Assembly: GCA_002476605.1 (NCBI GenBank)
Contig: DLLD01000001.1
Coordinates: 17,449-81,448 of the forward strand
Length of the DNA stretch: 64,000 nucleotides
Direction of reading: 5' to 3'
Source: Christensenella sp. UBA7571
Lineage (GTDB): Bacteria > Bacillota > Clostridia > Christensenellales > CAG-917
Part shown: piece by piece, positions 1 through 64,000 of the stretch
How the letters are laid out: each line of letters begins with the position of its first letter
Numbering within the stretch: position 1 is the stretch's first letter
The notes under the pieces: generated by a model
What the model was told of the DNA's origin: nothing
Databases searched by the model: none
The model's input: the letters and a program-made list of their open reading frames with translations, nothing else
Position numbers and translations under genes: made by a program

Positions 1-468
1 CTTATCACGCAAGTTGCGGGAAGAGCGGGAAGAGCGGAAAAGGAAGGGCGTGTCATTTTGCAGACTTACGCTCCCAAACATTACGTTTTCCGCTTCGGAA
101 AAAACTACGATTATATCGGTTTTTGGAAAAAGGAAATCAACACTCGTATGGTTACCAAGTTTCCGCCGTTTACGAAGGTTGTGCGCGTGCTTTGCACTGC
201 CGTAAACGAGCAAGACGTCGTGGACACTACGAGGAATATATACAAGGCAATTCAACAAGTCGAAAAAGACAACGGCAAATTCGTGTATCTGGGCGCAAGC
301 AAGTCTCCCGTGACCAAAATGAACGGGCTTTGCAGATACCAGATACTTATGCGTATCGTTCCCGACGAGTTTGAAAGAATAATTGAAAAAATCTATGCGA
401 TTACCGACGAAAATCGCTCAAAAAAATGCAACGTTTTCGTCGAGATAAATCCGCAAAGTATGATTTGA
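1..468 (+). CDS. priA: primosomal protein N' (PriA), C-terminal fragment; the 5' end lies outside the window
   Basis: Frame 1 is open from nt 1 (...GRVILQTYAPKHYVF...). The C-terminal ...CNVFVEINPQSMI tail and the position directly upstream of def-fmt fit PriA. Confidence 0.8.
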   Translation, partial: LITQVAGRAGRAEKEGRVILQTYAPKHYVFRFGKNYDYIGFWKKEINTRMVTKFPPFTKVVRVLCTAVNEQDVVDTTRNIYKAIQQVEKDNGKFVYLGASKSPVTKMNGLCRYQILMRIVPDEFERIIEKIYAITDENRSKKCNVFVEINPQSMI

Positions 469-478
469 CGGAGGATAT

Positions 479-937
479 ATGGCAACACGATTGATTGTGA
501 AAGTTCCCGATCCCATTTTGAACAAAAAATGCAGAGCGGTCGACACTTTTGACGAAAGACTTTGGACTCTTCTCGACGATATGAAAGAGACCGTAAAGGG
601 CGCAAACGGCGCGGGACTTGCCGCTCCGCAAGTGGCGGTTTTGAAGCGCGTATGCGTGGTTGATACCGACGAGGGATATTACGAGCTCGTCAACCCAAAA
701 ATCACTTCTTGCAGCGGTGAACAAACCGGGCTCGAAGGTTGCTTGTCCGTGCCAAAAAAGTACGGATACGTGTCTCGTCCTATGAAGGTGAACGTAACGG
801 CGCAAGATAGGTTCGGCAAAGAGCAAAAATACAAAGTTTCGGGATTTACCGCTCGCGCGTTTTGCCACGAAATCGACCACCTCGACGGCATAATTTATAC
901 GTCGAAGTGCAAGGAAATTCTTGACGAGGAAGAATGA
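479..937 (+). CDS. def: peptide deformylase
   Basis: Motifs GAGLAAPQV, EGCLSVP and HEIDHLDG. RBS ggagga lies 5 nt upstream. Confidence 0.95.
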   Translation: MATRLIVKVPDPILNKKCRAVDTFDERLWTLLDDMKETVKGANGAGLAAPQVAVLKRVCVVDTDEGYYELVNPKITSCSGEQTGLEGCLSVPKKYGYVSRPMKVNVTAQDRFGKEQKYKVSGFTARAFCHEIDHLDGIIYTSKCKEILDEEE

Positions 938-1863
938 TGAAAATAGTGTTTATGGGCACGCCCGATTTTTCGGCAATCGTGCTTGAAAAACTCAATTCCG
1001 TATATCCCGTAAGCGCGGTGGTTACCGGTCTCGACAAACCCGTGGGACGCGGATATCAGCTCAAACCGTCTCCGCTCAAAGTCAAGGCGCAGGAACTCGG
1101 CATACCCGTTTTGCAATACGAAAAAGTGTCGCGCGAAGGCATCGAGGATATTCAAAATCTCGCTCCCGACGTCGTGGTTACAGCGGCTTTCGGACAAATA
1201 TTGAGCGAGAAATTTTTGAGTATACCCAAATACGGCGTTCTCAACGTGCACGCTTCGCTTTTGCCGAAATACAGAGGTTCGTCACCAATTCAGTGGTCGA
1301 TAATCGACGGTGAGGAAGAGACGGGCATAACCATTATGCGCACCGTGAAGGCAGTTGACGCGGGTGACGTTTTGCTTGAAATTCCCACCAAAATCGGTGA
1401 AAAAGAGAACGCGGGCGAGCTGTTTGACAGACTTGCCGATATCGGCGGTGAGGCTATCGTCAAGGCTGTATCTATGCTTCAAGACGGCAGTGCAAAATTT
1501 ATTCCGCAAGAAGAAAGCAATGCAACGCATTGCTCGATGATAAAGAAAGAAGACGGTCTTATCGATTTTTCAAAGACCGCAAGACAAATAGATTGCTTCG
1601 TTAGAGGTATGACGCCGTGGCCGTCTGCTTTTACGCGTTACGACGGCAAAACGCTCAAAATTTTCGACGTTGAAAGAGTTGATTTTGACGGAGAAGCAAA
1701 ATGCGGTGAAGTGCTCAAAGCAAACGCAAAAGAGGGCTTGATAGTCAAGGTTCAAGACGGTGCAATCAGAATTTGTCAGTTGCAACTCGAAGGCGGAAAA
1801 CGTATGCGCGATACGGACTTTTTGCTCGGCAGACGAGTGGAAATCGGTTATATTTTTGAATAA
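934..1863 (+). CDS. fmt: methionyl-tRNA formyltransferase
   Basis: MKIVFMGTPDF start and HASLLPKYRGSSPIQW motif. ATGA overlap with def. Confidence 0.95.
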   Translation: MMKIVFMGTPDFSAIVLEKLNSVYPVSAVVTGLDKPVGRGYQLKPSPLKVKAQELGIPVLQYEKVSREGIEDIQNLAPDVVVTAAFGQILSEKFLSIPKYGVLNVHASLLPKYRGSSPIQWSIIDGEEETGITIMRTVKAVDAGDVLLEIPTKIGEKENAGELFDRLADIGGEAIVKAVSMLQDGSAKFIPQEESNATHCSMIKKEDGLIDFSKTARQIDCFVRGMTPWPSAFTRYDGKTLKIFDVERVDFDGEAKCGEVLKANAKEGLIVKVQDGAIRICQLQLEGGKRMRDTDFLLGRRVEIGYIFE

Positions 1864-3134
1864 TGAGAAAACATATCAATTCGGCACTCAAAATACTCAT
1901 CAAGGTCTTTTCCGAGGGGACGTATAGCAATATGGCGTTCTACGGTGAGGACGTGAGCGATATGACGACAAAACTCGTCTACGGAGTGCTGGAAAACAAT
2001 ATACAAATCGAATATATTCTCTCATCGCTCGTACCGAAAAAACCGCAAAACGTCGTTTACGTCTTGCTCAAAATCGGCACGTACGCGCTTATGAATTTGA
2101 CGGACGTTCCCAAGTTTGCTATCGTCAGCGAGTGCGTGGAAGTTGCCAAAATGAACGGCAAAGGCGGTGCAAGCGGTTTCGTAAATGCAGTGCTTAAAAA
2201 GGTTGCGGACGGCAAATACACGCTTCCGAGTGAAAACGACGAGAATTATCTTTCAATCAAATATTCCAAACCGCAATGGTTCATCGACAAGACGGTTGAA
2301 AGATACGGCAAGGAAAGCGTAATCGCAATGCTCGAAGAGCCGTACGACGCGCTGGAACATATCCGCGTCAATTCACGCCTTGCAACGTGCGTGGACGTTG
2401 AAAAATGCCTTGAAAAACACAAAGAAAAATACCAAAAAACTGACGTCGGCGGATATAAGGTGCGCGCAACGGAGTGCGTAAAGCGTATGTTTGACAAAGG
2501 TCTCGTGACCTATCAATCGCCGTCGAGTATGCTTGCAGTGCAAGCTCTCGGAGCAAAGGACGGAGCGCAAATTTTGGATATTTGCTCCGCACCGGGCGGT
2601 AAGGCAGTGTATTTGAGCGAACTTTGCCCGCACTCTACGATAACGGCGTGCGATTTGCACCCGCACAGAGTCGCGCTTATCCAAAAATATAAAAATCGTA
2701 TGCACGTGCCCAACGTCAAAGCAGTGCAAGCAGACGCAACCAAACTCAATAACGATTGGATAGGCAAATTCGATTTCGTACTTACGGACGCTCCGTGTTC
2801 TTGTCTGGGAACGTATAGAAAGCACCCCGACGTGTTTTTGACGAGAAAGGAGAGCGATATAGCGGAGCTTGCACGCACGCAAAACGCAATCGCGCAAAAC
2901 GCTTTGGCGTATTTGAAAACGGGCGGTATGATGATATATTCCACTTGCACGCTGTTTAAGGAAGAAAACGACGACGTCGTAGACGCGCTCGTAAAGAGCG
3001 GAAAAGCAGTGCTCGAACGCATAGATTGCGATAATATCGACGGCGGAAAATACGCGGGGAACGAGGGCAAAATTCAAATTTTACCGCACGCGGAATACGA
3101 CGGATTTTATATTGCGAAATTGAGGAAGATATGA
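1863..3134 (+). CDS. rsmB: 16S rRNA (cytosine967-C5)-methyltransferase RsmB/Sun family
   Basis: NusB-like N-terminus plus SAM-MTase motifs (DICSAPGGK, TDAPCSCLGT, YSTCT). Position after fmt. Confidence 0.85.
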   Translation: MRKHINSALKILIKVFSEGTYSNMAFYGEDVSDMTTKLVYGVLENNIQIEYILSSLVPKKPQNVVYVLLKIGTYALMNLTDVPKFAIVSECVEVAKMNGKGGASGFVNAVLKKVADGKYTLPSENDENYLSIKYSKPQWFIDKTVERYGKESVIAMLEEPYDALEHIRVNSRLATCVDVEKCLEKHKEKYQKTDVGGYKVRATECVKRMFDKGLVTYQSPSSMLAVQALGAKDGAQILDICSAPGGKAVYLSELCPHSTITACDLHPHRVALIQKYKNRMHVPNVKAVQADATKLNNDWIGKFDFVLTDAPCSCLGTYRKHPDVFLTRKESDIAELARTQNAIAQNALAYLKTGGMMIYSTCTLFKEENDDVVDALVKSGKAVLERIDCDNIDGGKYAGNEGKIQILPHAEYDGFYIAKLRKI

Positions 3135-4192
3135 CGACGCAAAACGAAGGGAAAATCGTACTTTTGGGACTTGACAAAGCTCGCATTGCCGAGCTATTGC
3201 CCGATTGTCCAAAATTTACCGCGTCGCAAATATACGGTTTTTTGATGGACGGCAAGGACTTTGACGAGATGACCTCTCTCAAAAAGGAATTGCGCGAGAG
3301 GCTTAAAGAGCAATTTATTGCAAATCCCGTGCGTATTTTGCACGTTTACAAGGGCAAATCGGGCACGCAAAAGTTTTTGTTTAGGCTTGAAGACGACAAC
3401 CTCATAGAGGGCGTGTATATGCCTCACGATTACGGTGACACGCTTTGCTTGTCGACGCAAGTCGGTTGCCGTATGGGATGCACGTTTTGCGCCTCGTCGC
3501 TTGACGGACTCGTGCGCAATCTCACCGATGCGGAAATGCTCGGACAAGTGATTGCGGTCAATCGCGAAGTCGGCGGAACGGCAAAGAACAGAAAAGTTAC
3601 CAATCTCGTGCTTATGGGAAGCGGAGAACCGTTTGACAATTACGACAACGTGCTTGCGTTTTTGGACGAAGTGAGCAAAGAGGGCGGTATCAATATAAGC
3701 GAGCGTAATATTTCGCTCTCAACGTCGGGACTTTGCGACAAACTCCGCAAGTTTGCCGATAGCGGTCACAAAGTCACGTTGTCGGTGAGTTTGCACGCTC
3801 CGTTTGATGAGTTGAGAAGCGCGCTTATGCCCGTAAACAAGGCGTTTCCGATTGCGGAACTCATATCGTCTGCAAAATACTATTTTGAAAAGACGGGAAG
3901 ACGCGTCATCTTCGAGTACACGCTCATAAAGAATGAAAACGACTCCGACGCTTGCGCAAAGGAACTTGCCCGGCTTACGAAAGGTTTTCCTTCGCACGTC
4001 AATCTTATCCGCTTGAACGAAGTCAAGGAGCGCAATCACACCGCGCCCGACGTGGACGCAACGGAAGCGTTTTTGCACAAGCTTGAAAAACTCGGCGTTT
4101 CCTCAACGATACGCAAGAGCCTCGGCAACGACATAGAAGGTGCGTGCGGACAACTCCGTAGAAGATATCTTCAAAACGAGCTTAAAGACTGA
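3131..4192 (+). CDS. rlmN: 23S rRNA/tRNA (adenine-C2)-methyltransferase RlmN (radical SAM)
   Basis: CRMGCTFCAS radical-SAM cluster motif and C-terminal GACGQL. Confidence 0.92.
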   Translation: MTTQNEGKIVLLGLDKARIAELLPDCPKFTASQIYGFLMDGKDFDEMTSLKKELRERLKEQFIANPVRILHVYKGKSGTQKFLFRLEDDNLIEGVYMPHDYGDTLCLSTQVGCRMGCTFCASSLDGLVRNLTDAEMLGQVIAVNREVGGTAKNRKVTNLVLMGSGEPFDNYDNVLAFLDEVSKEGGINISERNISLSTSGLCDKLRKFADSGHKVTLSVSLHAPFDELRSALMPVNKAFPIAELISSAKYYFEKTGRRVIFEYTLIKNENDSDACAKELARLTKGFPSHVNLIRLNEVKERNHTAPDVDATEAFLHKLEKLGVSSTIRKSLGNDIEGACGQLRRRYLQNELKD

Positions 4193-4323
4193 AAACGCGC
4201 GAACGCGATTGAAATATCATATAATATATACCTTATATAAGGTAATAGAACTTAGATTTAACGATATATAAAACGATATAAAATACAAAGAGATAATCTT
4301 ATAAACGAAAACGTAAACTCGAT

Positions 4324-5181
4324 ATGAAAACTTACGACGGTAGAGTGATAAAAGCGGTTGCATCAAAATTTTTCGTTGACACCAAAGACGGTGTCAAGGT
4401 TTGTTTTGCGCGCAAACGCCTCAAAAACGACGGAATAATATTCGTCGGTGATTACGTCACCATTGAAAAAGACCGCGACAGTTTCGTCATCGAGGACGTA
4501 AAACCGCGTAAAAACTGTCTTATCAGACCGTACGTGAGCAACATCGACGTGTGTTTTATCGTCATTGCGCCCGAGCCCGAACCTGATTTCGTGCTCGTTG
4601 ACAAGGTTATTGTCAATTGCCTTGCCGAGGGTATCGAACCCGTGCTAGTCAAGAACAAGTGCGATATAAATGATATCGATACGAGCGAATACGACGGCGT
4701 CGTAGAGCAAATCGAGTGCTCCGCTTCGACCAGTCAAAACGTTGCCAAACTCATCGAATACGCAAAAGGCAAGACGGCGTGTTTTGCGGGACAATCGGCG
4801 GTTGGAAAAAGCTCGCTTCTCAACGCAATTCTCGATAGCGACGAGTTGGAAGTTGGTGAACTTACTCGCAAGATAAAACGAGGCAAAAACACCACTCGCA
4901 AGACGGAAATTTTTGCGGTCGGCAAAGATACGTATTTCGTTGATACGTGCGGTTTTTCAATGCTCGAAGCGGCAAAAATCGAGCCCGAAGATTTGAGATT
5001 GTACTTTGACGACCTTGAAAAATATCGTCCCGAATGTCGCTTCAATATGTGCGTGCACATTGACGAACCCGATTGTGCCGTAAAAGAGCACGTCGGCAAA
5101 GGGATAGGCGTCGGAAGGTACGAAAGATATAAGACCATATATAACGAGCTCGTCCAAAGACGAGAAAACAAATACGATTGA
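4324..5181 (+). CDS. rsgA: ribosome small-subunit-dependent GTPase A
   Basis: Circularly permuted GTPase (NKCD ... GQSAVGKSSLLN) and C-terminal zinc motif CRFNMCVHIDEPDC. Confidence 0.9.
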   Translation: MKTYDGRVIKAVASKFFVDTKDGVKVCFARKRLKNDGIIFVGDYVTIEKDRDSFVIEDVKPRKNCLIRPYVSNIDVCFIVIAPEPEPDFVLVDKVIVNCLAEGIEPVLVKNKCDINDIDTSEYDGVVEQIECSASTSQNVAKLIEYAKGKTACFAGQSAVGKSSLLNAILDSDELEVGELTRKIKRGKNTTRKTEIFAVGKDTYFVDTCGFSMLEAAKIEPEDLRLYFDDLEKYRPECRFNMCVHIDEPDCAVKEHVGKGIGVGRYERYKTIYNELVQRRENKYD

Positions 5182-5192
5182 GAGGTAGAATT

Positions 5193-5837
5193 ATGTTGAT
5201 TGCACCGTCGGTTTTATCAGCGGATTTTGGCAATATGGCAGAGGCAGTGAGAGACGTCAAGGCGCTGGGCGGAGATATAATCCATTGCGACGTAATGGAC
5301 GGCGTTTACGTGCCAAATATAACTTTCGGTATGCCGATGATAAAGGCAATCAGAAAGAATACCGATTTGCCCGTTGACGTGCACCTAATGATAACCAAGC
5401 CCGAAAGATACGTAGGAGCGTTCTGCGACGCGGGCGCGGATATCGTAACATTTCACCCCGACGCGTCCGAGGACGTGCAAGGCGCGCTTGATATAATCAA
5501 ATCCAAAGGCAAAAAGTGCGGGCTCGTGGTCAACGCGGACGTTGATTTCGATATAGCAGTGCCGTATCTCGAACAAATCGATTTGCTCGTGATTATGACC
5601 GTCCAAGCGGGTTTCGGCGGACAAAGTTTCAAGCCCGAGTGCCTCGATAAGGTCAGAAAAGGTAATAAGCTCCGCAAAGAGAACGGATATAAATATCTCA
5701 TCGAAGCGGACGGCGGAGTGTTTGAAGACAATATCACAATTTGCAAAGAAGCGGGCGTAGATATCGCGGTTGCGGGAAGTGCGGTGTTCCACTCAAAAGA
5801 TCCGAGGAAGACTATCGAGACGATGCATAACTGCTAA
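5193..5837 (+). CDS. rpe: ribulose-phosphate 3-epimerase
   Basis: MLIAPSVLSADF..., HCDVMDG and VDVHLM motifs. ATG at 5193 with RBS gagagg is preferred over the TTG at 5178. Confidence 0.92.
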   Translation: MLIAPSVLSADFGNMAEAVRDVKALGGDIIHCDVMDGVYVPNITFGMPMIKAIRKNTDLPVDVHLMITKPERYVGAFCDAGADIVTFHPDASEDVQGALDIIKSKGKKCGLVVNADVDFDIAVPYLEQIDLLVIMTVQAGFGGQSFKPECLDKVRKGNKLRKENGYKYLIEADGGVFEDNITICKEAGVDIAVAGSAVFHSKDPRKTIETMHNC

Positions 5838-6044
5838 AATACATCGCGTTAGTATAATTACTAATATCAAATAATCGGTTTCAAATAATCGATGCGTTTG
5901 CGACGAGATGAAAATCGTTGCAAAAAAGCTAAAAAATCAAGCGTTTTTCGCAATAAATTATCGGCGTTTATCGTCGATTTTTTATTATCGTGTAACATAA
6001 ACGAGGTCGTTTTCATAACTTGTACAAAAACGAGGAGTGAAGAT

Positions 6045-6137
6045 ATGAACAAGATTATTTGCATCAATCCGCCCAAATTTATCAAAGCGATATTGCGACT
6101 TTTCTCAAAGAAAAAGAACTCGGACAAGAAAGAATAG
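6045..6137 (+). CDS. spoVM: small amphipathic sporulation protein, SpoVM-like (30 aa, MNKIICINPPKFIKAILRLFSKKKNSDKKE)
   Basis: RBS ggagtg lies 6 nt upstream of the ATG. The sequence pattern resembles B. subtilis SpoVM (MKFYTIKLPKFLGGIVRAMLGSFRKD). Same rpe / rpmB neighbourhood as in Bacillus. Confidence 0.6.
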   Translation: MNKIICINPPKFIKAILRLFSKKKNSDKKE

Positions 6138-6200
6138 AAGGGAATTCAGCGAAATAATCGGAGAAAATAAGCCGAAAAACGCCTAAAAATTACAACAAAA

Positions 6201-6226
6201 AAATGCCTTCCTTTCGGAAGGCTAAC
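6201..6226. terminator. bidirectional intrinsic terminator between spoVM and rpmB
   Basis: Stem gccttcc (6205-6211) / ggaaggc (6216-6222) with loop tttc. An A-run lies upstream and a T-run on the opposite strand. Confidence 0.7.
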
Positions 6227-6252
6227 TTTGATTGCTACGTATTTAGAGACAA

Positions 6253-6444
6253 TTACGCTCTGTCAACTTTGCCTGAACGAAGACAATGAGTGCAAACATA
6301 TACGTCTTCAACACCGCCGGTCGGAGTGTTGACTTTGACTTTTTGGACGTTGGGAGCCCAACTGCGTCTTGTCTTTCTGTTGCTGTGGCTGACTGCGTTT
6401 CCGCTCATTCTGCCTTTTCCGCATACACTACAAACTCTGGACAT
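6253..6444 (-). CDS. rpmB: 50S ribosomal protein L28 (zinc-ribbon form)
   Basis: [27 protein letters not shown]...CTHC. The start is taken at the MSRVC methionine, 63 aa. Confidence 0.93.
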
Positions 6445-6576
6445 AACTGTACCTCCTAATTTGAACGATTGATATTGTATCAAATACGTTTGGATTTTGC
6501 AACCGATTTGCACAAAATTTACGTTTTAGTTGCAAAAAATATTTATTTATAGTAGTATTTATAAAAAGGTTAGGAT

Positions 6577-6927
6577 ATGTCACTTACAACTTCAAACAAA
6601 TTTGGCAAGATTTCCATCAGCGAAGAGGCTATGCAGACCGTTGCAAGCCATACCGCTCAGGACTGTTATGGCGTGGTAGATTTGGTATCACGTCGTTTCA
6701 GCGATAACATCAGCCAACTTTGGGGCAAATCGCAACTCGGCAAAGGTGCGGTGGTTCAAACCGTCGACAACCTTATTTACGTCGAGTTGTTCGTCGTTTT
6801 GAAGGTGGGAGTAAACATCGAAGCAGTAAAAAAGTCCCTTGCGGATGCAGTCAAGTTCTCGCTTGAAACGTTTACGGGTATGCGCGTCAAGCGCGTCCAC
6901 GTCAACGTCGTGGGTATCCGCGTGTAA
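6577..6927 (+). CDS. Asp23/Gls24 family envelope stress protein (YloU-like)
   Basis: 116 aa with a typical Asp23-family pattern (ISEEAMQTVASHTAQDCYGVV...). Conserved pairing with the downstream DAK2 protein. Confidence 0.85.
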   Translation: MSLTTSNKFGKISISEEAMQTVASHTAQDCYGVVDLVSRRFSDNISQLWGKSQLGKGAVVQTVDNLIYVELFVVLKVGVNIEAVKKSLADAVKFSLETFTGMRVKRVHVNVVGIRV

Positions 6928-6941
6928 GGTTATACGATAAA

Positions 6942-8594
6942 ATGAATAGAATTGACGGATTAAAATTCAAAGAGATGCTGGCGGGCGGTGTCAAAGCTCT
7001 GGAAATGAACAGAACTATCGTTGACGAACTCAACGTATTTCCCGTTCCCGACGGAGACACCGGCACGAATATGTCCTTGACGCTTGCATCGGCTATGCGT
7101 GAGGCAAACGCTTGCGGGTCTTTGCTCATCGACGAAATCGCAATGGCGTTTTCAAAAGGCGCGTTGAGAGGCGCAAGAGGCAACTCCGGCGTTATATCTT
7201 CGCAAATTTTCAGAGGTTTCGCAGTCGCGCTCGAAGGCAAGGCGGATTTGACGCCCAAGACTTTTGCCGAGTGTCTCAAAAAAGGTACGGAAATCGCGTA
7301 TAGCGCGGTCACCAAGCCCAAGGAAGGCACTATTCTCACCGTCGTGAGAGTTATGGCTGAAGAGGCGGTGTCTGCAAGCAGAGGCAAAAAGGTGGAATTT
7401 GACGCTTTCCTCAAACGCGTTATCGATGCGGGTGAAGATATCCTTCAAAAAACGCCTGATATGTTGCCCGTTCTCAAAAAAGCAGGCGTCGTAGACGCCG
7501 GCGGTAGAGGTCTCGTGACGGTGTTTGACGGTATGTATCGTACGCTCGTCGGAGAGGAACTCGTCCTCATAAGCGGTGGCAAGGTGCAAGACGCCGATTT
7601 TGCGGAGATCAAGAGCGTCGGAGAATTCGATCCTCTTGAAAACGACTACGAGCACATCACCTTCCAATATTGCACGGAATATTTCATTACGCACCTCAAA
7701 AACGAGGTTACGGACGCTGCAATCGACAAATATCGCGATTATCTCACCACGATAGGCGATTGCGTGCTCGTCATCGGTGACACCGATCTCGTAAAAACGC
7801 ACGTCCATACCAATCACCCCGACAGAGCGCTCAAAGCGGCTCTCAATCTGGGTGAACTCGATGGCGTGAAAATCGAGAATATGCTCGAACAAAACCGCAA
7901 AATCCACGCCAACGACAAGCCCGAAGAGGAAGTGGAACTCAAAGATTACGCAATGGTTTCAATATGCTCCGGCGACGGTATGGCAAACATATTCAAAGAC
8001 TTGATGGTGGATATCATCGTCGAGGGCGGACAAACGATGAACCCGAGCGTTGACGATATCCTCAAAGCGGTCAACGAGGCAAACGCCAAAAACGTGTTCA
8101 TTTTGCCAAACAACTCCAATATAATTCTTGCAGCAAACCAAGCAAAAGAGCTTGCAAAGGCGCAAGTTTTCGTCATTCCGACCACCAATATGCCACAAGG
8201 CATCTCCGCATCGTTGATGTTTGACGCGGATAGTACGCCGGAAGAGAACTACGAGAGTATGTGTGAGGCAATCAAGAGCGTTGAGTGCGCGGAAGTCACT
8301 CACGCGGTGCGTTCTACGAGAATGAACCGTTTCTCAGTCAAAGAAGGCGATATAATCGGCATTTGCGACAAGAAGTTGGTGGCAAAAGGCTCGGACGTTG
8401 AACAAACGACGCTCGACACCATCGAAAAACTTGCAAAAGGCAAAGATATGTTGTCCGTATACTTCGGTCAAGACGTAACGCAAGAAGAGGCGGACTCGCT
8501 TATGCAAAAAGTTGCCGATAAGTACGATTGGCTTGAAACCGCGTGTTATAGAGGCGGTCAACCGCATTATTATTACATACTTTCGGCTGAATGA
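6942..8594 (+). CDS. DAK2 domain-containing protein (YloV-like)
   Basis: N-terminal DhaL/DAK2 motifs (PDGDTGTNM, RGNSGVI) and a C-terminal DegV-like half. Position upstream of recG. Confidence 0.85.
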   Translation: MNRIDGLKFKEMLAGGVKALEMNRTIVDELNVFPVPDGDTGTNMSLTLASAMREANACGSLLIDEIAMAFSKGALRGARGNSGVISSQIFRGFAVALEGKADLTPKTFAECLKKGTEIAYSAVTKPKEGTILTVVRVMAEEAVSASRGKKVEFDAFLKRVIDAGEDILQKTPDMLPVLKKAGVVDAGGRGLVTVFDGMYRTLVGEELVLISGGKVQDADFAEIKSVGEFDPLENDYEHITFQYCTEYFITHLKNEVTDAAIDKYRDYLTTIGDCVLVIGDTDLVKTHVHTNHPDRALKAALNLGELDGVKIENMLEQNRKIHANDKPEEEVELKDYAMVSICSGDGMANIFKDLMVDIIVEGGQTMNPSVDDILKAVNEANAKNVFILPNNSNIILAANQAKELAKAQVFVIPTTNMPQGISASLMFDADSTPEENYESMCEAIKSVECAEVTHAVRSTRMNRFSVKEGDIIGICDKKLVAKGSDVEQTTLDTIEKLAKGKDMLSVYFGQDVTQEEADSLMQKVADKYDWLETACYRGGQPHYYYILSAE

Positions 8595-8595
8595 T

Positions 8596-10623
8596 ATGTT
8601 GCAACTCAAAGATATAAAAGGCGTCGGTGACGCAACGGTGAAAAAACTTCACGACCTTGGCATCAACAGTGTGTTCGAGGTCTTTTCATTTTTACCGAGA
8701 AAATATATCGATTTGCAAAGTCCAGTAAAAGTTCTCGACGCTCCGCAAAATCAACTTTGCTTGCTCGAAGGCAGAGTGGAAAAAGTGGGGGACGTATCAC
8801 CGAGGGGCAAACGCTCCTTTTACGTCACGTTCAGTGACAACCTTTCAAACAACAAAGCTTATTTCAAAGCGACGTTTTTCAATATGCCGTTTTTGCACGA
8901 CGGATTTCAAGTGGGACAAAATTATAGAATGCTCACGAGGTTGACTTCCGATAGGGGCGCGCTGGGCGTCGTCAATCCGTCCCTTGAAAAGATAGAGAAG
9001 ATATCCAAGCTTGACGGTATTTACACCGTATATCCTCTCAAAAACGTGATAGGGCAGAACGCCTATAAGAATATAGTTTATTCCGCGCTCGACACTCTTC
9101 AAAACGTAAAGTACGAGGGAAGCCTTGCCAAAATCAACAAAGATATGGCAACTTGTTTTGAGCTTGCGCATCGTCCTCAAAGCCTCGATATTGCCGAAAG
9201 AGCGGTGAAATCGCTTGCTTCGCTCGATATCGCAATCGTGCTCTCAATTTATAGAAAACTGCGCAATAACTGCAAAAAAGAGAGAAAAGTATTTTATAAT
9301 TTAGCCGATTTTAGAATAGTAGACTATGTTTCCGCACTGAAATTCACTCCGACGCCCTCGCAAATGCAAGCGTTTGAAGATATATTGAGCGACGTCAAAT
9401 CTTCCCGTACGATGTCGAGAATAATAAGCGGTGACGTAGGAAGCGGTAAGACGGCGGTTGCGTTTTTTGCAATGTATCTTGCATCGATTTGCGGTAAACA
9501 ATGTGCACTTATGACTCCGACTGAAATTCTTGCAAAACAACACGCGGAAAAGTTTGCGCCGATTGCGCAAAAACTCGGAATAAAATACGCGCTTCTTACG
9601 AGTTCCACGACTTCGGCACAAAGAAAAGCAATACTTGAAGGACTAAATACCGGTGAAATATCTTGCGTAATAGGCACTAATGCGCTCGTTAGCGACGACG
9701 TGATATATCGCAATCTTGCGCTTGCGATTATCGACGAACAACATCGCTTTGGCGTAAACGCGAGAGGAAAACTCGAAAAAAAAGGCGCGTGCGACGTTTT
9801 GAGTATGACCGCAACGCCAATTCCTCGTTCAATGGCGTTGACTTTTTACGACGATATCGCAATATCTCGTATCGAAAAGCGTGAGGACGCCAAAACCAAT
9901 GTTATCACCACCGTTTCAAACGACCTCGACGTGCTCGTATCTCGCGTATGCAGCGCGTTAGATAGCGGAAAACAAGCGTTTATCGTCTGTCCGTCAATCG
10001 TCGATGCGGAAGGTAACGATTTGACTTCGATTGAGAGTTTTACGCGTGATTATAAAGCGGTTATAGATAAATATCCTACGTCGATTATTCACGGCAAATT
10101 GTCCAACGATGAAAAGGAAAGCGCGATGAACGATTTTTCAAACGGAAAAACTCGACTTTTGGTTGCGACTACGGTTATCGAAGTGGGTATTGACACCAAA
10201 GCGACGGAAATTTTGATCGTCAATGCAGATCGTTTTGGACTTGCGTCGCTACATCAGTTGCGCGGACGCGTCGGAAGGGACGGCTCGGAAGCGCATTGCT
10301 ATCTACATTCCTCGTCGCAAAGCGAAAAATCGGCGGAAAGACTGGATATTCTTTGCAAGAGCAACGACGGACAATTTCTTGCCGAGGCGGATTTTGCTAT
10401 GCGCGGAGCGGGTGATTTTATAGGAACGAGACAAAGCGGTCGTTCAACTACGCCTATTTTCGACTTGCAAATGAACGGTGAAGTGCTTAAAAATGCCAAA
10501 TCATATGCCGACGAGAATTTGTCAAGTCTTCCGCTTTGCGACTTGCTCGCGCTTACGAGAAGAAGCAAGGCAAGAGTGGACGCGTTCCTCGAAGAACTTG
10601 ACGAAGTTACTCTCAATAGTTGA
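8596..10623 (+). CDS. recG: ATP-dependent DNA helicase RecG
   Basis: Walker A GDVGSGKT, DEQHRFG box and QLRGRVGR. ATG at 8596 (MLQLKDIKGVG) is chosen because the 8512 start would overlap yloV by 83 nt. Confidence 0.93.
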   Translation: MLQLKDIKGVGDATVKKLHDLGINSVFEVFSFLPRKYIDLQSPVKVLDAPQNQLCLLEGRVEKVGDVSPRGKRSFYVTFSDNLSNNKAYFKATFFNMPFLHDGFQVGQNYRMLTRLTSDRGALGVVNPSLEKIEKISKLDGIYTVYPLKNVIGQNAYKNIVYSALDTLQNVKYEGSLAKINKDMATCFELAHRPQSLDIAERAVKSLASLDIAIVLSIYRKLRNNCKKERKVFYNLADFRIVDYVSALKFTPTPSQMQAFEDILSDVKSSRTMSRIISGDVGSGKTAVAFFAMYLASICGKQCALMTPTEILAKQHAEKFAPIAQKLGIKYALLTSSTTSAQRKAILEGLNTGEISCVIGTNALVSDDVIYRNLALAIIDEQHRFGVNARGKLEKKGACDVLSMTATPIPRSMALTFYDDIAISRIEKREDAKTNVITTVSNDLDVLVSRVCSALDSGKQAFIVCPSIVDAEGNDLTSIESFTRDYKAVIDKYPTSIIHGKLSNDEKESAMNDFSNGKTRLLVATTVIEVGIDTKATEILIVNADRFGLASLHQLRGRVGRDGSEAHCYLHSSSQSEKSAERLDILCKSNDGQFLAEADFAMRGAGDFIGTRQSGRSTTPIFDLQMNGEVLKNAKSYADENLSSLPLCDLLALTRRSKARVDAFLEELDEVTLNS

Positions 10624-10679
10624 TTTTATACGATTTTTGCCTCACGTGTGGCTGATTTTGTAGTATTTTGCAGTCCTAT

Positions 10680-10707
10680 TTGACATTTTTATAGGATAGT
10701 GTATAAT
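10680..10707 (+). promoter_or_regulatory. sigma-A type promoter driving the large ncRNA
   Basis: TTGACA (10680-10685), 16-nt spacer, TATAAT (10702-10707). The predicted TSS is about 10714, just before the terminal helix of the RNA. Confidence 0.6.
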
Positions 10708-10715
10708 ATAATTAA

Positions 10716-11292
10716 ATGGTGGTGCAGTATTCTAGTCAGATTCCACCGACTCGGAGGCGGGGGTAAAATATCGCCGAAGGGCATATCGATGAAGTTTCTG
10801 GTGACGGCTTCTTTTGCCCAAATTGGGGCTGTTGCTGGGAGTTAAGGTTTTTGGGCGGCTTGCAACGGCATGCAAACCCCGTACCAATTTCCGTGGAGAC
10901 CCAACTCGGTGGACAGCGTAAAAACTGCCTACTGACTGGGGTGAAACCTGATATGCGGTGTGAAAATGCTGTGTACAGTGTAGCCTGCTTTGAGTGACGT
11001 ATAGGGATTAGGGAACCACGCCTTTTCGTATGGCCAATACGCGACGGTGATTGCCCAATGAAATGTACGCTGCAAAAAAAGATAAGGGCGGGCGGAATCT
11101 GTCAAGGAAATCTTCTAGACTGTTCTTTGAGGCAATCTGGGGATTATAGTGTGCTCTAAGTGGCGATTCGGTTTCTTCTTTAAGACGATGCGACGAGTAA
11201 TAGGAAACTTCTCGGACGGTGACGACGAGTTTCGACGCAGGGAAATCCTACCGAACCTATGGCGCAAGGTTTACCCAAATTGTCACCACCAT
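10716..11292 (+). ncRNA. ole: large structured ncRNA, most likely OLE (ornate, large, extremophilic) RNA
   Basis: No ORF of 60 aa or more occurs in any frame between 10664 and 11307. A 9-bp perfect terminal helix joins atggtggtg (10716-10724) and caccaccat (11284-11292). Long-range complements are 10737-10744/11094-11101 and 10743-10749/10906-10912. It has its own consensus promoter and no terminator before the downstream 4-TM protein. The neighbourhood (4-TM protein, tlyA, nadK, argR, recN) matches the published OLE/oapA context. Confidence 0.65.
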
Positions 11293-11307
11293 CCAAAGCA
11301 ATAAAAC

Positions 11308-12213
11308 TTGAGGTATTTCGTGGATAATCTCAATCAAAAAGAAGCTGACGCTTCCAATATACCGTTGCCATCGAAAGAGCAGTCTTCCGATGGTATTTCT
11401 TTTTCGCAAAACGGTCAAAACGGCGCGGTAGATGCTAAAAATACCGTGACAATTGACAAGATTTCAACTGACGTCGCAACCGCGCGTCAACCAAAACCCG
11501 ATCACCCCGACAAGAAGAAAAAGCCCAAGAAAAAACGCAATATTTGGTGGATAAAAGCGATAATAATATCGCTCGTTTTGTCCGCGTTTTTCTCGTATAT
11601 AAGCAACCTCGTCGAGAACGCAGATCAGCTCGTCGTCGTTATCGTTTTGCTTGCGTTCCTCGTGCTTACGGGGATTTTGTTCGACGCCATCGGCGTGGCG
11701 GTGACTTCGTGCGACGTAACGCCTATTATATCGATGGCGTCAAGAAAGGTTTACGGTGCAAAAACCGCGTTAAACCTCGTCAAAAACAGCGATACCGTAT
11801 CAAGCGTTTGCAACGATATAATCGGTGACATTTTCAGTATTATATCCGGTGCTTGTTCGGCTGCGCTCGTCGTAAAAATCACCATATCGCTTGAAGAAAC
11901 GTGGCAAATCGTCGTATCGATTGCAGTGTCCGCTCTCGTGTCGGCAATGACCATCGGCGGTAAGGCGTTTATGAAGAAGATTGCAATCGACAATTCCAAA
12001 GACTTCGTAATGTTCGTAGCGCGAATACTCGCAATTTTCTCAAAAGAAGAGCGAAAGATCCGCAAGAAAAACAAAGCCGATAAGGCGGAAAAGTCGGGTA
12101 AAACGGACAAATCAGCCAAATCCGACAAAAACGAGAAAGTCGAAAAATCGGATAAAAACGATAACAAAACCGCCCCACAATCGACCAAATCAAAAGACAA
12201 AAAAGCAAAATAA
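11308..12213 (+). CDS. oapA: four-TM membrane protein, OapA-like (OLE-associated protein A candidate) with Lys-rich N- and C-terminal extensions
   Basis: Lies immediately 3' of the ncRNA with no terminator between them. The core has 4 predicted TM helices (IWWIKAIIISLVLSAFF, LVVVIVLLAFLVLTGILF, IIGDIFSIISGACSAALVV, IVVSIAVSALVSAMTIGG). The start is uncertain (TTG 11308 or GTG 11320). Confidence 0.55.
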   Translation: MRYFVDNLNQKEADASNIPLPSKEQSSDGISFSQNGQNGAVDAKNTVTIDKISTDVATARQPKPDHPDKKKKPKKKRNIWWIKAIIISLVLSAFFSYISNLVENADQLVVVIVLLAFLVLTGILFDAIGVAVTSCDVTPIISMASRKVYGAKTALNLVKNSDTVSSVCNDIIGDIFSIISGACSAALVVKITISLEETWQIVVSIAVSALVSAMTIGGKAFMKKIAIDNSKDFVMFVARILAIFSKEERKIRKKNKADKAEKSGKTDKSAKSDKNEKVEKSDKNDNKTAPQSTKSKDKKAK

Positions 12214-12246
12214 TATAAAAAAGCAACTAAATTTGCATCCAAAATT

Positions 12247-12954
12247 ATGCGACTTGACAAGTATATACAAGACAAATTCAATCTAAAATCGCGCACTTAC
12301 GCCGAAAACCTTATAAAAACGGGCAACGTTTTCGTTGACGGAAAAGCGGTTACCAAAAGCGGTGAAGACGTTGACGACGACAACGTCGTCGAGGTTTTAG
12401 ACAATCAAAACTTTGCTTCGCAAGGCGCGTATAAACTTGAAAAGGCGTTTGAAGAGTGGAATCTCGACGTTACGGGCAAATATTGCGCGGATATCGGTTG
12501 CTCAAACGGCGGATTTACCGATTGTCTTTTAAGGCGCGGTGCAGACGAGGTGCTTGCGGTTGACGTCGGGGAGTGTGCGCTCGATCAAAAATTGTTAGAT
12601 AGCGGAAAAGTTAAATTTTTGCGTGCAAACGCAAGGGAACTTCCGCCTCTTGAACAAGTCGATTTTTTGTGCAGTGATTTGAGCTTTATTTCTCTAAAAT
12701 ACGTGCTCGGTTCTATGTTTTCGCTATTGAAAAACGGCGGAGAAGCGGTGGTGCTCGTCAAACCTCAATTTGAACTCGACAAGTCCGCACTCAACAAAAA
12801 CGGCATAGTAAAGAGTGAAAAATTGCGCAAAAACGCCCTTGAAAACGTCAAAAATTATGCCGTTTCAGCCGGATTTCAAGTGGTGAGCGAAACGATATCG
12901 CCCGTCAGATACGATAACAAAAATATCGAGTATTTGTTATTATTGAGAAAATAA
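12247..12954 (+). CDS. tlyA: TlyA-family rRNA 2'-O-methyltransferase (S4 + FtsJ domains)
   Basis: MRLDKYI...S4 domain and DIGCSNGGFTDCLL SAM motif. Confidence 0.88.
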   Translation: MRLDKYIQDKFNLKSRTYAENLIKTGNVFVDGKAVTKSGEDVDDDNVVEVLDNQNFASQGAYKLEKAFEEWNLDVTGKYCADIGCSNGGFTDCLLRRGADEVLAVDVGECALDQKLLDSGKVKFLRANARELPPLEQVDFLCSDLSFISLKYVLGSMFSLLKNGGEAVVLVKPQFELDKSALNKNGIVKSEKLRKNALENVKNYAVSAGFQVVSETISPVRYDNKNIEYLLLLRK

Positions 12955-12984
12955 CGTATTTTCGTAAAACCGTATAATGCCATA

Positions 12985-13018
12985 TAAAAAAAGCGACTTG
13001 CGTCGCTTTCGTTTTTTC
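12985..13018. terminator. bidirectional intrinsic terminator (tlyA / convergent small gene)
   Basis: Stem aagcgac (12991-12997) / gtcgctt (13002-13008), flanked by an A-run and a T-run. Confidence 0.75.
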
Positions 13019-13025
13019 AATCAAA

Positions 13026-13334
13026 CTATTTTGTATCTTCGCCCTTGTTGGCGGTATCTTCTTTTCCCATCTCCGAAGTATCTTCGTTTTGTTCGGCTTG
13101 TTGTGTGTCGTCCGATTTTGACTTCTCGTTCTTGGATTTTTTGGATTTCTTTTTCTTGTCGTCGTCGGCAATTTGGTCTTGTTTTCCGACCTTGGTGTCG
13201 GGGTAGGACGGCTTTGATTTTTTGTTCTTGCCGAAGAATACGCACACGACTATGATTATAGCAAAAATAAGTCCCGAGAGTCCCGCGACGAGTTTCGTGC
13301 CAAATTCGGAGATACAAATCAAAGTTTCAAGCAT
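13026..13334 (-). CDS. small single-TM membrane protein with Lys/Ser/Asp/Glu-rich tail, unknown function
   Basis: TM segment LVAGLSGLIFAIIIVVCVFF followed by a charged low-complexity tail. The ATG at 13334 sits 6 nt after a consensus -10, so it is a leaderless candidate. Confidence 0.5.
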   Translation of the reverse strand: MLETLICISEFGTKLVAGLSGLIFAIIIVVCVFFGKNKKSKPSYPDTKVGKQDQIADDDKKKKSKKSKNEKSKSDDTQQAEQNEDTSEMGKEDTANKGEDTK

Positions 13335-13340
13335 ATTTTT

Positions 13341-13368
13341 ATTATACAACGAGTAGCAAAAAAGTCAA
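13341..13368 (-). promoter_or_regulatory. sigma-A promoter of the small membrane protein gene
   Basis: On the minus strand: TTGACT (13368-13363), 16-nt spacer, TATAAT (13346-13341). Confidence 0.55.
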
Positions 13369-13471
13369 ACACATTGACGCAAAGCGCAAAAATGCATAAA
13401 GTTGCAAAAAGTATATAAAATATTCATTTTATACTTGTATTCAATGGGGGAAAGTTGTATAATACGCATAA

Positions 13472-14278
13472 ATGAAAGAGAAAGTTGCAATCGTTACAAA
13501 AGCGGGCTTGACCGATATAAAAGAGCGTATTACCATCGTTGACGAGATAAGAAACGACGGCAATTTTGACGTGTACGAGCTTAAAGTCGGTGAGGAATAC
13601 GAATACGGCACTTCGATAGCCGTCGTTTTCGGCGGTGACGGAACTATGCTCGAAGCAGTCCGAGAAGCAAAAGGCAGAAATATTTCGTTCTTTGGCGTAA
13701 ATCTCGGCAATCTCGGTTTTTTGACGTCTTGCGAGAAAAACGAGAGTGCGAAAAATATCGTAAACGCCCTAAAAGAGCGCAAATGCGCGGAGCGTATGCT
13801 TCTTTGCGGAATCGTAAACGGTAACGATTTTCAAGCACTCAACGAGGTCGTGATAAAGAGCGCGACGTCGAGACCTATATACGTTGACTTATATATAGAC
13901 GGCAATTTTGTTGATTGCTACCATAGCGACGGCGCAATCGTGGCGTCTCCGACGGGCTCGACGGCGTATTCGCTTTCGGCGGGAGGACCTATCGTCGCTC
14001 CGAGCGTCGACGCGCTTACTATCAATCCGATTTGCCCGCACTCGCTTCATTCTCGTCCGCTCGTGGTGGGCGCAAACTCGAAAATCGTCCTTTCGCTTCA
14101 CGGCAGTGAGACGGCAAGCGTTTTTGCGGACGGAAAATTGATTTCAAGTGCGAAAGACGGAGACGAAATCGTCGTGAAAAAATCCGAAAACAAAGCAAAA
14201 TTTATCATTGCAAATAACGATGATTTTTATAAAAAACTACTTCAAAAGATGAACAGATGGGGAGTTACCTCACGGTAA
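13472..14278 (+). CDS. nadK: NAD kinase
   Basis: VVFGGDGTML and NLGNLGFLT motifs. Confidence 0.93.
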   Translation: MKEKVAIVTKAGLTDIKERITIVDEIRNDGNFDVYELKVGEEYEYGTSIAVVFGGDGTMLEAVREAKGRNISFFGVNLGNLGFLTSCEKNESAKNIVNALKERKCAERMLLCGIVNGNDFQALNEVVIKSATSRPIYVDLYIDGNFVDCYHSDGAIVASPTGSTAYSLSAGGPIVAPSVDALTINPICPHSLHSRPLVVGANSKIVLSLHGSETASVFADGKLISSAKDGDEIVVKKSENKAKFIIANNDDFYKKLLQKMNRWGVTSR

Positions 14279-14301
14279 ATCCAAAGGATAAGGTGATAAT
14301 T

Positions 14302-14775
14302 ATGGCAAGAGCAAATCGTCAACTCAAAATTTTGGATATCATATCCAAACACGATATTGACACGCAAGAAGAACTCGTAGATTATTTGCGCCAAGAAGGT
14401 TTCAACGTTACGCAAGCGACTATATCTCGCGACATAAAAGATATGGGCATCATCAAGACGCTCGCAAGCGACGGTCGACATTACAAATACGCCGCGCAAC
14501 AACAAAAAGAGACCAACGCCGCGGACAAATATCTCAATATGTTTAAGAATACGGTTATTTCCATACGCAGTTCCGGCAATCTTATCGTGTTGCGCACGGA
14601 AGTGGGTAGCGCAGGACCTGCGGCGGAGCTCATCGACAAACTCGCATACGACGAGGTGTTGGGCGTAGTTGCGGGTGACAATACGATATTCGTGGCAGTT
14701 GACGGTGTGGAACACGTTGATACCGTGCGTCGCAGACTTGAAGATTTGCTTGAAGCAAACAGACTTTTCAGCTAA
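14302..14775 (+). CDS. argR: arginine repressor
   Basis: MARANRQLKILDIISKH...QATISRDIKDMG winged helix and C-terminal GDNTIFV. ATG 14302 has RBS aaggtga. Confidence 0.9.
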   Translation: MARANRQLKILDIISKHDIDTQEELVDYLRQEGFNVTQATISRDIKDMGIIKTLASDGRHYKYAAQQQKETNAADKYLNMFKNTVISIRSSGNLIVLRTEVGSAGPAAELIDKLAYDEVLGVVAGDNTIFVAVDGVEHVDTVRRRLEDLLEANRLFS

Positions 14776-14794
14776 AAGTTATAAATAAACCAAA

Positions 14795-16489
14795 ATGCTC
14801 TCTCAATTATCAATTGAAAACATCGCACTAATCGACAAGCTCGAATTGACGCTTTCAAACGGTCTCAACGTTTTGAGCGGTGAAACCGGCGCGGGCAAGT
14901 CTATAATCATAGACTCGCTGAATTTCGTATTGGGCGAAAGAGCTGACAAATCACTTATACGCTACGGCACGGATCAAGCAGTGGTACAAGCGGTATTCGA
15001 GGACTATCTTACGCCAAACGTCAAAGAATACCTCGACGATTTGGGAATAGAAGCCGAAGACGTGCTTATTTTGCGCCGTAAAATGACGGTTGACGGCAAA
15101 AACGAGTGCCGTATAAACGGCAGAATTTCCACGCTTTCAATCCTAAAAGGATTGACGGAAACACTCGTGGACATTCACGGACAGCACGAACACCAATCTT
15201 TGCTCAAAAGCTCCAATCATATCAAATTGCTTGACGATATGGGAGAAAGCGCGGTTGAAAAAGCAAAAGAAACCGTCTATAAATCGCACAAAAAATACGT
15301 GTCGCTCAAAAACGAATTTTCCAAATTCGGTGACGCAAGCGAGAGAGAACGCAAGCTTGATGTGCTTACTTATCAGATAGAGGAAATCGAGAAAGCGGAC
15401 GTCAAAGACGGTGAAGAAGAGGAACTTTTGGCGCAACGCAAGCGTATCCGCAATATGGAAAAGATTCTTTCCGCGTTGTCGGACGCAAAGCGCATACTTG
15501 ACGGTTACGACTCGTCGAGCGTGAGCGCGTCTATCAAAAATTGCTCGTCTTTGCTTAATTCCATATCTACTTACGACGACCAAATCGCGCCACTTACGGA
15601 TAGATTGGACAGCGCAAAGGTCGAGATTACCGACATAAGCGATACGCTTGAAGATATGCTCGAAAGACTTGATTTCGATGCGCGCTCGGCGGAAAAAATC
15701 GAAGAAAGACTTGAACTCGTGCGCACGATATTGCATAAATACGGCGGGAATTGGGACGCTTTGCAAAAGTTCTATCAAAACGCAAGCGAAGAGGCAAATA
15801 TGCTTGCCAACGCTTCCGAAACCGTCGAAAAACTTGAAAAAGAGATAAAATCCGCACGAAAAGAGCTCATAGACGACGCGCAAAAGCTTACTGCGCTACG
15901 TCAAAAAGTCGCAAAGAAGTTTGAAAAGGATATAACAAAAGAACTTTGCGATTTGGGTATGAGCGGATCTACGTTCAAGGTGGATATTCAAACGACCGAC
16001 GAGCCCGACGAGATAAGCGCAAACGGCGCGGATAGCGTGGAATTTTTGATTTCACCCAACGTCGGTGAACCTCTAAAACCGCTTGCAAAGATAATATCCG
16101 GCGGTGAAATGTCGAGATTTATGCTTGCTTTCAAAAATATCGTTACGGGCATAGACGGCATCGGAACGATGGTATTCGACGAGATAGATACCGGAATTTC
16201 CGGCAATATATCCGCGGTAGTATCCGAGAAAATGTGCAATATATCGCGCAATAGACAAGTTATTGCCGTGACGCATATGCCGTCGCTTGCCGCTATGGCG
16301 GACAGTCATTATCTCATTGCCAAGTCCACTCAAAACGGCAAAACGCTCACACACGTCGATTTGCTCGAAGACGATACGGACGAAGTGGCAAGACTTATCG
16401 GCGGTAACGATTATAGCAAATACGCAGTACCTCACGCGCACGAGATGAAAGCGTGGGCACAAAGATACAAAGAGAGTATTGCGAAATAA
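14795..16489 (+). CDS. recN: DNA repair protein RecN
   Basis: GETGAGKSIIIDSL Walker A, coiled-coil middle region and C-terminal SGGEMSR / VFDEIDTG. Confidence 0.93.
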   Translation: MLSQLSIENIALIDKLELTLSNGLNVLSGETGAGKSIIIDSLNFVLGERADKSLIRYGTDQAVVQAVFEDYLTPNVKEYLDDLGIEAEDVLILRRKMTVDGKNECRINGRISTLSILKGLTETLVDIHGQHEHQSLLKSSNHIKLLDDMGESAVEKAKETVYKSHKKYVSLKNEFSKFGDASERERKLDVLTYQIEEIEKADVKDGEEEELLAQRKRIRNMEKILSALSDAKRILDGYDSSSVSASIKNCSSLLNSISTYDDQIAPLTDRLDSAKVEITDISDTLEDMLERLDFDARSAEKIEERLELVRTILHKYGGNWDALQKFYQNASEEANMLANASETVEKLEKEIKSARKELIDDAQKLTALRQKVAKKFEKDITKELCDLGMSGSTFKVDIQTTDEPDEISANGADSVEFLISPNVGEPLKPLAKIISGGEMSRFMLAFKNIVTGIDGIGTMVFDEIDTGISGNISAVVSEKMCNISRNRQVIAVTHMPSLAAMADSHYLIAKSTQNGKTLTHVDLLEDDTDEVARLIGGNDYSKYAVPHAHEMKAWAQRYKESIAK

Positions 16490-16523
16490 CGAATATCGTA
16501 TTTGAAACAATAGCGATATCACA

Positions 16524-16564
16524 AGCAAACGAGAGCAAAATGCCTATTTCGTTTGCTTTTTTTA
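16524..16564 (+). terminator. recN terminator
   Basis: Stem agcaaacga (16524-16532) / tcgtttgct (16549-16557) followed by a T-run. Confidence 0.6.
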
Positions 16565-16587
16565 TATAAATGTGCTTTAATCAATAT

Positions 16588-16908
16588 GCGAGTTAGCCGG
16601 ACGGTCGCGTGAAATAATCGAGGAAAGTCCGAGCATCATAGGGCACGGGTGCCGGGTAACTCCCGGTGAAGGCGACTTCAAGGACAGTGCAACAGAAAAA
16701 TACCGCCGATTTTTCGGTAAGGATGGAAAGGCGAGGTAAGAGCTCACCCGCAATTTGGCAACAATGCGCGATGTAAACCCCACTCGATGCAAGATAGGGA
16801 ACGTGAAATGTGGCCCGCAAGTTCCCGACATCGCTTGAGGCGTGCAGAAATGTACGTCCTAGATAGATGACCGTCAAACACAGAACTCGGCTTACAGACT
16901 AATCTCGC
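16588..16908 (+). ncRNA. rnpB: RNase P RNA (bacterial, type A-like)
   Basis: Universal GAGGAAAGUCCGAGC at 16620-16634, followed by AUAGGGCACGGGUGCCGGGUAAC...ACAGAAAAAUACCGCC. The 3' end has ACAGAACUCGGCUUACAG. P1 pairs gcgag (16588-) with ctcgc (-16908). Confidence 0.9.
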
Positions 16909-17041
16909 TATGAAAGAAGAAGGCGCAAGAGTCTTCTTTTTTCTTTTGTAAAACGATATTCTAACAACTTAAAATTGCATTTTTTAATGAATTTTGCGCG
17001 GTTTTCTTACTAAAAAATGAAATATAGGCAATAAATAACGT

Positions 17042-18424
17042 ATGGTTTATGCAATAACTATCGTAACGTTTGCGGTTTTCTTCGTCATATACTTACTTAC
17101 GCGTGAAAAACCGCGCGATAAAGACGCAAAGAAGCTCGGTGAAACGGAGTATAATTCCGCTTGCAAAGATTTCGTGCGACTTATGCCGTTGCCCGAGGAG
17201 TGTGGAACGGTCAACGATAAATTTTATAAAAGGCATATAAAATTTGCGCTTTTTACCCTCAAAAACAAAAAGTATAAGGGGATATTTGACGATTTTCTTG
17301 AAAATAAGGAGCTTTTGCAACCGCTTTTGAAGGCGGATTATTCTCGTCTAGCGGATTTGGCAAGCGTGCAAAACGAACCGAGGTGTGTAAAACTTGCAAG
17401 ATTTTGCCTTGAAAGTTCCGATTACATCTTTATAGCCGATCGAGTGAAAACTCTATTTGACGAGCAAAACAAGATACGCACGATAACTTTCGGTGAAATT
17501 TCGTATATGAAAGAGGCGTTTTTGTACGCATTGCTTGAAAAGGCGTATTTCGTATTCGATGACTTAAAAACGTTGACCAAAGTTATGAAAATCGCAAAAA
17601 AGTACGTAAACGACGACGGAAACGCGTTGCTTGACAAAAAATATAAGGCATATTCAAAGTCAAAACTGTTTTTGAGTTTGTGCGCGATAAGCGCGGGGTA
17701 TAGCGGTGAAGCACATCAAAAATCTTTTATTGATACCGTTGACGATATATACGCAAAGTACGCAAGATTGCTCGATAGCGTGCAAAGCGTATTATATTAC
17801 GATTTTTCCGTGCATTATTCTCCGCTTGAAATATTCGATAAATTCGATAGTTTTGCAAACGCGACGGAAACGCAAAAAATCAATTTTCTTTCGTTGTTTT
17901 CAAAGCTATCCGACAAGGAAAATCTTGACGAATTTATGTATGCAATAAGAGCGGAGAAGTATATGACGACGTCGTCGGCGGGGCACGCAAAAGTGCGGCG
18001 TAATTCGCTACTGGATAGAAAATACTGGGTTATATCTCAACGTCAAAACCTATCTATGCTTGCGTCGGCATTGCGTTCGGATATATTTATGAAGATATAC
18101 TTTAACGACTCAAAAGAGGCTAAAAAGAAGAAAAGTATTTCAAAAATAATCGATTTTGAGAATACTTTTGAGCCGATATATAAGTTTTCAACGATAAATT
18201 TCGGTTTATCCGTGCAAAACGACGTTTTGAGGTTGTCCCCGCATTTACCGCAAAACGTAGTGAGCGCGGACGTCGCGTTCAAATCGAAAGATACCACGCA
18301 TAGAGTGAAAATTCTAAAAGGAGAGGAAGAAAAAATATATCTCGGAAATACGCAAATCAAAGGAACGCACCTTATAAAACTTGCCGACACGCCTCTCGAT
18401 ATAACCGTCGTAGTGAAAGAATAA
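17042..18424 (+). CDS. hypothetical membrane-anchored protein (N-terminal TM, 460 aa)
   Basis: Long ORF with N-terminal TM VYAITIVTFAVFFVIYLL. It is AT-richer than its neighbours and has no motif I can assign. Confidence 0.55.
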   Translation: MVYAITIVTFAVFFVIYLLTREKPRDKDAKKLGETEYNSACKDFVRLMPLPEECGTVNDKFYKRHIKFALFTLKNKKYKGIFDDFLENKELLQPLLKADYSRLADLASVQNEPRCVKLARFCLESSDYIFIADRVKTLFDEQNKIRTITFGEISYMKEAFLYALLEKAYFVFDDLKTLTKVMKIAKKYVNDDGNALLDKKYKAYSKSKLFLSLCAISAGYSGEAHQKSFIDTVDDIYAKYARLLDSVQSVLYYDFSVHYSPLEIFDKFDSFANATETQKINFLSLFSKLSDKENLDEFMYAIRAEKYMTTSSAGHAKVRRNSLLDRKYWVISQRQNLSMLASALRSDIFMKIYFNDSKEAKKKKSISKIIDFENTFEPIYKFSTINFGLSVQNDVLRLSPHLPQNVVSADVAFKSKDTTHRVKILKGEEEKIYLGNTQIKGTHLIKLADTPLDITVVVKE

Positions 18425-18628
18425 CGGTGAGGTTGCCTACATCGTGCAAATGAAAATTTTGTGCGAGAACGACTTGATTTTTCAGAATTTTGGAAAAATA
18501 CGAGCAAAAATGCGCTTAATTGAGGCGTTTTTTTATATTTTGTTGACTATTAGTTTTACTTTTGATATTATTTTTTAGTTATCACACGCACACGCAAGCG
18601 CGAGTGCAAGTTTTGTCAGGAGTATTTT

Positions 18629-19648
18629 ATGAAAGAAAAGATGGACGGCATCAAAAATTCCGCTTTACAAATGATTGCAGACGCAACCAATTCCGCGGAA
18701 CTTAATAACGTCAGAGTCAAATATCTCGGCAAAAGCGGTGAAATATCCTTGCTTATGAGAGATATGGCAAACGTTCCGAAAGAAGAACGCCCCAATATGG
18801 GTAAACTCGTCAACGAATTGAGAGGCGTAGTGGAAGGTGCGCTCAACGAAAAGAGTGCAACAATCGAGCAAGAAGAGAAGCTTGCAAGGCTCAAAGCCGA
18901 AGAAATCGACGTAACGTTGCCCTCAAACGTTGCAAAAGTCGGCACTTTGCACCCGCTCACGCTTATCAAGAACGAGCTTATAGATATTTTTACGGGTATG
19001 GGATTTACCGTTGCGGAAGGTCCTGAAATCGAGAGCGATTTGTACAACTTCCAATTGCTCAACGTGCCAAAAGATCACCCCGCAAGAGATATGCAAGATA
19101 CGTTCTACGTCAACGACAACGTCGTTTTGCGTACGCAAACGTCTGCCGTTCAAGCAAGAATTATGCAAAATCAACAACCACCTATCCGCATCGTGTCGCC
19201 CGGAAAAGTGTATAGAAGCGACGACGACGCATCGCATAGCCCCATTTTCAACCAATTTGAAGGTCTTGCGATTGACAAACATATCACGATGGGAGACTTG
19301 CAAGGTTGCTTGCAAACTTTTGCGGAAAAGATATTCTCAAAAGACACCAAGGTGCGTTTGCGCCCATCGTATTTCCCATTCACGGAGCCGTCCGTTGAGG
19401 TTGACGTAACTTGCTCTATGTGCCACGGCAAGGGTTGCCGAGTTTGCAAAGGCACGGGCTGGGTTGAAATCCTCGGCGCGGGCATCGTAAATCCCGCGGT
19501 TTTGGATATGTGCGGAATTGACAGCAGTGTATATAGCGGATTTGCATTCGGATTCGGAATCGACCGTATCGCTATGATAAAATACGGTATTCCCAACATC
19601 AAAATGCTCTATGAAAACGACGTGCGTTTTCTTAAACAATTCAATTAA
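18629..19648 (+). CDS. pheS: phenylalanine--tRNA ligase alpha subunit
   Basis: HPARDMQDTFY and FRPSYFPFTEPS class II motifs. Confidence 0.95.
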   Translation: MKEKMDGIKNSALQMIADATNSAELNNVRVKYLGKSGEISLLMRDMANVPKEERPNMGKLVNELRGVVEGALNEKSATIEQEEKLARLKAEEIDVTLPSNVAKVGTLHPLTLIKNELIDIFTGMGFTVAEGPEIESDLYNFQLLNVPKDHPARDMQDTFYVNDNVVLRTQTSAVQARIMQNQQPPIRIVSPGKVYRSDDDASHSPIFNQFEGLAIDKHITMGDLQGCLQTFAEKIFSKDTKVRLRPSYFPFTEPSVEVDVTCSMCHGKGCRVCKGTGWVEILGAGIVNPAVLDMCGIDSSVYSGFAFGFGIDRIAMIKYGIPNIKMLYENDVRFLKQFN

Positions 19649-19660
19649 GGGGGCAAAGGT

Positions 19661-22060
19661 ATGTTAGTTCCTATTTCGTGGCTTAAAGATTACGTAGATA
19701 TCGACGTCAAACCCGAAGTGCTTGCAAAGAAACTCGTTGCAATCGGTTTTGAAGTGGAAGAAATCATATATCAAGAGAAACAAGCGACCAACGTCGTAGT
19801 CGGCAAAATCGTCAAAGTTGACAAGCACCCCAACGCCGACCGTTTGCGCGTTACGCAAATAGATATCGGTGAAAAGACGATACAAGTGGTCACCAACGTT
19901 CCCGTCGAGGGAGGAGAGACTATCGCGGTTGCGCTTGACGGCGCACACCTTGCGGACTGTCACGACATCAAAAAAGGTGAACTCCGCGGAGTGGTCAGTG
20001 AAGGTATGCTTTGCGGGCTCGAAGAAGTCGGCGTAACGGAAGACGACGTGCAAAATCAAAAGACGGGTGACATTATCCGCTTTGAAAATGGCACGACGCT
20101 CGGACAAAACGCGCTTAAAGCACTTGGACACGACGATATTATTCTCGACGTGAGCATCACGGCAAACCGTCCCGACTGCAACAGTATTTACAAGATGGCA
20201 AAAGAAGTTGCGGTTGCGCTCAAAACCTCTTGCAGAGAACCCGAAATCGATTATAAGGTCAGCAATATAGACGCAAAAGTCACCGATATGGTGACCGTTG
20301 ACGTGCAAAATCAAGAGCTTTGCCCCAGATATATGGCGGCAGGCGTGAAAAATATCAAAATTTTCCCGTCCTCGCAAAAGATCAAATCGAGATTGCGCGC
20401 GGTGGGTATCCGTCCGATCAACAATATCGTGGATATCACCAACTACGTGCTTACCGAAATCGGTCAACCGATGCACTCCTTTGACAAGAGAGAACTCGAT
20501 GGCGACAAAATCGTCGTTCGCAACGCAAAGAACGGTGAGACTATCGAGACTCTCGACGGCAAACAAAACACGTTGAACGACAGTATGCTCGTAATCTGCG
20601 ACGCGTACAAGCCCGTTGCGGTTGCCGGCATTATGGGCGGTGAAAACAGCGGTATTCAACAAGATACTACGGAAGTCGTTTTCGAGGCGGCAAAATTTGC
20701 TCGCGACAACGTAAGACGCACTTCTCGTGCACTCAACTTGCGCTCGGACAGCTCCGCAAGATTTGAAAAAGGTATCGACTTTGCATCGCAAGAATACGGT
20801 TTGAAACGTGCTTTGACGCTCGTTTATCAAATGGGCGCGGGCGATATCGTCGAGGGAATAATCGACGTCAAGGTCGACTATCAAAAGGTGCGCGAAATCA
20901 AGTTCACAACGAGAAAACTTCAAGAAATCCTCGGTTGCAAAGTGCCCAAATCCGCTTTGGTATCCATACTCGAAAGACTCGGTATCGAAGTGGTTGACGG
21001 TGACAAGTGCCTCATCGCAAAGGTCAAAGAGGACAGAGAAGATATCGTAGGCGTAAACGATATTGCGGAAGAATTTATCCGCGTTTACGGCTACAATCAT
21101 ATCAAACCGACGTTGTTTGAATACGCGACGCTCACCAAGGGCGGTATTCCCGACAATTTGAAGTTTGTCAATATCATCAAAAACACTCTTTGCGCGTGCG
21201 GTTTGTTGGAAAGCGTAACGTACTCGTTCACATCACCGAAATTCGTATCGCAACTCAATCTCGTAGAGGACGATACTGCTCGCAAGGCAATCAAGCTCGT
21301 CAATCCGCTCGGTGAGGCGTTGAGCGTTATGCGCACCACGCTTACGCACAGTATGATTGAAACGATGTGCTACAATATCACGCACTTCAACAAAGACGCA
21401 AAACTCTTCGAGGTCGCAAACGTGTATTTGCCCAAAGAGCTTCCGCTCAAAGAATTGCCGTACGAAGAGAGCAGACTTTGCATCGGTATGTACGGTGAAG
21501 GCGTTGATTTCTTCACGATTAAAGGCGCACTCGAAGAGACGTTCAAGGCGCTCCATATCAACGAAAAATACGTGCGCTCCGAAAGACCGTATTTGCATAC
21601 GGGCAGAGGCGCGGAGATTATCGTCGACGGTAACAGCGTAGGCTTCGTCGGTGAAGTTCACCCCGACGTTGCGGACAACTACGGCATCGACAATTTCAGA
21701 TTGTACGTCGCGGAAATCTCGATTGACAAGATTTACGACGAGAAACGCCTTGAAAAGAGCAAATTTGCTCCGTTCTCCAAGTTCCCGATCATCGAGCGCG
21801 ACCTTGCGGTCGTAGTCGACGACAGCGTACTTGCGGGAGATATGACGGACGCGGTTATCGGTGCGAAAATCAAATATCTCACCGACGCAAAAGTATTCGA
21901 TACCTACAAGAGCGAACAAATCGGTCAAGGCAAGAAGAGCGTTGCAATGAGCTTTTCGTTCTCGTCGCTCGAACGCACTCTCACCGACGACGAAATCGCA
22001 ACCGAAATGGCAAAGATACTTTCCGTCCTCAAACGCAAAGTCGGTGCAAAAATAAGATAA
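19661..22060 (+). CDS. pheT: phenylalanine--tRNA ligase beta subunit
   Basis: 799 aa with N-terminal tRNA-binding domain (VVGKIVKVDKHPNADRL), B3/4, B5 and C-terminal FDX-ACB domains. Confidence 0.95.
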   Translation: MLVPISWLKDYVDIDVKPEVLAKKLVAIGFEVEEIIYQEKQATNVVVGKIVKVDKHPNADRLRVTQIDIGEKTIQVVTNVPVEGGETIAVALDGAHLADCHDIKKGELRGVVSEGMLCGLEEVGVTEDDVQNQKTGDIIRFENGTTLGQNALKALGHDDIILDVSITANRPDCNSIYKMAKEVAVALKTSCREPEIDYKVSNIDAKVTDMVTVDVQNQELCPRYMAAGVKNIKIFPSSQKIKSRLRAVGIRPINNIVDITNYVLTEIGQPMHSFDKRELDGDKIVVRNAKNGETIETLDGKQNTLNDSMLVICDAYKPVAVAGIMGGENSGIQQDTTEVVFEAAKFARDNVRRTSRALNLRSDSSARFEKGIDFASQEYGLKRALTLVYQMGAGDIVEGIIDVKVDYQKVREIKFTTRKLQEILGCKVPKSALVSILERLGIEVVDGDKCLIAKVKEDREDIVGVNDIAEEFIRVYGYNHIKPTLFEYATLTKGGIPDNLKFVNIIKNTLCACGLLESVTYSFTSPKFVSQLNLVEDDTARKAIKLVNPLGEALSVMRTTLTHSMIETMCYNITHFNKDAKLFEVANVYLPKELPLKELPYEESRLCIGMYGEGVDFFTIKGALEETFKALHINEKYVRSERPYLHTGRGAEIIVDGNSVGFVGEVHPDVADNYGIDNFRLYVAEISIDKIYDEKRLEKSKFAPFSKFPIIERDLAVVVDDSVLAGDMTDAVIGAKIKYLTDAKVFDTYKSEQIGQGKKSVAMSFSFSSLERTLTDDEIATEMAKILSVLKRKVGAKIR

Positions 22061-22096
22061 AATCAATAAAAAATACAACTTTTAAGGGCAAATATT

Positions 22097-24145
22097 ATGT
22101 TTGACGCAAAAAGTCTAAACACTCTCGAATATCCGCAAATACTTGCAAGATTGAGCGATTTTGCTCAATCGCAAGGCGGAAAGAAAAAGGCAAGAAGCCT
22201 CGTTCCGTTCGAGACCATAAGCGAAGCCGACGACGCACTCAACGAAACGGCGGAAGCGGATAAAGTGTTGTTTGAATACTCGCTTTCTCCCAATTTTGCC
22301 GTTGACGACGTTGCCGATATCCTTATAAAAGCCAAGAAGGGCGCAGTGCTTTCCATTGCGGATATTTTGAAGGTAGGAAGGTCGCTTCGCGTTGCGCACA
22401 AAATCAAAAAAACTTTGACCAACGTCAAAGATTGCCCCATTTTATACGATATCGCAAGCAGACTTTACGAGAACGAGCCTCTCGAAAAGAGCATTTTCGA
22501 GGACTTTCTGAGCGAGACGGAAGTTGCGGACAACGCTACGGCGGAATTGAGACAAATACGTATTAGAATACGCAAGCTCAACGACAACGTTCGCACCAAA
22601 CTGCAACTTTTCATAACGTCACCGCAATATTCCAAATATTTGCAAGACAGCATCGTCACGATGCGCGGGGATAGATACGTTATCCCGCTCAAAAGCGACT
22701 TCAAAGGCTCGATCCCGGGACTCGTACACGATCAATCCGCTTCGGGATCTACGCTTTTCGTAGAGCCTATGCAAGTGGTGGAGCTCAACAACGAACTCAA
22801 AGTGGAACTCGTCAACGAGCAACTTGAAATCGAGCGTATTTTGCGCAATTTCTCCTCGACTATTATGGGAAGCGCGGACAACATATCGTGGTCGTATCAA
22901 AATATCGTCGATCTCGATATGATATTTGCAAAAGCGCAACTTGCAAGGGAATATAAGGCGGTTAGACCTACTCTTAATAATGAGGGCTACGTTCGCATTA
23001 GAGGCGGTAGGCACCCGCTTATCGACGCGCACAAAGTCGTTCCCGTGTCCTTGCAACTCGAAAAAGACGATAAAATGTTGCTCATCACTGGTCCGAACAC
23101 GGGCGGAAAAACCGTTACGCTCAAACTCGTCGGTCTTTTCACTATTATGGCAATGAGCGGACTTTACGTGCCCGCAAAACATGCGGATATATCCGTATTC
23201 GACGGCGTTTACAGCGATATCGGAGACGAGCAGAGCATACAACAGAGTTTGTCCACGTTCTCGTCGCATATCAAAAATACCATCGGAGTTTTGGATATTA
23301 TCACTTCCAAGTCCCTTGTGTTGTTTGACGAACTCGGTGCGGGTACTGACCCCGGTGAAGGCGCGGCGCTTGCCGTGAGCATTGCCGAGCATTTGCTCAA
23401 AGTTGGGTGCAAATCGCTTATAACGTCGCACTTCAACGACCTTAAAGAGTTTGCGCTCGTAACGAACGGCGTCGTTGCCGCTTCTATGGAATTTAATTCC
23501 GAAACGTTTTCACCTACGTATAAGTTGGTTATGGGTGCAATCGGTGCGTCCAACGCATTGGCAATTGCGCAAAAACTCGGCTTGAAAGAGGATATTATCA
23601 ATAGCGCAAAGAACAAAATTTCTGCCGAAAAACGCCAATTCGACAACGTTTTGACCGCTGCCGAGCAGACGCGTATGAAAGCGGCGGAGCTCGTAAACGA
23701 AGCGTCTATCGATAGAGAAAACGCCGCAAAAGCACTCAAAGACGCGCAAATCGAGAAGAAACGCATTGAGGAAAAGCGCGAAAAACTCGACGAAAGTATC
23801 CGCAAAGAGACCAAACGACTCATCGAAAACAGCGTCGAAGAAGCCAACGAAGTGCTTGACAAAATCAAAGAGATTTTGAACAAACCGCAAATCGAGGACA
23901 AAGATTTGTTTGAAGCAAGGAAACTTCGCAAACAACTCGAAACTATGTCCGCCGACTACGAAAAAGAAGCGGTCGTCGAGGACGTTCCCGACGATAGTCC
24001 GCTCAAAATCGGTGATAACGTATTCGTGAAATCACTCCAAAAGAAGGGCAAACTCGTAGCAATCAATCAAAGAGGCGAGGCGCAAGTGTCCTTTGGAAAA
24101 CTCACGACCAAAGTCAAAAAAGACGACTACTACAAGGTGAAATAA
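22097..24145 (+). CDS. mutS2: MutS2-family ATPase lacking the C-terminal Smr domain
   Basis: GPNTGGKT Walker A and LFDELGAGTDP. The protein ends right after the KOW-like segment (...GDNVFVKSLQKKGKLVAINQRGEAQVSFGKLTTKVKKDDYYKVK*). Confidence 0.8.
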   Translation: MFDAKSLNTLEYPQILARLSDFAQSQGGKKKARSLVPFETISEADDALNETAEADKVLFEYSLSPNFAVDDVADILIKAKKGAVLSIADILKVGRSLRVAHKIKKTLTNVKDCPILYDIASRLYENEPLEKSIFEDFLSETEVADNATAELRQIRIRIRKLNDNVRTKLQLFITSPQYSKYLQDSIVTMRGDRYVIPLKSDFKGSIPGLVHDQSASGSTLFVEPMQVVELNNELKVELVNEQLEIERILRNFSSTIMGSADNISWSYQNIVDLDMIFAKAQLAREYKAVRPTLNNEGYVRIRGGRHPLIDAHKVVPVSLQLEKDDKMLLITGPNTGGKTVTLKLVGLFTIMAMSGLYVPAKHADISVFDGVYSDIGDEQSIQQSLSTFSSHIKNTIGVLDIITSKSLVLFDELGAGTDPGEGAALAVSIAEHLLKVGCKSLITSHFNDLKEFALVTNGVVAASMEFNSETFSPTYKLVMGAIGASNALAIAQKLGLKEDIINSAKNKISAEKRQFDNVLTAAEQTRMKAAELVNEASIDRENAAKALKDAQIEKKRIEEKREKLDESIRKETKRLIENSVEEANEVLDKIKEILNKPQIEDKDLFEARKLRKQLETMSADYEKEAVVEDVPDDSPLKIGDNVFVKSLQKKGKLVAINQRGEAQVSFGKLTTKVKKDDYYKVK

Positions 24146-24720
24146 TGGTTGACAATTATTCTCAATCGGTTGAAGTTGACGTAAGCCATCACGCAAAGCG
24201 TTTGCAGTGGACGGGAATGTTTCTCGTGTTGTTTTCGCTTGGGTTCGTGGTGACGTCCATATTTTACAGTTGGTATTTTATGATTGCGTTCGGCGTATTT
24301 TTCGCCGGGGGCATCGTTTGTATACACGTATACAACCAAACCGCAAAGGAATATATATACGAAGTCAGCACCACGCGCCTCGTTATCGTCAAAAAAGACG
24401 TCGTCAACAAACAGTCCGTCGTGCTTTCACTTTTGTTTAAGGACGTGACGAGTTTCGGCATTATGGACGATTTGTATCACGATAAAGTCGAGGGTGAGGA
24501 CGTGGTTTGTTGCAATAGCCAAGTCGACGTCATTGATTATAGCAAAACTTTCGATATCTTGTTTTGCAATAAAGCGTACGATTTGGGCGTGTACCAAATC
24601 GTGTTTTTGCCCGAAGATACCGGCATAAGCCAAAAGGTGCTTTTTGCGCCCGACGAATATATGATTGCACTCATAAACGAGAATATCAAGAGTGCAAAAA
24701 CACAAAACGAAGAAAAATAA
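24145..24720 (+). CDS. hypothetical 2-TM membrane protein
   Basis: Its ATG overlaps the mutS2 TAA by 1 nt. Two adjacent TM helices near the N-terminus. No recognisable motif. Confidence 0.55.
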   Translation: MVDNYSQSVEVDVSHHAKRLQWTGMFLVLFSLGFVVTSIFYSWYFMIAFGVFFAGGIVCIHVYNQTAKEYIYEVSTTRLVIVKKDVVNKQSVVLSLLFKDVTSFGIMDDLYHDKVEGEDVVCCNSQVDVIDYSKTFDILFCNKAYDLGVYQIVFLPEDTGISQKVLFAPDEYMIALINENIKSAKTQNEEK

Positions 24721-24763
24721 AATTGAGAAACACAACGCAAATATGTGTTTAGATAACCGAAAA

Positions 24764-25909
24764 ATGGAAAAATTGATTTATCTTGACAACGCCGCGACGA
24801 CGAGAATATATCCCGAAACCGCGTCTATGATTATGAACGAGAGCATAGACGATTTTTTCAATCCGTCCGCGCTTTACAAACCGTCGGTTAAACTATCGGT
24901 CAAAATCAAGAACGCAAGAGACGGCATAAAGAGTGCGCTTCACGCACCCGACGGAGAATTGTATTTTACCTCTGGCGGAACGGAGTCGGACAATACCGCG
25001 CTTTTTTGCACGAGAAAGGCAAAGGGAAGCAGAGTTATCGTCGGTCTCGGTGAGCACGACGCAATTATAAACGGTGCAAATCAACTTTTGGCGCAAGGTT
25101 ACGACGTGGTATTTGCGCCTATCAAGACGGACGGTTCGGTCGACGTTGACGAATTTAAGAAATTGCTCAACGAAAACGTGTCGCTCGTGTCGATTATGCA
25201 CGTAAGCAACGAAACGGGCGCGATCAACGATATCGCAAGGCTCGTAAAACTCACCAAAAAAGTTGCGCCAAACGCCATATTCCACAGCGACGGCGTACAA
25301 GCGTTTGGAAAAATCAAAGTGAATTTGCGTGCGCTCGACGTCGATTTGTACTCGATTTCAGCACACAAAATACACGGACCGAAGGGGATAGGCGGTTTGT
25401 TCGTCAAAAAAGGCACGTCTATAAAACCGCTTTTGTACGGCGGAGGACAAGAAAAAGGCTTCCGCTCGGGCACGGAAAACGCTCCGAATATTTTGGGATT
25501 TGCCGACGCAGTGGAGCGTTGCTCTGCGTCTTTTGCGGACGATATCGCAAGAAAAACCGCTTTCAAACAAGCGTTGATTGACGAGCTTCAAGCTCAAATC
25601 GACGATATTGCGATTATATCTCCAAGTGAAAACTGTGCTCCCAACATTCTCACCGTTGCGTTCAAAAACGTGCGTGGTGAAGTGCTTTTGCACGATATCG
25701 AAGACAAAGGAATATTGGTAGGCATAGGCTCTGCTTGCTCGTCGCATCACGAGAGTAGATTCAAGTCATTACTCGGTCTTGACGATAGCCATAGGGACGG
25801 AATTATCCGTTTCAGTACTTCGCACGAAAACGATACCGAGGACGTGGACTATATCGTGTCTAATATCAAATCAAGCCTCGAAAAACTCACTAATTACACA
25901 AGAATATAA
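24764..25909 (+). CDS. cysteine desulfurase (NifS/IscS class V aminotransferase), thiI partner
   Basis: IYLDNAATT start, SAHKIHGPKGIG PLP-lysine and GSACSS active-site Cys. ATG 24764 preferred. Confidence 0.88.
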   Translation: MEKLIYLDNAATTRIYPETASMIMNESIDDFFNPSALYKPSVKLSVKIKNARDGIKSALHAPDGELYFTSGGTESDNTALFCTRKAKGSRVIVGLGEHDAIINGANQLLAQGYDVVFAPIKTDGSVDVDEFKKLLNENVSLVSIMHVSNETGAINDIARLVKLTKKVAPNAIFHSDGVQAFGKIKVNLRALDVDLYSISAHKIHGPKGIGGLFVKKGTSIKPLLYGGGQEKGFRSGTENAPNILGFADAVERCSASFADDIARKTAFKQALIDELQAQIDDIAIISPSENCAPNILTVAFKNVRGEVLLHDIEDKGILVGIGSACSSHHESRFKSLLGLDDSHRDGIIRFSTSHENDTEDVDYIVSNIKSSLEKLTNYTRI

Positions 25910-25918
25910 AGGTAAATT

Positions 25919-27097
25919 ATGGACAAAGTTGTAATAATCCGCTACGGCGAAATCTTTTTGAAAGGCAAAAATCGCGACTATTTCGAGAGTTTGCTCATAA
26001 AGAACATCAAGCACACACTTTACGGAATACAGTGCGATTTTACGCGCTCACAAGGCAGATATTTCGTTGAAAACTACGATATTGACGACGAGGACGAAAT
26101 CGTCGACAGACTCAAAAAAGTATTCGGCATCTATTCGCTTTCCGTCGCTTACAAGGTGGAAACCAAGGCGGATCAAGGCTTTTGCGATATAAAAGCTTGC
26201 CTCAAAGACGTTGCTGTGAGAGCAGAGGAAGAGTGCGTACTCAAAAATGCCAAATTCCGCGTAACCGTCAAGCGTGCCGACAAGCGTATTCCCAAACCGT
26301 CCTACGAAATCGCGGCGGAACTCGGCGGTGTAGTGCTTGCCAATACTCACTTCAAAGTGGATTTGACCGCTTTTGACTACGATTTTATGGTCGATATAAG
26401 AGAAAACGGTTATTCTTTCGTATTCAGCGACGTCATAAGCGGTGCTGGCGGACTTCCGGTAGGTTGTTCGAGCAAAGGTCTTATGTTGCTTTCGGGCGGT
26501 ATAGATTCTCCCGTCGCGGCGTATATGATGGCAAAAAGAGGTATGAGGCTCTGCGCAATACATTTTTGCTCACCGCCGTATACCTCTGAAAGAGCAAAGG
26601 AAAAAGTAATCGAACTTCGCAATATCGTCAGCAAATACGCAACGGATATCAAGCTCTATATAGTGCCGTTTACCGAAATTCAAATGGAAATTCACAGAGT
26701 TTGCCCCGCGGAATTTATGATTACGATTATGCGTAGATTTATGATGCGCATCGCAACCATAGTTGCAAACAACACCGAGTGCAAGGCAATAATCACGGGT
26801 GAAAGCCTCGGACAAGTCGCTTCGCAAACTGTTGAGAGTATGACTTCAACCGAAGATTGCGCGGGACTTCCGATTTTCCGTCCGCTCGTTGCGTTCGATA
26901 AGGAAGAAACGATGGCTCTTGCAAGAAAAATCGGCACGTACGAGACGTCAATCGAGCCGTTTGAAGACTGCTGTACGATTTTCTTGCCCAAGAACCCCGC
27001 AATTCACCCCAAACTTGACAGAGTAAGAGAAGCGGAAAAAGCAATGGATATCGACGCGCTCGTCAAAAAAGCAGTCGAAGGTATAGAAATAGTGTAG
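25919..27097 (+). CDS. thiI: tRNA 4-thiouridine(8) synthase ThiI
   Basis: THUMP N-terminus and PP-loop LLSGGIDSPVAAY. Confidence 0.92.
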   Translation: MDKVVIIRYGEIFLKGKNRDYFESLLIKNIKHTLYGIQCDFTRSQGRYFVENYDIDDEDEIVDRLKKVFGIYSLSVAYKVETKADQGFCDIKACLKDVAVRAEEECVLKNAKFRVTVKRADKRIPKPSYEIAAELGGVVLANTHFKVDLTAFDYDFMVDIRENGYSFVFSDVISGAGGLPVGCSSKGLMLLSGGIDSPVAAYMMAKRGMRLCAIHFCSPPYTSERAKEKVIELRNIVSKYATDIKLYIVPFTEIQMEIHRVCPAEFMITIMRRFMMRIATIVANNTECKAIITGESLGQVASQTVESMTSTEDCAGLPIFRPLVAFDKEETMALARKIGTYETSIEPFEDCCTIFLPKNPAIHPKLDRVREAEKAMDIDALVKKAVEGIEIV

Positions 27098-27106
27098 TCT
27101 TTACGT

Positions 27107-29503
27107 TTAATCGTCAAGATTTTCATATTCTTCGTTTCGGTTATCGTCAAGATCTTCAAAATCTTCCTCTCGTAGATTTTCGTCTTGATTATCGAAATTA
27201 TCGTTGTTATCGATATTATCAAAACCGTTATCTAATAGGTCGTCAACGTAAACGAGTTTCGTTGACGACTTTTTTATATCCGCATTTGAGGATATCTCGC
27301 ACTCGATAGTGTATTTTACGACGTCGAAGAATGCAAGGGGATTGTCGTATATCGTCTTTTGCTCTCCGTTGCCTTGCACGGTGCAAACGAGATTTGTGCC
27401 GTAGAAATCCTCTCGATAAATCTTATAAGTGTAGATATCTTGCGTATCGAAGGTTATTTGCACTCGGTTTGCGTTGGAGCAAAGCGAAAAATCAAAGTCT
27501 TCCACTTCGTCGAAACAATGCGACGTCTCAACGTTTGCGCCGATGGGGAATACTTCGTTTTTTCTGTATTCTATCGGGGTGTTTTGACTTGCAAGCATAA
27601 CTTGTTTATATTTTTTGCTTGCGTACGTATCGACGTCTTTCCACTCAACCTCGTTGCAATAGGTCAGTGATTTTGGTTGTGATTGGCAGTCGTTTATGCT
27701 TTGCCATATCTTTTTGTTATTCATAGCGGGATATCCGCCTCCGCGCTCACTCGTTCCGTCGTCCGAACCGTGCCAAACGCATACGGTGTAATTATCGTTA
27801 TATCCGATACACCAAGCGTCGCTATTCTTGCCGTCCGCGCGTTCGGCAGTTCCGGTTTTTGCGGCAACCTCAAAGGGAAGTGCGGAAAGCGTGCGTGCAG
27901 TGCCGTCTTTTACGGTATCGGAAAGCGCGCTCGTAATAATGCTTGCAGTAGACGATTTCACAACTGCACGACTCGGAGTTTGACTGCAGATATATATTTT
28001 ATTGCCATTTGTTACGACGTATTTGACGAAAGAATTGTCTTTGTATATACCGTTATTTGCAAGTGCGGTATACGCCGAGCAAATTTCGATAGGGGACACG
28101 CCGTTTGCCGTTGCGCCCAGTGCTATCGCATAATTTTGGTCAAAGTATTCTAAATTTACGCCAAAATTGGAAATGTATTGCACACTTTTGGGCAATCCGA
28201 CGTAACTTAACGTCTTTACGGCAACGCTATTCATTGACTTTTTGATTGCGTCTCTTATGGTCGTTTCTCCGTAATATTTGTCGTTGAAGTTTGACGGGCA
28301 ATAACCTCCGAAGTCGATTTTTTCGTCAACGACGGGAGTTGCAAGAGACACTAAATTCATATCGATTGCGGGTGCGTATACCGCAATAGGCTTCATAACC
28401 GATCCCGCTTGCCTTTTTATATCGTAACCAAGAGAGGAATAGCACGCAACGACGGCGTTTTGCCGGTTATCTACCACGATTTGCACGCTTTGTACGTCGT
28501 CGCTCTCGAAAAATTGCGAATTATTGGCGTTGTCGAATAAGTTTTTTTGCAAATTTACGTCAAGATTGGTGTATATCTCGTATCCCGAATTGTTGAGTTG
28601 ATATTTGGTTATACCGAGCATAGCACACACTTCATCGGTGGCTTTTTTGATATAGTAATCGCAATATTTCTTTTGCGACTTGTTTAATTTGCCTTCTTTT
28701 GCCTTATCGAGCGGGGAATTTGAAGCTAATTCCTTGCTTCCTTGGGATATATAACCTTCTTTTTGCATAACGGAAAGCACGAGATTACGACGCGCTATAC
28801 AATCTTCCTCTTTGGCAAAAGGCGAGTATTTACGGGGATTTTTTACGATACCCGCGAGAGTTGCGCACTCTTGCAAAGATAAATCGGACATTTCCTTGTC
28901 AAAATACAGTCTTGACGCTTGTTTTACACCGTACGCACCGTTTCCGAAGTATATGACGCTCAAATACATTGCCAAAATCTCGTTTTTTGAGTATTCTTTT
29001 TCAAGTTTTCGCGCGATTGCAATTTCTTTGAGTTTTCTATCGATTGTGCGTTCGTTGCTCAAATGCGTGTTTTTTACGAGTTGTTGAGTTATCGTCGACG
29101 CACCTTCTTTGACGGAATGAGACTTGATATTGCTTACGATTGCACCGCCTATGCGAATAGGGTCGTAACCTTTGTGAGAGTAAAACCTCTTGTCTTCAAG
29201 GGCAACGAAGGCGTTTTTGAGGTTGTCGGGAATTTGCTCGGGATGCACGTAATCATCGGTTAGATACTCGATTTTCTCACCGTTTATATCGTAAAAAACG
29301 GGTTTTGCACTTGCAGTGGGTAAGAGGTTTTTGTCAAAGCTAACACCGTTTGCCCATATAGCGAAACCTGCCGCCGCGATTGCTGTTCCGACAATTGGCA
29401 AAAGCACCAAAACGAGCACCGTAGTAAGGATAATTTTCTTCTTTTTGGAGCGTTTTTGTTCCTTGTTCAAAAGATTTTTGATTTTTGGTCGTTTTTTCAT
29501 CAA
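27107..29503 (-). CDS. class A penicillin-binding protein (transglycosylase/transpeptidase) with extra C-terminal domain and acidic tail
   Basis: GT51 motifs EDKRFYSHKGYD and GASTITQQL. Transpeptidase motifs SVMKP (SxxK), SMN and KTGT. C-terminal D/N/E-rich tail. Confidence 0.9.
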   Translation of the reverse strand: MMKKRPKIKNLLNKEQKRSKKKKIILTTVLVLVLLPIVGTAIAAAGFAIWANGVSFDKNLLPTASAKPVFYDINGEKIEYLTDDYVHPEQIPDNLKNAFVALEDKRFYSHKGYDPIRIGGAIVSNIKSHSVKEGASTITQQLVKNTHLSNERTIDRKLKEIAIARKLEKEYSKNEILAMYLSVIYFGNGAYGVKQASRLYFDKEMSDLSLQECATLAGIVKNPRKYSPFAKEEDCIARRNLVLSVMQKEGYISQGSKELASNSPLDKAKEGKLNKSQKKYCDYYIKKATDEVCAMLGITKYQLNNSGYEIYTNLDVNLQKNLFDNANNSQFFESDDVQSVQIVVDNRQNAVVACYSSLGYDIKRQAGSVMKPIAVYAPAIDMNLVSLATPVVDEKIDFGGYCPSNFNDKYYGETTIRDAIKKSMNSVAVKTLSYVGLPKSVQYISNFGVNLEYFDQNYAIALGATANGVSPIEICSAYTALANNGIYKDNSFVKYVVTNGNKIYICSQTPSRAVVKSSTASIITSALSDTVKDGTARTLSALPFEVAAKTGTAERADGKNSDAWCIGYNDNYTVCVWHGSDDGTSERGGGYPAMNNKKIWQSINDCQSQPKSLTYCNEVEWKDVDTYASKKYKQVMLASQNTPIEYRKNEVFPIGANVETSHCFDEVEDFDFSLCSNANRVQITFDTQDIYTYKIYREDFYGTNLVCTVQGNGEQKTIYDNPLAFFDVVKYTIECEISSNADIKKSSTKLVYVDDLLDNGFDNIDNNDNFDNQDENLREEDFEDLDDNRNEEYENLDD

Positions 29504-29603
29504 AATTATTATTGTTTTATGCGCTATTTTTATGTATAATAGTTATTTGAAGAAATAACGCGCAACGCGCGCACGCATATTAGCGTATCGCGAAGGAAGA
29601 AAT

Positions 29604-30956
29604 ATGTTTTACAAAATCAACACTTACGGCTGTCAAATGAACGTTCACGAAAGCGAGAAAATCGCGGGAATACTCGAAGATATGGGGTATACCGATTGTC
29701 CCGAGAACGGTAATCCCGACGTTATCGTATTCAATACTTGTTGTATTCGTGACACGGCAGAGAGAAGAGCGCTCGGCAATATCGGCGTAACGAAAGCCGA
29801 GAAGAAGCGCAATCCCAATCTCATTTTGGCGGTCGTTGGTTGTATGCCACAACAAGACGGCGTTGCTGAAAGTCTAAAAGAAAGATATCCGTACGTCGAT
29901 ATCGTGCTCGGCACTCGCAATATTGCCGAACTCAAAGACGAAATCGAAAAGGTGGTTGCTTCTCGCGCTCGCGTTAAGAAGAGAAGCGACAAAAAGTATC
30001 GTTGTTTTGACACCGAGCAACCCGCAAACTACCTTGAAATAGACGAAAAAACGCCCCAAACGAGGACGAGTTATCCCAACGCGTGGATAAACATTATCTA
30101 CGGTTGCAACAACTTTTGCACTTATTGCATAGTGCCGTACGTGCGCGGAAGAGAAGTTTCGCGCGATATGAACAGCGTTCTCGACGAAGTGAAAAAATGC
30201 GTTGACGAAGGCTACAAAGAGATTACTTTGCTCGGTCAAAACGTCAATTCCTACGGCAACGACGTAGACGATCCCAACGTGAATTTTGCCAATTTGTTGA
30301 GAGAAATCGACAAAATCGAGGGCAAATTCCGCGTGCGTTTTATGACTTCGCACCCAAAGGATCTCAACGACGATATTATCGACGCTATGGCTAATTCGAG
30401 CAAGATTTGCAACAATTTGCATCTTCCCATTCAAGCGGGCTCTGACAAAGTGCTTGCCAATATGAACAGACGCTACGACAGCGCAAAATATCTCCAAACG
30501 ATAGAGAAGCTTCGTAAAGCGATGCCCGATATCGGCATTACCACCGATATTATGGTGGGCTTCCCGACGGAGACGGAAGAGGACTTCCAAAAGACGCTCG
30601 AAATCGTGGAAAAAGTGCGCTATTCCAACGCGTTTACGTTTATTTACTCACCGAGAAAAGGCACACCCGCCGCAAAGATGGAGCAAATTCCGTACGCTGT
30701 GAAGCAAGAGCGCATTTCAAGGCTTATCAAGCTTCAAAACAAGATAACCAAAGAGATATCCGACACGTACGTGGGCGGAGTTTTCGAGGTTCTATGCGAG
30801 GATATCGCGCCTAAATACGAAGGTATGGTGTGCGGAAGAACGGAAAGCGGAAGGCTCGTCACTTTCGAGGGAGATAGTGAGGATATCGGCAAGTTCTTCA
30901 ACGTCAAAATCTCGCAATCGAAGTCCGCTTCGCTTTTCGGACACAAGGAGGGTTAA
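29604..30956 (+). CDS. miaB: tRNA-2-methylthio-N6-dimethylallyladenosine synthase
   Basis: YGCQMN, GCNNFCTYCIVPYVRG and a TRAM C-terminus. Confidence 0.93.
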   Translation: MFYKINTYGCQMNVHESEKIAGILEDMGYTDCPENGNPDVIVFNTCCIRDTAERRALGNIGVTKAEKKRNPNLILAVVGCMPQQDGVAESLKERYPYVDIVLGTRNIAELKDEIEKVVASRARVKKRSDKKYRCFDTEQPANYLEIDEKTPQTRTSYPNAWINIIYGCNNFCTYCIVPYVRGREVSRDMNSVLDEVKKCVDEGYKEITLLGQNVNSYGNDVDDPNVNFANLLREIDKIEGKFRVRFMTSHPKDLNDDIIDAMANSSKICNNLHLPIQAGSDKVLANMNRRYDSAKYLQTIEKLRKAMPDIGITTDIMVGFPTETEEDFQKTLEIVEKVRYSNAFTFIYSPRKGTPAAKMEQIPYAVKQERISRLIKLQNKITKEISDTYVGGVFEVLCEDIAPKYEGMVCGRTESGRLVTFEGDSEDIGKFFNVKISQSKSASLFGHKEG

Positions 30957-30959
30957 GGT

Positions 30960-33587
30960 ATGGAAATCGACCGCAACAAACTCACTCCTATGATGAAAAA
31001 GTATTTTCTCATCAAGGACAATTATCCCGATTGTTTGCTGTTTTTCAGACTGGGTGACTTTTACGAGATGTTTTTCGACGACGCCGTAACCGCTTCTCGC
31101 GTTCTCGACCTTACGCTTACGGGCAGAGACTGCGGTATGAGCGAGCGCGCGCCTATGTGCGGTGTGCCGTATCACGCAGTTGACAACTATATCCGCAAAC
31201 TCATAGAAAACGGCTATCGCGTGGCTATTTGCGAGCAATTGAGCGATCCCGCAAACACCGCAAAAGGCGAACTCGTCGAGCGAGACGTCGTGCGCGTGGT
31301 ATCCAGCGGTACGGTTATGGAAGAGGATATCCTCGACGAGAGGTCGTCAAACTATCTTTGCTCCGTTTTCACCAACGCAAACGCGTTCGGCATCGCTTGG
31401 ACGGATATCTCGACGGGTGAGTTCAACGTATACGAGTACGAGGGCGAAAATTATCTCGACAAACTTTCCAACCTCTTGGGAAGCATTTCCCCGAGCGAAA
31501 TCATTTGCAACGAAGATTTTCTTGCCAAATACCCCAAAATCGCGTTCTTCAAAGCAAGCGAAAAGAGGGCGCATTGCTATCACGAATTCGCTTACGGTTT
31601 GAGCGTCGCGACGAAGAAAATTTTGACGACTTTCAACGTACAATCGCTTTCCGTATTCGAGATTGACAATCATCCGTATGCGGTGAGCGCGACGGGCGGA
31701 CTTTTGGAATACTTGGCGCAAACGCAAAAACGCTCGCTTGCGCAACTCAACAAAATCGTATTCTTGCACGACAAATCTTTTATGATGCTTGACAATTCCA
31801 CTCGCAGAAATTTGGAATTGACACAGCGTGCAAGAGACGGCAAACGTCAAGGCTCGCTTTTGAGCGTGCTCGACAAGACGTACACGGCAATGGGCGCGCG
31901 CACTTTGAAGAGATGGATTGAGCAACCTCTTCAAGACGGCAACGCCATAAACGCCCGACTCGACGCGGTGGAAGATCTTATTTCGTCAAAAGCCGTTCGC
32001 GAAAGATTGGGCGCATCGCTCGAACAAGCGCGCGACCTCGAACGCCTCAACGGAAGACTTGCCTACGGCAATTCCACGCCCAAAGATTTGCTCTCAATAA
32101 GCGACACTTTGGAAGTCTTGCCACAAATCAAGCTCACGCTTAAAGATACGTCCGCAAGTATGCTCAAAAAAATAAATAGCGATCTCAGTCCGCTCAAATC
32201 AGTATGCGCGACGCTTCAAAGCGCACTCGACAGAGACGGTGTAAACAGCTATAAAAACGGCGGATATATCGCAAAAGGTTACGACGAGACGCTGGATCAA
32301 ATGCGCGACATCAAGACTTCCGCGCGCGATTGGCTCTCCAATTTGGAAGCAAGAGAGAGGGAAGAGACGGGTATCCGCACGCTCAAAGTGGGATATAACA
32401 AGGTCTTCGGATACTATATCGAAGTGTCAAAATCTTTCACGGATAAAGTGCCTTATCGTTACGAACGCAAGCAAACACTCGTAAACGGTGAGAGATATAT
32501 CACGGCGGAACTCAAAGAGTTGGAAGAGAAGATTCTTTCCGCGGAAGCGAACGTGCAAATGCTCGAAGACAAGATTTTTACGGAACTCAAAACTTTGTGC
32601 ATAGAGAATTTTGCGTCCCTTCAAGCCGACGCACAAGCACTCAGCACGCTCGATTGCCTCTTGTCTTTTGCCAACGTATCGGTTGCGAACAGATACGTGA
32701 AACCGATCATCAACAAGAAAGTGAAGAGCATCGATATTCAAGACGGCAGACACCCCGTCGTCGAAACGCTTCTCGACAAGGGCGCGTACGTGCCCAACGA
32801 CACGCTTCTCGACGACGATGAGAACAGAACGATGATCATCACCGGTCCGAATATGGCGGGCAAGAGCACGTATATGCGCCAAGTTGCGATAATTACGCTT
32901 ATGGCGCACATCGGGTGCTTCGTTCCCGCAAAATCCGCGGAAATCTCGCTCACCGACCGCATTTTCACAAGAATAGGAGCAAGCGACGATTTGAGCGGTG
33001 GTCAAAGTACGTTTATGGTGGAAATGATCGAAGTTGCCACCATTCTCAACTACGCAACGTCGTCAAGCCTTCTCGTTCTGGACGAAATCGGCAGAGGAAC
33101 GTCCACCTTCGACGGACTTTCCATTGCGTGGTCGGTGCTCGAATACATAACCAAAAACGTCAAAGCAAAGACGCTTTTTGCAACGCACTTCCACGAACTT
33201 ACCGAGCTTGAAGACCTCGAAGGCGTCAAGAATTATAGAGTGCTCGTCTCGCAAGTAAACGACACGATAGTATTCTTGCACAAAATCGTAAGAGGCGGTG
33301 CATCGCAAAGCTTCGGTATAGAAGTCGCGTCGCTTGCGGGCGTATCGAAACCCGTCATAGAACACGCAAAAAACATTATGCGTTCGCTCGAAGAGGACTC
33401 CAAAAACCGCGACACCAACGAAATGTTGCTCTCGTCCGCAAAGAAAAACGTGACTGCGCAAGTCAGTTTCTTCGACAGCGGTGAAAGCAAAATCGAAAAG
33501 CAAATTCGTGATACGGACGTGAACAATCTCACTCCGCTACAAGCACTCACCATTTTGAGCGACCTCAAAAAACAACTTGAAGAATAA
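30960..33587 (+). CDS. mutS: DNA mismatch repair protein MutS
   Basis: TPMMKKYF, GDFYEMFF and ITGPNMAGKSTYMRQ. Confidence 0.96.
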   Translation: MEIDRNKLTPMMKKYFLIKDNYPDCLLFFRLGDFYEMFFDDAVTASRVLDLTLTGRDCGMSERAPMCGVPYHAVDNYIRKLIENGYRVAICEQLSDPANTAKGELVERDVVRVVSSGTVMEEDILDERSSNYLCSVFTNANAFGIAWTDISTGEFNVYEYEGENYLDKLSNLLGSISPSEIICNEDFLAKYPKIAFFKASEKRAHCYHEFAYGLSVATKKILTTFNVQSLSVFEIDNHPYAVSATGGLLEYLAQTQKRSLAQLNKIVFLHDKSFMMLDNSTRRNLELTQRARDGKRQGSLLSVLDKTYTAMGARTLKRWIEQPLQDGNAINARLDAVEDLISSKAVRERLGASLEQARDLERLNGRLAYGNSTPKDLLSISDTLEVLPQIKLTLKDTSASMLKKINSDLSPLKSVCATLQSALDRDGVNSYKNGGYIAKGYDETLDQMRDIKTSARDWLSNLEAREREETGIRTLKVGYNKVFGYYIEVSKSFTDKVPYRYERKQTLVNGERYITAELKELEEKILSAEANVQMLEDKIFTELKTLCIENFASLQADAQALSTLDCLLSFANVSVANRYVKPIINKKVKSIDIQDGRHPVVETLLDKGAYVPNDTLLDDDENRTMIITGPNMAGKSTYMRQVAIITLMAHIGCFVPAKSAEISLTDRIFTRIGASDDLSGGQSTFMVEMIEVATILNYATSSSLLVLDEIGRGTSTFDGLSIAWSVLEYITKNVKAKTLFATHFHELTELEDLEGVKNYRVLVSQVNDTIVFLHKIVRGGASQSFGIEVASLAGVSKPVIEHAKNIMRSLEEDSKNRDTNEMLLSSAKKNVTAQVSFFDSGESKIEKQIRDTDVNNLTPLQALTILSDLKKQLEE

Positions 33588-33617
33588 ACCTTGCAATCTT
33601 TGATTGCGGAGAAGAAT

Positions 33618-35564
33618 ATGGGCAAAATTAATATTCTCGATTCAAACGTATTCAATATGATATCGGCAGGCGAAGTGGTCGAAAGGCCGTCGTCCGTCGT
33701 AAAGGAACTCGTTGAAAACTCCATTGACGCGGGCGCAACGCGCGTCGACGTTTACGTCGAAGAGGGCGGACTTGACAAAATTCAAGTCAGCGACAACGGC
33801 GTAGGCATCGAAAAAGAGGACTTGCGCAGTGCGTTTTTACCGCACGCAACGAGCAAACTTTGCAAAATCACCGACCTTGACTGTCTCTCGACGCTCGGTT
33901 TCAGAGGTGAAGCTTTGGCAAGCATATCGTCCGTTAGCAACGTAACATTGATCACGGCAAGCAAAGCGCAAAAAACGTCGTCTCAAATTTCGTTGAGTGG
34001 CGGAACGGTGACTTTCGAAGGTGAAAGCAATAGGGCGGAAGGCACGCTTATAAGCGTTGAAAACTTGTTTTTCAATACGCCCGCGCGCCTCAAATTCCTC
34101 AAAAAAGCGTCAAGCGAGTTGCATTATATCCAAGACACGATAAAAGCGTTGATACTTGCCAATCCGCATATTTCTATCACGCTATCAAACGAAGAGGGCG
34201 TGATATTGTCCAACGACGGAGGCAGTTTGCACGACGCCATTTACTCGGTGTACGGTGCAAAAGTCGCTGACAATTTGCTTCCAATCGTCGACAACGAGAG
34301 AGGAAATATCCGCGTGAGCGGTTTCACGTCAAAGGTTGATTACACCAAGCCAAACCGCACTTATCAGTCCATTATCGTCAACGGAAGAGCGGTGCAAGAC
34401 GCCACGATACAAACCGCGGTTGAGCGCGCGTATTCGGAATATCTTATGAAGCGCACGTATCCTATGTTTATCGTAGACGTATTGATGCCGTTCGAGGACG
34501 TGGACGTCAACGTTCACCCGTCCAAAACGGAAGTGCGTTTTAGAGATAAACACGCAGTATTCAGTGCGGTTTATCACGCAATCGAAGATACGATTGCACA
34601 AAATATGAGCAACGTTGCCTTTGGCTTCGATATCGAGCAAAACGGCAGTGAATTGAGCCAAAACAACCGAATTTTGCCTCAAAATACGCCTATTTCGACC
34701 GATTTTGAAGAAAAGCCGAGCCAAGAATACGTGCAAACGCACATCGATACGAGCAAGCTTTTCAGCGGTAAAACTCAACCCAAAAACTACGTCGGCATAG
34801 ATTTGTACGACACGAAACCGATTGCAAAATCCACGCTTGCCGACGGCGGTATCAACTATTACGATAACAATTTTACGAATAGTTATAAAACCAAAAATTC
34901 AATCGCTTGCGATACGCAAAGCGCAGATAAGTATTCTCAAAAAGTCGAAAATATAGAATATAGTGCCGATAATAACGACGATACGGCAATATTTGACGGT
35001 AAAATAGTAGGGCAAATTTTCAATACGTACATTATTTGCGAACGTGGCGATTTGGTTTATATTATCGACCAACACGCAGCGCACGAGCGCATTTTGTACG
35101 ACAATATCCTAAGAAAATTCAACGTCGAATACGCACAACCGCTTTTAATACCGTACAAACTCTCGTTGACGGGCGAAGAGGAAGAATATCTCGACAAAAT
35201 CGTTCCCAACCTTATTAAACTCGGGTTTGACATCGAGCAAAACGGCACGACGTATTTGATTAAAGCCGTTCCGGAGCCCGTGTCCAAAATCAATTTCGGC
35301 AAATTCTTCTCGGATTTGTTTGCAAATATGCTCAACGAGAACGAACTTACTCTCGAAAACTTGCTCAAAGACAAGCTTTGCCAACAAGCGTGCAAAGCGG
35401 CAATAAAAGGCGGTGAATCGCTCTCACACGCTCAAATTGAGCGAGTTATCAAGAATTACGTGGACGAAAACGGCAATTTGCCCACCAAATGTCCGCACGG
35501 TCGTCCCGCAGTCGTCGCTTTCAGCGCGCGCGATATCGAAAAGACGTTCAAGCGCATCGTATAG
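33618..35564 (+). CDS. mutL: DNA mismatch repair protein MutL
   Basis: ISAGEVVERPSSVVKELVENSIDAG and DNGVGI. The C-terminal endonuclease region contains DQHAAHERILY. ATG 33618 has RBS ggagaag. Confidence 0.94.
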   Translation: MGKINILDSNVFNMISAGEVVERPSSVVKELVENSIDAGATRVDVYVEEGGLDKIQVSDNGVGIEKEDLRSAFLPHATSKLCKITDLDCLSTLGFRGEALASISSVSNVTLITASKAQKTSSQISLSGGTVTFEGESNRAEGTLISVENLFFNTPARLKFLKKASSELHYIQDTIKALILANPHISITLSNEEGVILSNDGGSLHDAIYSVYGAKVADNLLPIVDNERGNIRVSGFTSKVDYTKPNRTYQSIIVNGRAVQDATIQTAVERAYSEYLMKRTYPMFIVDVLMPFEDVDVNVHPSKTEVRFRDKHAVFSAVYHAIEDTIAQNMSNVAFGFDIEQNGSELSQNNRILPQNTPISTDFEEKPSQEYVQTHIDTSKLFSGKTQPKNYVGIDLYDTKPIAKSTLADGGINYYDNNFTNSYKTKNSIACDTQSADKYSQKVENIEYSADNNDDTAIFDGKIVGQIFNTYIICERGDLVYIIDQHAAHERILYDNILRKFNVEYAQPLLIPYKLSLTGEEEEYLDKIVPNLIKLGFDIEQNGTTYLIKAVPEPVSKINFGKFFSDLFANMLNENELTLENLLKDKLCQQACKAAIKGGESLSHAQIERVIKNYVDENGNLPTKCPHGRPAVVAFSARDIEKTFKRIV

Positions 35565-35572
35565 TTATATAT

Positions 35573-36535
35573 ATGGATAATAATATAAATAAAAATACCA
35601 TAATATATCCGCCCGTGTATATCGCAGGTCCGACCGCGTCGGGTAAAAGCGCGCTTGCCGTAAAACTTGCGCGCAAAATCGACAGCGTGATTATTTCTGC
35701 CGACAGTATGCAAATTTATCGCGGGCTCGATATCGGCACGGCAAAGGAAAGCGAGAGTATTCGCAAGGAAATTCCGCACAAACTTATCGACGTCGTCGAC
35801 GCAAACGAGGAATTTTCCGTTGCCGAGTTTGCTCAAATGGCAAAAACGGAAATCGAGAACGCACAAAACTGCGGGAAATTGCCAATCGTCGTCGGTGGCA
35901 CGGGACTGTATTTTGAATCGTTGCTATATCCGATGAGTTTTGCAAACACAATCAAAAACGTCGAATTGCGCAATCGTTTGCAAGCGGAACTTGACGACGC
36001 GGGCGCACAAGCAATGCACGAAAAATTGCGCGCATTCGACGAACAAACGGCGCAAAGATTGCACGTCAACGATACTAAACGCGTTATTCGCGCGCTTGAA
36101 ATAATCATCTCAACGGGCAAAACGCTTGCTCAAAACAGCGACGAGCGCACGAAGCCCGACGTAATTATGGTTGCACTCGACACCGATCGCACCAAGCTTT
36201 ACGAACGGATAAACGAGCGCGTCGATCAAATGTTCGACCAAGGGCTCGTAAACGAGGTTTTGAGTGTCGGTGATTTTTCCTATCAATCTATGCAAGCAAT
36301 CGGTTATAAGGAATTTGCGGACTGCAATTACGTCAAAACCGACCGCGGATACGAAATCGATCCCGTCGAACTTGCTGAGATCAAGGACAAAATCAAACAA
36401 CACACCCGCAATTACGCAAAACGCCAACTCACTTGGTTTAGAAAATACGACTTCGTCAAATGGTTTGACGTAAACGATCAAGACGGCGCAATTGCGTATA
36501 TCGAAGAAAAAATCAAAGAAAAAACCACCGTTTAA
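35573..36535 (+). CDS. miaA: tRNA dimethylallyltransferase
   Basis: IAGPTASGKSALA P-loop and DSMQIYRGLDIGTAK. ATG 35573 preferred. Confidence 0.93.
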   Translation: MDNNINKNTIIYPPVYIAGPTASGKSALAVKLARKIDSVIISADSMQIYRGLDIGTAKESESIRKEIPHKLIDVVDANEEFSVAEFAQMAKTEIENAQNCGKLPIVVGGTGLYFESLLYPMSFANTIKNVELRNRLQAELDDAGAQAMHEKLRAFDEQTAQRLHVNDTKRVIRALEIIISTGKTLAQNSDERTKPDVIMVALDTDRTKLYERINERVDQMFDQGLVNEVLSVGDFSYQSMQAIGYKEFADCNYVKTDRGYEIDPVELAEIKDKIKQHTRNYAKRQLTWFRKYDFVKWFDVNDQDGAIAYIEEKIKEKTTV

Positions 36536-36629
36536 TGCGTTTTCACACGACGAATGAACGGTCAAAATCAACTGAAATACTAATAAAAAAACAAAAAACA
36601 TAACGAAAAATCAACGGAATTTATAAACT

Positions 36630-37877
36630 ATGGACAAAAATTCGGCAAAACAATTGATGATACAGACCGAGGCGGAACTCAAAGATCAGTTCGCGCGCCT
36701 TGACGATATCGCGCTTTACAATCAAAAGAAAGTTCTTGACGCGTACAAAAATCAAGCAATTCAAGCGCGCCATATGTTCGGCACGACCGGTTACGGCTAC
36801 GACGATATCGGCCGTGACACGCTTTGCAGGCTTTACGCCGACGTTTTCCACACCGAAAGTGCCATAGTTTCACCCAATATCGTATCAGGAACGCACGCTT
36901 TGACGCTTATGCTTTTCGGAGTTTTGCGCCCGGGAGACAAACTTTTGGCAGTTTCGGGTATGCCGTACGACACCTTGACAGACGTAATTTTGGCGGATAA
37001 CAAAGGATCTTTGAAGGATTTCGGCGTATCTTTTGACAAAATCGACCTCAAAACCAACCCCGATTTGACGCCCGAATTTGACTTTGACGCCATCGAAAAC
37101 GCGTTAAAATCTCAATTCGTTAAAGCCGTTTTCGTCGCAAGAAGTCGCGGATACAGCTTACGCCAAGCAATCAGCGTCGAAAAAGTCGGGCAACTTATCG
37201 AGTTCGTCAAAAAAATCAGTCCCAAAACGCTCGTTTTGGTCGATAATTGCTACGGCGAATTCGTCGAAAAAATCGAGCCTACGGACGTCGGCGCAGACCT
37301 TATCGCGGGATCGCTCATCAAAAATATCGGTGGCGGAATTGCACCCACAGGCGGATATATTGCGGGAAAAAGCGCGCTTGTCGAGCAAGTATCGTATCGT
37401 TTGACCGCGCCATCGCTCGGTATGGAAGAAGGTTCGTACGTTTACGGTTATTTGCCGTATTATCAAGGTTTGTTTTTAGCACCATCTGCGGTCAAAAACG
37501 CGTTAAAAGGTTCGCTTTTGTTTGCAAAAGCTTACACAAAACTCGGTTTCGAGACGCTTCCGTGCGACGATATGAAACCTTACGATATCGTAACAAGCAT
37601 CAAGCTCGGTTCTCCAGAAAAACTTATCGATTTTTGCGGTGCGATTCAAGAGATTTCTCCGATTGACAGCAACGTAAAACCGATGCCTTGGGATATGCCG
37701 GGATATCAAGATCAAGTTATTATGGCTGCCGGCGCGTTCGTGCAAGGATCTTCAATCGAATTAAGCGCGGATTCTCCGATAAAAGAACCGTATATCGTCT
37801 ACGTTCAAGGCGGTTTGACTTACGAACACGCATATCTTGCCGTTCAACATACGCTCGAAACACTCAATTTCGACTGA
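36630..37877 (+). CDS. PLP-dependent aluminium-resistance / methionine gamma-lyase family protein (YnbB-like)
   Basis: 415 aa. Family-typical N-terminus (...FGTTGYGYDDIGRDTL...) and conserved position downstream of miaA in Firmicutes. Confidence 0.75.
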   Translation: MDKNSAKQLMIQTEAELKDQFARLDDIALYNQKKVLDAYKNQAIQARHMFGTTGYGYDDIGRDTLCRLYADVFHTESAIVSPNIVSGTHALTLMLFGVLRPGDKLLAVSGMPYDTLTDVILADNKGSLKDFGVSFDKIDLKTNPDLTPEFDFDAIENALKSQFVKAVFVARSRGYSLRQAISVEKVGQLIEFVKKISPKTLVLVDNCYGEFVEKIEPTDVGADLIAGSLIKNIGGGIAPTGGYIAGKSALVEQVSYRLTAPSLGMEEGSYVYGYLPYYQGLFLAPSAVKNALKGSLLFAKAYTKLGFETLPCDDMKPYDIVTSIKLGSPEKLIDFCGAIQEISPIDSNVKPMPWDMPGYQDQVIMAAGAFVQGSSIELSADSPIKEPYIVYVQGGLTYEHAYLAVQHTLETLNFD

Positions 37878-37883
37878 ATTTTT

Positions 37884-38290
37884 GCTAAAAAAACCGTCGA
37901 AAAACCACTTAAAAACCGCAACTTTTACCCTAATTTTTAACGTAAAATTTGCTTAATAATCAGCTATATTTTTGGCAAAATCTGCGGATTATTAGACGAT
38001 TATGCGGTAAAATCTACGGTTAAAATAAAGCGAAATTAAGCGTAAAATCACAGTAATACTAAATGGTATATCGACGGTAAACCTAGCGGTAAACGTCGTA
38101 GGAAAATCCATAGCAAAAATAACGATAAAAGCAGTGTTTATCTAATCAAAATCGTATTATAACGCGTGATATAAAACGATTTTTAGCAGTGAAAACGTCG
38201 GTAAAAACACGGTATTTTGACATAATAATCGGCAAAAAAACACCAGAATTTTGACAAAAACCAACGGATAATCAATCAAATTTTTTCCGA
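37884..38290. repeat. ORF-free tract with degenerate 12-bp periodic motif (G/C-rich triplet + A4-5 tract)
   Basis: Consecutive 12-mers such as gcggtaaaatct / acggttaaaata / aagcgaaattaa / gcgtaaaatcac ... cggtaaacctag / cggtaaacgtcg / taggaaaatcca / tagcaaaaataa / cgataaaagcag. The same phasing is seen from gctaaaaaaacc / gtcgaaaaacca / cttaaaaaccgc onward. Confidence 0.6.
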
Positions 38291-38556
38291 TTTTCAAATC
38301 AAATAATTTATAAAACCAAGTTTGAAACGTTTGTAAAAATTCACTGTTTATTGGCGTTTTTGCACCTTTCATTGCGTAAAGCTCGGGTTTTGCGAATAGA
38401 TAAAATACGGGTTGAAGGTCAAAATTTTGCAAAATTTCGCTAAAAAATCGTTCTACCCTTAATAACCTTGCAATTAGAAAAACTGAGACAAATAACCGTA
38501 TACAGCTTTTGCGCTGATATATCGTTTTTATAATTTGTAAAAGTCATTAAAACTTC

Positions 38557-38660
38557 TTGACAACAGCCAATACATTTTACTATGCTACTCTCGAAATCAG
38601 CCAACGCCTAAACACATTTTTTAGGAACAGATCGAAGGGTCACTCGGGCTGATTTTTTTA
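38557..38660 (+). ncRNA. candidate small RNA (promoter + enclosed hairpins + U-tract)
   Basis: TTGACA (38557-38562), 18 nt, TATGCT (38581-38586). A 9-bp stem joins aaatcagcc (38594-38602) and ggctgattt (38647-38655) and encloses hairpin cctaaa/tttagg (38607-38625). It is followed by a T7 run. Confidence 0.3.
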
Positions 38661-38705
38661 TTTACTATTTTTTGCTTACTTTATAACTGCCTTAAAATCT
38701 TGGTA

Positions 38706-38734
38706 TTGAAAAATCATTCCATCGATGTTACAAT
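38706..38734 (+). promoter_or_regulatory. promoter of the 38765 ORF (extended -10)
   Basis: TTGAAA (38706-38711), 17 nt, TGtTACAAT (38726-38734). RBS gagga at 38753-38757. Confidence 0.55.
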
Positions 38735-38764
38735 ATTTTACAATAATATGATGAGGATCGTTAT

Positions 38765-39304
38765 ATGCAACTATACCACGGAACGAATATAGACGGACTG
38801 ACCACCCTTAATCCAAACCTTTCAAATCACGGAAAACCTTACGTGTATTTCACCGATTGTTTTAATCTTGCCGTTTTCTATGCCGCCAAAAATCCTATTT
38901 ATACTTATAGATTCAAAGACGGCGTTTTGCATTACGACGAATATTTTGACAATCAATTCAAGATTTTTCACGACGGAAAATCTGGCACGATTTACGGCGT
39001 TGATTGCGAACTTCAACGGCTCGAAAAAATGCCTTGGGTTTATTTGGCGGATACGTCTATCGGTGTTAAACCAATAAAGTATATAGACAATCTTTATGAA
39101 TATCTAAACGAGTGCGTCGAAAAAGGCGAAATCATTCTACACTCTTTCAAGGATATTTCGGATAAAGCAAAAGAGTTCAATTTCGGACAAATACGTGACG
39201 AAATCTTAGATTGTGACCTACTTTCAAAGCCCGACGACTCGTATGCAATCTTCATTCAAAAGTATTTTCCGCAAGTATGGGAAAGCGTCGCAAAACAACA
39301 ATAA
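38765..39304 (+). CDS. hypothetical protein, 179 aa (N-terminal LYHGT motif)
   Basis: Good promoter and RBS, followed by a strong terminator. No family can be assigned with certainty. Confidence 0.6.
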   Translation: MQLYHGTNIDGLTTLNPNLSNHGKPYVYFTDCFNLAVFYAAKNPIYTYRFKDGVLHYDEYFDNQFKIFHDGKSGTIYGVDCELQRLEKMPWVYLADTSIGVKPIKYIDNLYEYLNECVEKGEIILHSFKDISDKAKEFNFGQIRDEILDCDLLSKPDDSYAIFIQKYFPQVWESVAKQQ

Positions 39305-39349
39305 CATTTTAACGATATATTTTATAGTTTTATAGTTTATTTTACACAT

Positions 39350-39378
39350 AAAAAGTCCACTGTTTAGTGGACTTTTTA
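39350..39378. terminator. bidirectional intrinsic terminator
   Basis: Stem agtccac (39354-39360) / gtggact (39367-39373) with a flanking A-run and T-run. Confidence 0.8.
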
Positions 39379-39442
39379 CTGTTAAACTTTATAAAAATCG
39401 ATTTTCTCTCTACTATAATCCTTTTTATATATGACTTTCCTT

Positions 39443-40315
39443 TTACTCTTTTATTGATTGCATATAGCAATTCTTCATATAAAGTGAATCAAGCATTTGA
39501 GTGCCGGCTGATTCACTGAGGATATGCGGAGTCAAATTGTTTTTGACAATGACTTCGCAAAGAGGTTCAAATTCCGGGCCGTAAACGTTGTCGGCAAACG
39601 TAAGGTGTTTTATTTCACCTTTTGCGCCATACATAATCTTGCTGAAATGCACGTGCATATTCTTGGTCTTTTCTTCCCCTATTCCGTCAAACATCGCGTC
39701 GATTATGCGTTGAAAATCATCCGCAGTCTTCAAAGCACCGCCGAGAAGGCTGTTTACGTGTCCGAAATCGACGCACGGGTAAACGTTTGGCGCAAGCTGA
39801 CAAAGCTTGATAACCTCGTCAACAGTGCCTATTTGAGCTTGCTTTCCCATAGTTTCGGGACATACGATCAAATCGTCGTCACCGTTTGCTTTGATAACGT
39901 CCAAGGCGCGCGCAAAATTGTCGAGAGTGCGCGCAAACGCTTCGTTGCGAGGTTGTTTGCCCTCTGCACCCGGGTGAAAAACGCATCTATTGCCGTGAAA
40001 ATGGCGCAATACTTTGAGCGATGAGGATAAATACGTTATGGAATTGTCCGCTTTTTCTTGCTCTACGGACGCAAAATTGATAAAATACGGCGCGTGAACG
40101 CTCATTTCGATGCCGTACTTATCCGCCTCGTTCCCTATCGCTTCGGCGGTTTCCGCACTCACGCGAACACCTCTTCCGAAGGAATATTCAAACAATTCAA
40201 GTCCTTTGTCGTGCAACCATTTTGGCATTTGGATAGTGGCTTGATAGCCTTCTTGCACAAAAGTTTCGTCGTGTCCCGACGGACCGAAAGTCGCTCTGTT
40301 TGAATTGATTATCAT
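39443..40315 (-). CDS. endonuclease IV family TIM-barrel protein (AP endonuclease 2 family)
   Basis: Metal-ligand pattern HAPYFINFAS, FHPG, PETMGK, VDFGHVNS, HVHFSK, LSES. Confidence 0.75.
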   Translation of the reverse strand: MIINSNRATFGPSGHDETFVQEGYQATIQMPKWLHDKGLELFEYSFGRGVRVSAETAEAIGNEADKYGIEMSVHAPYFINFASVEQEKADNSITYLSSSLKVLRHFHGNRCVFHPGAEGKQPRNEAFARTLDNFARALDVIKANGDDDLIVCPETMGKQAQIGTVDEVIKLCQLAPNVYPCVDFGHVNSLLGGALKTADDFQRIIDAMFDGIGEEKTKNMHVHFSKIMYGAKGEIKHLTFADNVYGPEFEPLCEVIVKNNLTPHILSESAGTQMLDSLYMKNCYMQSIKE

Positions 40316-41238
40316 ACGTCCCTCCTATTTTTCAGTATTTCGCGAATTTGTTTTTCGTCAATCTGCAATCTATCATGCAACTCTTGCGTATTTGCAAATT
40401 TCCGTATATCGCGCGTGCGCTCGATAAAGTCGATTTGAATTTCTTTTCCGTACAAATCGGAGTCAAAATCGAAGATATACGTTTCGATCGACGGCGTATC
40501 GTCGTTGAAAGTCGGTTTCGTCCCCACGTTGGTCATAGACGGATACGTTTTGCCGTCAATATGCGTAAGCGTTGCGTAAATTCCGTCGCAAAGCGGTAAT
40601 CTATTGCGGTCAATTGGAATATTTGCCGTCGGAAAACCGAGTCCAGTTCCGTTGTGTTTTGCGTGCAAAACCACCCCTTTCACAAAGTACGGCTGACTCA
40701 AAAGCGTATCGAGTTCGCTTACGTTACCGCTCGATACGAGATTTTTCAAATTTCGTGTAGACAACTTTTCTCCGTTGTGCTTTTCAAACGGAACGACGCA
40801 TAGTTCGATACCGTTTTCATCGCAAAAAGCACGCAAAGTATCGACATTGCCCTCGGCGTTTTTGCCGTAGGTATAATCCGCGCCGACTGCAATAAAACGA
40901 ATATTTTTATAATTCGTAAGCTTCAAAAGAAACTTGCTCGGAGAAGTTGACATAAAACTCTCGTCAAACGACGCTTTTACCACTACGTCCAGTCCGAGAT
41001 TGTCAAGAACGCAAACTCTGTCTTCAAACGAATATATCTCTTTGGGCTTATCGAAAAGCGTATTCGGATCGTTCGAGAATGTAAATAGCGCGCTTTGCAC
41101 GTCGTTATGCGATTGTGAATAATCAATAACTTGCGTGGCAAGGCGTTTGTGTCCTACGTGAATACAGTCGAAAAAGCCGAGTGCAATCGCAATCGGAGTG
41201 TCGTATTTTTCATTGAAATCAACGATTTTTACACTCAT
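40312..41238 (-). CDS. ribF: bifunctional riboflavin kinase / FMN adenylyltransferase
   Basis: GFFDCIHVGH (FAD synthetase) and GFPTANI (riboflavin kinase). Confidence 0.93.
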   Translation of the reverse strand: MSVKIVDFNEKYDTPIAIALGFFDCIHVGHKRLATQVIDYSQSHNDVQSALFTFSNDPNTLFDKPKEIYSFEDRVCVLDNLGLDVVVKASFDESFMSTSPSKFLLKLTNYKNIRFIAVGADYTYGKNAEGNVDTLRAFCDENGIELCVVPFEKHNGEKLSTRNLKNLVSSGNVSELDTLLSQPYFVKGVVLHAKHNGTGLGFPTANIPIDRNRLPLCDGIYATLTHIDGKTYPSMTNVGTKPTFNDDTPSIETYIFDFDSDLYGKEIQIDFIERTRDIRKFANTQELHDRLQIDEKQIREILKNRRDV

Positions 41239-41239
41239 A

Positions 41240-42139
41240 TCACAACCTCACTTTCATTTTCAATTTTCCGTCGACGCACTCGCCTATTCCGAGAATTGCA
41301 CCTTGCGCAAACGTCAAAAAATATCCTTGCGGACATTCGCATTGCACTTGAACACCGTTGACAACTTTTGCAATCAAGTTTTCGGGCAAATCGAAACGCG
41401 GAAAGTCCGACAAGCAATTTTCGATATTTTTGAGGTATCTAATCGGATCTTTTTCAAATTCTTCAAGCGTGACTGACTCGGATATATCAAACGCGCCGTT
41501 CTTTATACGACGTATAGAACTCATATAAGCGACGCTACCGAGCGTATTTGCCATATCGCGCGCGATCGAGCGAATATACGTACCGCCCGAACAAACGATC
41601 TCGAAAGCGTACTCGTTTTCGTCGAGTTTTTTATCTCCGTTTTGCAAATGTGCAACGCCGTTGCCGTCGTCAATGCGCTTTATACTGTCAATGCGCACGC
41701 GCTTGGATTTTAGCTCGACCTCAATACCCTTTCTTGCAAGGTCGTAAGCTCTTTGTCCTCCGACCGATTTTGCCGAATACATTGGCGGAATTTGGTCGAT
41801 TTCACCGCAAAGTTTTGGCAAAACTTCGTCTATTTGCTTGGTCGTGGGCAAAACGTCACTCACCTCGGTAACTACTCCGTCACCGTCGAGCGTATCGGTG
41901 GTTTTGCCGAATACGAAAGTTGCTTGATATATCTTGGTTTTGTCTTGCAAATAATCGAAAAGGCGCGTCGCAGTCCCCACCGCAATAGGCAAAACGCCCG
42001 TACCTTGCGGATCGAGAGTGCCGAGATGTCCGACTTTGTGTTTTTGGGACGTTGCACGCCTCAAAATACCGCGCACGATGACGACGACGTCGCTTGACGT
42101 CATTCCCTTCGGCTTATCGATATTAACGAAACCTCTCAT
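41240..42139 (-). CDS. truB: tRNA pseudouridine(55) synthase
   Basis: GHLGTLDP catalytic Asp motif and C-terminal PUA-like region. Confidence 0.93.
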   Translation of the reverse strand: MRGFVNIDKPKGMTSSDVVVIVRGILRRATSQKHKVGHLGTLDPQGTGVLPIAVGTATRLFDYLQDKTKIYQATFVFGKTTDTLDGDGVVTEVSDVLPTTKQIDEVLPKLCGEIDQIPPMYSAKSVGGQRAYDLARKGIEVELKSKRVRIDSIKRIDDGNGVAHLQNGDKKLDENEYAFEIVCSGGTYIRSIARDMANTLGSVAYMSSIRRIKNGAFDISESVTLEEFEKDPIRYLKNIENCLSDFPRFDLPENLIAKVVNGVQVQCECPQGYFLTFAQGAILGIGECVDGKLKMKVRL

Positions 42140-42151
42140 ACGCGTCTAAAA

Positions 42152-43111
42152 TTAAATCATCCTATCGCTTGCCAGTCTGACAAGTTTTTCTACGATATCT
42201 TCAAAATATCCGTTGATACGGCAACCCGCGGCAAACTTATGCCCGCCACCGCCGAAAACGTTTGCGATATCGTAAGCGTCGATGCCGTCCTTTGTTCGAA
42301 TACTCAATTTGTAATTGCGCTCGCCCACTTGCAAGAGCGAATACGCCACTTTGACCGTGTCGACGTCAAGCAAACTGCCGATTATTCCGTCGGCGTCTTC
42401 ACTGTTTGCGCCAGTATCGGTCAAATCTTTCGTAGAGACGTAAATCAACGCGACCTTGCCGTCTTCAAAAAACTTCGTTCTCGAAAGCGCAAGATTTTTG
42501 AGTTTGAAACGAGCAACGGACGTCGATTTATATACTTCGTATATAGTTTTTTGCGCGTCGAAGTCGAATTTCATCAATTCGCACGCGATTTCCATAGAAC
42601 GTCTCGTGGAATTGTACTGCGCAAAGCACCCAGTATCCGTTACGATTGCGGAAAATAGCAACTGCGCTATATCCTTGTCCAAGGCTTTCATATCCTTGAC
42701 GAGCTCGTAAACGATTTCACCGCACGCGCCAGCGTCCGCGTCGACGAGACAAGTCGATGCAAATCTCTTGAAAGATACGTGATGGTCAATTGCAATCTGT
42801 TTTTTTGCGGACAAAAACGACTTCATACACTGTCCGAGCCTATCCAAATCGCTACAATCGAGCGATATCGCAAGCTCGTGAACTCTTTTTTGCGGAAAAG
42901 TGATGTTTTCACTGCCGACGAGCACTTTAAGTCGCTCGGGAACGGGCGTATCGCAATAGGCGTACACATTTTTCCCCTTCTTTTTGAGTGCTAAATAAAG
43001 CGCAAGCATACTGCCGAGCGCGTCGCAATCGGGGTTAGTATGACAAAAAAGCGCAATGTCGGTTGCGCGATTTATTTGTTTTTCTATTTCCGTAAAAATC
43101 GGATTAGTCAT
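42152..43111 (-). CDS. nrnA: DHH/DHHA1 phosphoesterase (NrnA-type oligoribonuclease/pAp phosphatase)
   Basis: HTNPDCDALGS, AIDHH and GGGGHKFAAG. Confidence 0.88.
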   Translation of the reverse strand: MTNPIFTEIEKQINRATDIALFCHTNPDCDALGSMLALYLALKKKGKNVYAYCDTPVPERLKVLVGSENITFPQKRVHELAISLDCSDLDRLGQCMKSFLSAKKQIAIDHHVSFKRFASTCLVDADAGACGEIVYELVKDMKALDKDIAQLLFSAIVTDTGCFAQYNSTRRSMEIACELMKFDFDAQKTIYEVYKSTSVARFKLKNLALSRTKFFEDGKVALIYVSTKDLTDTGANSEDADGIIGSLLDVDTVKVAYSLLQVGERNYKLSIRTKDGIDAYDIANVFGGGGHKFAAGCRINGYFEDIVEKLVRLASDRMI

Positions 43112-43499
43112 CGTTTTGTTCGGTGTCCGTCGAAACGTGATTATGCTCTTGCTCTTTCTTGATTTGATTGAGCAAACCGTCGATTTTTATGCTGTAATCG
43201 ACACTGTCGTCAATGAGAAAATTGAGCTCTGGCAACAAACGGATTTGCACGGTGTCTTTGAGCATATTGCGGATAAAGTTGCGAGAGCGACATACCGTAT
43301 GATACGCCTCTTGCACTTTCTCTTTGTCTTCCGCGTATATGGACAAATACACCTTTGCGTATTTCAAATCGGGCGTCGTATAAACATTGGTGACGCCAAC
43401 GATCGCATTGCCAAGACGCGGATCTTTCACGTTTTCGGCAATGATTTTGGTGATTTGTTTAGCCAATTCAGCGTTTACACGCTCGGTTTTAATCTTCAT
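43104..43499 (-). CDS. rbfA: ribosome-binding factor A
   Basis: RVNAELAKQITKII...DPRL pattern. Position after infB. Confidence 0.9.
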   Translation of the reverse strand: MKIKTERVNAELAKQITKIIAENVKDPRLGNAIVGVTNVYTTPDLKYAKVYLSIYAEDKEKVQEAYHTVCRSRNFIRNMLKDTVQIRLLPELNFLIDDSVDYSIKIDGLLNQIKKEQEHNHVSTDTEQNDD

Positions 43500-46239
43500 T
43501 GGTTTTCTCCATAGTGAACGCTTCGATTACGTCGTCCACTTTGATGTCTTGGAAGTTGGAAAGCATTATACCGCAATCGAAGTTCCTTGCCATTTCCTTG
43601 ACGTCGTCTTTGCCGTGGCGCAAGGACGAAATTTCGCCCGTATACTCGACTTTGCCGTTGCGGATAAGTCTTGCTTGCGCACCTCTGACGATTTTACCGT
43701 CGGTGACGTGGCAACCCGCGATAGTGCCGACACCGCTGATTTTGAAGAGTTCACGAACGTCGGCAGAACCGAGAACGACCTCTTGGAACTTGGGATCGAG
43801 CATACCTTTGACTGCCTTTTCGATGTCTTCGATAGCGTTGTAAATGATGTTGTAGAAGCGGATATCAATCTTCTTTTGCGCCGCGAGTTGTTTTGCGTTA
43901 GTATCGGGACGGACGTTGAAGCCGATGATAATTGCGTTAGATGTTTCGGCAAGTAACACGTCGCTTTCCTTGATACCGCCGACCGCTGCGTGAATGATAT
44001 CGATATTGACTTCCTCGTTGCCGAGTTTGGCAAGAGATTGTTTGACAGCCTCAACCGAGCCTTGAACATCCGCTTTGATGATGAGTTTGACGGATTTAAG
44101 TTCACCCTTGGAGATCTTGTCGAACAAATCGTTGAGCGATACCGACGTGGACTCCGTTTGACTTGCGGCAAGTTTGAGCTTACGCTCTTCGGCAAGTTCT
44201 CTTGCAAACTTCTCGTCCGCAACGACGTCGATTCTGTCGCCCGCTTCCGGAACGTCGTCCCAACCCGTAACCGATACCGGCGTGGACGGACCCGCTTTTT
44301 TGACCTTTCTGCCCTTGTCGTCGATCATCGCGCGGATCTTACCAGTGCAAGTGCCCGCCACGACGTTGTCTCCGACGTGCAACGTACCCGTTTGAACGAG
44401 GATGGTTGCGATTTTGCCAAGTCCCTTGTCGAGTTTTGCCTCGATAATCGTACCGCGAGCGTTGCGGTTTGGATTGGCGCGAAGTTCCTCAAATTCGGCA
44501 CGAACGAGGATTTGTTCAAGCAATTCTTCAACGCCCATACCCGTCTTTGCAGACACTCTGACGACGGGAGTTTCCCCGCCCCATTCTTCGGGCGTTACGC
44601 CGTTTTCTGCAAGTTGAGAAAGCACTCTGTCGGGATTTGCGCCCGCTCTGTCCATCTTGTTGAGAGCGACGATAATCGGCACGTTTGCTTGTTTTGCGTG
44701 GCTGATTGCTTCCAGCGTTTGAGGCATAATGCCGTCGTCCGCCGCAACGACCAAAATCGCAATATCCGTAACTTGCGCACCGCGAGCACGCATTGACGTA
44801 AACGCTTCGTGTCCGGGGGTGTCGAGGAACGTTATCGGAGAGCCGTTGAGCGTAACGGTATAAGCACCGATGTGTTGCGTGATACCGCCTGCTTCACCGC
44901 CCGTGACGTTGGTCTTTCTGATGTAGTCGAGCAAGGACGTTTTGCCGTGGTCGACGTGTCCCATAATCGTAACGATAGGCGGACGCGGAACGAGGTTGTC
45001 AAGTTCTTCCTCGTCGTCCACTTCGAGTTGCGCCGAGAGCGTATCTTCAAACGTTACGTCGGGTTTGTATTCGAGTTTGATGCCGAATTCGTCCGCAACG
45101 AGTTCCGCCGTAGCAAAATCGATGCTGTCGTTGATGGTCTTCATAATGCCGAGGACGAACAACGTTTTGACGATTTCCGCAGCGGATTTGCCGATTTTTT
45201 CGCTCAAAGTCTTGATAGACACGGGGTCGGTGGTGATAACCGCGTTTTCGATAATAACGGTTGCGCTGTTTCCGCCACCGCGGTTCTTGTTGACTTTGTA
45301 GTTACGAACGACCATTTCGCCGTCTTCGTCGTAAGAAATTCTATCGTCGACGATATAGCCCTTTTTGAGAAGCGCACGCTTGTTCATAGTCGAGCGATCG
45401 TCAAACTTCTTGGAATTTGAATTGGCGTTATTTGCGTTTTGTTTTCCGCCCTTGCCTTTTTGCCCTGCCGGTTTAGGAGGAAATTGCTGGGCAACGTTTG
45501 CAAGATTTTGAGAAGCGGACGGTCTACGCATACCGCCTTGTTGTTGACCGTTTTGTCCTTGCGGTCTTTGTTGATATCCGCCTTGTTGACCTTGCGGTTT
45601 TTGTCCGCGCGGTGCTTGGTATCCGTTTTGACCGAATACGCGAGTTTGCACCTTCGGCTTCGGCGTTGGCGGAACGTAAATTCGACGGACTTCACCGTTA
45701 GGCAAAATCTCGGGATTTTCTTGTGCGAGTTCAAAAGGCGTTTTGGGCGTAACCACGATATGCGGTTTTTCCTCTTTTTTGACCTCTTGGACGGGCGTTT
45801 CTATCTTTTTAGCGGGCTCTTCGACGGTCTTTTGTTGCGCTTTGGGAGCTTCCGTTTCTTTTTGGACGGGCTTTACCGGCTCAACTTTCTTGACTTCCTC
45901 GACGACTTTTTCCGCCTTAACCTCTTTGGGTGCGGGCGTTTCCGCTTTCACTTCCGCTTTCTTTTCGATGACTTTGACTTCCTTTTCGACCTTGACCTCT
46001 TCAACGGGTTTGGTGTGGGCTTCGACTTTGGCTTTTGCCTCCGCTTCCGCTTTTGCCTTTGCTTCGTCTTCGGCTTTGGCAATCAACGCGTCGCGCTTTG
46101 CCTTGATTGACGCCATAATGACGTTTGCTCTCGATTTTTCGCGAGAGATGTCACCGATAAGGTCGGCAAGCTTGGTTGCCTTGAAGTCACCGAGTTTTTT
46201 TACGGAATCGACGTTTGTTTCTTTTTTGTTTTCAGGCAT
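43489..46239 (-). CDS. infB: translation initiation factor IF-2
   Basis: [20 protein letters not shown] and NKMD. The N-terminal region is long and low-complexity, rich in K/E/A and Q/G. Confidence 0.96.
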
Positions 46240-46242
46240 TAT

Positions 46243-46521
46243 TCACCTCAATAAACTAATAATTGCATTTGCAAGAGCTTCGTTTGACACCGCAATCGAC
46301 TTTACGCCGTCGCGATGCAGAGCCTCGCAAAGATTATCCACTTCAAAGACGGGACAATCGGACATTTTTTTTGCAATTCTATCTCTATATTTGTCACCCG
46401 AGGTCGAGGACACGAGCACGACCTTTGCAAGACGCTTTTTCTCGCAAATTATGTCTTCACCGTACAAAACGGCGTTTGCTCTTTGCGCAAGACCTATATA
46501 TGCTTTGATTTTATCAGTCAT
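46243..46521 (-). CDS. ylxQ: L7Ae-family RNA-binding protein YlxQ
   Basis: 92 aa with IGLAQRANAVLYGEDI pattern. Conserved nusA-ylxR-ylxQ-infB order. Confidence 0.85.
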   Translation of the reverse strand: MTDKIKAYIGLAQRANAVLYGEDIICEKKRLAKVVLVSSTSGDKYRDRIAKKMSDCPVFEVDNLCEALHRDGVKSIAVSNEALANAIISLLR

Positions 46522-46762
46522 TTATCTTGTCGTATATATCGTCCGAGACGTTGGTTTTGAAGGCGGAATTGAGCATTTTCTTTTTGCAAACTTTTGCTTT
46601 GCAATCCGCGCTATCGTGCACCCATACGCCTCTGCCGTCCGCTTTTTTGCTCTCGTCGAGGAACACGCTTCCGTCCTTTTGCTTCACGAAACGAAGCATT
46701 TCGGACTTATCGGAGTGTTCTCTGCAAGCGATGCATTTGCGTGTGTCCTTGGGGTTTGACAT
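46514..46762 (-). CDS. ylxR: YlxR/RnpM family protein (DUF448)
   Basis: RKCIACREHSDKSEMLRFV motif. The ATG at 46762 with RBS aaggtga lies 1 nt after the nusA stop. Confidence 0.85.
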   Translation of the reverse strand: MSNPKDTRKCIACREHSDKSEMLRFVKQKDGSVFLDESKKADGRGVWVHDSADCKAKVCKKKMLNSAFKTNVSDDIYDKIND

Positions 46763-46763
46763 T

Positions 46764-47831
46764 TTATTCACCTTGTTGTTGGCTTTCAACGTTGAGAGAA
46801 GAATACGGTTTTACGTCTATCTTCCAGCCCGTGAGTTTTGCCGCAAGACGCGCGTTTTGACCGCTTCTGCCGATTGCAAGCGAAAGTTTCTCGTCGGGAA
46901 CGATGACCTTTGCGTTCTTTTCTTCCTCGTTGATGGAGACCATAAGCACTTGTGCGGGGCTGAGTGCGCGTGCAATGTATTCGATAGGATCGTCGCAATA
47001 TTCGATAACGTCGATTTTTTCACCGCCGAGTTCCGCAACCACTGCGTTTACGCGGACGCCCTTGTTGCCGATACAGCTACCCACTGCGTCGACGTTGGGA
47101 TCTTCACTGCTTACTGAAAGTTTGGTTCTGAAACCTGCTTCACGAACGATACTGTTGATCTTCACGAGGCCCGCCTTGATTTCGGGCACTTCGAGCTCGA
47201 ACAATCTACGAACGAAGCCCGCGGAGCTTCTCGATACCACCACTTGTGCGCCGTGCGCCGTGTCACGGATCTTCTTGACGTACACTTTGATGACGTCGTT
47301 GACGTTGTACGTTTCGGTAGGAACTTGATCTTGTTGCATCATAACGCCTTCCATTTGTGTGCCCGTGATTTCCACGTACACAGTGCCTGCTTCCTTACGT
47401 CTGACGATTGCGCTGAGGATTTCACCCGTGCGTTCGCTCATCTCGTTGAGAACCATAGCTTTTTTCATATCGTTGATGCGTTGCAAAATGACTTGTTTTG
47501 CCGTTTGTGCCGCGATACGCGAAAAGTCCTTGGGCGTGATGTCTTCGATAACGACGTCACCGACTTTGTACTTTTTGTCGATATCTTGCGCGTCTTCGAG
47601 GGAGATTTGCGTTTCTTCGTCTTCGACTTCGTCAACGACGAGCTTGTGCGCGTAGACTTTGTAGGTCATTTTTTCTTCGTTGAGACGCACGGAAATGGGG
47701 CTTGCAAAGCCGTATTCCTTCTTGTAAGCGGACACAAGTCCTGCTTCGATTGATTCAATCATAGACTCTTTGGAGATGTGTTGTTCTCTTTCCAAATCGT
47801 CCAATGCTTGAAAGAACTCTTTGTTCATCAT
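46764..47831 (-). CDS. nusA: transcription termination/antitermination factor NusA
   Basis: N-terminal domain, S1 domain and two KH domains (GxxG: IGNKGVRV, IGRSGQNARL). Confidence 0.95.
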   Translation of the reverse strand: MMNKEFFQALDDLEREQHISKESMIESIEAGLVSAYKKEYGFASPISVRLNEEKMTYKVYAHKLVVDEVEDEETQISLEDAQDIDKKYKVGDVVIEDITPKDFSRIAAQTAKQVILQRINDMKKAMVLNEMSERTGEILSAIVRRKEAGTVYVEITGTQMEGVMMQQDQVPTETYNVNDVIKVYVKKIRDTAHGAQVVVSRSSAGFVRRLFELEVPEIKAGLVKINSIVREAGFRTKLSVSSEDPNVDAVGSCIGNKGVRVNAVVAELGGEKIDVIEYCDDPIEYIARALSPAQVLMVSINEEEKNAKVIVPDEKLSLAIGRSGQNARLAAKLTGWKIDVKPYSSLNVESQQQGE

Positions 47832-47844
47832 TCTTAGATTCCTC

Positions 47845-48327
47845 CTAAAACCTTACGTACGGTTGTACTTTCGTTAAAATTTTTCTTGTTAAAACTATAT
47901 TTTGGGGCTTTTTGCCCTCGGTTTTCAAAGTGATATTTTCGCTGTCGTACGCCACGAGAACGCCGTGAGTTTTGTTCTTCGCACCGTCGAAACACTCGAT
48001 TTCGGTGTCAAGCGCGCGCCTATAATCGTCGTCGGACACGATTTTTCTGTCAAGTCCCGACGATGACACGTTCAAGACGTAATCGTCTGCAAAATCGTCC
48101 TCGATAGTGTCGAGCATACCCGAAAGCACGTTGTGCACCGCTTCGCAATCATTGAGAGATATACCCTCTTTTTTCCACAAAAACGCTTCGACGTTGAGTT
48201 TGCCGTATTGCTTGTAGAAACTCACGTCCACGAGCTCCACGCCATTGAAGTTTTGCATGGCTTTTTGCGCCATATCGCGCACTTCGTTTTCGACTTTTTC
48301 GGAAATCAATTTTTTTTCGTCGCTCAT
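47845..48327 (-). CDS. rimP: ribosome maturation factor RimP
   Basis: 160 aa. Conserved position upstream of nusA and a typical LDR motif (SSSGLDRKI). Confidence 0.88.
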   Translation of the reverse strand: MSDEKKLISEKVENEVRDMAQKAMQNFNGVELVDVSFYKQYGKLNVEAFLWKKEGISLNDCEAVHNVLSGMLDTIEDDFADDYVLNVSSSGLDRKIVSDDDYRRALDTEIECFDGAKNKTHGVLVAYDSENITLKTEGKKPQNIVLTRKILTKVQPYVRF

Positions 48328-48338
48328 ATCAGCCTCTT

Positions 48339-48369
48339 ACAAAACAAAGAGTGAGCCGGCGCTCACTCT
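48339..48369 (-). terminator. intrinsic terminator/attenuator in the rimP-nusA leader
   Basis: On the minus strand: agagtgagc-gccg-gctcactct (48369-48348) followed by uuguuuugu, then RBS aagagg and the rimP ATG. Confidence 0.55.
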
Positions 48370-48464
48370 ATAATGTTTTATTATAGTATCTAAAATATAT
48401 CATATATACGATAACATTGCAAGCGTTTTTCAAAAATAGGTGCAATATTATCGATTTTTCTTCC

Positions 48465-50054
48465 TTACATTCTTTGCGCGATGATTTTAAGTGCGCCCGC
48501 CGTTGCAAAAACGTCGCTCATAGCGCGGTGTGCGTTCTCGTGCGAAATGCCGTACGCTTTGGATATGGTTTCAAGTTTGCAGTTGGGAAGCTCGGTAAGA
48601 TATCTTCTTGCAAGCAACAGCGTATCGACGAGCTCGTTGTCAAAATGATATCCGGATTTTTCCGCAATTCTGCTCAATATCGGATAATCGTACCCCGCGA
48701 TATTGTGTCCGCAAAGTATCGTTCCGTGCGCAAACTTGAAAAAGTCGGGAATTACGCTTTCCACGCTCGGTGCGTCAAGAACCATTGCATTGGATATATG
48801 CGTAAGCTCGGTAATAACGGGTGAAATCGTAGCAATGGGCTTGATAAGCGTTTGGAAGGTTTCCGTTTCCACGCCGTCAACGATTTTGAGTGCGGCAAGT
48901 TCGATAATCTCCGCCAAATCAGTCTTCAAATCCGTCGTTTCGAGGTCGAACACCACGAATGTTTTACCCTTGAAGTACGGATTGATTTCTTCCACTTTTC
49001 CGACGTCTAATAGGCTCTTTTGCGTAGTATCGACGTACGGTTCGGGTTTAATCGTCACGTATTTGTCGGGCACGGGCTTTACGGAAGTGAGATGAATACT
49101 GTCAAAGTTGATATCAGCCTCGAATATCGCGTTCACGGTAAAAGACCACGCTCCCGCGTATTGCGACCAACTCACTTTTCCCATACAAACGACCGTCGAT
49201 TGATCTTTGAGCGCAAGTATTTTGTCCACTTCCTCGTCTTTGCTTGCAAAGCACACGCTGTCTATTCTTGCCGTGGTATCGTCGAGCACAAATTTAACGA
49301 ACGGAAGCATCTCGGGACCCGTCTTCGCGTCGTCGGGATTATAACGCTTGTTTTTGTACGTTTTCTTCTCTATTTGCGAGATTTTTCCGCACAAAACGAT
49401 GTTGTCGCACGCGCCTTTTACGTCGATTATATAGTTTGGCATTTGCGAAATTCCGTCGATTTTGCCTCTGGAATACACTTTTGCGCCCGTTCTCGTCTCG
49501 ACGAGTCTCATAGACGGGTCGACTTTCACCGTCGTGTCGATATGTATATCCTCTATTGCCTCCTCTTTTTTGAGCACGTCCTCTTCCGTGACGATATCGA
49601 TATGTTGATTGAACGAGCAATCGAGACAATCGTACAATCTATCGAGCAAATCCCCCGCCATAAGCATTTTATAAGTAGGCGTATCGAAGGTCAATTTGAC
49701 ATCGATATCGTTGTCCCCCACCTCTATATTGAGCGTTTCGTCATTGATTCGTCTGAAAATCATTTGATTGGTGCGATTAAAGAACTCCAACACCTTGTTT
49801 TTGACGACGTTGGCGTCCGCGTACGTGCGGATATATTGCACGCTTATCGTTATTCCCGAAAACATCTCTTCGATTATGCTTTGCACCTTCTTTTTGCTAT
49901 CCTCGTCGAATGCGCGCACTTCGAATGCGGAAATAATAAACTTAACGACCAACTCTCTTTGTTGTTTGTAGTAAGTTGCGGAATTCAATTTGAGCATAGG
50001 AAACTCACCTTTGCTCTTTATCGTAAATTCTTCAAAAAACTTCGTTGTCATCAA
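48465..50054 (-). CDS. PolC-like N-terminal/OB-fold/DEDDh 3'-5' exonuclease protein without PHP or polymerase domains
   Basis: Exo motifs FVVFDLETTDL, CGHNIAGYDYPIL and HRAMSDVFATA. An upstream OB-like segment (IVLCGKISQIEKKTYKNKR...VVCMGKVSW) and N-terminal domain are arranged as in PolC. The gene occupies the ispG-[polC]-rimP slot. Confidence 0.75.
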   Translation of the reverse strand: MMTTKFFEEFTIKSKGEFPMLKLNSATYYKQQRELVVKFIISAFEVRAFDEDSKKKVQSIIEEMFSGITISVQYIRTYADANVVKNKVLEFFNRTNQMIFRRINDETLNIEVGDNDIDVKLTFDTPTYKMLMAGDLLDRLYDCLDCSFNQHIDIVTEEDVLKKEEAIEDIHIDTTVKVDPSMRLVETRTGAKVYSRGKIDGISQMPNYIIDVKGACDNIVLCGKISQIEKKTYKNKRYNPDDAKTGPEMLPFVKFVLDDTTARIDSVCFASKDEEVDKILALKDQSTVVCMGKVSWSQYAGAWSFTVNAIFEADINFDSIHLTSVKPVPDKYVTIKPEPYVDTTQKSLLDVGKVEEINPYFKGKTFVVFDLETTDLKTDLAEIIELAALKIVDGVETETFQTLIKPIATISPVITELTHISNAMVLDAPSVESVIPDFFKFAHGTILCGHNIAGYDYPILSRIAEKSGYHFDNELVDTLLLARRYLTELPNCKLETISKAYGISHENAHRAMSDVFATAGALKIIAQRM

Positions 50055-50103
50055 AAACCTCTTATCTTTTGCCGTTAGATTGTAAAAGTATTACAATATT
50101 TTG

Positions 50104-51168
50104 TCATTTTGATAATACTTCTTGCAATAATTTGTCAAATTCTGTCATTAAATCGGCACTATTCACCGTTTTGAGAATTTTGCCGTCTTTGAGTATGACG
50201 GACTTTTCTTTTCCGCCCGCTATGCCCAAATCGCTGTTTTCACCCTCACCTATTCCGTTGAGCGGGCAACCGAGAATTGAAATCGTCAGCGGTTTTTCAA
50301 TACCCGCGCACATCATTTCGACCTTGTTTGCAAGTCCTTCAACATCGATTTCCGTACGCGCGCAAGTGGGACAAGACACCACCTCGACGGCATTTTTGCG
50401 TATTCCGAGTGTTTGCAAAATCTTCTTGCCCGCAAGCACTTCTTCTCTTACGTCAGCCGAGAGCGACACTCTTATCGTATCGCCTATGCCTTCTTGAAGC
50501 AAAGTTCCTATGCCTATTGCGGATTTAATAAGACCGGTGCGAAGCGTTCCCGCCTCCGTCACGCCGATATGCAAGGGATAATCACACTCTTTTGCAAGCA
50601 ATCTGTTTGCTTCGACGTTTACTTGCGTATTTGACGCCTTGATTGCAATCACGATATCGCGCATACCTTGACTTTCAAAGACGTTTGCGCACTCCAACGC
50701 GCTTTCGCAAAGTGCGCGCGCTTCATCTATACCCTTAAACTTTGGATCGAGAGATCCGCCGTTTACACCCACGCGCACGGGAACGTGCATATCGATAAGC
50801 CTTTGCGCAAGCGGTTTAATCTCCGAAAAATCGCGCATATTGCCGGGGTTCATTCTAATTTTCTTTGCCCCGTTATCGAGCGCGAGATGCGCAAGTTTAT
50901 AATTGTAATGTATGTCTGCAATAAGCGGAAGCCCGCATCTTTTTGCAATCTCACCGAATGCGTACGCCGATTGCTCGTCGGGCACTGCAAGTCGTATAAG
51001 GTCGCAACCGACCTTTTTAAGTTCATCGATTTGTTTGAGCGAGCCTTCGACGTCAATCGTTTTGGTGTTGAGCATCGACTGCACCGTAATAGGCGCGTCA
51101 CCGCCAATCGCTACGTCACCGACAAAAATTTTTCTCGTTTTTCTTCTTTCTATCATCGTTTTATCCAT
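50104..51168 (-). CDS. ispG: 4-hydroxy-3-methylbut-2-en-1-yl diphosphate synthase
   Basis: TIM-barrel N-terminus (VQSMLNT) and Fe-S cysteines VSCPTCARTEIDV ... GCPLNGIGE. Confidence 0.94.
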   Translation of the reverse strand: MDKTMIERRKTRKIFVGDVAIGGDAPITVQSMLNTKTIDVEGSLKQIDELKKVGCDLIRLAVPDEQSAYAFGEIAKRCGLPLIADIHYNYKLAHLALDNGAKKIRMNPGNMRDFSEIKPLAQRLIDMHVPVRVGVNGGSLDPKFKGIDEARALCESALECANVFESQGMRDIVIAIKASNTQVNVEANRLLAKECDYPLHIGVTEAGTLRTGLIKSAIGIGTLLQEGIGDTIRVSLSADVREEVLAGKKILQTLGIRKNAVEVVSCPTCARTEIDVEGLANKVEMMCAGIEKPLTISILGCPLNGIGEGENSDLGIAGGKEKSVILKDGKILKTVNSADLMTEFDKLLQEVLSK

Positions 51169-51232
51169 ATCTCACAATGCGATTAACCGCATTAGATTAT
51201 CGTTTTTGTTAAACAAGCAATACTTTTTCCGC

Positions 51233-52528
51233 TTATCCTTTTACGAGGTGAAATATATCGAGGAACACCGCAAGCACGATTAGCAGCACAAGTCCCACCG
51301 TGTGAATAACCGCCTCGACTTTGCGCGGTACGGGCTTTTTGAATATCATCTCTATAAGTGTAAAGAGCATACGGCTTCCGTCAAGTGCGGGGAAAGGCAA
51401 CAAGTTCATAACCGCAAGGTTTGCCGATATGATTGCAACCACGTACAAGAAACTGTCAAATCCGAGTGCACTCACCTTTGCCATCATACCGATGGTGGTA
51501 ATAGTTCCGCCCGCCGTTTCTATGCCCGCTTTACCCGTTATAAGCGCACCGAGCGACGCCAAAATCTTGAACACGATAAAGAAGCTAAATCCCCACGCTC
51601 TGCCGAATGCAAGGAAGAACGGGAGTTTCACTCTTGCAAGAGCTCTCGTAAATCCGAAGCCGTGACTGTAAAAGCCGTTTTCACCTTGGAGTACGAGCAT
51701 AGTAGTTTGCTCGCAAATCTCACCGTTTTCATCGTATCTTACGACGACGAGCGTCAATTGACCGTCGATGTCGACATTTTCCGCCAATTGTTGATAGGGA
51801 TACGGCGTTTCAACCTTTTCACCGTTTACGGCGTATATCATATCACCGTCTTCAAACGGGAAATAATCAAACTTATTTGCGGTAATTTTCACCTTTTTGC
51901 CGTTGCGGAAAACGGTAAACTGCGCACTTTCTCCAAGTCCCGAAAAAGCGTTGTCGAGGTCTTCTTGAAGCATAATATTCACTTGCTTTCCGTTGATTGC
52001 AAGTATTGCGTCCCCGTCCTCGAATACGTTTTGATAACTCGACGTAGAGACAGTTTGCACGACGCTCGGCAAAATTTGTCCGTACGCCGTGAAATATATC
52101 GTGATGATGACGATTGCGCTCAAAAAGTTCATAAACGCGCCCGAAAACAGCACTATAAGGCGTTTCCAAGGCTTTTGATTGTTGAACGCGTCGGGGTCTT
52201 TGACGACATTTCCCTTTGAATCTTTTACCGGATTGCCGTCGGTATCGAGCAACGCGCCGTCCGCGTCTTCACCGTGAAAAGCGCAAAATCCGCCGATAGG
52301 AAAAGGACGCAACGAAAATACTTCGCCCGTCTTTTTGTTTTTGCGCTTGAAAATTGCAGGTCCGAAACCGATTGAAAACTCGTCGATTTTGAAACCGAGC
52401 AGTTTTCCCGCCGTATAATGTCCGAGTTCGTGCACGACGATCATTGCCATAAGCGCAAGAAGCGCGACTATGACGTAACCTATATACGTAAACACCTCGG
52501 CGGCTGTAACTGCAATAATACCCGACAC
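51233..52528 (-). CDS. rseP: RIP metalloprotease RseP
   Basis: HELGHY zinc motif, PDZ region and C-terminal NLLPFPALDGS. Confidence 0.92.
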   Translation of the reverse strand: MSGIIAVTAAEVFTYIGYVIVALLALMAMIVVHELGHYTAGKLLGFKIDEFSIGFGPAIFKRKNKKTGEVFSLRPFPIGGFCAFHGEDADGALLDTDGNPVKDSKGNVVKDPDAFNNQKPWKRLIVLFSGAFMNFLSAIVIITIYFTAYGQILPSVVQTVSTSSYQNVFEDGDAILAINGKQVNIMLQEDLDNAFSGLGESAQFTVFRNGKKVKITANKFDYFPFEDGDMIYAVNGEKVETPYPYQQLAENVDIDGQLTLVVVRYDENGEICEQTTMLVLQGENGFYSHGFGFTRALARVKLPFFLAFGRAWGFSFFIVFKILASLGALITGKAGIETAGGTITTIGMMAKVSALGFDSFLYVVAIISANLAVMNLLPFPALDGSRMLFTLIEMIFKKPVPRKVEAVIHTVGLVLLIVLAVFLDIFHLVKG

Positions 52529-52529
52529 C

Positions 52530-53681
52530 TTATTTGACTCCTATCATAGAATAAGTATATTTTCTTGCCTTCTCGTCTATGTCAATAATATCTTCAAGTT
52601 CCACGTCTCCGACCTTTTTGAACTTGTTCAAAACCTTTGCCAACGTGTTAGAGATATCGTGATATTTGATTTTGCCCTTCAAAAATTCCTCAACGAGCAC
52701 TTCGTCGCTTGCGGAAATTGCGATACACGCGCCCTCACCCGCTTCTGCGGCGTCCATTGCGATTTTTAGGCACGGAAAACGATCGAAATCGGGTGCGGAA
52801 AAGGTCAAAAGTCCTGTTTTTATCAAATCGAGAGGCGCAACCGAGTTGTTTGCGTGCTCGGGATAGAAAAGCGCGGTATCAATCGAAAGGCGCATATCGG
52901 GCGTTGACAACAACGCTTTCATTCCGCCGTCCGAGAACTCCACGAGCGAGTGGATAACGCTTTCTCTGTGCATAACCACTTTGACGTCCTTTGCTTTGAC
53001 GTCGAAAAGTCGCATCGCTTCGATAACTTCCAGTCCTTTATTGAACAAAGTTGCCGAGTCGATTGTGACCTTTTTTCCCATATTCCATACAGGGTGTTTG
53101 AGTGCGTCCTCTGCCTTGACTTTTGCAAGTTGGCTCGTCGGCAAATCGCGAAGCGCGCCACCGCTTGCCGTCAAAACGAGGCTTTTTACGTACTTTTTCT
53201 CCTCTCCGCGCAAGCACGCAAAGATTGCGGAATGTTCGGTATCGAGAGGCAAAATCTTACCGCCATACTTCTTTTCGAGCGCTTTGAGATGTCTACCGGC
53301 ACAAACAATCGTTTCTTTGTTTGCGATTGCAAGCGTTCCTCCGCGCTTCAACGTTGCGACTGCCGCCCAAAGTCCCGCAATGCCCGTGACCGCCAATACG
53401 ACGATATCCGACTCAATTGCTGCCAATTCTTCAAGCGAAGTAAGGCATTTTGAAGTTTTTTCGTCTTCGAGAAAGTCAAAAAGCGAACTTTGTACTTCAA
53501 CCGCGCCACTCGGAAAATAATAATGAGTGGGATTGAATTTTTCGATTTGCTCTCTCAAAAGAGCTTCGTTCGTATAAGCGGAAAGCCCGACGACCTTAAA
53601 TGCCTCGGGGTGTTGAGAAATGGTAGCAAGCACTTGTCTTCCGACAGAGCCCGTACTGCCTAAAATCGTTATAGTTTTCAT
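52530..53681 (-). CDS. dxr: 1-deoxy-D-xylulose-5-phosphate reductoisomerase
   Basis: MKTITILGSTGSVGRQ NADPH motif. The start is taken at that methionine. Confidence 0.93.
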   Translation of the reverse strand: MKTITILGSTGSVGRQVLATISQHPEAFKVVGLSAYTNEALLREQIEKFNPTHYYFPSGAVEVQSSLFDFLEDEKTSKCLTSLEELAAIESDIVVLAVTGIAGLWAAVATLKRGGTLAIANKETIVCAGRHLKALEKKYGGKILPLDTEHSAIFACLRGEEKKYVKSLVLTASGGALRDLPTSQLAKVKAEDALKHPVWNMGKKVTIDSATLFNKGLEVIEAMRLFDVKAKDVKVVMHRESVIHSLVEFSDGGMKALLSTPDMRLSIDTALFYPEHANNSVAPLDLIKTGLLTFSAPDFDRFPCLKIAMDAAEAGEGACIAISASDEVLVEEFLKGKIKYHDISNTLAKVLNKFKKVGDVELEDIIDIDEKARKYTYSMIGVK

Positions 53682-53789
53682 TTTATCCTTATAGACTTGC
53701 GTGCCACATAGGCGGAGATTTGAAGTCTTTTGCAAGTCCATATAAAAGCATTTTGCACCGCTTTGATTAAACGATTATGAAATAGTCAA

Positions 53790-54746
53790 TCAAAAACGAT
53801 ATATACACGAGAACGCAATAAGGAGTATGACAAGACAGTACATAACGCTGTCTATTCTGTCCATAAATCCACCGTGTCCCGGGAAAATCTTGCCGTAGTC
53901 CTTTATGCCGATTGCACGCTTGATACGCGACGCGGCGAGGTCTCCGAGTTCGCTTATAGCACCGCATACGAGACCGATTGCAAGATAAATGAGCGCGCTC
54001 TTCCATTGCCAACCGACCACGTCGTGCGCAATAAAGTAGGTATATCCGCACTTTTGGATAAAAACTGGATACTTATCGGCGCAAAGCTCGAACACCACCC
54101 AAAAGATGATTGCAAACACCATACCGCCGACGAGACCGCCGACACCGCCCGCTATCGTCTTTTTTGGGCTGATTTTAGGGCAAAGTTTCTTGCCTCCGAT
54201 CATCGAGCCAAACCAATATGCAAACGTATCGCTACCGAGAATGGGTACGAGAATTGCAAACAACACCGCAAAGAGCGCGCTGTATTTGTAGCTGATTACC
54301 CACGCCGTCATAAGGAAAAGCATCGGATATACGAGCACGAATACGTTGGCAAGCAAATCTTTAAGACCGCACGCGCCTTGCTCGTCTTTGAGAACTTCAC
54401 CGTTTTCAAGTGCGTTTTCAAAGTCTTTTTTGCTGTGTTTTGCTGGTTTGAACGTGAAAATCGTAAGCGCAAGCATACTGCTTACGAGAAGTACGATAAG
54501 CAAACCTTGCACGCCAATGCCCGCCGTATAAAAAACGGGATACGCCGTCACAAGCATAAAAACGATTGGTACGACGAACATCTTGTACCCTGCGTCCTTG
54601 AAGCACTTGTACATCTCGTACACTGCGCCCGCAAGGAATAGCAAAATGAGCATATCGATAAAAATCGGGCTTACGAAATATCCGCAAACCATAAAGCCTG
54701 CAACGAGCACCAAAAGCACGATTGCCGTGAGCGTTCTTTTCAACAT
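53790..54746 (-). CDS. cdsA: phosphatidate cytidylyltransferase
   Basis: C-terminal signature SRIKRAIGIKDYGKIFPGHGGFMDRIDS. Multi-TM protein. Confidence 0.92.
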   Translation of the reverse strand: MLKRTLTAIVLLVLVAGFMVCGYFVSPIFIDMLILLFLAGAVYEMYKCFKDAGYKMFVVPIVFMLVTAYPVFYTAGIGVQGLLIVLLVSSMLALTIFTFKPAKHSKKDFENALENGEVLKDEQGACGLKDLLANVFVLVYPMLFLMTAWVISYKYSALFAVLFAILVPILGSDTFAYWFGSMIGGKKLCPKISPKKTIAGGVGGLVGGMVFAIIFWVVFELCADKYPVFIQKCGYTYFIAHDVVGWQWKSALIYLAIGLVCGAISELGDLAASRIKRAIGIKDYGKIFPGHGGFMDRIDSVMYCLVILLIAFSCIYRF

Positions 54747-54756
54747 ACAAACCTCA

Positions 54757-54789
54757 TTTGCGCATTTTCAATGTTTTGCGCATTTTCAA
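54757..54789. repeat. tandem 15-nt perfect direct repeat just upstream of the cdsA start
   Basis: tttgcgcattttcaa occurs at 54757-54771 and again at 54775-54789 (offset 18 nt). Each unit carries the palindromic core TGCGCA. Confidence 0.8.
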
Positions 54790-54803
54790 ACGTCAAAAAA
54801 CGT

Positions 54804-54825
54804 GCAAAAAACCGCGGTTTTTTGC
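54804..54825 (-). terminator. perfect 22-nt palindrome / A-U-rich terminator-like hairpin after uppS
   Basis: gcaaaaaaccg|cggttttttgc. On the minus strand it is followed by acguuuuuug. Confidence 0.45.
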
Positions 54826-54847
54826 ATATTTTTTAACAAAAATTATG

Positions 54848-55501
54848 TCACTTTCCAAACTTGCGATTGCGACTTTCAAACTCGTCGATTATCTTGTCGA
54901 CGTCGTTTTCGTCCATATCCGGCCAAAGTTTATCGAGGAAAATCAGTTCCGCATAAGCACTTTCGTACAACATAAAGTTGGACAAACGCTTTTCTCCGCC
55001 CGTACGCACCACGGCGTCGAGAGGCGGTAAATGCGAGCTTGACAAATGACTTTCAAACGTGTCCTCAATAAATTCACCGTGATCGTACGCAACCTTTGCC
55101 GCGTGGATAATGTCCGCTCTACCGCCGTAATTGAACGCGATATTGAGCCACATACCCTTGTTGTCCGCGGTGTTTTCTTCCACCGTCTCGATAGACGATG
55201 CAAGTCCGTCGGGAAGCGACGCGATATCACCCATATAAGAGATTTTGTATTCACCGTCGTAGGTAAGATTGAACTTTTGCACGACTTTTGCGATTGCTTC
55301 TATCTCTTCTTCGGGACGACTATTGTTTTCCGTAGAAAACGCATAGACGGAAACCGCTTCCACTCCGCGCTCGCTACAACGTTTTGCCACCTTGTACAAG
55401 GCAACTAGACCGTAAGCGTAACCTTCGGCGCGGGGCATTGAGCGCTGTTGCGCCCACCTGCCGTTTCCGTCCATTATAAAACCAATATGTTTCGGTATCA
55501 T
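54848..55501 (-). CDS. uppS: isoprenyl transferase (undecaprenyl diphosphate synthase)
   Basis: HIGFIMDGNGRWA and a C-terminal RNRKFG-type tail (ESRNRKFGK). Confidence 0.94.
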   Translation of the reverse strand: MIPKHIGFIMDGNGRWAQQRSMPRAEGYAYGLVALYKVAKRCSERGVEAVSVYAFSTENNSRPEEEIEAIAKVVQKFNLTYDGEYKISYMGDIASLPDGLASSIETVEENTADNKGMWLNIAFNYGGRADIIHAAKVAYDHGEFIEDTFESHLSSSHLPPLDAVVRTGGEKRLSNFMLYESAYAELIFLDKLWPDMDENDVDKIIDEFESRNRKFGK

Positions 55502-56076
55502 TAGATTGAGAGAATCTCTTGTTCTTTCTCTTTGAAGAGTTTGTCGACTTCTTCCGTCTTCTTGGAAAGATTCTTGTCGATATCTTCCGTGAAATTTCTC
55601 AAATCGTCTTCCGTAATAGTGGAAGCTTTTTGGATCTTTTTGAGCTCGTCGATAGCGTCACGGCGTGCGTTACGCATAACGATTTTTGCCTCTTCAACAA
55701 GGTTTTTGGCTTCCTTGACGGTGGAACGTCTGCGCTCTTCGGTAAGTTCGGGGAAAACGAGACGGATAACTTGACCGTCGTTGTTGGGATTGATACCGAC
55801 GTTTGCTGCAAGAATTGCCTTCTCTATGCTTTTGAGTTGAGATTTATCCCAAGGTGCGATGACCAAAAGTCTTGCTTCGGGCACGGAAATATTTGCCATA
55901 TTGTTGATGGGCGTGGGCGTTCCGTAATAATCGGCGACGACTTTGTCGAGGATATGCGGGTTTGCTCTGCCAGCGCGAATACTGCGCAATTCCGAGATAT
56001 AATTATTCATAGTTTTGTCGATTTTGTCGTTCATATCTTCAAAAATCAAATCGACTTCTTCAATACCGTATGCCAT
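55501..56076 (-). CDS. frr: ribosome recycling factor
   Basis: LRSIRAGRANPHILD and EERRRSTVKEAK patterns. Confidence 0.94.
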   Translation of the reverse strand: MAYGIEEVDLIFEDMNDKIDKTMNNYISELRSIRAGRANPHILDKVVADYYGTPTPINNMANISVPEARLLVIAPWDKSQLKSIEKAILAANVGINPNNDGQVIRLVFPELTEERRRSTVKEAKNLVEEAKIVMRNARRDAIDELKKIQKASTITEDDLRNFTEDIDKNLSKKTEEVDKLFKEKEQEILSI

Positions 56077-56105
56077 AAATGACCTCCGAGTTTTAATATG
56101 TTAAT

Positions 56106-56134
56106 ATTATAACAAAAGTTATTATATAAATCAA
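56106..56134 (-). promoter_or_regulatory. frr promoter
   Basis: On the minus strand: TTGATT (56134-56129), 17 nt, TATAAT (56111-56106). RBS ggagg lies before the frr ATG. Confidence 0.5.
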
Positions 56135-56173
56135 TACAAAAAAATCTATATTTTAAGTTTTCAAATAAAGACA

Positions 56174-56445
56174 GTCGTAACTTCTCTTAATGCAACTTTC
56201 CCCCTTCCTCACGGTGTTTCCCCTATTCCGTTCCCCCCTCTGCACTTCGTTTGAGGGAACCCACGGAACTGCTCCGCAGGGGGCAACACTCGGCACGCGC
56301 ATAGATAGGGACATTTCCCTCATTATGCCACTGCGCTTTGTGCGCCAGCTACGCAACAACACGGCGCAGTCGCTTGTACTAACCGTCAAGCTTGGCGCTC
56401 GATGCGATCGGCGCCTTGCGCCTCCAACTCCGAATAAGTTACGGC
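56174..56445. ncRNA. unassigned GC-rich structured element (~270 nt), strand undetermined
   Basis: Closing helix cgtaactt (56176-56183) / aagttacg (56436-56443). Internal helices lie at 56299-56328, 56330-56336/56364-56370 and 56372-56376/56387-56391. GGCGC/GCGCC segments form mutually exclusive pairings (56394-98, 56410-15, 56418-22). No credible ORF. Confidence 0.45.
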
Positions 56446-56447
56446 AA

Positions 56448-56576
56448 CTTAAACTTCACTAAACGGATGAAGAGCAAGGAAACACCCACCCGATACAAAA
56501 CCCAACGTACAAGTCGTACGTGATTTTGTAGCGGATGGGTGATGACACAGCTATTCGCCGTTTAGTGAAGTTTAAG
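56448..56576. repeat. long-hairpin element, copy 1 (129 nt), beginning at the pyrH stop codon
   Basis: Perfect 19-bp outer stem 56448-56466/56558-56576. Middle stem of 18 positions (16 base pairs, 2 mismatches) 56483-56500/56524-56541. Tip acgtac/gtacgt. Shares conserved loop blocks with copy 2. Confidence 0.75.
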
Positions 56577-57309
56577 ATATTGTCGTGCCGACGGGAAGAC
56601 CGCAGACTGCACGTTCCATACTTCCCTCTTGCATAAGCGCAAAGGCTACGACGGGGATATTGTTGTCCATACACATCGTGATGGCGGTGGTGTCCATAGC
56701 TTTGAGCCCAAGGGAGATGACTTGCATATAGGTGAGATGGTCGAACTTCTTAGCGTCTTTGTTCTTCTTGGGGTCGCAATCGTATATACCGTCCACGTTT
56801 TTGGCGCAAAGAAGAGCGTCCGCACCGATTTCGCAAGCGCGAAGCGCAGCACCCGTATCCGTAGAGAAGTAAGGATTGCCCGTTCCGCAAGCGAAAATCA
56901 CGACTCTGCCCTTTTCAAAATGGCGGATTGCCTTGCGCAAGATATACGGCTCGGCAACTTTGGTTATCGTAAGCGCGGTTTGCACTCTTACGGGTACGCC
57001 GTGCTCTTCGAGTTTGTCTTGAAGTGCAAGAGCGTTCATAACCGTTGCAAGCATACCCATATAATCGGCGGTTGCACGGTTCATTTTGTCTGCGGCTTGA
57101 AGACCTCTCCAAAAGTTTCCACCGCCGATTACGATGCCGACGTCTACGCCGAGGTCTTTGACTGCGACGATTTGTCTGCAAACGAATTCAAGCTTTTCGT
57201 TGTCGATACCCGCACCGTTTTCTTTTGCGAGAGCTTCGCCAGAAATCTTGATTATCACTCTTTTATACTTCACGGACGGGTCGACCGTCTTTTGAATAGT
57301 TTCGCTCAT
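56572..57309 (-). CDS. pyrH: UMP kinase
   Basis: KRVIIKISGEAL and GGGNFWRG. ATG 57309 has RBS aaggag. Confidence 0.94.
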   Translation of the reverse strand: MSETIQKTVDPSVKYKRVIIKISGEALAKENGAGIDNEKLEFVCRQIVAVKDLGVDVGIVIGGGNFWRGLQAADKMNRATADYMGMLATVMNALALQDKLEEHGVPVRVQTALTITKVAEPYILRKAIRHFEKGRVVIFACGTGNPYFSTDTGAALRACEIGADALLCAKNVDGIYDCDPKKNKDAKKFDHLTYMQVISLGLKAMDTTAITMCMDNNIPVVAFALMQEGSMERAVCGLPVGTTIS

Positions 57310-57403
57310 TTTCACTCCTTTTCGAGTATCTAACGCACTATTTTTATAATACGTTTGCACCGTATAGGCACGATTTAATCGTTGTCGCTTTGAAAAAACG
57401 TTC

Positions 57404-57433
57404 AAAAAAAGGAATGGAAAACCATTCCTTTTT
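57404..57433. terminator. tsf terminator (bidirectional architecture)
   Basis: ggaatgg (57411-57417) / ccattcc (57422-57428), with an A-run on plus and a T-run on minus. Confidence 0.75.
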
Positions 57434-57440
57434 CGATTGA

Positions 57441-58313
57441 TTATTTTGCCAAGTGGGCTTGCGCCATAACTTCGCCGACGAAGTCGTCTTCTCTCTTTTG
57501 CAAACCTTCGCCCATTGCGTAACGGGTGAAGCGAATGACTTTGACGTCACCGTTTTGTTTGAGGTATTGAGAAATGGTCAAATCACCGTTCTTAACGAAA
57601 ACTTGTTCGTTGAGGCAAACGTCTTTGTAGAATTTGTTAATTCTGCCGACGAGCATCTTTTCGATGATTGCTTCGGGCTTCTTGCTGTCCTCGTTGAGAG
57701 CTTGTGCTTTGAGAATTTCTTTCTCGTGGTCAACTTCGGATTGAGGAACTTCTTCTCTGCAAACGTATTGTGCGTTTGCAGCTGCGATTTGAAGTGCGAC
57801 GTCGTGAACGACTTCTGCGCTTGCGCCTTGGGTAGCTTCGACCATAACGCCGATTTTACCGCCCATATGGATATAGGTGTCAACGACGGTGTCGTTTGCT
57901 TGATATACCGTGAAACGACGAATGGAGAGTTTTTCACCCATCTTCATAACGTACTCGTTGGTGGTGTCTTGCATTGCTGCGACTACGTCTGCAACGGTAA
58001 CGCCCTCGTTGTCGAGGATATAATCTGCAACTTTTGCAACATACTCTTTGAATACCGGACCGCCTGCGACGAAGTCAGACTCGCAGTTGACTTCCAAAAG
58101 GACGGATTTGCCGTTCTTGCTTGCTGCGAAAACGATACCTTCTGCCGCGATACGAGCTTCTTTCTTTGCTGCGGTTGCCATACCTTTTTCTCTCAAAAAG
58201 TCGATTGCAGCCTCCATATCGCCGTCAGTTGCTACGAGAGCCTTTTTGCAATCCATCATACCGACACCGGTACGTTGGCGAAGTTCCATAACGTCTTTGC
58301 TTGTGAATGCCAT
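57441..58313 (-). CDS. tsf: elongation factor Ts
   Basis: [22 protein letters not shown]-like N-terminus. ATG at 58313. Confidence 0.95.
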
Positions 58314-58382
58314 ATATTTTCTCCTATTATTTTGTTTTGAAACCGCACGCAAGGGTTGGTTGCGTGCGGATAAAGTCAATAA

Positions 58383-59210
58383 TTATTCTTGTGCTTCTTT
58401 TTCTGCAATTGCTTTTTCAAGAGCTTCTTCGGGAGTGAGAGCTTTCTCTTCCACTACTTCTGCCTTGACTTCTTCAACTGCGGGTGCTTCTTCTTTTGCT
58501 TCCTCAACGGGAGCTGCGTGCAAAGATTCACCTTGTTTTGCTTCGATAACTGCGTCAGCCATCAAAGATGCGAAGAGTTGGATTGCGCGGATAGCGTCGT
58601 CGTTGCCGGGAATGACGTAATCGACGAGATCGGGATCGCAGTTGGTATCGACTACTGCAACGATCGGGATATTGAGCTTGCGAGCTTCTCTAACAGCGTT
58701 TTCTTCTTTTTTGAGGTCGACTACGAACAAGCAACCGGGCAAAGTACGCATATTCTTGATACCGCCGAGGTTCTTTTCGAGATCGTCACGCTCTTTTTTG
58801 AGGTGTGCGACTTCTTTCTTGGGGAGAAGTTCAAACTCACCGATAAGTTCCATTTGATTGATTTTGTTCAAACGGTCGATTCTTTGACGAATGGTCTTGA
58901 AGTTGGTGAGCGTGCCACCGAGCCATCTTTGGTTGATGTAGAACATATCGCAACGTTCTGCCTCTTGTTTGATGGCGTCTTGTGCTTGTTTCTTCGTGCC
59001 GACGAAGAGAACGGATTTGCCTTCTGCTGCAACGCTCTTTACGAAGTTGTAAGCGGCTTCAACGTGATCGACGGAGATTTGAAGGTCGATGATGTGAATG
59101 TCGTTTCTGGTTGCATAGATGTACTTGCCCATTTTCGGATTCCAACGTTTGGTTTGATGTCCGAAGTGTACGCCTGCTTCGAGCAGGGCTTTCATTGTTG
59201 TTACGGCCAT
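58383..59210 (-). CDS. rpsB: 30S ribosomal protein S2 (with acidic C-terminal extension)
   Basis: [19 protein letters not shown]. The C-terminal tail is E/A/K-rich. Confidence 0.96.
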
Positions 59211-59308
59211 TTTAATGGTCCTCCTATTGTTTTTTACCTCTCGCAGACTCGACGTCCGAACCTCCGATGGAACAGAACGGACTCCTCTACGATGCAGGGT
59301 CGATTGGA

Positions 59309-59337
59309 ATTATATTATATATAAAATAATTTTGCAA
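59309..59337 (-). promoter_or_regulatory. rpsB promoter
   Basis: On the minus strand: TTGCAA (59337-59332), 17 nt, TATAAT (59314-59309). This leaves a ~90-nt structured leader. Confidence 0.55.
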
Positions 59338-59460
59338 ATAAAATTCGGGTGTTTTTGAGGAAATTTTTCAAATTTTTACGATTATTATTGAATTTTGAGA
59401 AAAACGCCTTGAAAAATGAATAATGGTAGTTGCATTTTTCCGCTTTCGGAAAAAAGTTTA

Positions 59461-59589
59461 TAAAGACCGCGATATTTAGATGAAGAGCGCGAAAAAGCCC
59501 CTTGGACAGCAACCCTAACGTACTAATGCGTACGTGAGTTGATGAACAAGGGGCTTTGACAATGCTATTCGCTAAATAGTGCGGTCTTA
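59461..59589. repeat. long-hairpin element, copy 2, beginning at the stop codon of the DUF1292 gene
   Basis: Outer stem 59463-59479/59572-59588 (15 WC pairs, 1 GU, 1 mismatch). Middle stem aaagcccctt/aaggggcttt (59494-59503/59548-59557). Tip acgtac/gtacgt. Conserved blocks atgaagagc and gacaNNgctattcgc are shared with copy 1. Confidence 0.75.
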
Positions 59590-59940
59590 CTTGCAGTTGT
59601 GGTCGCAACAGGAGCAGTGCTCGTCATCACAGCAACCGCCTTCCATCTTTTCAACCTCTGCCATAAACTCGTCGAAAACGCGTTGGAGCAAATCTTCGTC
59701 CTCGATTGCGATAAAGACGTCGTTGCCTTCTTCGTTCTCACCGATTTCGTAAATAAGCACTTCGTCCTCTTCGATGTCGTCGAGTTTTTGGACGGGTTTC
59801 ATAACGATAAACCATCTGTTGTCAACGTCGAGAGTTGCGAGATGATAAAATTCTTCGTCTTTGTCCGTTTCTTCGTTGTAAAGAGTGATGATATCGTCGT
59901 CTTCTTCCATATTGTTTTGGTCTTCAAAAAAATCTGCCAT
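59587..59940 (-). CDS. DUF1292 (YrzB-like) acidic protein with Cys/His-rich C-terminal tail
   Basis: The acidic pattern ...ITLYNEETDKDEEFYHLATLDVDNRWFIVMKP... is typical of DUF1292. Position after ruvX. The tail is GGCCDDEHCSCCDHNCK. Confidence 0.8.
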   Translation of the reverse strand: MADFFEDQNNMEEDDDIITLYNEETDKDEEFYHLATLDVDNRWFIVMKPVQKLDDIEEDEVLIYEIGENEEGNDVFIAIEDEDLLQRVFDEFMAEVEKMEGGCCDDEHCSCCDHNCK

Positions 59941-60046
59941 TGTAGTTCTCCTTTGGACGCGGGGCGTCTTGATACATTGATATTAACATATTTTGCGCAA
60001 TTTGCAAGCAAAATATCTTCGTCTATGCAATTTAATCGCTTTTTAA

Positions 60047-60475
60047 TTATCTGCTATGCGAGTCGAGATAAGATTGCAAAATGATGGTGGCGGCAACCTT
60101 ATCGATGACCTTTTTGCGTTTTTCACGGCGCACGTCGGCGTCTATGAGCATACGCTCGGCGGATACGGTCGTAAGCCTTTCGTCTTGATAGAATATCGGA
60201 AGTCCGCTCGTTTCACCGAGTTTATAGCCGAATTCCCTCGTGATTATCGCTCTATCGCCTTCCGTTCCGTCCATATTCTTTGGAAGTCCCAAAACGAACG
60301 CGTCGGCGTCTTCTCTTTTGGCGTATTCGCAAAAATACGCGATATCCGCGTCCATATCACCTTTTTTGCGCACGTACGTTTCTCTCGGATTTGCGGTTAT
60401 TCCGAGCAAATCGCTCACCGCAACGCCGATACGCACGTCACCTACGTCAAGTGCAATCTTGTGTTTTTGCATCAT
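60047..60475 (-). CDS. ruvX: Holliday junction resolvase-like / pre-16S rRNA nuclease RuvX (YqgF)
   Basis: IALDVGDVRIGVAVSD and DERLTTV motifs. ATGA overlap with the upstream permease gene. Confidence 0.9.
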   Translation of the reverse strand: MMQKHKIALDVGDVRIGVAVSDLLGITANPRETYVRKKGDMDADIAYFCEYAKREDADAFVLGLPKNMDGTEGDRAIITREFGYKLGETSGLPIFYQDERLTTVSAERMLIDADVRREKRKKVIDKVAATIILQSYLDSHSR

Positions 60476-62202
60476 TTTATCATTCCTCTGCGATTAAAAT
60501 TTGATTTTGCGCGTTTTTCGGGCTTATTGAGACCGATGAGTGCGTAATACTCTATTCCTTTGCTCTTTATAAGGCACAATCCGATTACGAGCACCGCCAC
60601 CGAGATAACCGTTGCCACTGCCCAGAATATCACCTTCACGATTACGTCACCGAGTTGCGGAGCGTAAATCGAAAGCATCAAGCCGAGCAAGAACAACGCT
60701 ACTGCGGGAATTATTGCCATAAACGCGGATATTATTTGATAATAGTTACCGCGACTTGCGTTGCGCAATTCGGACACGTCTTCCCAATGTTGATTGCCCT
60801 TCTTCATATCGAAAAGCACGTTGATGCAGTTGATACCCACCACCATAAGCATAGTATCTACGCCGATAAGCAACGTCGAGACGATATCTATCTTGAAAAG
60901 GAGCAATGCGATGAGCATTATCGGTATCATTATAACAGCAGGAACGATTGTTGCAAGCAAAACTTTGGATTTTATGCTGTCAATCGGCTTAATCGGCAAA
61001 GATTTGGTCGCAAAAAACGATTTTCCTTCCCTCGTATACGCCAAGGACGCCGTGAGATTTGCACCCGCAAGGAATATCATCGAATACATAACGACGAAGC
61101 CTATTCCCATCATTTCGGACATAAGCGGTGACAAAGTTTCTCCGTTTTCGGCCTTAAATCCCGTAATGAAATACATCACGACGATAAAAATCGGTGCCAT
61201 AAGCGTGTTGGCAAAGGACGTCATCGCAAGCGTGCTGTTGCGGATAATGGACTTAAAATCCCTCTTGACGAGCGACGTTACGATATTATCTCGTTTGAGC
61301 GTGGTTTTGCTCGACGCGCTTTGGACGGCGGTTTCCGTATTTTTGACGTTGATACGTTTATAAAACGCCATTGCGAGCAGTATCATAACCGCAATCATAC
61401 CGACGATTACGGCGGCGGATATTCCAAAATTCTTGCCCGCGTTTATTCCGTAGCAAAAATCGACGAGCACTTTGTCGGGATATATCGCTCTCGCAACGCC
61501 GTATAGCGACGAAAGCGCGCCTTGGGATATCTCAACGTCACCCTCTTGCCCGAAGCCTTTGGTGTTCATAAAATACACGACCACCATATACGCGCCCATC
61601 AAAATCACGTAAAAGATTATGGTAAGCACGCTTTTAAGCGTGGGTTTGCCCTTAAAGTACGAGCCAAGCCACGCGATAGGCATTGAAAACAGCACCGCGA
61701 CGAACAGCGGAAGCACGGGCGCGACGAGTGCAACGAGCAAAATTAGCGGATACGCACCGTAAAACATCGTGTGATTTACTACGTTGAAAGTTATCGTAAC
61801 CGCATACGCAATTGGCAAAAACACCACCGCGGACAATTTGAGCGCGTTGACGTACACGAGCGCAAATTTTGCAAAGAACACGCCCGTCGGCTTAATAGGC
61901 AAAGTTTGCAAAAACGGCGTGTCTTTTGCGTCGTATAGCGTCGAAAACATCGAAGCCATAGACAAGAAAAGCACGAGCATTTGCGTTGCAAACAACACCG
62001 ACGTCAAAAGCGCGGATAAGTCGGCGATACTTTTTAGCGACGAAGCCAAAAACGCCATCATTACCGCAATCATTATCACGAGCGGAGATATCGACAAAAT
62101 CGCGCCGACGCTTCGAGATATGCGCTTTTTGCCCTTTTCCGCCTCGGTTGGCGCAGTGGCGTTGCGATACAACGTCTTGAATAACAAAACCGATTTATTC
62201 AT
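60472..62202 (-). CDS. ABC exporter permease-like polytopic membrane protein (576 aa)
   Basis: About 12 hydrophobic segments. Lies directly downstream of an ABC ATPase with a 3-nt gap. Confidence 0.7.
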   Translation of the reverse strand: MNKSVLLFKTLYRNATAPTEAEKGKKRISRSVGAILSISPLVIMIAVMMAFLASSLKSIADLSALLTSVLFATQMLVLFLSMASMFSTLYDAKDTPFLQTLPIKPTGVFFAKFALVYVNALKLSAVVFLPIAYAVTITFNVVNHTMFYGAYPLILLVALVAPVLPLFVAVLFSMPIAWLGSYFKGKPTLKSVLTIIFYVILMGAYMVVVYFMNTKGFGQEGDVEISQGALSSLYGVARAIYPDKVLVDFCYGINAGKNFGISAAVIVGMIAVMILLAMAFYKRINVKNTETAVQSASSKTTLKRDNIVTSLVKRDFKSIIRNSTLAMTSFANTLMAPIFIVVMYFITGFKAENGETLSPLMSEMMGIGFVVMYSMIFLAGANLTASLAYTREGKSFFATKSLPIKPIDSIKSKVLLATIVPAVIMIPIMLIALLLFKIDIVSTLLIGVDTMLMVVGINCINVLFDMKKGNQHWEDVSELRNASRGNYYQIISAFMAIIPAVALFLLGLMLSIYAPQLGDVIVKVIFWAVATVISVAVLVIGLCLIKSKGIEYYALIGLNKPEKRAKSNFNRRGMIK

Positions 62203-62205
62203 ATC

Positions 62206-62958
62206 TTACTCCGCTACCGCATTTGACACGCTATGCGTGTCGTCAGTGAGTTTGAGGAACAATTCTTCGAGAGATTTGTCCTTGTTTCTCTCTTTGAGTT
62301 CGTCTATCGCGCAACACGTAATAAGGTGTCCGTCGTCGATTATGCCCACTCTGTCGCACACTTTTTCCACCACTTCGAGAACGTGTGAGGAGAAAAACAC
62401 ACTGTTTCCTTTGTCCGCGTGTTCGCGCATAAGTTGCTTTAAGTTGTACGCCGAGCGAGGATCGAGTCCCGTCATAGGTTCGTCAAGCACCCAAAGTTTC
62501 GGCTCGTGTATGAGTGCGCCGATTATGTTGAGCTTTTGCTTCATACCGTGCGAATACGTGGATATTTGCTTGTTTATAGCGTCTTGCAAAGCAAAAAGTT
62601 CGGCGTATTTGTCAAGCCTCGGTTGTCTTTGCGCCGTCGGGACGTCGAAAACGTCGCAAATAAAGTTTATATACTCAACGCCCGTAAGCCCCTCGTACAT
62701 AACGTGGTCGTCGCTCACGTAACCGAGAATTTTCTTTGCTTCGATAGGATTTTGCTTTATATCGATACCGTCAAGCAATATCGAGCCGTCTTCAAAGTCG
62801 ATAATTCCCGTGATAGACTTTATCGTCGTGGATTTTCCCGCCCCGTTCGGACCGATAAATCCGAATATTTCACCGTCACCGACCGTCAAAGACAAATTGT
62901 CGACGGACGGTTTTTGGTTTCCGCCGTAAGTTTTGGTTAAGTTTCTGATTTCAAGCAT
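62206..62958 (-). CDS. ABC transporter ATP-binding protein
   Basis: Walker A GPNGAGKSTT, signature-like YSHGMKQKL and Walker B LWVLDEP. Confidence 0.92.
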   Translation of the reverse strand: MLEIRNLTKTYGGNQKPSVDNLSLTVGDGEIFGFIGPNGAGKSTTIKSITGIIDFEDGSILLDGIDIKQNPIEAKKILGYVSDDHVMYEGLTGVEYINFICDVFDVPTAQRQPRLDKYAELFALQDAINKQISTYSHGMKQKLNIIGALIHEPKLWVLDEPMTGLDPRSAYNLKQLMREHADKGNSVFFSSHVLEVVEKVCDRVGIIDDGHLITCCAIDELKERNKDKSLEELFLKLTDDTHSVSNAVAE

Positions 62959-62991
62959 AATATACTTCCTTCAATTTCGTAGATTTCAATA

Positions 62992-63012
62992 GTTGAATAC
63001 ATAGTATTCAAC
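62992..63012. promoter_or_regulatory. candidate TetR operator (inverted repeat) upstream of the ABC operon
   Basis: gttgaata-catag-tattcaac is an 8-bp perfect inverted repeat. It lies 34 nt upstream of the ABC ATPase start and downstream of a TATAAT (minus strand, 63020-63015). Confidence 0.45.
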
Positions 63013-63063
63013 CGATTATATTCAATGCTGTTTCGATTGATACTAATCGATATTTCAATGCTG

Positions 63064-63615
63064 TTATTTGGCAAGTCTGAGCCTTACTTTGAGACCGTTG
63101 TAAACGTCGGACAACATCTCGGTTACGCTATCCTCGTCCCATTCGATGTATTTAGTCGCAATCATCGTCGCAAAACCGTGAACAAACACCCACATTTCCG
63201 TTTGCAAACGCATTGCAGTCTCCACCGAGCAAGAAAAAAGTTTGGTCAAAAGCGTTATCGTGCTTTTGAGCGCCATACTGTTTTGCGTAACGATGCCGTT
63301 ATTTTCCATAAAAAGCATTTTGAAAAACTGCGGATAGTCCCTTGCAAAGCCGATATACGCCATACCGATTGCCATATACGGCAAATATTTGTCGGATTTG
63401 GAGTTGACCGCCATATATTCTTCGTACTTTTGGGATACTGTGTTCAAAATATCCGCTTTCAAGTCGTCCATCGTGGCGTAATTGTAAAAAACGGGTTGAA
63501 TGGAGCAACCGAGTTTCTTCGCAACGGCACGAGCGTTGAGGCTTTCACCGCCCAAAATCATCTCGATGCCCGCTTGCTTTATCATCTCTTTGGATATCGT
63601 GGCTTGTCTTGGCAT
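63064..63615 (-). CDS. TetR/AcrR family transcriptional regulator
   Basis: N-terminal HTH (...ESLNARAVAKKLGCSIQPVFYNYATMDDL...), 183 aa. Confidence 0.88.
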   Translation of the reverse strand: MPRQATISKEMIKQAGIEMILGGESLNARAVAKKLGCSIQPVFYNYATMDDLKADILNTVSQKYEEYMAVNSKSDKYLPYMAIGMAYIGFARDYPQFFKMLFMENNGIVTQNSMALKSTITLLTKLFSCSVETAMRLQTEMWVFVHGFATMIATKYIEWDEDSVTEMLSDVYNGLKVRLRLAK

Positions 63616-63749
63616 AACTGCCTCCGTTTTATTTTATATCGTATGATATTATATCGCTTGATATGTGTTTTGTCAACCACTAAAAAGTGGTTATTTAGAA
63701 AACAAGTCGCGAAAATCGCGACTTGTTTGTTTTTATTTATAAAAATATC

Positions 63750-64000
63750 CTATTTCCTCTTTGATTGTCTTTCTTTAATTACTTTTTCAAAGCCGTTTTC
63801 GGTCGGCTCGTAAAATACGGCGTCTTTTATCTCGTCGGGCAAATATTGTTGCTTCACCCAACCGCCGTATGAGTGCGGATATTTGTATCCGCTCACCTTT
63901 TCGTCAATGCCTTTGTAGTTGGGATCGCGAAGATATAGGGGCACGGTTTCGTGCTTTATGGTCTTCACTGCGTTTTCCGCACCGCCGAGAGCCTCCACCA
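63750..64000 (-). CDS. rarA: replication-associated recombination protein A (RarA/MgsA), C-terminal fragment; the 5' part lies outside the window
   Basis: ...YKYPHSYGGWVKQQYLPDEI...FYEPTENGFE... is the typical RarA C-terminus. The ORF runs off the window edge. Confidence 0.8.
   Translation of the reverse strand, partial: VEALGGAENAVKTIKHETVPLYLRDPNYKGIDEKVSGYKYPHSYGGWVKQQYLPDEIKDAVFYEPTENGFEKVIKERQSKRK

Follow-up and report, generated by a model that had tools for sequence, protein, structure and literature searches.

An OLE RNA upstream of oapA in an uncultured gut Clostridia bacterium

The interval 10703-11305 of the window (the whole 64,000-nucleotide stretch of DNA analysed here) is almost certainly a standard OLE RNA which, with oapA as the next gene, makes up the ole-oapA locus of a gut bacterium from an uncultured lineage of Clostridia. 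OLE is a large structured bacterial RNA, the family of which has been known since 2006; it is well studied, and thousands of copies are known, those of uncultured gut Clostridia included. The locus belongs to a known family in a lineage that has already been surveyed for OLE, and its identification is routine annotation rather than discovery. The features at and around the RNA gene are as follows.

8512-10623, upstream of OLE: recG
10680-10707, + strand: predicted ole promoter of the sigma-70 type, TTGACA (10680-10685), 16-nt spacer, TATAAT (10702-10707), 12 of 12 consensus positions
10703-11305, + strand: OLE RNA gene (limits are those of the Rfam RF01071 match)
11310-11313, + strand: predicted ribosome-binding site of oapA, GAGG, 6 nt ahead of the GTG
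11320-12213, + strand: oapA, GTG start, 297 aa, predicted four-helix membrane partner of OLE RNA
12247-12954, + strand: tlyA, rRNA cytidine-2'-O-methyltransferase of the TlyA family (TIGR00478, 187.9 bits; cut-off 185.8)
12989-13017, both strands: predicted bidirectional intrinsic terminator, G+C-containing stem of 8-9 bp with T-runs on each strand
13026-13334, probably - strand: predicted gene separating tlyA from nadK; its product would be a small membrane protein with one transmembrane pass and a charged tail

A preliminary description of this DNA had proposed an OLE RNP locus with oapA downstream or, alternatively, a new large RNA at the site where OLE would lie, and had called for an Rfam search and for a test of covariation in relatives. 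We scanned the whole window with Rfam 15, and two matches exceeded the gathering score. RF01071 (OLE) matched 10703-11305 on the + strand with 403 bits (gathering score 50; E 6.3e-115) over model positions 1-616 of 616, non-truncated; a new large RNA in the OLE position is excluded. The second match was the class A RNase P RNA (RF00010) at 16589-16911. In the OLE alignment, the long invariant strands of the family and nearly all of its helices were kept, and 131 of the 155 model pairs that could be placed on the window sequence were standard pairs. The invariant strands common to canonical OLE and the window were GCAGUAUUCUAGUCAG, AUCGAUGAAG, GUGGAGACC, GUAGCCUG and CUAGACUG; the conserved junction strands AUCGAUGAAG (10785-10794) and GUGGAGACC (10894-10902), considered with regard to the kink-turn near P5, agree with the OLE consensus. 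The mature RNA, roughly 590 nt long, probably extends from about 10714 to 11292-11305.

We then assessed the secondary structure. Three pairs of distant strands in the window, noted in the preliminary description, were perfect complements: ATGGTGGTG (10716-10724) and CACCACCAT (11284-11292), CAGATTCC (10737-10744) and GGAATCTG (11094-11101), and CCACCGA (10743-10749) and TCGGTGG (10906-10912). The observed counts of perfect complements were reached in 35% of shuffles for 9-mers, 11% for 8-mers (count 5) and 5% for 7-mers; because complements are this common in shuffled sequence, the helices prove nothing by themselves, and we relied on covariation in relatives for their validation. The minimum-energy fold of the single sequence was not significant either (z = -1.28; 12 of 100 shuffles were at least as stable), and its energy carried no weight in the assignment. 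For covariation, 42 full-length OLE sequences were aligned, and the Rfam structure together with the first two of the three proposed helices was projected onto the alignment. As controls, the 3' partners were moved by 1-3 columns, and 500 shuffles were made. Standard pairs occupied 85.1% of the cells, compared with 39.5-45.6% in the slid controls, and 111 pairs showed double changes, in which both sides were altered, compared with 49-63; none of the 500 shuffles matched the observed pairing values. RNAalifold without a prior structure predicted 158 pairs, showing double changes in 88, and independently recovered the first two helices. The strands concerned are listed below.

10716-10723, + strand: 5' arm of the terminal helix, pairs with 11285-11292
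11285-11292, + strand: 3' arm of the terminal helix, ACCACCAT, in which CCACC is invariant in 42 of 42 sequences
10724-10735, + strand: invariant strand GCAGUAUUCUAG, predicted partner CUAGACUGU at 11115-11123 (RNAalifold consensus)
10737-10752, + strand: 5' strand of the long-range stem, 10737-10744/11094-11101 and 10746-10752/11086-11091
11086-11101, + strand: 3' strand of the long-range stem, pairs with 10737-10752

In the terminal helix, 95.2% of the cells were paired, and three pairs showed double changes (e.g., U-A, C-G and U-G at one position); this helix was also present in the minimum-energy fold of the single sequence. It had been proposed as a helix of nine base pairs. The supported helix comprises eight of these; the innermost pair, G10724-C11284, is taken by other helices in both the Rfam and the RNAalifold models. 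Since the strand 10724-10735 and its predicted partner at 11115-11123 are invariant or nearly so, covariation is neutral on the helix that they would form. The second proposed helix, 10737-10744/11094-11101, stood in full, with 93.6% of the cells paired and double changes in six of its eight pairs, and its extension in the RNAalifold model (10746-10752/11086-11091) showed double changes in five of six pairs. These data support the long-range stem as the one that closes the 5' domain of OLE RNA. The 5' strand 10716-10752 has three separate 3' pairing segments, giving the terminal helix and the long stem, and the 3' domain covers 11131-11284. In published OLE structures, one domain comprises P1, P2 and P10-P15 and is connected to the other by a long P3 stem (PMC12265935); on the basis of this layout, the terminal helix is most likely P1, and the helix 10737-10744/11094-11101 is most likely part of P3. 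The third proposed helix, 10743-10749/10906-10912, found no support and was set aside. Although 78% of its cells were paired, 127 of 500 shuffles had as many double-change pairs, and its 3' arm sits in a competing local hairpin of 12 covarying pairs.

Two elements of the RNA resemble functional sites that have been described in other OLE RNAs.

11210-11230, + strand: hairpin in the 3' domain matching the published OapB site (P13); its tetraloop is GUGA (11219-11222), and its stem is longer by one nucleotide on the 5' side
11032-11035, + strand: palindromic apical loop (GGCC) of the longest hairpin

The determinants of OapB binding are a GNRA loop and a single-nucleotide bulge (PMC7936274). The hairpin at 11210-11230 has both features and is a putative OapB site: its tetraloop was of the GNRA type in 42 of 42 relatives, and a single 3'-side deletion in the cmscan alignment makes its stem asymmetric. 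The apical loop was GGCC in 30 of the 42 relatives and GCGC in the other 12; i.e., a palindrome was present in all of them. Cryo-EM of OLE has shown that the self-complementary apical loop L9.3 joins two molecules by a kissing loop, and switching between palindromes has been reported (PMC12286853); the GGCC/GCGC switch is consistent with this dimer interface. The palindrome (11029-11038; alignment columns 391-400) often lies within a palindrome of 8 nt, such as UUGCGCAA or UCGGCCGA. The variants that the cryo-EM study quotes do not include GCGC (PMC12286853).

A near-consensus promoter had been reported directly upstream of the RNA. It matches the consensus at all 12 positions, and a 12/12 promoter with a 16- or 17-nt spacer was found in the same register in 37 of the 46 relatives examined, in which the spacer and flanks diverge. 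This is good comparative evidence for a predicted strong promoter dedicated to ole. Perfect consensus promoters are uncommon; that this one is both perfect and conserved implies very strong transcription and suggests very high expression of OLE. Transcription is predicted to start near 10714. Consistent with the earlier claim that no terminator precedes the next gene, no terminator-like site was found on the + strand between 10700 and 11320. The terminator at 12989-13017 serves the end of tlyA as well as the end of the convergent minus-strand gene. With no terminator before oapA and one after tlyA, OLE, oapA and tlyA probably form a single transcription unit in which tlyA is the last gene, and nadK, argR and recN are probably transcribed apart from it. 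The preliminary description had placed the RNA in a tlyA-nadK-argR-recN neighbourhood; these genes are present in this order, but the minus-strand gene and the terminator split tlyA from nadK. The minus-strand gene has a candidate promoter of its own (TTGACT, 16 nt, TATAAT at 13368-13341). We placed the gene on this strand on account of strand composition and the promoter there; the overlapping ORF of 92 aa on the + strand (12977-13255), with no family match, an AT skew of -0.67 and the minus-strand promoter against it, is probably spurious. The OLE gene of Halalkalibacterium halodurans is driven by a promoter of its own, and the RNA presumably arises there by processing of a longer transcript (PMC9723947).

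The gene at 11320-12213 is, as judged from its sequence, oapA. The GTG at 11320, 15 nt past the end of the Rfam match at 11305, was set as the start by homologues that share the first residue and begin MDNLNQ. The motifs MASRKVYG, DxxGD, SG and GGK were invariant in all OLE-adjacent proteins examined, those of canonical loci included. The DxxxD motif, which separates OapA from CNNM domains (PMC11332333), corresponds to D166-I-I-G-D170, and D166, G169 and D170 did not vary among 16 close homologues or among 11 diverse proteins encoded next to OLE. The translation contains four hydrophobic segments, at about residues 76-98, 103-128, 164-187 and 194-217. The CNNM model PF01595 scored 25.3 bits against OapA, below its cut-off of 28.4, and the top sequence matches in the PDB were the CorB structures 7M1T and 7M1U (E 0.45); 7M1U has been named as the structure nearest to OapA (PMC11332333). 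The transmembrane domain of CNNM/MpfA/CorB is a distant relative of OapA. No NCBIfam model matched the protein. An AlphaFold2 model built on a 16-sequence alignment placed long helices at the hydrophobic segments; its confidence was low (mean pLDDT 44.5, pTM 0.25), and as the model was too poor, no fold search was made from it. At 297 aa, the protein is about 80-100 aa longer than canonical OapA (195-223 aa), and both tails contribute to this difference: the N-terminal tail of about 75 aa ends in KKKKPKKKRN, and the C-terminal tail of about 55 aa is lysine-rich. In OapA throughout the clade (11320-11545 and 12050-12210 in the window), the N-terminal extension is variable, of low complexity and closed by an invariant DKKKKxxKKKRNxWW, and the C-terminal tail is rich in lysine.

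Homologues of OapA number in the hundreds in metagenomes, and none is informatively named. We searched for related loci with an alignment of 16 OapA homologues, scanning one genome per species, and obtained 51 loci. OLE was detected directly upstream of the OapA homologue by nhmmer in 51 of the 51, in agreement with the OLE RNP locus first proposed. The closer loci keep the order rpe, orf81, asp23, fakA, recG, OLE, oapA, tlyA, nadK, argR, recN, orf460. Distant loci (e.g., that of Bacillus fonticola) keep OLE-oapA and mostly tlyA, nadK, argR and recN, whereas the recG block is absent upstream; a recG gene upstream of OLE is a trait of this uncultured gut Clostridia clade alone. The product of tlyA contains FtsJ and S4 domains (Pfam). 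The nearest loci, with 92-99% protein identity, come from gut MAGs labelled Clostridiales or Christensenella, and the relatives are gut Clostridia represented by MAGs only, with one complete chromosome of 1.65 Mb in the group. The host is a Gram-positive member of the Bacillota, as is typical for OLE, the hosts of which are mostly anaerobes or extremophiles, and we infer an anaerobic lifestyle from its gut origin.

Several further observations were made at these loci. The RNase P RNA at 16589-16911 (+ strand, 249 bits) lies directly after recN, as it does in L001 and L002; L013, L029 and L039 carry it in reverse orientation. The protein of 460 aa that follows (17042-18424, + strand) is conserved after recN and rnpB throughout the clade with 29-93% identity and has no Pfam or NCBIfam match. 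In CP091723.1, the MAG chromosome of 1.65 Mb, the recG-OLE-oapA locus occurs twice, near each end of the record (L007, 28633-41600, and L043, 1633484-1646451, with scores of 517 and 513 bits); this may reflect overlapping ends of the assembly where the record was circularised, or else a true duplication. Five close MAGs, namely L001 (CAVANK010000003.1), L008, L011, L014 and L029, carry names that are ill-suited to a Clostridia locus (Butyrivibrio crossotus, Bacteroides sp., Phascolarctobacterium succinatutens, Bacteroidaceae) and are likely mislabelled bins.

We considered whether the conservation of the interval might reflect something other than a free-standing RNA. Several ORFs of 30-58 aa lie within it, as would be the case for a small protein-coding gene or a degraded pseudogene. 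However, each of the six frames is interrupted by 4-13 stop codons, the variable columns of the OLE alignment fall about equally on the three codon phases (141, 133 and 139; 201 columns per phase), i.e., without codon periodicity, and the substitutions across helices are compensatory; we regard a coding origin as hardly credible. As the preliminary description had stated, no ORF of at least 60 aa was found within 10664-11307, the longest inside being 58 aa, and the conserved short ORF that it had set against its own reading was not borne out by any coding signal. Its remark that the interval is more balanced in G+C than the spacers around it was correct for spacers (0.46-0.525 across the RNA, compared with 0.385 at 10600-10799, a 200-nt segment that contains the upstream spacer, and 0.295 in a spacer near 13300-13499), but the RNA is not distinct from coding DNA, since the flanking genes range from 0.41 to 0.51. 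That the interval is a long structured 5' leader regulating oapA in cis would agree with the lack of a terminator before oapA and with a ribosome-binding site that begins 5 nt past the end of the Rfam match. Nevertheless, such a leader is very improbable: the conserved, covarying multi-domain structure covers about 600 nt, members of this family are known to build up as a separate, abundant RNA (about 630 nt) in assemblies with proteins (PMC9723947), and the terminal helix, by pairing the 5' end with 11285-11292, closes the RNA as a unit of its own before the ribosome-binding site.

A further question is whether this OLE RNA is a reduced one, the protein partners of which may be fewer or different. 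As variant 1, Fernando and Breaker (2024) described an OLE with shorter P7, P8 and P9 stems that is found in uncultured gut clades and often lacks the OapB site (PMC11332333). The window copy shares with canonical OLE (H. halodurans, Clostridium acetobutylicum) the whole model, the covarying helices, the palindromic apical loop and the bulged GNRA hairpin, and canonical OLE is likewise followed immediately by oapA and then by tlyA, nadK, argR and recN; the recG-fakA-asp23 block upstream is the part of the flank that distant loci do not share. Its Rfam score of 403 bits (382-414 in the clade) is about 120 bits lower than the 524-541 of canonical OLE, its P7-like hairpin is 41 nt long where canonical copies have 62-79 nt (a difference of 20-38 nt), and a small hairpin has 15 nt instead of about 21 nt (about 6 nt less). 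With its lineage of uncultured gut Clostridia, its lower score and its shortened P7-region stem, the copy is similar to variant 1, and the small MAG chromosome mentioned above also fits a reduced element. On the other hand, a single major hairpin is shortened. The P8-like element (36 nt; 38-39 in canonical OLE) and the P9-like element (96 nt; 95-97) are of normal length, the remaining segments are within about 3 nt of canonical lengths, and the OapB-site hairpin is intact with its GNRA loop and bulge. Because P8-like, P9-like and OapB site are normal, the window copy does not correspond to variant 1 as described. The published ranges (310-390 bits for non-truncated variant 1, at least 390 bits for full-length OLE) belong to the authors' own covariance model (PMC11332333), and the 403 bits obtained with Rfam cannot be placed on that scale. 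Variant 1 is moreover a sub-class inside OLE and no different kind of element. Taken together, assignment to variant 1 is a real possibility, although we lean somewhat against it, and the interval remains an OLE RNA under either assignment; no result spoke against its membership of the family.

The protein partners of this OLE RNA may nonetheless differ. Among the small ORFs of the 64-kb window, no KOW, L7Ae or S21 Pfam match was found that would identify oapB, oapC or bS21; that oapB and oapC were not found in a window of this size says little either way. A further gene in the window is related to an OLE partner.

46243-46521, - strand: YlxQ-like protein of 92 aa, between ylxR and infB in a rimP-nusA-ylxR-X-infB operon

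YlxQ is a kink-turn binder of the L7Ae family, and the kink-turn near P5 of OLE is the place where OapC binds. The YlxQ-like protein had no Pfam match, but a profile of 21 of its homologues matched the PDB entries 3V7Q (YlxQ; E 7.9e-9) and 3ON1 (E 0.006). The OLE partner OapC/YbxF is its paralogue. The gut clades with shortened OLE largely do without OapB and OapC (Fernando and Breaker 2024, PMC11332333). From the longer OapA, the YlxQ match and this published scarcity, an altered set of partners might be envisaged in a genome-reduced gut clade, in which the tails of OapA would take over the contacts of OapB, YlxQ would replace OapC at the kink-turn and, given the tight OLE-oapA-tlyA transcription unit, TlyA would possibly act on the OLE RNA itself. 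We consider this arrangement unlikely.

For the standard ole-oapA locus, the following course may be proposed. Transcription would proceed from about 10714 through OLE into oapA and tlyA and stop at 12989-13017, and OLE RNA would presumably be processed out of this transcript as reported for H. halodurans. By analogy with other species, two OLE molecules would dimerise via the palindromic loop GGCC at 11032-11035, a dimer of the four-helix OapA would hold the RNA at the membrane, and the particle may assist the cell under ethanol, cold or excess Mg2+ and on poor carbon sources; function and partners in those species have been described (PMC9723947, PMC7936274, PMC12286853, PMC12265935).

The value of the locus lies mainly in its correct annotation, as the standard Rfam model detects this OLE copy at once. 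In a gut lineage with small genomes, it is a clean case of an OLE RNA that has one hairpin trimmed and is accompanied by an enlarged OapA. Without opening a new question, the locus and its relatives, with the trimmed hairpin, the palindrome switch and the promoter, could help work on a minimal OLE particle.

Follow-up and report, generated by a model that had tools for sequence, protein, structure and literature searches.

A stop-codon-anchored family of palindromic intergenic repeats in uncultured gut Clostridia

The window analysed here, a 64-kb stretch (64,000 nucleotides) of contig DLLD01000001.1 from Christensenella sp. UBA7571, contains two long hairpins that belong to a large and apparently undescribed repeat family of uncultured gut Clostridia. 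The family is of the kind of the bacterial palindromic intergenic repeats, with unusual rules; no known system explains its exact placement at in-frame stop codons or its 18-bp mirrored arm. The account that is favoured here, and that is considered probable by a modest degree, is that of a non-autonomous palindromic repeat that is recognised by its structure, proliferates at the DNA level and doubles as a bidirectional terminator. The best explanation for the family as a whole is that it is selfish or semi-domesticated, with outliers in other phyla.

Throughout, the plus strand denotes the GATGAAGAGC strand, which is antisense to the gene. Copy 1 (56448–56576, plus strand; identified by fold and sequence, covariance-model match of 121 bits, E ~2e-27) consists of an outer stem of 19 bp without mismatch (gene-distal arm 56448–56466, gene-proximal arm 56558–56576, both read on the plus strand), an A bulged out at 56467, a basal helix UGAA-G-AGC / GCU-A-UUCG that includes a single G.A mismatch and a single U.G pair, next to which lies an internal loop, a middle stem of 18 positions with 16 pairs (56483–56500 / 56524–56541) and a tip hairpin ACGTAC-AAGTC-GTACGT (56505–56521, plus strand), which is flanked by an asymmetric CCCA / GA loop and whose helix covaries. 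The conserved basal block ATGAAGAGC (56467–56475, plus strand) supplies the bulged A as well as the U to the invariant U.G pair and the G to the G.A mismatch; it is partnered by GCTATTCG at 56550–56557, while a conserved 3' block, ATGACACAGCTATTCG (56542–56557, plus strand), forms the 3' side of the internal loop together with the basal helix. The stems, internal loop and tip had been given in this form in a preliminary description made from the sequence alone, and refolding agreed with it exactly, yielding −62.3 kcal/mol compared with −24.5 ± 3.6 in shuffles (z = −10.4). The second copy that it had placed at 59461–59589 (plus strand; fold and sequence, covariance-model match 59458–59593, 134.8 bits) has the same architecture (−61.6 kcal/mol, z = −10.3), and for both copies the complementary strands and the folds with DNA parameters are equally good (z −9 to −12.8). 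Also borne out by aligning the two copies are the near-identical blocks common to both (GATGAAGAGC, AACGTAC..GTACGTGA and TGACANNGCTATTCGC) and the outer and middle stems, which differ throughout, being unrelated in sequence yet paired. A covariance-model search of the 64-kb window returned no third copy.

The genes around the two hairpins all lie on the minus strand, in the order ruvX, DUF1292, copy 2, rpsB promoter, rpsB, tsf, pyrH, copy 1, frr, uppS and cdsA, where copy 1 runs antisense to pyrH, and copy 2 runs antisense to the DUF1292 gene and precedes the rpsB promoter. The 3' arm of each copy ends in the reverse complement of the stop codon of the upstream gene (pyrH and DUF1292, respectively), hence, in the mRNA sense, the stop codon is where the hairpin starts. 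The TAA of pyrH (56572–56574, minus strand) lies within the outer stem of copy 1, whose gene-proximal arm includes its reverse complement tta, and the TAA of the DUF1292 gene (59587–59589, minus strand) makes up the outermost pairs of the outer stem of copy 2. Beside copy 1, a conserved non-coding repeat of ~250 nt, here termed Y (56184–56440, plus strand), may be a companion of the hairpin element. In other genomes it is usually found gene-distal to such elements, immediately upstream on their plus strand, and it shows some covariation; it is absent at copy 2, is sometimes inverted and has no match in Rfam.

A scan of one genome per species with the pattern ATGAAGAGC-N55-85-GACANNGCTATTCG identified at least 118 loci, in ~40 assemblies among the matches listed. 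Full hairpins account for 107 of the 121 pattern matches, and four matches in unrelated taxa (L018, L041, L053 and L112) have no outer stem and look like chance pattern matches. Among the matches listed, the carriers are mostly metagenome-assembled genomes (MAGs) of uncultured, Christensenellales-like Clostridia or ‘Christensenella sp.’ from the gut of human, rabbit, ruminant and chicken; other carriers are Saccharibacteria/Patescibacteria (L073, L084 and L107), a Chthoniobacterales MAG (L086) and a deltaproteobacterial MAG (L035). With a covariance model built from 73 non-redundant copies, ~140 distinct copies were found in 696 kb of loci, and nhmmer gave 202 matches in 820 kb of loci, the length of the element being ~125–135 bp across the family. 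In all, ~130–200 copies were counted in 0.8 Mb of sequence. With copies in the hundreds, the lack of further copies, which the preliminary description had named as a refutation of its reading, is clearly contradicted. Within the window, only OLE and RNase P pass the gathering thresholds of Rfam 15, and only tRNAs were found by Rfam in 16 further element loci; the element itself reaches the threshold of no Rfam 15 family and drew only chance miRNA-like matches (E ~1) in E-value mode. No match to the element was found in plasmids and phages (blastn) or in viral contigs (two pattern scans), and a literature search on the sequence blocks and on such repeats in Christensenellaceae/Clostridia yielded nothing relevant.

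The fold is conserved throughout the family. RNAalifold predicts 40 pairs, 32 of them with compensatory changes, and in 129 copies aligned by the covariance model 96.1% of cells are paired, compared with 70.1% in shuffles and 35–44% in slid registers, with double changes at 37 of the 40 pairs and a covariation score of 0.65 (control, 0.17). The surrounding stems covary freely, and what is kept is a core with two purine-rich internal loops: at its foot a G-C pair is followed by U.G, the latter in 129/129 copies, and the bulged A, a purine–purine mismatch four pairs up, a GACA block and a GTAC-type tip are (nearly) unvarying. One variant subfamily has the basal helix UGCU-A-UGC / GCA-G-AGCG, in which the wobble and the bulge are kept and A.G replaces G.A. 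The internal loop comes in two correlated versions, namely GCGCGAAA with GACAAWGC and GCAAGGAA with GACACAGC, and the window holds one representative of each of the corresponding subfamilies, copy 1 having the AAGGAA...GACACAGC loop and copy 2 the GCGCGAAA...GACAATGC loop. As both subfamilies are old and each is found in many genomes, the two copies are not a single motif that has drifted with compensation, as had been supposed. The proposal of a selected structure is upheld for the structure itself, on the strength of the 129 aligned copies, and not for a cis-regulatory RNA role; it holds only in the sense of a structure that is needed for recognition and propagation.

The position relative to stop codons, which the preliminary description had proposed to record, follows a strict rule, as the hairpins start at the stop codon and are antisense to 104 genes and sense to 15 (~87% antisense), several of the 15 sense cases being the convergent neighbour of an antisense-anchored copy. 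Likewise, when copies are read in plus orientation, the 3' arm marks the end of a minus-strand gene in ~85% of them. The distance from core to stop is 13–17 nt (mode 15) in 58/80 copies, the stop codon being at +16 to +18 from the core, and 1–12 nt in 19/80, where the ORF extends a few codons into the arm, and is larger in only 1/80 (L014), which is nested in an ordinary terminator. Because ordinary intrinsic terminators in the same loci are scattered, starting from 0 to >60 nt after the stop, the anchoring is a property of the element; the idea that it reflects a general property of terminators in these genomes was rejected, since the canonical ones spread over 0–60 nt. The same stop anchoring is obeyed in Patescibacteria, after khpA and nusG. 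Native C-termini are intact at the occupied sites, with EF-P ending in ...GEYMSRV* and the ends of PyrH and DUF1292 being equal in length in filled and empty relatives. A comparison of 71 anchored genes with Pfam showed that they are dominated by glycolysis and translation housekeeping functions (GAPDH six times, EF-P four times or seven including miscalled ones, class II aaRS, PGK, iPGM and PEPCK, and further Obg, DnaN, UPRTase and UMP kinase), and that there are no mobile-element genes among them. The gap and efp sites are occupied in many species, by different subfamilies.

A second rule concerns the outer arms. The outer stem measures 17–19 bp in 64/107 copies, with a short tail of longer stems, and its arms have the family-wide consensus (T)AAAACYGCGnTATTTRG, hence they normally travel with the element. 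The frequency of A is 66–94% at positions −17 to −14 and that of T 66–93% at +14 to +17, and a stable stem followed by a U-tract, the layout of an intrinsic terminator, is found on both strands by means of the mirrored A-tract. Pairing continues through the three positions of the stop codon (98, 84 and 81%) and reaches background within 3–4 nt, and in near-identical copies from one genome the end of the distal arm matches the local stop of each copy, be it TAA or TAG. In 13 copies the stop lies only 1–5 nt from the core and the stem is still ~18 bp long; in most of these the arm on the side of the gene consists largely of coding sequence peculiar to the site (efp, L098, L109 and others), and in a few, such as L022 and L090, it is an element-typical arm with the ORF simply running in. 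At the efp site, for example, the coding sequence is TCA AGA GTC TGA in L001 and TCT CGC GTA TAA in L011, and each is perfectly mirrored in the distal arm. The mirroring of the arm over a fixed length therefore indicates that the distal arm is re-created from the gene-side arm. Insertion of the core into the loops of pre-existing terminators was considered and rejected, as every arm sequence in one genome is attached to a core, with no empty hairpins, and as the family-wide arm consensus also opposes it; only L014 looks nested.

The elements occur singly or as 2–4 head-to-tail units in one orientation, with a period of ~125–135 nt and spacers of 0–25 nt. Neighbouring units are of different subfamilies (L015, L064 and L117), hence arrays arise from separate events rather than from tandem duplication. 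Usually the unit next to the gene is the best preserved, and those further away show decay, truncation at the hairpin tip, internal deletion or absence of the gene-side arm (the relics in L011, L075, L105 and L062), which shows that new copies accumulate beside the gene as older ones decay. Site occupancy was compared among relatives with RpsB at least 90% identical. At the pyrH-frr site, L131 and L132 carry another subfamily with other arms than the window, L134 and L135 are empty, a plain terminator following the stop at 21 nt, and strains with 100% identical Frr have yet another element; the DUF1292-rpsB site is filled in the window only, the relatives having ordinary terminators there. The difference between filled and empty alleles is a replacement, not a simple insertion, and in another sample a rearrangement has its breakpoint in the distal arm of copy 2. 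Together with the arrays and the filled and empty sites, near-identical cores at unrelated sites within one genome show the behaviour of a proliferating repeat, and in this the preliminary description was wrong or incomplete. Its view that the hairpins are not ordinary miniature inverted-repeat transposable elements (MITEs) is supported, as the arm termini vary and follow the local stop in place of constant terminal inverted repeats, and neither a target-site duplication nor a related autonomous insertion sequence was seen. Near-identical copies within one genome are not flanked by direct repeats, and the insertion boundary could not be cleanly drawn; a target duplication of TA, TAA or TTAA was rejected as inconsistent across near-identical copies.

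On the favoured account, an enzyme recognising the element as a folded single strand would propagate it at the DNA level, following the logic of REP/RAYT, of IS200/IS605 ends or of attC/IntI. Such an enzyme may measure a fixed distance of ~18 nt from the core foot, or, alternatively, template switching from arm to arm may re-synthesise an arm on the model of its partner; both mechanisms would account for arms that stay perfectly paired even where one of them is coding. Each copy is further predicted to be a bidirectional intrinsic terminator, because on either strand the closed stem runs into a T-tract, and a 3'-end stabiliser for housekeeping genes, a role that would explain why the element is tolerated or retained behind them.

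Against this account, the occupation of the same sites (gap and efp) in many species and the prevalence of housekeeping genes could equally reflect host selection for function, and no known DNA transposition mechanism explains the nucleotide-precise link to in-frame stops. In a possible but rather unlikely alternative, the hairpin would be a host-selected, cis-acting module of the mRNA 3' end, transcribed together with the upstream gene. With the base of the hairpin on the stop codon, the outer stem would be melted or blocked by the terminating ribosome, which reaches ~15 nt beyond the stop. Translation of the gene would in this way be linked with intrinsic termination, with the stability or RNase III processing of the 3' end, or with stalling of ribosomes, and copies would have spread by duplication and gene conversion. 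Ribosome-related effects of this sort have been reported for Escherichia coli REPs within 15 nt of stop codons. The module would account for the stop being part of the stem or bordering on it in 77/78 scorable cases and never being left upstream, in contrast to the unanchored ordinary terminators, for the intact copy of an array usually being gene-proximal, for the occupation of the same genes across genomes (gap six times, efp four to seven times, pgk, aaRS and pyrH) and for the terminator-like layout of the A- and T-tracts. However, the mRNA-sense strand has the poorer motifs (C.A and Y.Y mismatches, a U in the bulge and loops of pyrimidines) and is on average 4.9 kcal/mol less stable, the variable stems have no excess of G.U over A.C on either strand, and close relatives manage with a plain terminator instead; moreover, decayed arrays and arrays of mixed subfamilies are unexpected for a purely regulatory element, and a terminator needs no core that is conserved across phyla. 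An unlikely variant is a mode of propagation new to bacterial mobile DNA: the core would be installed right after the stop and the distal arm made by snap-back copying of a fixed 17–19 nt of gene-side sequence, giving a target-site duplication that is inverted rather than direct, with the choice of site tied to translation termination or to the uncoupling of transcription and translation, or a ribosome-sensing terminator would have been spread by a selfish element behind a large part of the housekeeping genes of a bacterial order.

The plus strand carries U.G, G.A, tandem G.A and a UAA/GAN-like apical loop, which are typical of structured motifs, and it is on average 4.9 kcal/mol more stable than its complement and better in 76% of copies (p ~1e-11); these purine-rich loops and the better folding look RNA-like and to that extent speak against a mobile DNA element. 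In the variable stems, by contrast, consensus pairs include ~49 G.U and ~44 A.C, hence there is no sign of RNA selection on one strand, and such stems fit palindromes that were born perfect and then decayed neutrally. Wobble counts based on minimum free energy (MFE) contradict one another, and the attempt to assign the acting strand from wobble counts and folding energy was given up, the consensus pairs being symmetric and the MFE-based counts conflicting. A product of the GATGAAGAGC strand itself, either an independently transcribed, small structured RNA (possibly the Y repeat plus the hairpin, ~380 nt, ending at the T-tract) or an msDNA-like single-stranded DNA copied from the mRNA 3' end, bound by a conserved protein, is improbable. 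It would suit the conserved non-Watson–Crick features, which are all RNA-like on this strand (including the bulged A and the A.G form of the mismatch), the greater stability of the strand in most copies, the usual place of Y just upstream with some covariation, and the retention of the core in Patescibacteria, Chthoniobacterales and a deltaproteobacterium. Yet there is no conserved upstream promoter, the left flanks being unrelated or made up of other elements, Y is missing at copy 2 and sometimes inverted, neither a reverse transcriptase nor another partner gene was found near the elements, and the decayed array members and the presence/absence polymorphism speak against a needed product; the stop-codon anchoring would also be left unexplained. 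Other candidates were rejected. A small ORF from the invariant ATG (MKS...) has no Shine–Dalgarno sequence, and its peptide shifts in length and sequence with the stem covariation. The loop arrangement does not fit a hammerhead (CUGANGA..GAAA), a hairpin ribozyme (loop A/B), a K-turn (3-nt bulge plus tandem G.A) or a C/D box, and the ribozymes and the K-turn had no Rfam match even at E<=10.

A partner enzyme was sought by tblastn with TnpA/RAYT (Y1) sequences as queries against 0.85 Mb of loci. The single real match is a Y1_Tnp+HTH (RayT-like) gene directly beside a hairpin array in L103, which is bracketed by different, 320-bp inverted repeats; solo copies of this 320-bp repeat adjoin arrays in six more loci. 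Homologues of the L103 protein occupy fixed syntenic positions in three other contexts, in other genomes, with no hairpin element within 2.5–3 kb. One match in 0.85 Mb is about what chance would give, and no association with RayT is established; given this one adjacency and the lack of elements near its homologues, RAYT is not favoured as the mobiliser. Apart from the Y1 gene in L103, no transposase or related insertion sequence was seen in the flanks of the element. As to replication, the plus strand is the C-rich strand of the 8-kb locus in 79/92 classifiable copies, and in one complete chromosome the orientation of the elements switches once, between 0.50 and 0.82 Mb. A replication-strand bias like this is seen for single-strand transposition. 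Replication and gene orientation are confounded, however, and the informative cases are split, with 6–7 following the skew and 9 following the gene. If it is replication that decides, the strand exposed on the lagging-strand template would, by inference only, be the mRNA-sense one, with the bulged T and the mismatches.

The element works like REP/REPIN sequences, attC sites or IS200/IS605 ends, yet lacks what defines each of them, a possible RAYT linkage aside. REP/BIME/REPIN-RAYT systems consist of abundant extragenic palindromes just 3' of genes, often clustered, with REPIN hairpins of ~100 nt, and are believed to move as folded single strands through the action of RAYT, a single-copy Y1 HUH enzyme; REPs act as terminators, mRNA stabilisers and ribosome-stalling sites near stops, and their variants are genome-specific (PMC5581495). 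The present element shares the high copy number, the palindromic form and the extragenic, clustered position near gene 3' ends. In contrast, a REP unit comprises 20–40 nt with a conserved stem sequence and a 5' GTAG, and a REPIN joins two inverted REPs of 20–25 nt into a conserved stem with a variable loop, while the element shows the reverse: it has no GTAG, and conservation within its single 129-nt hairpin falls on the loops, the bulge and the wobble. REP/REPIN sequences also lie only in loose proximity to stops, whereas the anchoring of the element is exact and nearly universal, and RAYT genes are flanked by their own repeat, whereas none here is flanked by the element and L103 is the one adjacency. 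IS200/IS605 ends and PATEs resemble the element in having imperfect hairpins with a bulged base, recognition of one strand, no target-site duplication and an orientation bias with the replication strand. Cleavage of such ends takes place a set number of nucleotides from the hairpin, 19 nt from its foot at the left end of IS608. The element differs from these ends in being a single 129-nt hairpin instead of two short subterminal ones and in lacking a linked tnpA/tnpB, and it has no constant target motif except the stop codon and the A-tract, with L103 as the only Y1 match.

The likeness to attC sites is a structural analogy. Like attC (57–141 nt), the element of 125–135 nt is a structure-specific hairpin with conserved structure, variable sequence, extrahelical and mismatched bases and a putative strand-specific active form; it lies directly after an ORF, overlapping the stop in fixed orientation, and its arrays gain units at one end, with similar arms within a genome. 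A single-strand site for a tyrosine recombinase, with hairpins after ORFs serving as substrates in an integron-like or CALIN-like setting, is nevertheless very improbable, since the genes followed are syntenic core housekeeping genes (rpsB-tsf-pyrH-frr) and not cassettes, the terminal boxes are (T)AAAAC / GTTTT(A) and not the R''/R' consensus RYYYAAC / GTTRRRY, no integrase was seen in ~0.85 Mb of flanks, and the elements are dispersed genome-wide rather than gathered in one array; to our knowledge, integrons are essentially unknown in Firmicutes.

ERIC (IRU), Correia (CREE) and Rickettsia palindromic element (RPE) sequences are likewise imperfect multicopy palindromes of 100–160 bp that are co-transcribed and affect termination or processing, and differ in being unrelated in sequence, Correia elements having 26-bp terminal inverted repeats and a TA duplication and ERIC copies being near-identical. 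We know of no report that any of the three is locked to stops or combines covarying stems with a conserved, asymmetric core. In-frame positions within ORFs occur for RPEs, and possibly also for the copy in L086, within the ribD ORF. Rho-independent bidirectional terminators, finally, share the A-tract, the GC-containing stem and the T-tract after the gene, whereas the element is a ~110-nt stem-loop with a conserved core that is repeated, arrayed and stop-anchored; the ordinary terminators of these genomes are short and unique, lying 0–60 nt from the stop.

If the family is confirmed, it is a major unannotated intergenic component of widespread uncultured gut Clostridia, with about one copy per 15–30 kb in carriers, and probably sets the 3' ends of many core transcripts. 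The combination of stop anchoring, 18-bp ruler, mirrored arms, wobble and bulge, and accretion of arrays would then serve as a signature for finding the enzyme responsible, and may represent a new way of choosing sites or of maintaining palindromes. Short-read assemblies are broken by the element, hence the contiguity of MAGs is affected as well. Logan short-read contigs, for instance, end inside the hairpin.

A second conserved non-coding repeat of ~250 nt, termed here Y, may be a companion of the hairpin element, a palindromic repeat of ~129 nt located at stop codons. In the window, Y occupies positions 56184-56440, with hairpin copy 1 on one side and the frr promoter on the other. Y was also identified at other fetched loci, including L007, L011, L025, L046, L058, L066, L072, L078, L079, L090, L098 and L129, and in >25 loci besides the window it is found on the gene-distal side of a hairpin element (the side facing away from the stop codon of the anchored gene), at a distance of 50-400 nt and usually on the same strand. 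The fold predicted for Y by Alifold comprises 46 pairs, 10 of which display compensatory changes, and no match to Y was found in Rfam.

At locus L103, an array of head-to-tail hairpin units directly adjoins a segment (100-2250) in which inverted repeats of ~320 bp, termed X, flank an ORF (893-1663) encoding a RayT-like protein with Y1_Tnp and HTH domains. Solo X repeats adjoin hairpin arrays at six other loci from related genomes (L021, L031, L089, L102, L113 and L114), and no hairpin element was found near RayT homologues in other places. In a Chthoniobacterales MAG (L086), a hairpin copy (1447-1578) is located in sense orientation within a ribD ORF, where the deaminase domain carries an insert of ~45 amino acids, and this copy may be an in-frame insertion like those of Rickettsia palindromic elements.

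Logan short-read contigs containing frr or pyrH (L119-L128) end within or beside the hairpin, and in one ENA contig (L129, ~1680) another downstream gene is fused inside the distal arm of a hairpin copy identical to copy 2; hence, hairpin elements are assembly break points and possibly also points of rearrangement. Some carriers are generally repeat-rich, since hairpin arrays in the rabbit-gut MAG CANQCC are accompanied by further, unrelated intergenic repeats (L062 380-560, L014 70-150 and L092 1780-1870), such as GGCACCTTGCAAAGCAATGGTGCC hairpins and a CCCCATAGAAAGGAGCAAAGCGAGTTTTATGGGG block.

Two known structured RNAs also lie in the window, an OLE RNA (403 bits; 10703-11305) and an RNase P RNA of class A (16589-16911), which place the organism with the OLE-carrying anaerobic Firmicutes. 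At ~30000-38000, positive GC skew gives way to negative, and the genes switch from the plus to the minus strand. This is the pattern of converging replichores, and therefore a replication terminus may lie within the window.

Follow-up and report, generated by a model that had tools for sequence, protein, structure and literature searches.

The bacterial repeats that come closest to the element described here are the REP sequences and REPINs of the RAYT/TnpA-REP system, interspersed extragenic palindromes that stand just after genes, are co-transcribed with them, occur in clusters and are non-autonomous. Their hairpins are kept by compensatory changes, and they are believed to function as hairpins of single-stranded nucleic acid and to influence the 3' ends of mRNAs. 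The MITEs Correia/NEMIS, ERIC, RUP and bcr1 are 100-160 nt long, form a long stem-loop in the transcript, lie at gene ends, use TA-rich insertion sites, and can supply stop codons and change mRNA stability. Palindrome-associated elements derived from IS200/IS605 have imperfect hairpins in which fixed mismatches define the active strand; they need no terminal inverted repeats, are cleaved at a fixed distance from the hairpin foot and insert strand-specifically. Integron attC sites are folded single-strand sites of 57-141 nt whose strand is chosen by extrahelical bases, and they often overlap the stop codon of the preceding ORF and form arrays of one orientation. Finally, quasipalindrome correction by intramolecular template switching turns one arm of an imperfect palindrome into an exact copy of the other.

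In the window, by which we mean the whole 64-kb stretch of DNA analysed here, we find two copies of an element that has counterparts to these features (for the effects on mRNA and the single-stranded and cleavage steps, by analogy) and yet differs from each of the systems. REPs are 20-40 nt long and have GTAG or CGTC as a conserved head where the stem begins, whereas the element is about 129 nt long and has no such word; REPINs are conserved at their outer ends, whereas the element is conserved in an inner core of 93 nt while its outer stem varies and can copy codons. In addition, its orientation to the gene is invariant, and no RAYT gene was seen in the 8-kb loci read. The MITEs end in conserved inverted repeats, are flanked by a direct target duplication and occur in both orientations, in contrast to an element whose termini are its least conserved part, whose orientation is fixed and whose stem always contains the stop codon. 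The IS200/IS605-derived elements insert 3' of a fixed 4-5 nt target and have two end hairpins; the element has no conserved boundary word. In attC sites the conserved and variable parts are inverted relative to the element, and attC boxes and cassettes are absent here. Quasipalindrome correction would explain both far arms that track synonymous changes and double changes in near-identical strains, but it is a mutational process rather than an element, and alone it explains neither a stem that ends at 17-18 bp nor the targeting of stop codons. Overall, the element seems by analogy to work most like REP/REPIN and the hairpin-forming MITEs, yet it lacks the conserved head or terminal repeats and the occurrence in both orientations that define them. 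An orientation tied to the gene, together with fixed-length copying of the end of the host gene, would be new in kind if confirmed.

Two hairpins in the window and the family they belong to

Copy 2 of the element occupies 59463..59588 on the plus strand, which is the orientation of our covariance model (140.1 bits, E 6.8e-32), and the mRNA of the neighbouring DUF1292 gene (59587..59940, minus strand; an ORF with its translation, assigned through a Pfam PF06949 match on an orthologue) bears the reverse complement. Its basal stem, P1, pairs a far arm distal to the gene (59463..59479) with a gene-side arm (59572..59588) that includes two bases of the DUF1292 stop codon; position 7 of this stem is a conserved mismatch and position 8 an A.C, and 14 nt separate the core from the end of the stop codon. 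The core (59480..59571, plus strand) folds into P2 (59481-59489 with 59563-59571, bearing the invariant T.G and a G.A), P3 (59494-59504 with 59547-59557), P4 (59510-59513 with 59538-59541) and P5 (59518-59523 with 59530-59535), the last closed by an apical loop at 59524-59529. Copy 1 (56448..56576, plus strand; 133.5 bits) has a P1 that pairs 56448-56466 with 56558-56576, and in this stem lies the end of pyrH (56572..57309, minus strand), an ORF encoding UMP kinase whose orthologues match AA_kinase.

An earlier note on this DNA had described both stop codons as base-paired in the basal stem, and the folds agree with it. For copy 2 the stop is the tta at 59587-59589, of which 59587-59588 pair with 59463-59464 and the third base is unpaired; for copy 1 the tta at 56572-56574 and two further coding bases lie wholly inside P1. 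Its further statements, that each hairpin is the first element 3' of a minus-strand gene and that the near arm holds the stop codon and last sense bases while the far arm holds their complement, are likewise confirmed for both copies. Both folds are very stable, with energies of -60 to -68 kcal/mol and z-scores of -9.6 to -13.3 on either strand, and none of 200 shuffled sequences folds as stably. The two copies have in common the blocks GATGAAGAGC, AACGTAC-loop-GTACGTGA, TGACA and GCTATTCGC; the intervening stems are unlike in sequence but still pair and covary. Scans with a pattern and with the covariance model find no third copy in the 64-kb window.

To find relatives, we searched a collection of species-representative genomes with a pattern made from the shared blocks, and then the loci so obtained with a covariance model built from 42 copies. 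The pattern returns 46 loci, of which 2 are chance matches and 44 are true and come from about 20 related metagenome-assembled genomes (MAGs): gut MAGs that bear the label Christensenella or Clostridiales, together with a few bins whose labels are evidently wrong, MAG labels being unreliable. The covariance model adds about 20 more copies in the same loci and yet others in loci fetched later. Pattern and model together recover about 55 copies beyond the window (75-150 bits); among the matches of the model, tandem arrays of two or three copies in the same orientation are common. One genome of 1.65 Mb, CP091723.1, has at least 7 exact-pattern matches. Because the copies were ascertained with exact words from the two window copies, the sample leans to one subfamily. 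Rfam 15, including HEARO, IS605-orfB and the ribozymes, gives no match at the gathering score, and at E up to 10 only a chance match to a miRNA (17.5 bits). The viral contigs scanned yield one chance match, which the covariance model rejects; blastn finds no match in plasmids and phages; and our literature search found no description of such an element. The window hairpins thus belong to an undescribed family of structured repeats of about 130 bases in uncultured gut Christensenellales.

Family-wide, the anatomy consists of the conserved 93-nt core, which bears three fixed asymmetric loops or mismatches, set on a basal stem of 17-18 bp, the whole unit measuring about 129 nt. P2 is TGAAGAGC/GCTATTCG, with a T.G that is invariant (47/47) and a G.A mismatch. 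Next comes an internal loop with G-R-A-A opposite T-G-A-C, a tandem purine-purine arrangement, then P3 (about 11 bp, free in sequence) and P4 (4 bp), a 4x2 loop CCYA/GA, and P5, which is ACGTAC/GTACGT closed by a loop of 5-6 nt of free sequence. Structure-specific enzymes can choose a strand by features of this kind, mismatches and asymmetric loops at fixed positions. Four known folds suggest themselves on reading the sequence, and we reject all of them: GAUGA and GAAA of the hammerhead are present without a three-way junction, UGACA/GUC of the hairpin ribozyme faces an unfit opposite loop strand, the tandem G.A of a K-turn comes without the 3-nt bulge, and a resemblance to domain V of group II introns does not hold either.

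Covariation in this structure is strong. In an alignment of 47 copies, paired cells make up 97%, and for 36 of the 47 pairs both partners have changed. The score for covariation is 0.627, whereas shuffles give 0.156 (0/500 reach the observed value) and slid partners 0.07-0.11; in divergent copies, P2 and P5 likewise carry double changes. With the invariant T.G excluded, we count 43 G.T cells in the sense of the model strand and 26 in the other, in an alignment that is fitted to the model strand and, being made by covariance model, leans to the structure of that model. The expectation that wobbles would not decide the strand, raised for the window copies, therefore extends to the family as a whole. 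Since the G.T cells are nearly balanced, a constraint at the level of DNA fits better than one on a single RNA strand.

The basal stem and the end of the host gene

How does the element lie relative to genes? ORFs were called mechanically and crudely in the 8 kb read around each match. Of 53 copies, 39 have a long ORF whose end falls within the gene-side arm, and the 14 that remain are distal members of tandem arrays or lie at contig edges or after short genes; 2 of the 53 have a convergent ORF that terminates within the far arm. The scatter of copies over random intergenic positions, which the earlier note had set against its own reading, is not borne out. The distance from the end of the stop codon to the core, measured in 39 copies, is 0, 3, 4, 7 or 11-15 nt, and because it never exceeds 15 nt there, the stop always falls within P1 (in a copy found later, L154, we counted about 16 nt by eye). 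The orientation to the gene is invariant, with the model strand antisense to the upstream gene. The host genes are core genes: efp, groEL, gap, fba, pgk, gpmI, glgP, lysS, rpsI, dnaN, nadE, metA, pyrH, an FeFe hydrogenase gene and a gene with a Rho-type ATPase domain (probably rho). The names come in part from Pfam or PDB matches, and pgk, gpmI, glgP and lysS are genes that we take to be such from our own reading of their C-terminal sequences. Many of these genes, namely pyrH, efp, groEL, gap, pgk, rpsI and dnaN, stand in conserved synteny.

Counting outward from the core, positions 1-16 of P1 are almost all Watson-Crick, apart from the mismatch at position 7, which is conserved in 22/42 copies. 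Position 17 is paired in 36/42 copies, position 18 in 28/42 and position 19 in 10/42, which is the level expected by chance; from this drop we conclude that, irrespective of where the stop codon falls, the stem has a sharp end at 17-18 bp. No conserved word emerges from base counts at the boundary or outside it. Many gene-side arms are degenerate forms of one consensus, (T)AAAA[T/C]GCGC[T/C]ATTGA (also given as TAAAAAYGCGCYATTGA), and the consensus stem, TAAAAACGCGC...GCGCGTTTTTA, resembles a bidirectional terminator made of an A-tract, a GC stem and a T-tract; GCGC stands at fixed stem positions in 60% of copies. The whole stem of such copies could be borne by the element. In other copies the gene-side arm has nothing in common with this consensus and is made up of coding sequence. 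P1 is most variable in its outer 8-11 positions, and between non-orthologous copies whose cores are 90-95% identical the outer stems are 30-40% identical, that is, unrelated.

The efp gene lets us ask whose sequence the stem contains. With the element, EF-P ends in ..GEYMSRV; a solved EF-P ends in ..GEYMERV, and four element-free relatives match. The efp stem holds 11-13 native coding bases, reading TCTCGCGTATAA in one lineage and TCAAGAGTCTAA or ..TGA in others, and in each case the far arm is the exact complement. No hairpin lies over the last efp codons in 4/4 of the element-free relatives. In the same way 7 coding bases lie in the stem of lysS, the protein ending in ..FPTMKPLK, which we presume to be typical of the LysS family, and 13 in that of gpmI. 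Taken together, unrelated outer stems on near-identical cores and the efp sites indicate that the far arm is made to match the gene side and is not merely inherited.

Closely related pairs show the same tendency on a shorter scale. L152 and L153 differ at 16 of 1930 bases (0.8%). P1 accounts for three of these differences, namely a G>A compensated by a C>T in the opposite arm and a T>C by which a G.T becomes a G-C. Between L019 and L032, whose efp genes are about 90% identical, the stem shows three double changes and none uncompensated, and the homology stops exactly at the outer end of the far arm. The correction of pairing is not immediate, since P1 is imperfect in L146 and three central mismatches are present in L154.

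Turnover and terminators at orthologous sites

We compared orthologous sites in related genomes and find filled, empty and remnant states at pyrH, DUF1292, efp, pgk and rpsI, that is, polymorphism for presence and absence together with dispersed copies. The pyrH site is filled in the window, L013 and L127 and empty in L129 and L130, and by EF-Ts the empty relatives are the closer ones (93% and 92% identity to the window, versus 90%). The DUF1292 site is filled in the window and L013 and empty in L127, L129 and L130; the DUF1292 copies of the window and L013 are only about 75% alike and the protein ends differ, while the flanks are nearly identical. At efp we find the element in at least three lineages, at two spacings (4 and 13 nt from stop to core), and an empty site in four relatives. 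The rpsI site is filled in L014, L144-146 and L152-154 and empty in L150 and L151, and in L147-149 only a stretch resembling the near arm is left, which in L147 is possibly a remnant. Over all sites, the empty ones are in L129, L130, L139-142, L150 and L151. A metagenome scan with PyrH returned only relatives of at most 62% identity, which are of no use for such a comparison, and clean insertion polymorphism between near-identical genomes was not among the loci compared.

Several copies carry traces of repeated events. In L154 a complete rpsI copy is followed by the far half of an older one, a sign that this stop codon was hit a second time. L146 is chimeric, its far half deriving from another subfamily, and at pgk L043 retains the first 18 nt of a copy, a truncated remnant; we had considered this an empty site and rejected that assignment. 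We also considered the interruption shared by L016 and L038 as a parent element, but it proved to be a mini-insertion of 52 nt. In the window's own species, an exact look-up of RpsB shows that short-read contigs end inside both copies.

The comparison of orthologous pyrH and DUF1292 ends in relatives that lack the element, proposed earlier, does yield empty sites, though none in a genome near-identical enough to reconstruct the inserted unit or a target duplication. TA or TTAA is readable at both ends of several copies, and because these words are self-complementary a direct target duplication cannot be shown. A duplication of TAA/TTAA would fit the window copies and L127/L013 and was rejected as it does not fit the family. 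We likewise dismiss ACTTCAC, common to window copy 1 and L027, as a carried-over flank, since a 4-nt excess is expected by chance among about 800 pairs.

What stands at the gene end when the element is absent? We scanned 100 nt from the stop codon at empty sites, and 100 nt from the outer far arm onward at filled ones, for a simple hairpin with a T-tail. A canonical terminator is called at 8/9 empty sites versus 4/31 filled sites; all four calls at filled sites are the apex of a neighbouring copy, and 27/31 have no terminator-like tail. This contrast between empty and filled sites implies that the element stands where the terminator would be. Three of the four element-free efp relatives have ordinary terminators 20-35 nt downstream, while L142 has only a 22-nt palindrome abutting the stop; the arms of native terminators run from 8 to 20 nt.

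In the window the scanner calls no terminator after pyrH or DUF1292 and finds no U-tract after either hairpin, as had been noted from the letters, and the accompanying view that the hairpins are not canonical terminators also holds, the only call at the window copies being the apical P5 of copy 1. An intrinsic terminator should have a GC-rich stem of about 5-12 bp, a small loop and a U-tract directly 3' of the stem; the hairpin, with about 125 nt, 47 pairs and three internal loops, is outside that form. Across the family TTTTT appears only in copies with an A-run after the stop codon, and then inside the stem. On the minus strand of copy 2, the hairpin is followed by UUUAUAAACUUUUUU, a nuance on the absence of a U-tract.

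Possible origins, and the neighbourhood of the copies

The reading we prefer, and to which we give about an even chance, is that the hairpin is a non-autonomous mobile element that targets gene ends, keeps its far arm by templated copying and stands in for the terminator. On this account the inherited unit would be the 93-nt core hairpin with the inner part of the basal stem, presumably moved in trans and active as single-stranded DNA, with its strand marked by the T.G plus G.A in P2, the tandem purine loop GRAA/TGAC and the CCYA/GA loop. It would land 0-15 nt past the stop codon of well-expressed core genes, in fixed orientation to transcription, and the basal stem would then be brought to, and held at, 17-18 bp by copying the far arm from the gene-side flank. 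This copying might proceed by fold-back, with extension of the folded 3' end along the flank, or by hairpin-templated DNA synthesis or repair, and it would give the far arm the complement of the stop codon and, where the core is near the stop, of the native last codons. The element would be transcribed as the first element of the 3' UTR, replacing the ordinary intrinsic terminator of empty sites, and its most likely role in the RNA is that of a stem-loop at the 3' end which stops exonucleases, ends transcription, or both. The sharp end at 17-18 bp and the copying of native codons together call for a templated step. A mobile hairpin explains the restriction to one clade, the dispersed copies, their patchy presence, the remnants, chimeras and repeat hits, and the near-identical cores. 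Among the three roles suggested earlier from the window (3'-end stabilisation, occlusion of the stop codon or control of translational coupling, and site-specific insertion at stop codons), insertion is the best fit, given the empty and filled sites, repeat hits, remnants and chimeras. Against a mobile element with a copied arm counts the orientation fixed to transcription, which is not expected from purely DNA-level transposition. The lack of a linked mobility gene in the 46 loci read, the many consensus stems that may be the element's own, and the imperfect stems of L146 and L154 weigh in the same direction. We put forward, tentatively and with more doubt than conviction, a stronger version of this account, in which the hairpin integrates at stop codons in an orientation set by transcription and its far arm is written from a fixed 17-18 nt of the gene end; such a ruler-like templated step would have no counterpart among described bacterial transposable elements, and it might couple to the termination of transcription or translation.

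Copying would not be needed if the core inserted into the loop of pre-existing terminators beside stop codons, the outer stem being a captured terminator stem. The consensus stem does look like a bidirectional terminator, filled sites have no separate terminator while empty sites have one, the empty L127 site has a terminator, AAAAAAACGCGC, similar to the L013 stem AAAAACTGCGC, and the 22-nt palindrome of L142 abuts the efp stop. However, the efp stem holds 11-13 native coding bases at a place where the four relatives have no hairpin and where terminators lie 20-35 nt downstream; the lysS and gpmI stems hold 7 and 13 coding bases (with C-termini identified by reading alone), the stem is sharp at 17-18 bp as against native arms of 8 to 20 nt, and GCGC fixed in 60% of copies points to common descent rather than to independent terminators. 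We consider capture unlikely on this evidence, and we judge in much the same way the idea of a cis-acting RNA of the host's own 3' UTR (an exonuclease barrier, a non-canonical terminator or a switch melted by ribosomes) that spread by duplication. Such an RNA would account directly for an orientation fixed to transcription, for stops no more than 15 nt from the core, roughly as far as a terminating ribosome reaches, for the strong covariation and conserved internal loops, and for the replacement of terminators at well-expressed core genes. It sits poorly with conserved P2 features that become C.A and C.U mismatches on the mRNA strand, with a near-balanced G.U tolerance (43:26) unlike that of typical RNA families, with near-identical cores at unrelated genes, with the lack of a U-tract in most copies, and with a distribution that is patchy among species a few percent apart and includes remnants, chimeras and double insertions.

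Other readings take the stem itself as the recognition device. In a guide-type RNA or DNA module (the omega RNA of TnpB/IscB, or a bridge RNA) the 17-18 nt arm would be the guide and the core its scaffold; the fixed length, which is in the range of such guides, the identity of the arm with the flank, the structured core with its conserved loops and the second structured repeat that is often adjacent all agree with this, but a perfect duplex would make the guide inaccessible, many stems agree with the family consensus and not with the flank, the Rfam families of such RNAs are unmatched and no TnpB, IscB or IS110 gene lies beside any copy in the loci read, all of which makes it quite improbable. 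Even less should be expected, in our estimate, of an attC-like folded single-strand site at which a tyrosine recombinase exchanges cores, a reading we would give only a very slight chance. Its appeal lies in the imperfect hairpin with fixed extrahelical or mismatched positions marking one strand, in the tandem arrays of one orientation, in stop codons that overlap the site and in the chimeric copy L146. Yet R''/R' boxes (RYYYAAC / GTTRRRY) are absent on reading, the stem bases being CTAAACGG/CCGTTTAG, ATATTGAG/CTCAATAG and similar; conservation lies inside the hairpin and not at its base, the neighbours are core housekeeping genes in conserved synteny rather than cassettes, and no integrase is nearby in the loci read. 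That the two window copies are ordinary palindromes or terminators alike by chance, both hairpins and both after genes, has next to no probability: none of 200 shuffles folds as well, about 55 homologues score 75-150 bits and most have no U-tract, and the family matches and covariation exclude a chance resemblance.

If the account of a mobile hairpin with a copied arm is true, it describes a novel mode of existence for selfish DNA in compact genomes, namely to land on a stop codon so that the protein is unharmed, to take the place of the terminator and to keep its foldability by copying host codons. It would also provide a natural system for hairpin-templated DNA copying, with double changes between strains only 0.8% apart, and it raises the question of how a DNA element senses the direction of a gene. 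On the practical side, short-read assemblies of abundant gut Christensenellales break at fixed places because of the element, and it alters the 3' ends of efp, groEL, gap, pgk, rpsI and pyrH, which matters for annotation and for metatranscriptomes.

With regard to a possible enzyme, both window copies sit between housekeeping genes, and across 46 loci of 8 kb we find no transposase, HUH enzyme, recombinase or reverse transcriptase linked to the element and no multi-copy ORF, the only recurrent ORFs there being ABC transporters and GlgP fragments. Genes for TnpB, IscB, IS110, tnpA or an integrase adjoin none of the copies in the loci read. What does recur is a second repeat family, present at about 18 loci by blastn and without a match in Rfam, one member of which (56185..56440, plus strand) abuts the far arm of copy 1 in the window, possibly as part of the same unit as the hairpin. 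It often stands beside hairpin copies, mostly on the far-arm side.

A second repeat family and a mini-element

Adjoining the far arm of copy 1 (the arm distal to pyrH, at whose end this hairpin sits), we find a second repeat of about 250 nt at 56185-56440 of the window. This family is present in roughly 18 loci, and its other copies in related gut MAGs lie at 798-1047 of locus L033, 3585-3810 of L002, 2443-2711 of L039, and 3110-3347 and 5923-6070 of L043, with several in L025. Nearly every copy lies on the far-arm side of a hairpin copy, some 30-300 nt or less away from it, and one orientation relative to the hairpin prevails (about 10 of 14). The stems of the second repeat covary, and Rfam returned no match for it.

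Both families carry an inserted mini-element, some 52 nt long (TAAGGRRCGAAGYGACGGAATAGCGATTGTTACG...GTCAATCGCGTCC), whose insertion is read against orthologues that lack it. It lies in the hairpin's TGACA loop in L038 (at about 5770-5822) and L016, and within the second repeat in L013, L011, L025 and L017. Among the small mobile hairpins of these genomes it is the third.

Variants at gene ends

In L044 (237-380), one hairpin copy stands between convergent genes and its basal stem P1 holds both stop codons; the palindromic TAA...TTA ends are used in both reading directions. At the efp stop codon of L142, a relative without the hairpin element, there is a 22-nt palindrome without a spacer (AAATGTTTGAATTCAAACATTT, 2062-2090), which adjoins the stop and takes in two of its bases; this palindrome may act as a weak terminator or be the footprint that an excised copy left behind.

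Assembly breaks and genome labels

The Logan short-read contigs of the window's species (L131-L137), some 3 kb in length, begin within copy 2, the hairpin at the DUF1292 gene, and stop just past pyrH, with these latter ends presumably falling inside copy 1. Assemblies appear to be interrupted by the hairpin element at fixed positions. Contigs near-identical to the window or to loci of the Christensenella type also occur in MAGs that bear the labels Butyrivibrio crossotus, Bacteroides or Bacteroidaceae (L013, L021, L027 and L043, CAVANK...; L017, L024 and L037, CAZCKS...; and L028), and these bins are probably mislabelled or contaminated.

The rpsB promoter and other RNAs in the window

A good match to a sigma-70-like promoter (TTTGCA-18-TATAAT, minus strand, 59309-59338) lies upstream of rpsB. 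Read in the direction of transcription, it follows copy 2 at a distance of about 125 nt, and its surrounding sequence is conserved in every relative, whether the element is present or absent. Elsewhere, the window holds a complete OLE RNA at 10703-11305 (Rfam RF01071, 403 bits), which places the organism among those anaerobic Firmicutes that possess this large RNA, and a bacterial class A RNase P RNA at 16589-16911 (249 bits).
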